From NCBI GenBank assembly GCA_900088475.1, contig FLMG01002834.1, positions 1 to 37,299 of the forward strand: a stretch of 37,299 bases of DNA, in the 5' to 3' direction. Every line of letters begins with the position of its first letter. Positions within the stretch are counted from its first letter, which is position 1. This DNA comes from Hyphochytrium catenoides. Its lineage: Eukaryota > Protista > Hyphochytriomycota. The position numbers were made by a program, and so were the translations under genes. Below the pieces are notes generated by a model that was not told where the DNA came from, did not search any database, and worked only from the letters and a program-made list of their open reading frames with translations. Below are positions 1-37,299 of this stretch, one piece after another.

Positions 1-1204
1 ACCCTTCAGCGGATATTGACTGTTTAGGATCAAGCACAAGTAGGCAGCGAAGAAGGAAGACTCATCGCCCAGTCCCTAGTTCAGCCATGAAGGCCATAGT
101 AGGACGCTGCATAATTTGCCATTGGCTTCTGACGTCGTCCGGTCGTGTGGCCGGCGGCTATGTACGGGCGTTATATATATATAACCATGGATACCGCCAG
201 GAGGACAACCATAAGGCAAATCTCTCTTCTATAATTTACCGGCACTGCCACTGTGTGACGACATAAATGAACTAGCCGTCCATCGTCGACTGGCCCTAGA
301 GCTCTTGCTGCTGTCGTGCTGCTGACAGGCATTGATACACCTGCAGCTGCTCCTATCACGGCCAGAGTAACTTCAGCAACTCTTCTTCAACGTCGTCCAT
401 CGTCAAGATTAAAATTGCTTCGTGAGTCCGCTGCTGAGCTCGCTGCTGACAAAGATCCTTCCTTTGCCTACCCAGACACTTCCAGCTTTCTGATGATGTT
501 TCACAGCTGCTCACACAGGGGCTGGTACATGCTATTACTAATGTATTGGAAGACAGGGTTTGGTGAGGCTAACTGCCTTAGATTGTGGGATTATTATAGG
601 CGTCTCAGCTACCAAACCAGCCTTCTGTCTCCTCTCTGTGCCTGTTTTTCCTTTTCTCCTGTGTCTCTTCTACTCTGTTTCCCGCCCTTACTGTCTGTCT
701 CGATCTTACGCTTGTCTAATAATACTAAAGCATTGTCAGATTCATATCTCTTCTTTTTCGCGTCTCTTTCTCTGTGCCTCTGTCTCCCCGTCTGTCTCTC
801 CTGTCATAACTTCCCTCCTCCCCAGCTTCAGAATCTTTCCTTTCCTTCCAACGCCGCAGCGATCAGAGGCGAAGAACTTTTAACTTAATGAAGACTTTGT
901 GGGCGGCGCTGTCCTCGGCCTGGCGGTGTTGATGGACAAGTGAGCTATACATATATATATAGAGAGAGAGAGACAGAGATCTGTAAGGGGAAGGCTCAAG
1001 CAGCTCTCCCAGGGCACGTTGCTCATTGGCGTCTCTGCTAAACGTAAAGAGGCCTTGTTCGAACAGACAGCTCTGTTTCACATCTTTTCTCTTCCTGTCT
1101 CCACCACTCCTCTTAGTTTCTTCCTCAGTCTTGGTGCCCCTTGCTACATCGACCACGAGTCTCAAGCCCAAGCGGCTTGCCTCGCCTGAGGTGCTCTGTT
1201 CACA

Positions 1205-4200
1205 ATGGAGCCCAAGAGGGTCAATAGTTGGGGCACAAAGGTGGGGAGGAGAAGTGGGAGGAGAGATGCGAATGGTTTGCGCGCAGTGGACTATCTAAAG
1301 CCGGAAAGGAAGAACATTCGTGTCTTTATAGTCGTTGACAGGTTGCTACCTCTTTTTCCGGTCGCCTTTCTCTCCCTTTGCGGTTCTTGTTGGGCTCCTG
1401 ACTCTCTCCCTTAGGCTGCGGCCAGTTTCCTCCTCGGGGAAATCCTCCGATTCCTCCGAGTCTAACTCTCATGCGTCTGTTCTCTCCGCGCAGAAGTTTC
1501 TGCTGTCTCTTCTCTCTGGGGCTCCTCATCTGTCTTCTCTTTCTTGTTGCTCTTTCCTCTCCCATCTATTCTCCTCACAAACCACGGCCTTGCCGTATAT
1601 CTTTTTGCTTTTTTCTCACTCTCAACCTTTTTCCCTCTTCCCACCCAATCTTCCTTCTGTCAACCCTACTCTCCTACCAGACCTCTCTTCTCCTTCTTTC
1701 CCTTTTGCTCTCTCCTTTTCTGTTCTTCCTCCTCTATCGCTTCGCACTCTCATTGTTCCCATTCGCTTTCACCGAGAGTTCCCTGACCTTGGCACGCCTC
1801 TCTCTCTTCTTCTTCTTTCGCCCGTGCTGCGTTTTAGATTGCCCCTTAAATGGACCAAGGACGAAGAGGGCCGTCATGTTCCCGTTTGGATGGATGACAC
1901 GGTGGTGGACGTGGAGGACCATACATTGCCTGAGAGAGTCCACTCGCTCAGTGACGTTGACTACACCTATCACTACATAGGAAGACCTAACTTCTATGTG
2001 CCGGAGAAGGAGAGAGACCAGGTGAGTACATTGAGGACAGAGAAGAGATATAAGGCGAAAGTGCGTGATATTCTGAACAATAAAGGAATTCGGGGCCGAG
2101 TGCAGGGTTGTGTGCTTGCGTGTTGGGCGGAGGGGTGGGGTGGGAGTAAGAGGAGAGAGAGAGAGAGCAGAGAGAACAGGAGAGAGAGGGAGAGAGAGAG
2201 AGGGAAGGGGTCACTAGGGACAAAGAGGCAAGGATGAAGCGGAAGGGAGCGGATAAGAGATAGGACCAATCTGCCGCATCATCCTACATGCTTGACTATG
2301 AGAAGGACCCGACCAGCATCAAGAAGAAGAACAGATATTAGGAAACCCTATAATTAGCGCTTAGGACCGGGCAAAGCCATTGATTTTTATCTTCTTTCTC
2401 TTGACATTTGCCCTCTGGTAGGTTCGCGAAGTGCTGGCGGAAAAGAACTGCACTCCCATCTTCATGGACCAGGAGCTGTGGAGCAGCTATTACAAGGGAT
2501 ATTGCAAGTCCATCCTTTGGCCCGTCTTCCATAGCATCATAGACATCTACACCACCTCGAGAGTTGTGCTGGAGGAGACCGCTGTAAGACGGACCAAAAC
2601 TCCTCCTTGAATTCCTCTGTCTTCTTGATCCCTTTCCCTGCCCTGCAGAACTTCTTCATCGTTCTTACTGCCTCCATGGGGATGTTCCTCTCATTTGATC
2701 TTCGTTGTCTAGCCTCTGACTTGATGTAGCGGCTTCGCTCATGTTCGTTTTCTATTGGCTCGGTTCTGTATCTCTTTGTGCCTCAGGAGCCTATGCCAGA
2801 GGGTGCCTGGACCCCAAAGATGCAAGAAAGACTATGGCACGGTTATTGCCAGGCCAATAGAATGTTCGCAGATGCTGTTCTTTCTTGCTATTCCGAGGGT
2901 ACGTCGTTTCTGTTTGCAGCCGCAGCGCATCTCTTATAAAGTCCTGCTAGGCCGTCTTAGCGAGCGTTCAGTTGGCGTTTTCTAGCCCATTCTTTGCCAA
3001 ACGATGCTCTTAACGTTGTCTCCTATCTCTGACCGGCTTCAACCGCTAAACCTCTCCTCTCCAGGCGATATCGTCTGGATTCACGGCTATCATTTACTGC
3101 TGGTCCCTTCCTTTATTGCTCGGAAGATGCCGACCGTTAACATGGGAATGTTTTTACATATCCCTTTCCCTACGTCAGCCATCTTCCGCACGCTTTCGAT
3201 GCGGAAGGAGCTTCTACGGGGAATGTTGAACGTGGATCACATCGGCTTCCACCTCTTTTCATATGCGCGCAACTTCCTCTCATGCTGCAGAAGACTGTTG
3301 GGTACTTATGCTGGAGCTATGACCCTCTTCAGCTCTTTTTCGACTAACGTGTCTCCGTCATTGGCGCCGTTTTTTTGGACTAGGCTTGGAATATCAGAGC
3401 AGTATGGACGGCCTTCTTGGCGTAGATTATTATGGTCGAAGGGTGACCATCACCTGTTCACATGCCGCGGTCACTCCTAGGACAATAGATAAGCTCGTAG
3501 CATCCTCAAATCTGAGAGACCTAGTGGCAGAAAAGAGAAAGAAGTATGGGAAGAAGGTTAGTTCGGACAGAATGGCTACCTGGCCCTTGCTCAATGCTTC
3601 GTCTAGCTGCGTTGGCTCCTAGACTTGCAGACGCATCAAAACCGTTCTCCTCCTATCATTTGCTGCACTCTGCTCCCTGACCTGAGCTTCGTTCCCTGCT
3701 TAGATCTCCATGACTTCGTTACCTTATGTGTACACAGATTGTCATCGCAGGATGTGATTCTATTGAGCGATTGAAGGGCATCCCCGTCAAAATGATAGCG
3801 TTTCACCAGCTGCTCCTAAGACAGCCGCAATGGGTCGGGAAAGTCGTCTTTGTGCAGATCGGCCTTCATGCAGGTAAACCATTTGAGTGAATTGGTTGGG
3901 GATTTTTCACTTGCTTCAATCGCACAGCCCGTCAAACTCCGTACCTTGTGCGGTCGGGCTAACCTCGCGTCAACCTTGAGAGTCTGTTGCTGGTGCTGCA
4001 CGGTTCCTTGTTTCCCTCGGTCACTGCTGTTCGCCCCCGGAGGGTTTCTTCTCCATGTTTCGTGGATAGTACATGACCTCTAGAGCTATGGCCGACCCTT
4101 TTGACACTTATATTGCTATGGACCTTGATGCATCGTTAGAGTTGCCCGCGTCACTAGATCAAATGGAGAGGTCAAGCTTAGCTACCACCAGTGTCTCACA

Positions 4201-7200
4201 TCCTCTTTCTACCTACCTATGGCAGATGCCCGTGATAAGGACTATGTAAACAGCAAAGACGAGATTAAGGAGCTGGCCCGTCAGATAAACGCAAAGTTTC
4301 AAGCCCAAGCAGGAGGGCCTCTTGTCTACTTCTATGAGGAGGATACCATCTCAACCTCTGAACGACTGGCGTTATGGAGGGTAGCAGACGTCTATTTCAA
4401 CACTGCGCTGAGGGAAGGATTCAATCCTTGCAGCTTCGAGTACATTGTGGCTCATAGGCAGCCAGCAGGTTGGTCTTTCCTATCTGTCCTGACATCGCCA
4501 CATCTAGCATCATGGGGCCTCTCTCACTGGTGGGCATTCCATCAACAAATATTGACTGTTGCGCCTACTACTAGGCGCAGTCATCTTGAGTGAGTTTTCC
4601 ACCGCGAGCAGGGTCCTCAGCGGCGCAATGCGAATCAATCCTTGGGAGATCGAGTCAACCGTAGACACACTAAGGTATGCTATCGGCGAAAGACCATGAC
4701 AGTGATGGTTAGAGGATACAAAGAGGGAGTACGGAGGTGCGCACCATGAGGGGAGAAGAGAGATAGGCAGGAAGAAGAGTGAAGATAGGCCAAGAGAGGG
4801 ATATGAGGTCAACGACAGAGACGGAAAAAGAATCAGAGTGGCACTAGATCTCTCCTCTTAATTGGCTACTTATGGTTGTCGTCCAGCCAAACACTAGCGA
4901 TGAGCGCCTCAGAGAGGGAAGCACGGCGAGCTAAGGATATGAAGTACATCATAAGCAATCGGCCTGAGATCTGGGCGAAGAGAATCGTCCAAGATATTAG
5001 AAATGCCAGGAAAAAGGTATCTGAGTACACTGTTTCTGTCTTGTTCAGACGATCCACCATTGCTTAACCTTTCCTTTCTGATCCCGTCCAGTGCCCTCTC
5101 TTCCTATGTTAATCTGTCTCCCCTTCTTTGCTTGGCAACAGGAGGACAAGTATGTCTATATGGGCACGGGCTTTGGCCTCGAGTTCCGAGTCTTAGAGCT
5201 AGGGCAGGAGTTCCAGAAGTTGGAGCCGAACGTTGTGGCGGCTGCCTACAGGAAGAGCAACAGGCGAACATTGATCTTTGATTATTATGGCACGCTCGTC
5301 CCCATGCGAGCAGTTAACTCTGGAGAGGACTGGCCTGACGTGCCGCCACGTATGTCACTCACTCTTCTTACAATTCTCTACAATTTCTCCTTCTTACTCC
5401 CTCTTTGAGTGCTGTATTTTCCGCTTTTGCGTCTCTGTCGCCTGATCTGCTGGCTCTTCACAATTTGAAGCCGCAGAGCGCTTTATCTCTATCCTGAGCT
5501 GCAGCGGAACTGTCACTTTGTGCTGTCGAACCTTCTGCTCGCCTTAGATGAACTCCCAGTCGAACGTAGCCTAAACTTTCATCACTTTATGACATAGGGA
5601 TACTGACTGCGCTGGAACACCTGTGCAAGGACCCACGTAATACGGTCTTTGTCATAAGCTCAGTCGGCAGAGAGCTGCTGGCTGAGAAGTTTGCCTCAGT
5701 CCCTGGGCTTGGGTTGGCAGCCGAGCACGGCTATTTCCTCAAGCTTGCCAAAAGAGGCACAGCGGCCAGGTCAGGCTCGCAAAATGTTCGCTTTGCCCTG
5801 GCCCCTCATCCCTATGCCCCTCTAAGTGGTCTTATACTGACGTCCTGGAGCTGCCTACGCCTTGTGCTCATCAAAGTCCGGGCTTCCTGCGCTTCTCGCT
5901 TTCCTTTACTGACTGACCGCTACGGTGCGGGCCTTTCTCCCGTCACGTCGGATGACTTTTGCTTGTCTACTGCTTCTTCCTTACTTAATGTTTAACTTTC
6001 TCCGGTTTCAACGTCCAAAATCACAGGCTGGACAAGCCCTGGGAGCTGTCGGATCCCTCCCTCGCGCGAGTGAACAATGGCTGGAAGGAGCTAGTTATCT
6101 CTCTGATGGAGCAGTTCGTGGAGAGGACAAACGGGGCAGAGCTGGAAGTGAAGGAGAGTGCCGTACTCTTCCGGTTTGAGGCAACGGACCCAGAATTTGG
6201 GCAAGTTCAAGGAAAGGAGCTGGCCCACAGCCTCGTTGGCCTGTTAGAGGTGAGCTCTACTACTTCTTGGAAATAATTGTCTCCCTCTCTTACTCTGTCT
6301 CTCTCTCACACGAAGACTCTCTGTCTCTGTCACTCTGTATCTCTCTCTTTACCTCTTCCATTGGCCCTTTTCGTACCTCTCACATTCCTGCACGGCAACT
6401 GCAAACAGAACTGGCCGCTCCAGGTCATCACTGGCAAGAAGTATGTTGAAGTTCGACCTCAGAACGTTGGCGCCCAGCACTTTCTGAAGCGTGTACTACG
6501 CGAGATCGAGAGCAGCACTGGCGGCTCCCCAGACTTCATTCTTTGCGTGGGAGACGACAAAGGCGACGAAGAGATGTTTGACTTCGTAGAGAGCTATGCC
6601 GCAAAAGGTAGGCCCGCAACTGGCAAATGAGTCGAGAGACGGCTTCGCAATAGTGAGCAAAGGACAAAAACGTTGAACAGAAGTGAGAGATGGATGACAA
6701 GGGATACGAGACCTCAGATCGTAATGGAAGACGGTCAGACGGTCACAGATGCGCTCCCGTGAGGGTCAAGGGCTAAGAGGGAAAGTCAAGAAGGGACTGA
6801 CATCAGACCAATAGGGTCAAGAGAGAGCGGCCCCGTAGAACAGAAGGCACAGGAGGACTTAACGTCTGTCTGTCTGATTGTGCTTTGTCCCTCTTTAGAC
6901 TCCCACGACCGCAACCTGCAGCACTTCACCATCACGGTGGGGAGGAAACCCTCTAAGGCCCATTACTATGTGGATAGCACAGAGGAAGTGGGCGGCCTAC
7001 TGGCTGCGCTGGACACTTGCTCGCTCAAGTCCAACAGGAATTATTCTGCCAATGACCTCCAGGTCATGGCTGCCAAGCTGCCTAGCATCAAAGGCATCAG
7101 CAGCGTGACGGAGGCCGTCTCACGATTTGCAAGGAAAAGGAGCTCATCATCGCTCAGTTCTCTTAGAGGTAGAGAGTCTGTTTGGCTTCCTTAATGACTT

Positions 7201-7729
7201 ACCGACACATGTTGCGCCTGTTGCTTCCTATCCACCTCTTCTCTCTCGTTTTCTCTCTCTCTTTCTCGTTTCTGTCTCTCACGCTCTCTCCTCTCTCGTC
7301 TCTCTCTCTCTTTGCCCACGCGATTCCTCTTCACTCTCTTTCCGTGTATCATTTCTTGTCACCTCTATGACTGTCTGATCTCTTGCTTGGTCCCCTTCAA
7401 CCTACTCTTCTATTGTCCGTGCCTCTTTTCTCTCATCTTTTGAGCTCGTTCACCCACTATGTCCCGCTGTTCCATCCCGACGCACAGGAGGAAATCTTGA
7501 GCCCGTTATTGAAGAGCAAGAGCAGCTTTCATCTGACGACCAACACTCTCGAAGGGTGCAGCGGCAAAATCAGGAGGAAGGAGAGACGCCCTCATGGGTG
7601 GAAACGCTACTCTTCTGGGCTAAAATGTTTGGCTACATGGGAGTGTCACTGGTGGCCATTATAGCGTATAGACGAGCACTAGCGCAGAAACGGCAGCGCT
7701 TGGTGGCTCATCAGTCCAATGTAGTCTAG
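1205..7729 (+). CDS. TPS: Trehalose-6-phosphate synthase/phosphatase fusion (GT20 + HAD), about 16 exons, degenerate catalytic motifs, C-terminal hydrophobic tail
   Basis: Phase-consistent GT-AG splicing joins VFIVVDR|LPLKW, YYKGYCKSILWPVFH, VWIHGYHLLLVP, GMFLHIPFP, GCDSIERLKGIP, ALREGFNPCSFEY, VILSEF..RINPWE, LIFDYYGTL, LAAEHG, CVGDDKGDEEMF and TVGRKPSKAHYY. First exon 1205-1341, last exon 7488-7729. Confidence 0.93.
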
Positions 7730-7895
7730 GCGGAGAGCTGTGTACAATCTATTTATTCGCTGGACTTGCCAACCAGAAATCTGAGTAACTTTTCTATCTC
7801 TCTCCCAGAGCTGTCTTCAGTACGCTGTCATTGACTAGCAGCACGTTCAAGCCTTACAACGTCGTGAGTGCCGCTTCCCACTGCTTTTGTTCCCA

Positions 7896-7925
7896 TGGCC
7901 ACACTCGGGCTGGCCACACTCGGGC
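7896..7925. repeat. Perfect 15-bp tandem duplication (TGGCCACACTCGGGC x2)
   Basis: Read directly: 7896-7910 and 7911-7925 are identical. Confidence 0.85.
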
Positions 7926-8692
7926 GTCCTTTGCATGAAGAGTGTCACCGTGTATGGCGAGAAGACCCTCTTATCTTCTGACCGCAAATGAATAGCTAAA
8001 GCTTGTGAGAAGTAGTCGGCTGGGAATTCCGCGCTCTATCGGTTTCTCTTGCGGTTTTCTCTCCTTCTCAGTACATTCTCTCCCTCGCTTCTTATTCCTC
8101 TCATCGGTTCTCTCCTCCTTTTCTTTCACATCTTCTCTCTCCTTTCCCTGTTTAGCACCTTTCTTGCTCTTCTGCTGCTGGAAGGAGAACAAGAACTCAA
8201 GAAGCCGTCCCTCTCCACTTCCTTCTTCTCAGATGTTTCTTCCTTTCTAAAAATTTGCCTTGCCATCTCTTTTCCTTTGATTTTCCTCCTCTCTTCTCCA
8301 CTTTCTTCTCTTTGTCCATCTGCTTCTTCTCCCATCATCATCCCACTACCATGCCACATATTCATATCCCTTCGCATCGTCATATTGAAAGAAGGGAGAG
8401 GAGAGAGCGCACCAAACTGATAGAGCCCACAGGTAGCAGAGAAGCGAAGCGAACCGGCGGGGTGGTGAGACAGAGAAGAGAAATATTGATGAAGAATCAT
8501 CAACCACCAGGCAGTAGAACTATTACAAGGTCTACTACTGTTCTACACTGATGAGGCTGATGATAACGGGAAACACCAGTGGTACTACCAGACCGCAGAG
8601 AGAGAGAAAGAGACAGAGAGAGCAGCTACAAAGAAAGAGGGCAGCTAGAAAGAAGAGAGACTAGGAAAAGGAGAGACAAGAAGGATAGACTA

Positions 8693-8693
<1 letters not shown>

Positions 8694-8724
<31 letters not shown>
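8694..8724. repeat. (AG)n microsatellite within a long purine-rich tract (about 8590-8830)
   Basis: Uninterrupted AG dinucleotide run. Confidence 0.9.
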
Positions 8725-8728
<4 letters not shown>

Positions 8729-9136
8729 TGGGGGAGGGAGAGGAGAAAGTTCAAAAAGAAGAGAGGAGAGAAGACACACAAGACACACAAAGAGCGAGGC
8801 AGAGACGGAGAGACAGATCGACGAAGAGCAGGTGGGAAAGGTACAAAGCCCTTTACTGTGTATACAAGGGGTAAAGGGCAAGCAAGGACGGAACGAAACC
8901 CCGAGACAGAGTGCCGGAGAGATATAAAGAACAACAAGAGGTTCTCTGTAGTGCTGATCAACGGCCAGTCTACTGTTTTACCACCATTTCGTACGCACCT
9001 GTATTGCACAACAACACGAACTACTGACCTGTCTAAGGGGACCTCTATCAAGCAAGGGAGCCGCAATACTCTGGCAGTACTCGTAGTATGGCGGAACTGA
9101 CGGGAGAGCTGGTGGTGATCTGACTGACGAAAGGAT

Positions 9137-10010
9137 CACAGGACACTCCATTCATTTCTTTTTTGTACAGGTAACTCTGGCCCTGGCCCTTCAAGGACAG
9201 ACGGACATTCCCTATTGTGGGTCACCCTACAGAGTACTTTCAGTAGTAACCTGTAACCTGTACATAGCTAGCCAGTCAAGAGGTCACAAAAAGCCTCTCC
9301 AACCCTGGTGGTCCAGGCAATGAGGGTAACATCAAGTTCCTCTGTCTTTGTCTATAGGAAGTATGGTCCTCCCCAGTCTCAGGAAAGTGGAAGGGGGAGA
9401 CACTGATGAGATCCCAGAGACCCAACCGATTCTGCTGGAACCGAATGTTCGGCTTGGAAGAGAGGACATAAGAGAAAGTCGAAATAGACTATGAGTGAGA
9501 TATTTTGAAGGGGCAAAGAGCTTTTATCAGCGCGATAAAGTTCAAAAGGAGGGAAGACAGAGAGTGTAGAGATAGACCAGTCCTTGAATATAAATCTCAT
9601 CTGGAAAGAAACGGAACTATCCAGTTCTAAAGTTTCAGAAATTTGAAAATAGCGGGGCTTTGATTAGCCACTCCAATATCTGTCGTGAAGGTTTCCATAC
9701 CTTTCAAGCTATGAAAGCTTTCATCAGGTCTGTCTCGATCACCCCCGCACTGCACAATTGTGAAGGAGAAGAGAAGGAACAACCTTCACCACCACAAAAA
9801 TCACAGCACAAGTCTCTTTTTTTCTCTCGTCTCACTCTGTCTTACAACCAAAACCCTACCTATGCAGTATGATATATATCTCACGCTATCTCTTTCTTTG
9901 CCCTTTTCTCCTTTTGTTCTGTGCCACTGACGCCAGGGGATAAACCCCTTTCTCTGTCCTCTCACTGGCGGGCAGGAGGGTGGACGGCAGGGGCGGACTC
10001 CAGTCGTGAC
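9137..10010 (-). CDS. Possible spliced hypothetical protein (ends uncertain)
   Basis: Several small GT-AG-bounded exons join in phase: ...LLPAS|RVLV|CGGDRDRPDESFHSLK|DEIYIQGL|PNIRFQQNRLGLWDLISVSPFHFPETGEDHTSY... No start codon or recognised family was found. Confidence 0.3.
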
Positions 10011-10242
10011 GACGTGACACGAAAGAGAGAGACAGAGCGACACGGACAGATGAAGAAGAGTGGACGTGAGATACGGGATATCCTAGGGATAAGAAGACAG
10101 ACAATGAGAGAGAGAGAGATGGAGAGAACGAAAGAGAGAGAGAGAGAGATAAGGAGACCAAGCCCCAGTGGCCCGACTTTTTGGCTAGGGTTATGAGTCT
10201 GTGCTACATGCAATCACTAATCTATCAAAGGGACTGGAGTCA

Positions 10243-10243
10243 T

Positions 10244-10286
<43 letters not shown>

Positions 10287-10295
10287 TCCTCTCTC
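10243..10295. repeat. (CT)n microsatellite
   Basis: Long CT dinucleotide run. Confidence 0.9.
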
Positions 10296-10929
10296 TTCCC
10301 CTTCATTTTCTACCCTTCACTTACCCTGTCTTCCTTTTCTGAGTTCATCACTCTGTCTCTCCAACTAAAACCTCAAAGAATCGGCTGCCACAGGAGTCAG
10401 CTGGAGGACAGGGTAGTGGCTGGCGTCAAAGAACAAAAGACAGAGTGACGGGGCCAAAAGATAGTCAGCATAAGGGCGGGAGAGTGAGAGAGGGAGTGAG
10501 AGAGCAAGAGAGAGCGAGAGAGCAAGAGAGAGGGAGGACGAGAGAGGGAGAGGAAGAGAGAGGAGCGGAAGGAAGGTACCAAGGGGACAGAGCGAGCGCT
10601 ACCAAAAGCCGGGAACCACCGATGATCTTCACTTGATCTTCTCCAAGCTCGCAATCCATCTTCGTGCTACTCTTGAGCGCCGCATCTGCTTCCTTCTTCG
10701 TTCGACTACTGAAGAAGAGACAGCGGAAGATGGCGAGCAGGGTAGTCAGAAGAGCAAGGAGGCGCCGGTTGTCTCTCTGAGCTTCCAGCTCAGTCCCCAC
10801 TGGAGACGGCCAAGGAACCAAGAAGAGAAGCAGCTTCCTTTGCCTCTCTTCATTAGCAAGGTCTCACTCTATCAAGCGTGGGTCTGTCACTCTTCTCCCG
10901 AGAGTCTTTCTCTCTCTCTCTTTGTGAAG

Positions 10930-11559
10930 ATGGCTGAAGGTTGGGTCATCAAGCAGCTCCCTGCAGAGCATGGAAACACTTCGTATGAGGGCATCTTCTA
11001 TTGTCGTCTGGAGGCTGGGGAGCTACGCTTCATGACGGCGGAAGGAGAAGACGAGATACACAGTGTCTTCCCTCTCTATGGTCAGCGTCGGATATCATTG
11101 ATGAAGTCGTCCTTTGACCATCGCCAGCTGATGATTCTTTGTTCTCTGGGCAACGGTGATGAGCGGAAGCTTGAGCGCCAAGTGCTGAACGTCATTTTGC
11201 CTTCGAGAAGCATCAGGGACGGCTGGTACTCAGCCATTAAGAAGTGGAGGCAGCTGGGATGGATGGACCCTCAGCGCTTCACTGCAGAGAGAAACGATAG
11301 GACAGACAGGCAACTCTTAGAGTGCGTTATCAGAGACCGAAGGCTCTGCAGAGCGCGAGAACCCGGCCAGCCGACTTCTCAGTCAAATGCCTCTATTCGC
11401 GTACATCGAGTGCTAGGAATGAGCCATCTGGCGCAGGAGAAGGCGGTCAGACAGCACAGACTGCACTCTGTTCCTCTGCTAAACGAGAAAAAATCTCCCT
11501 TTCCTCATCCCTTCCACAGTACAGTCTTAGCAGCTGCCCCGCTGGAGCCTGTGCCCTAA
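10930..11559 (+). CDS. PH-domain-like protein, single exon, about 209 aa
   Basis: From ATG 10930: EGWVIKQ (PH beta-1 signature), FYCRLEAGELRF, and a closing helix SRSIRDGWYSAIKK with the conserved Trp. Confidence 0.65.
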   Translation: MAEGWVIKQLPAEHGNTSYEGIFYCRLEAGELRFMTAEGEDEIHSVFPLYGQRRISLMKSSFDHRQLMILCSLGNGDERKLERQVLNVILPSRSIRDGWYSAIKKWRQLGWMDPQRFTAERNDRTDRQLLECVIRDRRLCRAREPGQPTSQSNASIRVHRVLGMSHLAQEKAVRQHRLHSVPLLNEKKSPFPHPFHSTVLAAAPLEPVP

Positions 11560-11918
11560 GAAGGGATGAGGGCCTTGGGAAGGGTAGAGATAGGAGAAGG
11601 CATAGTGTTAGTGTTAGAGATAGCTTTCCACTTATTTATTTATCAGTGGCCGTGATTTATTCATCAATATATATTGGAGTTGATGAGTGTTGCTGCTAGA
11701 CAGAGGACTTGAGAGGTATATGTTAGAGGGAATCGTTGAATGGATCCCGTACCGCTGCTAATGTCAAACGGGCAGCAGCGTGAGCATCAGGCTCATCCAT
11801 TCCTCCCGTCTGGACCTCCGCAGCGATGACGGTCTTCGCTTCCCTGATGAGCTTATCTTCTCTTCCGTCAACAAAGGCTAATTGACCACCGGTTTCCAGA
11901 ATAGTCTTGGGTGGTCTA

Positions 11919-14156
11919 TCAGTCGTAGAGCAGGTCATCAGCTGCAGCATCTTCGGCCTCTCCGGTGCCAAAGTTCTTCAGTACACTCTTCTGCAACTCT
12001 GTCATCGACCGTGATAGATCGTCCAACATTGCGCGATCTTCCTTTTCTCTTATTCCTGCCTCTTCCTTTAGTCTCTGCTTCACTAGCCGGAGCTCCTTCA
12101 TTACTTTGACCTGGCTGGCCTCTGTTTGGCGATCATCTACCCTCATCGTCTGGTCAATCTCTTCAGCCAGGGAGAGGAACTTTTCATATCTAGGACGGAA
12201 GTGGCAAGGAAGGGGGTCAGTCACTTCGAAGAAGAGTACCCTAACAATTGCTAGACAAGAAGAGCTCATATAATTGTTAGACACTCTCCATTCTCCAGAA
12301 AGAGCCTTATGAGGCATCACTGCGCTGGGATCTAACACAATGGAGTCAAGTTAAGGTGCTCTGTACCTGGTGTCACGTTCTTCTGCCGCCGACGCGGCAG
12401 CATTCTGTTGATGGACCTCAAAGCGACTAATTATCTTACTTTCTCTCTTCTGCAGCTTCATGTTTTCAATGTCAAACGTCTCACGCTGCTTCTGAAGCTT
12501 TCTAGAGAACACATGGCAGGAGACGAAGAAAGGAAACCAAAGCTCACACATCGAGCAGGAAGGACAGGGATCGACCGAGCAATCAAATAAAAAGCAGTGG
12601 AGGGCAAGTTGGAGTAAGGTCAGACAGACGAAGAAGAGAGGTGGAGAGAGAGATCGAGAGATCGAGAGAGATCGAAAGAGATTGAGGGAGAGGGAGAGAG
12701 AGAGAGCTACCAAGAAATTATAACGGCAAGAGCTCCTAGACATAACAAGTTTGTAAGGGAAGAGAGAGAACTGTAAGAAGCTGTTACCGCGTTACGGTCC
12801 CCTGCAGCTCTTCGATGATATTTGGGACGGTGACCGTCACAAACTCCACGAAGGAATTGTCAAGTCGCTGGAGGCTACAGGGAGAAGAAAAGTCAAAAAT
12901 AGGTGACATGGGCTCCACGCTCCTAGTCGGGAGAGCCAGAAGGGAAAGTAATGCAAAGAGTCCAAGCAAAGGCGTAAGACAAAAGGTGAAAAGGCGTAGG
13001 AAGGCAGAGGTCCAATTGTGGACCTCACAGGCGACATGCCCTAGAGCGTAGAGATGCAGTCGAGGAAGTAAAGAGTGTGATGGATGGATTCCCAGGACCA
13101 GGAATGGGCATAAGACGAAACCAAGAGAGCTAGTCTCCTTAGAAGGAGAAACAGATCAAAGTGTGCATCTAGAAACGACCTGTCGCCTATAGGAGGCAGT
13201 ATATTAGCCTCAATGTTATCGAACTCTGCGTTGCACCGAGCTTCATATTTCGTGATCGTCTCGCGAAAGAGAGTATCCAATGAATTCTATACCGTCAGAG
13301 ATAAGGTAGGGCACTCAGTCAAAGAGTGAGAAGGGATGTCGTGCTGGCTACTTAGGCGCAGTGAAGGCAGAGCCAAGCAGACTAGGGAAGCGAGTGGTAG
13401 CGCCGTTGCTCTCTCCAAGAAGTTAGGAAGCAAGAGAGGCAGACCTTAAGAGCTTCCGCTGCCTTATCACGGTGTTCCAATTCAGCTTTATGCTTTTCTC
13501 TCAGTCGCACTGCGCGAGCTCTTACTTCATCCTTCACATGGGCGGAGAGGCACGGAAGTTACAAAGCGAATGATGGTGAGCGTTCGTCACTGAGGTTGAG
13601 AAGCGATACATACACTATATAAAGAGCCACGATTACTCGATGAAGAAGTCCAAGATGAATCAAGGAAAGAAGGGAATCAAGAGTTAGAATGGACACGAGG
13701 CGGAGCGGTGGTGGCAGAAGAGGAGGTAGAGAAGGGAACACGAGAGGCACACAGAAACGCGAGCCTAGATCTATAGATGAAGATGACGTCTAACCAACTT
13801 CCGCTGGAACTCGAGATTCCTGAGCCTGGTAGTCTCCTTGAAGTCTTGAACCCCTTTCTCTAAGTTCACCTCCACACTCTCAATGATCTCCGCCCGTTGA
13901 GACTCGGCCAGCTCTCCTGAAGGCGCTTTGATCTGAACAACCAGGCATCAGGTTCTTAGAGCTGAGGAAGCTTACAGCGATCGCTGGCAATAGAACAAGA
14001 AGAGCAGGACGGAGGGTGATAGCGAGAGGTAGGGCAATGGAAGTAGAACGCAGCAGCTATCGCCCACGACTCTACCGTTGACCTCACCGCTTCAGATTCC
14101 CTGCCCCCTGGTGGGGCTACTACTTCCGTGGTAGATAGCTTGTAAGCTTGAGCCAT
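11919..14156 (-). CDS. SF-assemblin/beta-giardin family coiled-coil protein (striated-fibre/rootlet), 7 exons, about 300 aa
   Basis: Phase-consistent exons give a short Pro-containing head (MAQAYKLSTTEVVAPPGG) and a long charged coiled coil ending LKEEAGIREKEDRAMLDDLSRSMTELQKSVLKNFG. This resembles the RE.ED..(I/L)....T..LQ..L C-terminal motif of SF-assemblins, and the size fits the family. Confidence 0.65.
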
Positions 14157-15011
14157 ACTTAGTGGAAGCTTGCTCTAGTCTTCCTCAGAGACGTCCTAGC
14201 CTTCTTGCTACCCCTTACGTGGTACAGCGTGAGGCGTCCGCCACGTCATACTTCTCGTGCATGTCCGGGATACAATTCGCGCTGAAACTAACCCGGTTGG
14301 CCTACCCACTCGCCCGCAGCGGTCCCTAACATTCATGCATGATTTCTCAAGCCCGCAGAGCCCAGCTTAAGGATCTCTCTCTCGACCTCGTCAGAAGCTC
14401 TGTCCGCGGCTCGCACTGCAGATGGAGCCCAAGGTCTCAGGAAGAAAGAAGAAAGGTTACTGGTCAACGAAGAGAAGTGTCGTTTCCCTTCTTCATCCCA
14501 TCAACTGACCCATTACCCACAATCGAACCCAGGTCTCCACATCACGGGGATAACCCTATATAGTAGCTAGTGATGGATAATGGTTAGCAGGTACAACTAT
14601 GGGCCCCACCCATATTACCTCAAGCGACATGCCCAATATTCTTCAGAAGCTTCAAGTCTCACATCCTCCGCAGAGATGCAGATTAGAGTTATAGAAGCTT
14701 GCATGAAGGGTCAACATGCTCTGACCAGCCAAGCTCCTGGACGATATCAAGGGCAAGAAGAGCAGTCCCAGAACAAGGTCGGAGTGTGAGGCATTAGAGA
14801 AGATGGTCGAAGAGGAGAGGACTGGAAGATAAGAGGACATAACAGAAGGGAGTAGGGAGCCAGAGCTGGCAGCACAAGGAGTCAGAGATAGCACAGGGTA
14901 CGCCGGCTAGCAGCAACCACGTATCACAGGTAGCGCAAGGAAATATTTGGACAACCTTACTCAAGCCCCGCAATCTCAGCGCTGCTCTTCGGCTTGCCAG
15001 TCGTTCCCATC

Positions 15012-17456
<2,445 letters not shown>

Positions 17457-17485
17457 CGATCTCGCTGCCACGAAATGCACCAACA

Positions 17486-20400
17486 CTAGTGAGAGAACGC
17501 TACTTTTGCACACTTCTTGAACTTGGATAAGAGCTCTAGGATACCAAGGTCTCGCGGCTGAGAAAAGGGAAAACATTGTTAGGGAGCTATGACACCAAAA
17601 ACAGCTAGATCGGAACTGCAAGCCCTGCACAAATCATGGGCAGATCCTCAATCGTTCTCCTACCTGGAGGCGGCCCCCAACACTCCTAACTGCCATGGCT
17701 TGAATAAACTCTTCCATGGAGAGGTGCCCATCGTCTGTTCAAGCGAACGATGCCACGCGGAGTAAGACAACGAAATGAACGACAAACAGAACGTGCGCTC
17801 GGGTGAATGGACGGCGCCAGAGAGACGAATTGACATGTGCAGCGACTTATAGCAAAGAGAGACAGACAGCAACTGGCTCCTGGTCCTACACTGGTTCTTG
17901 CAGTGGTTTTGCCCTTCCCATAGAAGTATAACCGAGCATTTATGGCTTACCATTTTTATCAAATAGATGAAATATGATGTCCAGCTGAAGGTCAGAGATT
18001 AGGTTTTGGCCATGACATGCAGCCTTGACAGCGTGTACAAAGTGTGCTGCATTCAAAAGAGGCAAAGGAAAAAGACTAGGCTTTAGGAGCTGTTCAGCGG
18101 CAGTCCGACGGAAAGAGTTACCAAAGACCTAGAGCTTACTGATCCTGACCTTTGTCAACGCCTACATCTCTGTTCACTGTTAGCAATCGCAGAGCAGTCT
18201 GTGGTGCAGCATTTGTAAGGGGAGCATTTCGGCGGAAGTAGCCACCATTCAGAGGAGACTGGATGTCGTGTATTGAATGACCTCGGACGTACCTCCACTC
18301 TGTCGATAGAGTCCAAGAACTTGCAGAAGTTATGGAATTCCTCTTCGGATACGACTCCCTATACCGAGAGAGAGACGAGTAGTTAGTGCTACCTCTCCTC
18401 GCACGTTGATGTGGCCTTCCTCTCCCTATTTGTCCTCTCCGTTCTTCCACTCTAAGATGTCTACAGCACTCTCTTCCCTCTTTATCCTTGTTCTTACATT
18501 CTGTTCAAGGGTGTCAATCCTCTTTCTGAAGGCCTTGCTACCTCTCTAGACATAGATAGTTGTTGAGTAAAGATCGAGCCAAGATACCAGAGGGAAAGGA
18601 CAAGAGGTATACCTCGCTGCTGTACGCCAGAAGAAATGACGCGAACTCCATCGGAGACAGCCAACCATTCTCGTCAACATCATAATAGTTGAAGTAAGTG
18701 ACGGTTAAGGCTTACTATGACTAGCACGACGGACAGGGATCGTCAAGAGGACATAAAGCTAGCGGTAACAAGGACGAACTTAGGCGCGATAATGTTGCTC
18801 AAGGATAGTGGTGCAGCGTGTCGTAGCTGTGGACAGAGGGGTTGGGCAAACGCTTATCAGGAAGACATGTGGCAAGGGTTGGAAGGATATCTCCAACTGC
18901 TGGACTTCCCGCTTTACCCGGTGATAGAAGTCCTGAAAGACCTCGTAGGAGAGCTTCTTACTGAAATGGCAGCAAAAGATAAAGTCAGAACTATGTTACC
19001 TTGGATCGAAAGCCCAGAAGAAAGATTACCTGCCGTCTACACCAAAGAAGTACGCATATATGTTGGACCAACGGTTGAGACGATGGAAAGCCCTGTCTTG
19101 CTTTCCTGCAGGGGTCTTCGAGGCGAGCGCCTTGATCATCTACGCGGGCCAGGTTCAGCGGCTCTTATTAGTATCTTATGACACAGCGGGGCGATAAGGC
19201 GTGGACGAGGACAAAAACTTTAAGGTTGCCAGGTAAATCAACCAAGCAAAGAAGAACATGGCCCACAGGTCCTAGTTCAAGCTGAATAAGTCAATACAAA
19301 CCATGGGAGGTGGACCCACGTAAGCATGCGATAGAAACATAAGAAGTTTAAGGCGACGCCAGATCACGTAGGCGATGTGGCAACGAACGACAACGATGCA
19401 CCCTTCTTTCTCACCAACTCAAACTCCTTCGGACTCAAAGTTCCGTCATCGTTTTCGTCAAACATATCAAACGCAATTTTGAGGTCCTTGGGATGCACTG
19501 GTCCGAAGAACGTTAAGGACATATATAAAGAAGAGCGGTTAATCAGAGGTTGTGGCACACAGGAATCCAAAAACTGGGTGGAGTAAGTGAAGGCAGAGAT
19601 GGTTTGGCTAGCGCACACGGAGGCTTTAAGGGTAAACGGAGGTAAGATACCGGCCATAAGGGTGTTGAAGAAAAGGTATTCCTCATAAGATATGAGACCG
19701 TCGCCGTCCATGTCAATTAGCCTGAAAAAGCTCTCACGCAGAGTTCCTCCTCGAGACTAGGTAGCATTGTTAGAGAGGCAACCATCAGTACGGGTCACTT
19801 AGGGAATATTACGATGCCAGAAGGGGTGGAGTGATGAAAGGGGCAAAGATAGAGTAGTTACGAGAGAAAGAGAACATAAGGAAACAAGTAGAATATAAAG
19901 CAGAAGAGAGGTGGGGGTTGCCGGGTCTAGAAGCTACGGAGAGCGAGTGAGAGAGACAGCTAGACAGAGAGAGCGAGTGAGAGAGAAAGCGAGAGAGATA
20001 GAGAGAGGAAATAGTTCAGTGTGGCTGGACCGAGTTGCAGGCGCCTCCACTTAGCGACTGGCAATGGATACAAGTAACGAGAAGCGCACCAAGATGTGGT
20101 CCTCGAAAGTCCGGACTGTCAGGCCTAGCTCTTTGATTATCTCATAATGAGTCTACACACCCACAATGGTTCGCAGTAAATGTGAGAGGTAGTAGCAAGA
20201 ACTTGATCGAAGGAAGAAGAGAGACAAGACGACGCATTGTTTTGTGAGCAATAACGACAGGAAAAAGAGGGAAGTCGATGACGAGGGCAAACAGAAGGAA
20301 GACATTTCCTCATCGCCCCAACTGGTCTTAGCATGTGATCTCGAGGAGTAGAATGTATTCTCTCGCGGTACCTGTGGGTCTATGGACAGCTCGCTTTGCA

Positions 20401-21365
20401 TCCTATTCAACTCTTTAAGGTCCCCCTTACTGATTGTCTCAAGGACCAGAAACTGCCGCAGGTAGGAAAGATAGGTCTGTCTCTGCTCCTGTTCACAACG
20501 CAGCAAACAGGACAGGCAGCTTGTCAGACAAAAGCTACAGGGAAGCTTGCTAATAGTGACAGCCCTACCGCGGTTGGTCCTCCTGTCCTAGCCGTCCATG
20601 TGAAGTTGCGGTTGTGAGAACCCAGCTGACCAATGCTGTTAGTGGCTTTGACAAGTAGTTTCACCGCGGCCCCACTTTCACAGACCTCTCTATATCTCTC
20701 TCTCTTAGCAATCTTTCCTTCTACCACCCCTTCTCTCTCCGTCTCTTTTTCTCTCGCCTTCTCTTTGTCTTTTAATGCATCTGGTTGGTCCTGCGTTGCT
20801 GTCTTCGCTTATCATCATATCCAGCTGTTAAGTACCTCTGTTCCTGTCCTTTCATCGTAGCGATTGATGGATCTCTTGAAGTCCTCTATGGTCATAAATG
20901 ACTGTCCGCCTGCGTTGATAGACGCGAAGTACTCGAAAACCCGCTCAGGGTTGCTATGCTGGCGAAGGCGATTCTCATACTGACCTACATGGACGTGTCA
21001 GTCTTTAGCGAACGAGAGATGCACGCGCAGGCTGATCTACCAATAATGCGATCGCGTGTAGAAGCAGCAGTATTCTTGTCGGTATGGTGGTGTGTTGCGG
21101 AGAGGTCCTCGTGACGATCATCCTAACGGAGTCATAAGAGATAATAAGTTGGGCGCAAGGAGTGCTCGACGCGATCGCATAATCCTACCAGATAAGTATA
21201 TTGCCCACCGCAGGCCAGAGCAATAGCACCAACAGCAAGCAATACGCTGCCACTCTCTGGTGCTTGCCGCCTAGCCAGAGTGATTGGTGACGTAAGAGGC
21301 AGCGCTCGTCGTCGTCCAGTAAAGGCTGATAGAACTGGCAAAACCAATCTCCGGCTCATCCTCAT
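17486..21365 (-). CDS. MICU1: MICU-family mitochondrial calcium uptake regulator (EF-hand), multi-exon
   Basis: Arg-rich presequence plus hydrophobic segment, then IIGQYENRLRQHSNPERVFEYFAS..FMTIEDF, DGLISYEEYLFF, IAFDMFDENDDGTLSPKEF, YFFGVDG, DIIFHLFDKNDDGHLSMEEF and C-terminal PRDLG...KC. Confidence 0.9.
18694..18890 (-). other. U12-type (minor spliceosome) AT-AC intron, 197 nt
   Basis: 5' end GAG|ATATCCTT, branch site CCTTAAC (18710-18704) ending 10 nt before the terminal AC|. Removal gives in-frame VQQLE|FNYYDVDENGWLSPMEF. Confidence 0.92.
19498..19650 (-). other. Probable U12-type GT-AG intron, 153 nt
   Basis: 5' end GTATCTTA (deviates from RTATCCTT after +5) and a perfect TCCTTAAC branch site 14 nt before the exon boundary. 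Confidence 0.5.
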
Positions 21366-22088
21366 GATCTCGAGAAGAAAAGTCCGCTAGAATGGTACAG
21401 TTGAGACCTCTCTTTCATAGAATAAGCAGAGTTGAGACCGACTATTATCTGTCAGGTACTCAACCTGATGACCATCGCCTGAAGGACGGAGAAGGCAGGT
21501 TGCAGCTCTGCCGATTCGCGGATCTTCATAATAAAAAGCAAGCTGCAGATTATTTGCTCCGTCTTCCCGGACAAGTTGTCAGTTGTCAACATATCGGTAC
21601 AGGGTGAGGTGCGTTCGTTGTACGGGTAATCAGCTGTACGACTTACAGATACCACGATGGCCGTTACCGTCATTCTTCAGTCAATGATAACCACAACGCT
21701 CTGATTATTCTCGCAGTCTCCATACAATTGAACAGAGAAGGGAACCTGGAGATGAAACGACCAAGGAAGCCCTACAAATGAGGCCTGGCTGTAACCTTTT
21801 AGATTTTTGCGAGTGTACGCCAAGCGACACCGACGCACGATCATGACAAATGCAGAGCCTGTCTTCGCCGTCTTCCACTTCATTGCCCATCCGCAGGCAT
21901 CTGAGGGCTCTAGTAATCTGGAGTCAATAAGAGAGACCAAGCTCTTTCATGCCGCATTGGGAAGAAGGGTTGGTTTAGTCTACTAGCTGAGGACGGCGAA
22001 AGAGGGACTGGGGAGTTGTGAGCTGTTGGAAGCACGGTTACAGGCCAGGCTATTGTTCAGCTAATAGTTGGCCAAGACATTGGGAAGG

Positions 22089-22985
22089 ATGTCACACGTG
22101 GAAGGTACGTAGACTCTGAATTAGATAGCAGTGGCTTGAAGGCTCAGCCAGTCTTCTGTTTGCAGAAGAAGAGGAGATTATCGCTACTAGCAGGGGCACC
22201 CCTGAGGTGAGTAGATAATGGTCTCCTTGAGGTCTCACCCAATCTGAGCCAACCGCACTCTCACAGGACAACCGCTTTGATAAGATCATTGGCACACTGC
22301 AGGACATTTTAATGGACCCTGAGTTCACTGAGATGGTTGACAGATTTTGTCAAGAAAACAGCGGTATGTGGCTGGGAGGATGCAAATTGCTCTTCACATC
22401 ATATAAACTAACGCATCTCCCTCCCTTTCAGAGCATTTCGAAGATACCGAAGAGAACAAGCTGATATACACCAACCTCTTTCAGGAGTACTGCAGCTTCA
22501 TTGGTTAGAGAATATCGACAGATTGCATCACTGTTGGAGAGACTTCACTAACTTTGTGCGACAGAGCTTTACATTGACAGGCGACTGACCGAAGTCATTC
22601 CGGTAGGCCCCACACCATTGTCACTTGGCCTTATCTCAGTACTAAGTCATCAGCTAATGGGTCCTTCACACTCTAGGATTTCTCTATGGACAAGTTTCTT
22701 AGCACCCTAGAAAAGAGAGAAGGTAAGCTGGAGAAGCACAGGTTCACAAGCTTTCGTGCCCTGATTTCATCAATCCAATAGATGAAGTCTGCGGAGACGT
22801 GTTTGACATGTTACTATCTTTCGGAGATTTCGAAGAGTTCAAGCACCTGATGCTTTCCTACAAGCGTTCCGCTACATCCATCTCAGGTATGCTTACCCTT
22901 GTCAGTACTGTTGCAAGGCGCTTACCATTACTTTCTCATGGCAGTTGATGGGACCAGCATGCCTACTACAATTGGAGTTTGCTAA
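22089..22985 (+). CDS. ARL2BP: ARL2-binding protein (BART domain), 8 small exons
   Basis: MSHVEEEEEII..PEDNRFDKIIGTLQDILMDPEF..HFEDTEENKLIYTNLFQEY..IPDFSMDKFL..GDVFDMLLSFGDFEEFKHLMLSYK. Confidence 0.9.
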
Positions 22986-23087
22986 TATAAAGCTCCATGT
23001 TTTTGTTAGCTTATTGCCGTCAGCAACTATCAAACTATCACTAGAGAGAAGTAGGAAATTGGCACGATGAACAGATTATCTTTGAAG

Positions 23088-24309
23088 TTAGTCCCTCTCG
23101 CTGATAGCGGTCAGATGTGTGTCGATCTCCTCTTCAGTTAATGTGCGGAATCTGCAGCGCAGGAGGGCGGGGCCTGAGTCTCGTGTCGTCAATCATGGAC
23201 GGGGATACCCAGTGGCGCCTTACCTTTGTCCAACTTGCGCAATGCCAACTTCCAGTTCAGTGGTCTTGAAGTCGTGAGAAAGCACCTGAAGGAAATTCAA
23301 GGTGTCCTTAGCAAAGGATATCAGCTCAACCCATTCTATGCACCCTACGTTCTGAAGGCAGCTGATCGCTGTCTGGATAGCTGTGGATGCGTCCATGCTG
23401 CTGTTGGCCTTGACTTTCTTCTCGAGGAAATTATGGGCTTCTTGCTCTTTCGCTCCCGCCGCGGTTGCCTGGTGGACAGATCGAAGGAATCAGGACTACA
23501 ATGGCGAAGAAGTCTACGCCACCCCTTGAGCCTACCTTCCATCCTGCATACAACCCGGCTGGGTCAACCTTGTACAGCTGGGGTCCCTGCTCATCATCAA
23601 CTCCGACAAGAATCATTACACAGGCCAAAGCTCTCATGAAAGCTTTCTGTGTATAGACCTGGGAAAACATCACAGTGAAAGTTAACATTCAGCAAGTCGC
23701 GAAGGGCTCTACTCAACTGGATCCACTGTGCCAAAAAGCGCTATCGTTTCGGTCTACCTGTGTGATGTCTGCCGCCCTCTTGGCCAGTACGTGAACGGGG
23801 ATGTCATAACCATATTTGTACTTGAATTCGTGGGCCTCGTATCTTATTCTTTGTACTTGTGAGCGGGCATCCGCTAGAATCAAAGAGATGGTTAGCCTTG
23901 AGATTAAGATGCTGTGCCTAGCCTCCACGCGGTCGTTCCTCCATACCTATGAGTCCTGTCACTACACAGCCAATATTCTCGGTGATCTTGAAGATGTGGG
24001 TAACCGATTCGGGCTCAATAAGCTTGTCCTATATAGAAGAAAAGGTGAGAGCGCGGTCCACTCGTCACACTAGTGATCGTACTTACGGCGATCTTTTTCT
24101 GTGTCACGACAACACTAACATCCGATCCTCGAACGCCCACTGAGGTCAACCCAGCAGACTTAACAGCCTTGAACGTGTATTCTATGGTATCTTATTAGTG
24201 GCGAGTGGACAGGACTCAAACTAAGAACTCTTTACTCACCAATTTGGTACAGTCTCCCTTCTGGAGAGAAGATAGTAATGTGTCTATCATACCCTGCGTC
24301 CCTCGACAT
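23088..24309 (-). CDS. PSMA6: 20S proteasome subunit alpha-1 (alpha type-6), multi-exon
   Basis: [87 protein letters not shown]. Confidence 0.96.
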
Positions 24310-25179
24310 CTTGCAGGGTTATTATGAGTAAAGTAGAGTACAGTCTTCTGGATCTCGGCAAAGAATGGAGCCACTCTCGCTTCCTCAAAGAGTTTAGAGT
24401 CCAACAAAATCTGTGAAGGAGCTACGAAACGGCAACAGATCGAGCTCCTGCAGCAGTCTTCAGAAATCTGTCTTCAGATCTGCAGAGGCTGTTGCCACTT
24501 TCCTCTTTATCTTTTGGCATCTGTGTGAGACATACGCTCATGGGGCACCAACACTGGCGGTCTCAGAATCCAAGTATCCAATTAGTATATAAACCCCAGT
24601 GAGCGGAGACTCCCATGAACAAGCACCTCATATCTTTCGAGTTCCAGCGAAGCCCTTTTTGCAATTGGCGCTTGGGTAAAAAGGGAAATATTTCAGCTGA
24701 ATCCGTCACTGCGTACCTTTCGCAAAGTTTCATATTCCTCGTCCGCACATTGTGCGAGCCTTCTTTATTCTGGTGACACTCCTTTGCCAGTGCAAGGCAA
24801 GCTAAACGCCCGTTACGCACAAGTGTGCGTATTATATGTGAGGTTCCTCTCTATACGGAATGCCTGTGCGTGGAGTGTGGATGGGGGCTTTGAGTGCGCT
24901 TTGGCGTGAGAAAGGTCTCCATAGGTTTTGTGGGTTCCAGCCGCCGCGCCTTTCCCTCCAAATTCTTCTGTCTTTCAATGGCTAAAGAACACCACCACCA
25001 ACAGGCACAAAGCTCGAGGTCCATGCCACAATGATTCTTAGATAAGAAAGCCAACGAAAGGGAGCGAAACGTTAGACCCATCTCCATCCTGATCACGTGT
25101 CCTCTTGCTCGATGAGGCGAGTGTGCAATATATAGGGTCGGTTGCGAGCTCACTGGCTGCTTTGCCTAGAAAGAACGGA

Positions 25180-25655
25180 ATGGATCAGACGACTTTTCGA
25201 AGGTCAGGCGTGATGTAAGCGGAGAATGTCGATATTATCTAATAATCCCTTCAATCCGCTTACAGGTCACGAAAGAGATCGCTAGTTCCATCTATCGATG
25301 ACAAGCCCATCATTCAGCCCGAATCTATTGAGACAGATCTACCTCCACTATTCTTTTTATGCCCATACACCCCACAATCCTTGGTCGAAAAGCCTCCGCT
25401 GGATTTGCCAAACTATTATCAAGTTCCAGACTTTGAGATGATTATGAGCCCTCAGAAGGTAATGTGTGCTCTATGTTGACACAGAGGCTGGAAATCCTGG
25501 GGCTAACACGCCCAGTAATTCAATGTTCTCGGCAGGTACTGAAAGTAGTACCCAACAGCGTTTTAGGGAAAAGACTGAGGACTTGTTCCGAGAGCGATGT
25601 CAATCTGCCTGAAGGTAACCAATTGTCTTTCGTGGCTAGCGCACTATTCGGATAA
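25180..25655 (+). CDS. Small hypothetical protein, 3 exons (25180-25202, 25266-25458, 25536-25655), 111 aa
   Basis: An ATG and two phase-consistent GT-AG introns give an open frame MDQTTFRRSRKRSLVP...IMSPQKVLKVVPNSVLGKRLR...ALFG. A TATA-like ATATATAG lies about 50 bp upstream. Confidence 0.55.
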
Positions 25656-25727
25656 TTGTATTTATACGAGACCGCAGACATTTGGAGGGCAGAACAAAAA
25701 GCAGAAAACGCTTGGCTGACAGCGGAT

Positions 25728-27038
25728 CTACCGAATGAACGCGATAAGCAAGGTCAAGATAGCTAGTGCTTCGAGCCCCAGTGATGTGGTTGCGACCAAT
25801 AGAGGAGAGCCAAGTGCGTCATAAAGGTAACCTAATAAGGCGCTACCCAGGGCCCAGCTGATCCCGAAGAGCCCGTTCGCGATGCCGTAAGCACTACTCC
25901 GCCGCTCGGCCGGGACGATGTCAGCGATGATCGCGGAGACAGCAGCACCCTGAACGCCCATTCCTAAGCCCCAGCAGATGATTCCAGCCCAAACCAGTGT
26001 TTTAGCCCCTAGTAACATGAGCGGGGCTGAGAGAGAGGCAACTCCGATTGCTATAGCAACTGCACTTATTCCGTACTGGTCAAAGAGTGTTCCTACTGCT
26101 AAGGCAGTGACGGCCTCTACGGCCATAGCTGTAGAATACATCAAAGGTATCGTGTGAGCTCCAAACAGCTCAGCCTTGTGAAAGTGGTAGGCATATAGAG
26201 GAAAGTCTATGTAACCAGCCGCCATAAAACAGTTTCCGACGACAAACACCCAAAAGTTTTGTCTTAGGCGTCTAGCAGACGGAACCCTTTTCGTTGTCTC
26301 CAGATCTTGAGGATGAGGAAACAGCCATCTCGCCGCTGCCAGTGCCATAATGGCCAATATTCCAGGCATGACTAGCACAGCGAAGGCTGCTTTATAACTT
26401 ATAAGCTCTTCGTCACCAAGTGAAATTTTCCAGGATATCACAGCAGAAACGATAATAGGACCAGCGACTGCTCCGACCTGGTCCATGAATTGGTGGATGC
26501 CAAAGCCGCGGCCATGGCCTAGATGCCCCGTGGCATAAGACAACATTGCATCTCTTGCAGGCTTTCGAATTCCCTTACCAAGCCTTTCACCTACCAGTAA
26601 GGCGACCACCTGCTGCCACGTTGAGGCGACTGACAAGAGACAGACAGACGCAACAGTCACGATATACCCCAAGAACACCGCACCCCAATAAAAACCACTC
26701 TTCTCCGTGGCGTAACCTGGATAAGCGCACAGCGAGAGGAGTTAGCCACCTCAATGAGCCTTCTTGAGCTACGCGCGCGCACCTGAGACAAACCGAAAAG
26801 AATATCCAATAAACTCTCCGGACCCGACCACCACCCCGACCGCTGTGGCAGATGATCCTAGAAGTGCCAGATAGGGTCCACTCACGCTTCTGGCGCCCTC
26901 ATATGTCAGATCTGCAAATAAACTGCAGAAACCAAGGAGGACCACAAACTGCAGCGCTAAACGAGAGGTCAATGGAGGCGGTGTGCTAGGAGAAGGACCT
27001 TCCTCCACGACAAGAAGGGTTGACCTTTCTGTAGCCAT
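25728..27038 (-). CDS. Major facilitator superfamily transporter of prokaryote-like type; one intron (26717-26782)
   Basis: FVVLLGFCSLFADLTYEGARSVSGPYLALLG, ERLGKGIRKPARDAMLS, GRGFGIHQFMDQVGAVAGP, GTLFDQYG and ERRSSAYG, with about 12 hydrophobic segments. Confidence 0.9.
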
Positions 27039-27123
27039 GGCGCCTTACACTTACACCGTATACACACACACAGAAGCCGAGCCTTAAGCGCTTACTTTCT
27101 AAAAATGTCCCTTCACTTGCGCG

Positions 27124-27185
27124 GAATGATAGAATCTGACGGTCTTCTCAGAGTGGTCCGCTTCGAGTGCTGCATTCTATCATTC
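27124..27185. other. 12-bp perfect inverted repeat (GAATGATAGAAT / ATTCTATCATTC) between divergent genes
   Basis: 27124-27135 is the reverse complement of 27174-27185. Confidence 0.6.
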
Positions 27186-27798
27186 GCACTGAATGAGTAG
27201 GAGGATCATGACAGCAGAAAGATGCGAAGATCAGAATATCTTCCTGAACCGTTTCTTCCCTCTGTGAACAGTTCTAAGTTCTTCAAGACCAAGGTTCTCC
27301 TAAAGTCCGTTTCTTCACAATCTGTGTGTCAATTATGTACAGTTTGTTTCACCAGTCTGTGTGAATTGGGCGCTAATTGCAGAGTAACTCACATGTATGG
27401 GGCCCTTTGCGAATTAGGCTGTCAGTAGAGAAGGAAGCTTTGGTTTATTGGGCACGATTATTGGCAGTAAAGAAAACTCCTTATAGTTCTCCCTATCCAT
27501 CAGCTTCATCAGTGATGAGCAATGAGCAACGAAGTGCTGCCAAGAGGAGAGTTATTGTTAGCTGTCGGAGGTAGTCTAGCGAGCCTTATCGGTCAGTTGA
27601 CGTGAGTTCAATGCACGGTTTGGCCTTGAGCTGCATAGACGTTTGATTGCGTTGGAGTGATTATGTTTTCTCAATGAAATCGAGATAACTGCTGGCAAGA
27701 GTTCGTGTCTACGACCGCGTGATGCAAGAAACCGCTTGCTAATCGACAGGTCTAGGCAGTGGCCCGATACTGGTGCGGCAACGTTAGAGGTGGGAACG

Positions 27799-29481
27799 AT
27801 GCAGTATTTGAGGACGATGGGAGGGCAGCGACTACTGTCTACCAGCGTATCGATAGCTGGCCGTAGACAGAAACGGACCACCAGCCTAGGCATGGCGGGA
27901 GGTGTCATCTCTGCCGCTGCTCTCTCTATAACCGCCCTAGGAGTATACAAGTATGAGAGTGACGAAGGCTTCCGGCGCTCGGTGGTCTTCTGGAGCAAGG
28001 CGTTCCCCGTCTATGTGCATTACAGGCTGACACAGAACTGGGTGAAGAATAAGCCGGACCCTGAGCAAGAAGTGATATACGAGAAGCTCCACGACCGCCA
28101 TGCACCGACAATGCTCGATGTTATTCTCACCCTGCGGGGATTCTACATCAAAATAGGACAAGTGGGTGCTACTAGAGCAGACTTTTTGCCTCCGCAATAC
28201 ATCGATCGGTTATCTGTATTGCAGGATGGCTGCCCTTCTGAAGAGTTCGAGAGCGTGAAGGCTACCATTGAGCACGACTTGGGGCGCCCAATGGATGAAG
28301 TGTTTGCATACTTCGACCCCAAGCCTATTGGCTCTGCCTCTATAGGTCAGGCGCATCTCGCTCGTCTAAAGAACGGAGATCAGGTGGTTGTAAAGGTGCA
28401 GTACCCCAAGGTTGAAGGTCTCTTCAGAGGAGACGTCAACAATATTCGAGCATTTTGTGAGCTAGCTCAACCTGCTCATTTGGTGCTCCTTGATGAGATC
28501 GAGAAGCAGTTCCTTACGGAGTTTGACTACCAAAAAGAGGCACAACACCTTGAGAGAGTGGGTCAGAACCTGGCAAGGTCCCCGTATCGGAAGATGGTTG
28601 CTGTCCCGAAACCCTATCTTGACCTCTGCACCAAAAAAGTCCTTGTCATGTCTTATCTTCCCGGTGTAAAGTTCGTGGACGCAATCAAGAAGGAGTATGA
28701 GCACATCGCAGCGGAGCGTGGTATGACTTTGAAGGAGCTCGAGAAACGCCACAGAGAAGAAGTAGCTGCGGGCTTGGTTCCTGCCTTACCATCGGCGAAA
28801 CAGATTAGGACGTACAGTAGATACCTGAAGCTCAAAGATGCGGCCAGTAATACGTGGAGATTCCTCTTTAACCATACAGCGGGATACTTAGGCTATCAGG
28901 TGCCATACGTAAAGACGCGACTCCCAATCAACATTCCAGAGATTATGGATAAGCTTGTGGCGGTGCATGCGCATGAGATTTTTGTCGACGGCTACTTCAA
29001 CGGCGACCCTCATCCTGGCAATATCCTTCTAATGCCAGATGGTAGGCTAGGGCTGATTGACTATGGTCAAGTGAAGCAAATGGACGTCGCCTCTAGAAGG
29101 AAGCTTGCCAAGCTCATCATCGCGCTGGCTGAGGAGGATAAGGAGGCGATCGTGAGAGCGATGAGAGAGATGGGGTTCCGCTCTACCAAGCAGGACCCCT
29201 ACGTTGCCGAGAAAATGGCTATTATTGGCTTCGATCGTGATGGGATGGACGTGACGGAGGGGAAGAATATTCAGATGTTCTTTGAGGATTTAGATGCCAG
29301 AGACAAGGTTATCTCTGCGGCAGATGAATATGTGATGGCCTCAAGGGTTTCTTTGCTTCTTCGGGGCCTTGGGACGGTTTTGAACTATCCAATGTCAACA
29401 GCAAAGATGTGGAAGCCAGTGGCAGAGAAATTTCTCAAGGACACGGACAAAGTCGTCTTGGATGAGCCCAGACTACAATAG
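27799..29481 (+). CDS. ABC1/UbiB/ADCK atypical kinase, intronless, likely mitochondrial
   Basis: GFYIKIGQ (KxGQ motif), IGSASIGQAH, VVVKVQYP, EFDYQKEA, FNGDPHPGNIL and LIDYGQ, with an Arg-rich N-terminus and a hydrophobic segment. Confidence 0.95.
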   Translation: MQYLRTMGGQRLLSTSVSIAGRRQKRTTSLGMAGGVISAAALSITALGVYKYESDEGFRRSVVFWSKAFPVYVHYRLTQNWVKNKPDPEQEVIYEKLHDRHAPTMLDVILTLRGFYIKIGQVGATRADFLPPQYIDRLSVLQDGCPSEEFESVKATIEHDLGRPMDEVFAYFDPKPIGSASIGQAHLARLKNGDQVVVKVQYPKVEGLFRGDVNNIRAFCELAQPAHLVLLDEIEKQFLTEFDYQKEAQHLERVGQNLARSPYRKMVAVPKPYLDLCTKKVLVMSYLPGVKFVDAIKKEYEHIAAERGMTLKELEKRHREEVAAGLVPALPSAKQIRTYSRYLKLKDAASNTWRFLFNHTAGYLGYQVPYVKTRLPINIPEIMDKLVAVHAHEIFVDGYFNGDPHPGNILLMPDGRLGLIDYGQVKQMDVASRRKLAKLIIALAEEDKEAIVRAMREMGFRSTKQDPYVAEKMAIIGFDRDGMDVTEGKNIQMFFEDLDARDKVISAADEYVMASRVSLLLRGLGTVLNYPMSTAKMWKPVAEKFLKDTDKVVLDEPRLQ

Positions 29482-30804
29482 AAAAGGCAAAGCAACAACT
29501 CCAGGGTTAGACCTCTATATATTGCCCTTAGCGAAATAAGTAAGGAAACTAGTTCAATCCGGTGTCATGATGAGCCAGCGGACCGACGATGCTACTCTCG
29601 AAGGCTATAGCTTCCTGAGTTCGCCTTCTCCAATGCAGTACAATGGATTCTTGCTCCCTGGCATCTATAGCGTCCCTTACTCCACTATAACAGCTAGGGC
29701 AATCCTTCCCCTGGTGCCAATCAAGGCAAAAGCACAACGCCGCCATCGGGAGCAAGCAAGATATATCCTAATCGCCGGAGGTGAGGAGTCAAGTATCGGA
29801 TGAGACTATTCTATGTAGACGAGCTACTTTGCGCCTTCACGCATCAACCGTGTACACGGAGGGTGCGAACCAGGAGTATGTGGATGCCTTCAGCAAGAAG
29901 AAAAGTTCTCAGGCTTGGGACGTGGTGCCTCTGTGGTCTATCTATGGATCCGCTCTCCCAACAAAATTTTGCTTTCTTCTTCTCAACCCGTCAGTTACAT
30001 CGTTCTTATTCTACAGAAACCTGACAATTACGAGGCATAAATCATAGAACCTCGTCAAGAATGGATAGTTATTGACAATGGACTCTTCTTCTTGTGTTGC
30101 ATCAATAGCTAGGAAATTCACAGATTGTCAAGAACAGGTGTGGAGTTTGTCATAAGTTGGGTCCACACTGTTTTGGTGCTGAAAATAGCCCATCAACAGG
30201 CTGCACACTCCGCGCTGTGGCCTCCAGACCCCAAGAGCTTGGGCTCCCTCGTTGTTGCTGCTCCTCCTTCTCTGGCAAGACAACTGCATCGATGGCCAAC
30301 ATTCACTGCCTCAGGATGGCCTTTGCTGGGTGCTACGGCTTGTCCAGAGGCTTGAGTGTGAGGATCTCAGGTGGTGCAGGCATCCATCTGCCCCAAAGGG
30401 TATTAATAAACTGCGACGCTTCGGCCCACTTGCCAGAAGCACTATTAATAGAGACTTTCTTTCCCTTCAGTAGTGATAAGGGCTGTGGAGTCACCTAGTT
30501 GAACTTTCTCTTGCTACGTCCTCATTTCTTCCCGTTTGTCAGCCCAGGCAGAGGAAGATCGACCTCCAGAGCCGAGTGGAGATTATGGCCCATAAGACAT
30601 CCTATGACAACTGATAGGCCTTAGTATAGTCCTGGCAGCCCTCGATGTGATTCTCGTAAGCTCAAGAGAGCGTCATTTATCGATTAACAAGCCACAGGAC
30701 CCACGATAGTGTGTCAGCCATATCTCAAAGTACTAGCAGCATTGTGATCGTCAGCTCATATCCGTCCAGATTTAGTGCTCCGTCAGTTTGCATTACTGCG
30801 CAAA

Positions 30805-31869
30805 ATGAGGCCCATCGCACCCCAACTCGCAATCTCAGCAGCACATGCTGTTCCATCTAAAGGGCTCAGCTTGAATACGGAGTACGCTATCAAATTTCTT
30901 GGCGGAGTCCTTGTTCTCTACCCCATCACACATTTGGAAGACCTCAATGACGGCTTGCAGAATTTGGTAGCCGGCGGAATCGCGGGAGTGGTCTCCCGGA
31001 CTATCACAGCTCCAATGGACAGAATTCGGATAGTGTTGCAGGCTGGCGTGGTTGGGCCACATCATGTCACCATTCCTAAGGACTTGAAAGGGATGTCTAT
31101 AGCAGAGAAGTCTCGCATTCTGAGGACAGCAAGAACCATCTACCTTGAAGGAGGTTTGATAGGCTTCTTTAAGGGTAACGCCGCCAACATTATGAAGGTG
31201 ACTCCAGAGACAGCCATTAAGTTCTACGCCAATCAGAAGCTCATGGACGCCATCAATCGGGATAAGAACAATATCAAGACAAGTGAACGCTTCCTCTCTG
31301 GAGCGACCGCAGGTCTCGTTGCCCAATCCATGGTCTACCCATTGGAGGTTGTTAGGACAAGGATGGCTCTATCAAAGCCAGGGCAATACCGAAGCATCTT
31401 GCACTGTATGTCCTGCACTGTCAGGGATGAGGGCATGCGAAAGATGTATAGGGGCTTAGCCCCATCCCTCCTAGGTATCGTCCCCTATGCAGGAGTAGAG
31501 TTGACCACGTTCAACACCGTGAAAGACTGGTATAGAAAAAAGTACTCAACCAACCACGTACCGGTGCCATATCTACTCATGTTTGGCGGTCTCTCGTCTA
31601 TTGTGGCCCAGGCAGTCTCCTACCCCTTACAGCTGATCCGGACTAAGCTTCAGGCGCAAGGCATGCCTGGGCGTCCTGTGCAGTACAATGGAATGGTTGA
31701 TTGCTTCAGACAGGTCATCCGACAAGAAGGATTGGTTGGCCTTTATAGAGGTATCCTCCCAGGATCTGTCAAGACTGTACCTGCCATCGGCATCAGTTAT
31801 ACCACCTTTGAGACCGTGAAGTCCAGGCTAGGAATTGAGAAATCTGAACAAAAGGCCCATCGCCACTAA
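30805..31869 (+). CDS. Mitochondrial carrier (SLC25), SCaMC/ATP-Mg:Pi-carrier-like, intronless
   Basis: Three carrier repeats (PMDRIR, PLEVVRTR, PLQLIRTK). AGGIAGVVSRT, KGNAANIMKVTPETAIKF and YRGLAPSLLGIVPYAG are typical of SLC25A23/24/25-like carriers. Confidence 0.93.
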   Translation: MRPIAPQLAISAAHAVPSKGLSLNTEYAIKFLGGVLVLYPITHLEDLNDGLQNLVAGGIAGVVSRTITAPMDRIRIVLQAGVVGPHHVTIPKDLKGMSIAEKSRILRTARTIYLEGGLIGFFKGNAANIMKVTPETAIKFYANQKLMDAINRDKNNIKTSERFLSGATAGLVAQSMVYPLEVVRTRMALSKPGQYRSILHCMSCTVRDEGMRKMYRGLAPSLLGIVPYAGVELTTFNTVKDWYRKKYSTNHVPVPYLLMFGGLSSIVAQAVSYPLQLIRTKLQAQGMPGRPVQYNGMVDCFRQVIRQEGLVGLYRGILPGSVKTVPAIGISYTTFETVKSRLGIEKSEQKAHRH

Positions 31870-31982
31870 TGGTCTCGGCGAGGTCTCGCCTAAAGCATCT
31901 TGTCATAATATTATAAAAGATATATCATAAATTATCCGCCATAAAGTGAGAAGGACGCTGCGCCCAGCATCTCCTTGATCGC

Positions 31983-32860
31983 TTAGTCATCGTAGATCCA
32001 GTACCGGGGATTGTAGTTCTCGATCAGCTCTTCATCCTTGGCATAGAGCTGTAACAAGATAGAAGACAAAGGCGTTTAGCCCTCAACATTGACACAGCCT
32101 CTTCACCCTTCTAGACCATCTATAGTCCTCTGGTCCGCCACTGTTGAGCCCATTTTTCCTCTCTTATCAGTCGCCGTCTTCTTCCTTACTTCTCTTCTCC
32201 TCGAATGATGGCTAGCCGACAGCACCATTTGGCTCTCTAACATAGTATTTCGTCTCACAGACGCCTACCACCGTTACCTTAACAAATCTCTCAAATCCTC
32301 CCTGGAGCACCATGACTTTCGGCTTTTTCTCCTCTCCTTCCAACAAGATGTTTACGCGATTCATGAACCTCTTCGCGCAAGAAGGCCCTCGGACTTGGCT
32401 GTGTAAGGAAAGGGAAGAAAGACCAAGGCAATTAACAGAAGAGACTTGCGCGGTCAACGAGATCCTAACCTCTTCATGCAATGGAAGACGATGCGATCAG
32501 CATCTTTGAACCTTTCGACCGCCTGTTCCACGTCATCATCGCAATAAAAGAGCTGCAGCAAGACAAATCTAAGGTAAGGGCCCGATGACAACGGGATGGC
32601 ATGCTCTCAGGAGCGAAGGGTTGCGCCTTACCTCGGACGGGATATTGACAGCACCTTTGATGTTACCGCCTACGTAGTCCTTGGAAGATAGAAAAAGTCA
32701 GAACTAGCATTTTTCTTCCAGAAGCGAGTGTCACCTAGCACATAGTCTTACGTACATCGTCCCTCACATCCAGAATGACGGTTTTCACTGGCTTAGACCT
32801 GAGCTCCTCAGCTAGAGCTTCGGCAGTAATATACTCCACGCTTGGATAGTAGTCGCCCAT
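31983..32860 (-). CDS. Cdc25-like rhodanese-fold phosphatase / ACR2-type arsenate reductase, 5 exons
   Basis: ILDVRDDDYVGGNIKGAVNIPS, IVFHCMKSQVRGPSCA (HC-x5-R active site) and VLQGGF. Confidence 0.92.
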
Positions 32861-33283
32861 GTTTAGAGTGTTGGCGGTTGTTATAGAGCGCAGATGTTTC
32901 GGGCAACTACCTATGAATTCGCGTCTCTGGTGACCTATGCCAAGTCCAGAACTCACGCTGAATGTGAGACGTCCTAGCGCCGCTGTGGACTTTCCTTAGC
33001 GAAAGGCTCACGGTGCGCGTGTCCCTAGAAATGACTGCTCGGACTGCTTGTGCAGTTCTTCCTATCATCACCACTGGCACGGCTCGCCTCTGACAGTGGC
33101 CAATTGCAGATTGTCCAGAGACGGGAGGCACGTGAAAAGCCTGAGAGTGATTGGCTCGACATCTTTTCAGCCCACAACCGCTCTCCACTGTACTCTCCGT
33201 TACCTGATTCTTTCCTTCACCCAGCCCAGGACCGTACGCCTTGTTATGTGCTGTACGTTCTTTCAGACCGTTGTAGCTCCGAG

Positions 33284-33429
33284 CGAATCTGAGAGTGGAG
33301 AGACTGATTCTCATGCTCTCCCATCATCTGTGACCTGTGACTGGCTCCATAGAGGCAAGAATTAGATGACCTGTGACTGGCTCCACCTAGCAGTACGAAT
33401 CTGAGAGTGGAGAGACTAATTCTTGCCTC
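33284..33429. repeat. Composite A-B-B-A direct repeats with an overlapping 14-bp inverted repeat
   Basis: A = 33284-33311 and 33396-33423 (1 mismatch). B = 33331-33349 and 33367-33385. Inverted repeat = 33352-33365 and 33416-33429. Confidence 0.85.
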
Positions 33430-33500
33430 AGTACGGTCCAGTAGTTGCAAAACTACTCAGCCAGTCTTAGGCCCTAGGAACCGAGCTAAACTTGCTTAGA

Positions 33501-36017
33501 ATGGTACTTTCGCTGTGCGGCCCCTCACTACTGGACCGTACTGCTAGGTCGATAACTGCCACTTCCGCGATGGTAATGACATCTAAACGCCTTCTTCGTC
33601 GCCCAAACTGCCCTTCGAGTCGGTTCTTACTGTCACAGCAAGCACGGTATCTATGTCCATCTCCCTCTCTCGGCAACTGCGGGAACTTCTCCGGTCAGAC
33701 ACCAGCAAAGAGTTCTGGCTGGCGCCATGGCCTACGGGTGTCGCAACCGTTCACACCGATAACGAGGCTGCCGGCCGCTCATAAGCAGCTTTTGCGTGTA
33801 CGGTGTCTGAGCTCTGACAGAAATGGACAGAAGAGAGCGCAGGGTAGAAGTGATCTAAATATCAAAGGGCATGACCTTAAGAATGCTGACCTAAGGAAGC
33901 TTTCAAGAAGAGACCAGTTGAAGATCTTAACAGCAGCAATGAACACGGCGGCTATGACTGGGGATGTAAGAGCTGCTGAAGAAATTTTAGTTAAACGTAT
34001 GCCTCAACTTGGGCTGGCTCCCGATCAAATCAGTTGCGGGGTCCTTCTCAAGACTTACATCCGAAACAACCAGCTGGCCAAGGGAGAGCTATTCATCTCA
34101 TCAGAGATGCTACGCTTTGGTGTCAGGCCGTCAACGGAGCACTTTAACATTCTGATTGAAGGCTATGCGTCTCGTGGAGAGCTGGAGGCTGTGGAAGAGA
34201 TTCTGTACCATCGGATGGCGGAGGCTGGCGTCCAACCAGATGCAACGACGTGTGGTGGCGTACTGAAGGCATATGTACGGAATCGTGCGCTGAGCAAGGC
34301 GGAGGAGTTTATCTCTTCCAGGATGATAGGCTTTAACGTCACGCCTGATATTCGGACCTTCAACGTGTTGCTGGATGGCTATGGCGCCGCTGGGGATATT
34401 GCTGCGGTAGAAGATATTTTAGAGACTCGGCTACCGGCCGCGGGACTTACGCCCGACAGATTCACCTGCGGCGCTGTGTTGAAGGCGTATGTTCAAAGCA
34501 ATTATCTGGACAAAGCAGAAGAGTTTTTGTCTAGTAAAATGGCTGAGTACGGCGTGACTCTTGCTGTTGATCACTTCAACGTACTCCTAGGCGGATATGC
34601 ACGCGCAGGGAACATTGCCGAGATCGAGGATATATTTTACAAGCGGATGCCTCAGAAAGGGGTGCGGCCTGACAGGATTACCTGCTCCGCGGTCCTCAAG
34701 GGTTACGTACAAGGAAAAGACTTCGAGGCGGCAGAAAGGTTTCTTGCTGTGGAGATGCGCCGCGCCAAAATTAATCTATCACCTGAGCACTTCACGGTCC
34801 TGCTAAATGGCTATGGAGCGGCACGCGACATAAGAGCTGTGGAAGACATATTTTATGAGCGGATGCCCCAAGCTGGGCTTCATCCCAACGCTATCACTTG
34901 CGGTGCGATGCTGAAGGCCTACGTACAAGCAGGAGAATTGGAGGAGGCGGAAAGGTTCCTATCAGAGGAGATGGGCCGGCTTAAGGTGCGGCCACGTGTA
35001 GCACACTTCAGTATTCTCATTGAGGGCTACGCTGCGTCCAGGCAGATGGAAGAGGTCGACGACATCCTTGAAAGGCGGATGCCAGAGGCACGACTGCGCC
35101 CTGACAAGATCAACTGCGACGTTTTCTTACAGGCGTTAGTACGGAATGATGAACTGGACAAAGCTAAAGAATTTCTAGTCCTTCGGATGCCAAAGCTTAA
35201 GATTTCGCCGGATACAAAGAGTTTCACCATTGTCCTCGAGGGCTACGCCGCTGCTGGCGATGCTCAAGCAGTCCAACTCATCCTGCAGAAACTGATGCCT
35301 ATGGCGGGGGTGAAGGCCACAGCTGTCACTTGTAGGGCTATCCTGAACGCGTACGTGCAAAGCGGTGAGATGGGAAAGGCGGAGGAATTCTTAGCTTCTG
35401 AAATGCCAAAGCTCAACCTGAAGCCCAAAGCCCAGGACTTTACTATTCTCCTCGAGGGCTATGGCAAGCTTCGAAATCTAGCATCTTTGGAGGAGCTGCT
35501 CTACAAGCGGATGCCTGAGGCAGGAGTTATGCCGAACACCATTACTTGTGGTGTCGTTATCAAAGCTCTTGTGCGCAACCATGACCTCGAGAGAGCCGAG
35601 AAGTTCCTAACTGAGGAGATGCCACACCGTTTCAATTTGCAGCCAAAGGTGGAGCACTTCACGACTTTACTGACAGGATATGCGGCAGCTGGGGATGTGC
35701 AGGCGGTGGAAAACATACTTAACTGGCGCATGCGAGACGCTGGTGTGAGACCTAACGCGATCACCTGCAGTGCGGTCCTTCGGGCGTACGTGCGGAACAA
35801 CCAGCTAAAGACCGCTGAAGACTTTCTGGTTGTTGACATGCCCCTCATGGACTTTCGGCCGACAGCTGAACAATGGAACATTCTAATGGATGGTCTGGCC
35901 GCTGCTGGAGAGCGAGAAGCCGTAGAAGAGATCTTGTACAGACGCATGCCAGCCGCGGGTGTAGCGCCTAATGAAGCTTCAGAGGCCATACTCAGAAGAG
36001 TAACTCAAGCAGGCTAA
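33501..36017 (+). CDS. Pentatricopeptide-repeat (PPR) protein, intronless, about 838 aa, with organellar presequence and about 19 repeats of 36 aa
   Basis: Arg/Ser/Leu-rich N-terminus followed by repeats such as TEHFNILIEGYASRGELEAVEEILYHRMAEAGVQPD. No E or DYW extension is visible. Confidence 0.93.
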   Translation: MVLSLCGPSLLDRTARSITATSAMVMTSKRLLRRPNCPSSRFLLSQQARYLCPSPSLGNCGNFSGQTPAKSSGWRHGLRVSQPFTPITRLPAAHKQLLRVRCLSSDRNGQKRAQGRSDLNIKGHDLKNADLRKLSRRDQLKILTAAMNTAAMTGDVRAAEEILVKRMPQLGLAPDQISCGVLLKTYIRNNQLAKGELFISSEMLRFGVRPSTEHFNILIEGYASRGELEAVEEILYHRMAEAGVQPDATTCGGVLKAYVRNRALSKAEEFISSRMIGFNVTPDIRTFNVLLDGYGAAGDIAAVEDILETRLPAAGLTPDRFTCGAVLKAYVQSNYLDKAEEFLSSKMAEYGVTLAVDHFNVLLGGYARAGNIAEIEDIFYKRMPQKGVRPDRITCSAVLKGYVQGKDFEAAERFLAVEMRRAKINLSPEHFTVLLNGYGAARDIRAVEDIFYERMPQAGLHPNAITCGAMLKAYVQAGELEEAERFLSEEMGRLKVRPRVAHFSILIEGYAASRQMEEVDDILERRMPEARLRPDKINCDVFLQALVRNDELDKAKEFLVLRMPKLKISPDTKSFTIVLEGYAAAGDAQAVQLILQKLMPMAGVKATAVTCRAILNAYVQSGEMGKAEEFLASEMPKLNLKPKAQDFTILLEGYGKLRNLASLEELLYKRMPEAGVMPNTITCGVVIKALVRNHDLERAEKFLTEEMPHRFNLQPKVEHFTTLLTGYAAAGDVQAVENILNWRMRDAGVRPNAITCSAVLRAYVRNNQLKTAEDFLVVDMPLMDFRPTAEQWNILMDGLAAAGEREAVEEILYRRMPAAGVAPNEASEAILRRVTQAG

Positions 36018-36627
36018 AGCCTCGTATGGTCAAGCCGATTATTCTGGTTCCCAGGCCACACTCTCTCTCTTTTCGGACGAAAAAATAATGCTCGCATTGC
36101 CTCCATGCGGGTCCCACTTCTTCTGGCGTCACTGCGGATCCCTGTGCTTCGACCAGACGAAGCAGCGGGTACCTCAACTACTGATAACTGCGCTTTCTCA
36201 TTGGACGAAGTAAATAAACGAGGCCACCTGGTGCTGTCCACGTTCATCCCAGATCCCTTGAAGACGATCGCAATATCTTTTTGAGCAGCCAATAGAGTAT
36301 GGGCCAATAGATGGCGGGGGGTCCACAAAGTGACAGGACACGCACAGAGAGAGGGAGAGTGGTGGACAAGGAAGACTTGACCAACTAGAAGAGAAATATT
36401 AGCGTGCCACGCTGCCCACAAGAGACTTATCTCAGGGAGAGTTGAGCGATATAGCAGCTCTCGTAAGGGAAGAAATAGAGAAGCCCAGCCAAATGCTATC
36501 TGTCTGCCCTTCTCTGCTCCAGCAGAGAGGCAATATACAATTATACGGGAATTCTAAGGTGGTAGCTTATGCTCCTGAAGGGGACGTAGGTGCATCATAG
36601 ATAGCGTGCTTTGTGGCGTTCTCCTCT

Positions 36628-36681
<54 letters not shown>

Positions 36682-37236
36682 TTCTCTTCTCATGTCTGTT
36701 CTATCAGCTATAACACGACCACCCCACGTTCCCTAATACTTAGTGGCAAAGGGGGCCCTTTCGCTAAGGTCACGCTTGATACGACTGGGCTCTCGGTGAA
36801 TGACTGAGGTCTCTGGAAGTGAGAAAGACAGAGATTATGTGCGATAGAGGGTGTGAGCAAGTGATATACATGGCAAAAAGGTGAAAAGAGGACATAGCAG
36901 AAGTGTGACAGATAGACATAAGAGAGAGAGGACTTCCACCTTCTTCAGCCACTCTTCAAAAGCTCGTGTCTTCGGAGTGTAGGATGGTCTTGCGGCTGGA
37001 GCAGGAGATAATAGTGTCTTCACTGTCTGCAAATTGTCAGTGACGGTTGGCTTCTCAGCTAGCTTCTGCTGCTCCTTTCTCTCCTGAGGAGCGACTCTGG
37101 CCGGCACACTCACCCGCAAGTCAGCTCCTCGTGGCAAACTTAACTCTCTGTGATGGAGTTGAGCACAGGCAAAATGGAGAGGACCAGGCGGAATAAGTAA
37201 CAGTGGTTGGTGAAGCCGTTCAAGGACGGAGGCCAT
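36014..37236 (-). CDS. Possible hypothetical protein; exon structure and 5' end unresolved, may extend beyond the window
   Basis: Two coding-like minus-strand ORFs (36835-37236 and 36014-36421) separated by intron-like CT/AG tracts. No recognised domain. Confidence 0.3.
36631..36672. repeat. (CT)n microsatellite
   Basis: About 20 uninterrupted TC units. Confidence 0.92.
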
Positions 37237-37299
37237 AGCTCCTAGAAAGTGCTGTCTACCTTAGAAGCCTGTCATAATCCACGCGATAGCCATTCATCT

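Follow-up and report, generated by a model that had tools for sequence, protein, structure and literature searches.

A PPR protein gene of Hyphochytrium catenoides with two strictly alternating 36-aa repeat types

Background

PPR proteins are the main programmable binders of single-stranded RNA, and nearly all that is established on the PPR code and the PPR motif classes comes from work on land plants. The window analysed here, the whole stretch of 37,299 nucleotides from H. catenoides, encodes a PPR array in which two repeat types take turns and the residues of the plant code appear mainly in one of them. This raises the question whether such a protein would read every second base of its RNA target, with the intervening repeats acting as spacers, and to which extent it represents a PPR class of its own. 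If true, a strict 36+36 architecture with the plant code in one motif only would be a natural experiment on the role of a non-reading repeat in a PPR superhelix, a counterpart of the plant P-L-S scheme that arose independently, and possibly a new scaffold for designer RNA binders.

Gene layout and repeat array

The first ATG of the PPR reading frame is at position 33501, with an in-frame stop codon upstream at 33468-33470. According to the sequence-only reading, 34026-35972 encodes 18 repeats; translation of this interval indeed gave 649 aa, with 36 aa for each repeat except one of 37 aa (A8, 35538-35648). A tenth B-type repeat (B0), which is degenerate, precedes the nine A/B dyads, so that the array begins one repeat before 34026 and consists of 19 PPR repeats, all of 36 aa apart from A8, followed by a short cap. 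B0 scored 18.5 bits with the B-HMM versus 5.1 bits with the A-HMM, grouped with the B repeats in clustering and forms a helix pair in the AlphaFold2 model (model residues 2-30). The extra residue of A8 is located at the end of helix b, which has 15 instead of 14 aa in the model. In the following list, letter pairs denote residue 5 and the final residue of a repeat; bases are those predicted by the plant-type code or, where indicated, by the designer-PPR data of PMC6468296.

33501-36017, plus strand: complete intron-less PPR coding sequence, 838 aa plus stop codon (open reading frame; Pfam PPR families)
33501-33917, plus strand: non-repeat N-terminal region, 139 aa, presequence-like (composition; no Pfam match)
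33918-34025, plus strand: B0, degenerate B-type repeat, pair T5/D36 (TD = G; HMMs, clustering, model)
34026-34241, plus strand: dyad 1; A1 34026-34133, GS; B1 34134-34241, ND = U
34242-34457, plus strand: dyad 2; A2 34242-34349, GD = G (designer PPRs, PMC6468296); B2 34350-34457, ND = U
34458-34673, plus strand: dyad 3; A3 34458-34565, GA; B3 34566-34673, ND = U
34674-34889, plus strand: dyad 4; A4 34674-34781, SS = weak A (PMC6468296); B4 34782-34889, TN = A
34890-35105, plus strand: dyad 5; A5 34890-34997, GR; B5 34998-35105, SD = G
35106-35321, plus strand: dyad 6; A6 35106-35213, DD; B6 35214-35321, TT = A, weaker G (PMC6468296)
35322-35537, plus strand: dyad 7; A7 35322-35429, RK; B7 35430-35537, TN = A
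35538-35756, plus strand: dyad 8; A8 35538-35648, 37 aa, GK; B8 35649-35756, TN = A
35757-35972, plus strand: dyad 9; A9 35757-35864, ST = weak A; B9 35865-35972, NN = C/U
35973-36014, plus strand: C-terminal 14 aa, single capping helix (model residues 686-698)

The N-terminus is rich in Arg and Ser, and the first 100 aa of the protein contain 14 K/R, 21 S/T and a single D/E; judged by composition, the N-terminal 139 aa probably comprise a mitochondrial targeting peptide and a linker. Behind the last repeat, Pfam and NCBIfam searches detected no E, DYW or further domain (PF20431, PF20430 and PF14432 gave no match). The gene was intact in independent DNA runs. Its allelic SNPs, 18 synonymous and 13 non-synonymous, correspond to a pN/pS of ~0.23, which indicates purifying selection, and none of them alters a position-5 or last residue of a repeat.

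An ABC1 kinase is encoded next to the PPR gene. It shows at most 50-56% identity to any database protein, and its nearest named relatives are from oomycetes, Plasmodiophora and Vitrella.

Family membership and fold

The assignment to the PPR superfamily was examined with Pfam PF01535, PF13041 and PF13812 and with TIGR00756 at curated thresholds. It was borne out with 211 bits for PPR_2 (1.4e-63; cut-off 30), 188 bits for PPR_3 (2e-56; cut-off 25), 144 bits for PPR (1.9e-43; cut-off 25) and 267 bits for TIGR00756 (1.4e-82; cut-off 20). Taken one at a time, A and B repeats alike matched PF01535 in a common register and with similar scores (13-23 bits); the idea that the two types lie outside the ordinary P motifs was thus not upheld, as each alone scores as a P-like PPR.

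The AlphaFold2 model (mean pLDDT 95) consists of 19 regular helix pairs (13 + 14 aa, connected by a 6-aa loop) plus the cap. Foldseek retrieved PPR10 (4m57, E 1.9e-16) and the RNA-bound designer PPR 5i9h_A (target-normalised TM 0.79, rmsd 4.4 A). In the model, the repeats stack into a regular PPR superhelix similar to those of PPR10 and of designer PPRs with bound RNA; how the side chains at positions 2, 5 and 36 are oriented was assumed from the repeat register. Since both types are ordinary P-like motifs in Pfam and the model is a regular PPR superhelix, the protein is an unusual variant of a well-known family, with neither a new fold nor a new mechanism.

Foldseek also matched PPR proteins that are subunits of mitoribosomes (plant and trypanosome) or of the plastid RNA polymerase (E 1e-8 to 1e-17). 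Many non-plant PPRs are structural or assembly proteins, and the array might likewise belong to, for example, a mitoribosomal or polymerase-associated subunit that binds RNA or protein without a modular code and in which the dyads serve packing. However, nothing beyond the shared fold underlies these matches (TM 0.3-0.4, 15-19% identity), the array is unusually regular, without insertions or extra domains, and all ten B repeats have the canonical residues, N/T/S as residue 5 and D/N/T at the end, which structural PPRs as a rule have not kept. We regard a purely structural role as quite improbable.

Alternation of two repeat types

Amino-acid identity between repeats was 42% among A and 44% among B, compared with 21% between A and B. 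The strict alternation that had been proposed was recovered by label-free average-linkage clustering, which gave a perfect 2-1-2-1 pattern over the 19 repeats; for 10 + 9 repeats in random order, the chance of perfect alternation is 1.1e-5. The BLOSUM autocorrelation of the array was +1.35 at lag 72 and +0.30 at lag 36 but negative at lags 35 (-1.07) and 70 (-1.11), and only one of 163 database PPR proteins compared (P0047, see below) showed a positive value at lag 72. A-type repeats carry Ile2, Cys4 and Arg/Gln13, in most cases also Gly5, and vary in their last residue, whereas in B-type repeats residue 5 is Asn, Thr or Ser and the last one is Asp, Asn or Thr. The types further differ at position 2, which is hydrophobic in A (I/V/F in 8/9) and mostly charged or polar in B, and at position 13, where the R/Q of A is mostly replaced by Ala in B.

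The dyads had been suggested to stem from 216-bp duplications, of which this gene retains no DNA trace. TRF found no tandem repeats in it, identity at third codon positions was 32-35% within a repeat type versus 29% across types, and the A-A and B-B similarity matrices were uncorrelated (Mantel r = 0.07, p = 0.38). Recent tandem duplication was rejected for this gene on the blank TRF result, the third-codon identity and the null Mantel test. The gene is an old member of its family that has diverged.

A further notion is that of a non-functional relic, or of a chance or compositional periodicity that encodes no protein. Within a type, 42-44% of the amino acids are identical while third codon positions are near saturation; this, the 838-codon open frame, the strong family HMM scores, the pLDDT of 95 and the pN/pS of ~0.23 all speak against it, and its probability is close to nil.

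Code residues in A and B

The residue pairs read from the sequence at the outset agree with our register, both for B1 to B9 (ND, ND, ND, TN, SD, TT, TN, TN, NN) and for A1 to A9 (GS, GD, GA, SS, GR, DD, RK, GK, ST; Cys4 in 9/9). By the code as given in PMC6468296, pairs with an experimentally supported base preference occur in 10/10 B but 3/9 A repeats (Fisher p = 0.003). The claim that the code is confined to every second repeat thus holds in part: base-specifying pairs are concentrated in B, but three A repeats (GD, SS and ST) carry such pairs too. In designer PPRs, GD confers strong binding of G, and SS or ST weak binding of A (PMC6468296), so that A may not be a pure spacer. By analogy with plant L motifs, it is plausible that B reads every second base, with A as the spacer.

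The alternative would be that both types read bases, A by a lineage-specific non-plant code, which would make the site contiguous over ~19 nt rather than gapped. Gly5, for example, might leave space in which the variable last residue (S/D/A/R/K/T), or another residue, could contact the base. The last position is among the most variable columns of A, with six residue types in nine repeats, and this is how a specificity position would look; relaxed constraint, however, would give equally high variability. A purine can be accommodated by Gly, Ala or Cys as residue 5, and GD binds G strongly, whereas the DD pair (for G) and pairs with R at position 5 fail to bind in designer PPRs (PMC6468296), and Lys, Arg or Ala at the last position has no known base preference. 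We consider base reading by both types rather unlikely.

Search for relatives

A word-index search of 5.8 billion proteins returned generic PPRs only (20-28% identity), and an exhaustive HMMER search of 1.84 billion representative proteins with a nine-dyad profile yielded no family member: the best match, at 259 bits, was spread over 22 stretches and is thus not a true member. JGI metagenome scans, by protein and by a degenerate nucleotide pattern of the B-to-A junction (two matches in the window itself), revealed no relatives, and a literature search on hyphochytrid and stramenopile PPRs turned up no relevant work.

P0107, a 689-aa PPR of an uncultured eukaryote (ENA/JGI metagenomes), shares the 36-aa period and an 'MPxxGxxP[DN]' ending. 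BLASTP aligned it with 24% identity over ~480 aa, including a 13-residue insertion and 15 gap positions in all, and its best ungapped diagonals lie at multiples of 36. With no clear preference for 72 over 36, a common 72-aa alternation is not supported, and only the 36-aa period is common to both. P0107 is itself an orphan.

Alternating arrays were found elsewhere, too. In P0073 (UniRef A0A7S1ULX4, from the diatom Grammatophora) and in P0047 (JGI metagenome), a canonical motif takes strict turns with another one, in which residue 5 is often Gly (T-F/Y-G-S...), in a super-repeat of ~72-75 aa. Their second motif, however, is longer, at 37-39 aa, and ends in a retained D/N. Homology of their motif types with A and B, and with it a common origin, was not supported: the A- and B-HMMs gave no correspondence with the two types. 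The existence of these two-type arrays nevertheless means that the idea of alternation is not unique to this lineage.

Proposed function

We propose that the gene encodes an organelle-targeted PPR protein that binds ~19 nt of RNA and acts passively, with B reading alternate bases and A keeping the register at low specificity; we put the probability of this reading at roughly one half. The protein would be nuclear-coded and most likely directed to mitochondria. Its 19 helix-turn-helix repeats would form one continuous superhelix on ~19 nt of single-stranded RNA, at one nucleotide per repeat and with the protein N-terminus at the RNA 5' end. B-type repeats would read alternate bases by the plant-type code, and A-type repeats would hold the register and contribute stacking or backbone contacts but little base specificity, in line with the role proposed for plant L motifs. 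The predicted site is approximately 5'-G n U G U n U a A n G n A n A n A a Y-3', on the basis of a plant-type code that may not hold for 36-aa repeats or for this lineage. As the protein has no catalytic domain, its action on a mitochondrial transcript would probably be passive, i.e. stabilising, protecting, remodelling or presenting it. Because the array is very regular and the model is of high confidence, the A/B question is directly testable with one recombinant protein.

A more far-reaching proposal is a distinct, lineage-specific 36+36 class in this stramenopile-like soil protist, with B reading, A as obligatory spacer, gapped target motifs and diversification of the family in this genome by TALE-like shuffling of dyads; a multi-motif PPR architecture would then have been invented a second time, independently of the plant PLS class. 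We regard this as possible but doubtful.

Comparison with known PPR classes

P-class proteins, such as maize PPR10 (PDB 4m57/4m59) and the dPPRs (PDB 5i9f-5i9h), likewise form a helix-turn-helix superhelix without a catalytic domain. They share with the present array the PF01535/TIGR00756 register of each repeat and the canonical 5/last code seen in B, they provide the best structural matches, and the absence of a C-terminal domain fits this class. In contrast, their repeats have 35 aa rather than 36, the extra residue here being in the C-terminal half of helix b, and no database PPR exceeds ~20-26% identity to the protein. Nor is their uniform array matched, as the two alternating types have only 21% cross-identity and half of the repeats are without canonical code residues.

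The PLS-class RNA-editing factors of plants also alternate motif variants regularly in one array, and one of their variants, like A, has at position 5 a residue that is small or non-polar, and probably does not read bases. The L motifs of these proteins are a precedent for non-reading spacers (PMC7190159). An equation of A with the plant L motif and of B with the S/P motif, prompted by a resemblance to the L2-S2 consensus, was rejected: all HMM matches were below 10 bits, the B matches were on P/S-type motifs, and the best A match was on an S/P-type motif. On the PLS proteins P0007 and P0010, the A-HMM gave weak matches to P/S-type motifs rather than to L. As had been proposed, the two-motif alternation is distinct from plant P-L-S: a doublet of 36+36 aa replaces the triplet of 35, 35-36 and 31-32 aa, no 31-32-aa repeat occurs, and instead of the C-terminal E1/E2/DYW domains only 14 aa follow the last repeat. 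The likeness to the PLS class is thus one of analogy, not of membership.

Gene model and repeat array

Since the first ATG of the frame is preceded by an in-frame stop codon, the simplest model of the PPR gene is an intron-less one:

33492-36017, forward strand: open frame of the PPR gene (ORF listing)
33501-36017, forward strand: intron-less CDS of the PPR protein, 838 codons (first ATG at 33501, upstream in-frame stop at 33468-33470)
33918-34025, forward strand: B0, a degenerate B-type repeat and the nineteenth of the array (18.5 bits with the B HMM versus 5.1 with the A HMM)

Translation of 34026-35972 yields 649 residues in 18 repeats, each of 36 residues save one of 37 (A8, the A repeat of the eighth A/B dyad), exactly matching the sequence-only reading, whose position-5/last pairs and invariant Cys4 of the A type were likewise reproduced. 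Inside the array lies an antisense ORF of 162 codons (35501-35989, reverse strand) without independent support, probably a by-product of the codon composition of the PPR repeats. A dinucleotide repeat 3' of the gene (36613-36700), deduced from the translation of ORF 36613..36807 and not from the DNA itself, reads SLSLSLSL in one frame.

The strict alternation of two repeat types claimed from the sequence was borne out in three ways. Amino-acid identity is 42% among A repeats and 44% among B repeats, but 21% between the types. Label-free average-linkage clustering of the 19 repeats returned a flawless 2-1-2-1 series, for which the chance is 1.1e-5 in a random order of 10+9 repeats. Finally, BLOSUM autocorrelation along the protein is positive at lags 72 (+1.35) and 36 (+0.30) and negative (about -1.1) at lags 35 and 70; just one of 163 collected database PPR proteins shows a positive value at lag 72.

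Family assignment and predicted structure

The whole protein matches the Pfam models PPR_2 (1.4e-63), PPR_3, PPR, PPR_long and PPR_1 as well as TIGR00756 (1.4e-82), and no other notable family was found in this search. When searched singly, A repeats (15.5-23.4 bits, one A repeat giving no match) and B repeats (13.0-21.6 bits) match PF01535 in the same register, so that both are ordinary P-like motifs for public models, an outcome that the sequence-only reading had itself named as counting against the new two-motif class it proposed. In this register, repeat positions 5 and 36 (the last) correspond to PPR positions 5 and 35.

An AlphaFold2 model of residues 140-838, built from an alignment of 39 PPR segments, reached a mean pLDDT of 95 and consists of 19 identical helix pairs followed by one capping helix. 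Each unit comprises helix a (13 residues), a turn of 3, helix b (14) and a loop of 6, helix b being extended to 15 residues in A8; modelled secondary structure does not differ between A and B. Searched against the PDB with Foldseek, the model matched maize PPR10 (4m57, E 1.9e-16) and RNA-bound designer PPRs, the best of which was 5i9h_A (target-normalised TM 0.79, rmsd 4.4 A over ~10 repeats). From the model and these matches, a normal PPR superhelix is predicted for the array.

RNA recognition by A and B repeats

Besides the position-5/last pairs, A and B differ at further positions facing the RNA. At position 2, which stacks on the base in known PPR structures, 8/9 A repeats have I/V/F and most B repeats a charged or polar residue; at position 13, A repeats have R/Q and B repeats chiefly Ala. 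For the position-5/last pairs occurring in B, the section consulted of a designer-PPR survey gives ND = U, TN = A, SD and TD = G, NN = C/U, and TT = A with weaker G (PMC6468296). All ten B repeats thus carry a pair with an experimentally supported base preference according to this section, compared with three of the nine A repeats (Fisher p = 0.003).

We consider it about an even bet (roughly 0.5) that B repeats would read alternate bases and A repeats would space them. Precedent for non-reading repeats comes from the L motifs of moss PLS proteins, spacers with a non-polar position 5 (PMC7190159). The main rival, a second code carried by the A repeats, seems less likely to us. Among A pairs, the same survey section describes GD as a strong G binder and SS and ST as having smeared A binding, reports no binding in designer PPRs for DD and for pairs with R at position 5, and does not name GS, GA, GR, GK and RK (PMC6468296).

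History of the array

Expansion by 216-bp duplications, as proposed earlier, has left no trace in the gene. TRF found no DNA tandem repeat in it, nucleotide identity within one type is 53-54%, and third-codon identity is 32-35% within types versus 29% across types. Recent duplication of dyads as units would make A-A and B-B similarities correlate across dyads; no such correlation was seen (Mantel r = 0.07, p = 0.38), nor for the alternative B-A pairing (r = -0.05), which rules this scenario out. The array goes back to old duplications whose order can no longer be read, so that the alternation is either a legacy of ancient dyad-wise growth or kept by selection.

Variants and occurrence

The gene is present in DNA runs labelled as the same organism. 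Among 31 single-base CDS variants, 18 are synonymous (605 sites) and 13 non-synonymous (1909 sites), giving a pN/pS of ~0.23, a rough value as some variant contigs may be alleles or close paralogues. None of the 31 changes a position-5 or last residue. Two sequence versions of 35600-36147, ~1-4% different and at about equal depth in both isolate runs, look like either the two alleles of a diploid heterozygote or a paralogue of very recent origin; insertions of 3 nt and 4 nt, following 36051 and 36072, also set them apart in the 3' flank. Just 5' of the start codon (33349-33470), 120 bases are absent from contigs of two DNA runs, and close to this insertion/deletion polymorphism lies a 28-nt direct repeat (33284-33311 and 33396-33423, 112 nt spacing). 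Short fragments (151-nt contigs) 95-99% identical to the gene, on 33727-35503, occur in rhizosphere and groundwater metagenomes; soil and groundwater are habitats of the organism or of one of its close relatives.

Targeting and gene neighbourhood

The first 100 residues contain 14 K/R, 1 D/E and 21 S/T, a composition typical for a mitochondrial presequence, and by this N-terminal composition the protein is likely destined for the mitochondrion. Neighbouring genes 5' of the PPR gene include:

25731-26678, reverse strand: MFS transporter, long exon or ORF (PF07690)
27736-29478, forward strand: ABC1/ADCK atypical kinase, long exon or ORF (PF03109, 1.8e-59)
30775-31866, forward strand: mitochondrial carrier, long exon or ORF (PF00153, 1e-69)

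The nearest named relatives of the ABC1 kinase are from oomycetes (46-49% identity; top database identity 56%). Several genes for mitochondrial proteins surround the PPR gene, a MICU gene at ~18.7 kb included, which is probably coincidence.

Comparison with other PPR proteins

No family member was found in a word-indexed set of 5.8 billion proteins or in JGI metagenome contigs. Nor did one emerge when 1.84 billion representatives were searched exhaustively with a profile, the top matches, at ~12 bits per stretch, being long PPRs of a generic kind from Closterium, Selaginella and metagenomes. An orphan protein from a compact nuclear contig of an uncultured eukaryote (P0107) shares the 36-residue period and the MPxxGxxP ending (24% identity over ~480 residues, with a 13-residue insertion), but unlike the A/B array has no clear 72-residue preference.

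Alternation of two repeat types is not confined to the H. catenoides protein: a protein of the diatom Grammatophora (P0073, UniRef A0A7S1ULX4) and one from a JGI metagenome (P0047) also show it, pairing a canonical motif of 35-36 aa in strict alternation with one of 37-39 aa, T-[FY]-G-S-x-x-x-A-[CW], that often has Gly at position 5. Their two motif types do not correspond to those described by the A and B HMMs. Our literature searches found no description of this doublet architecture; a P/L-like doublet is possibly widespread outside plants.

On the plant PLS proteins compared, both HMMs gave weak matches, all below 10 bits, B matching P/S-type motifs and A at best S/P-type rather than L-type ones; these results and the absence of E/DYW domains exclude the protein from the PLS class. 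Of the proposed new class, what stands is a genuine, strictly alternating two-motif architecture that differs from the P and PLS classes of plants and has no database relatives, built on a fold and individual motifs that are ordinary PPR.
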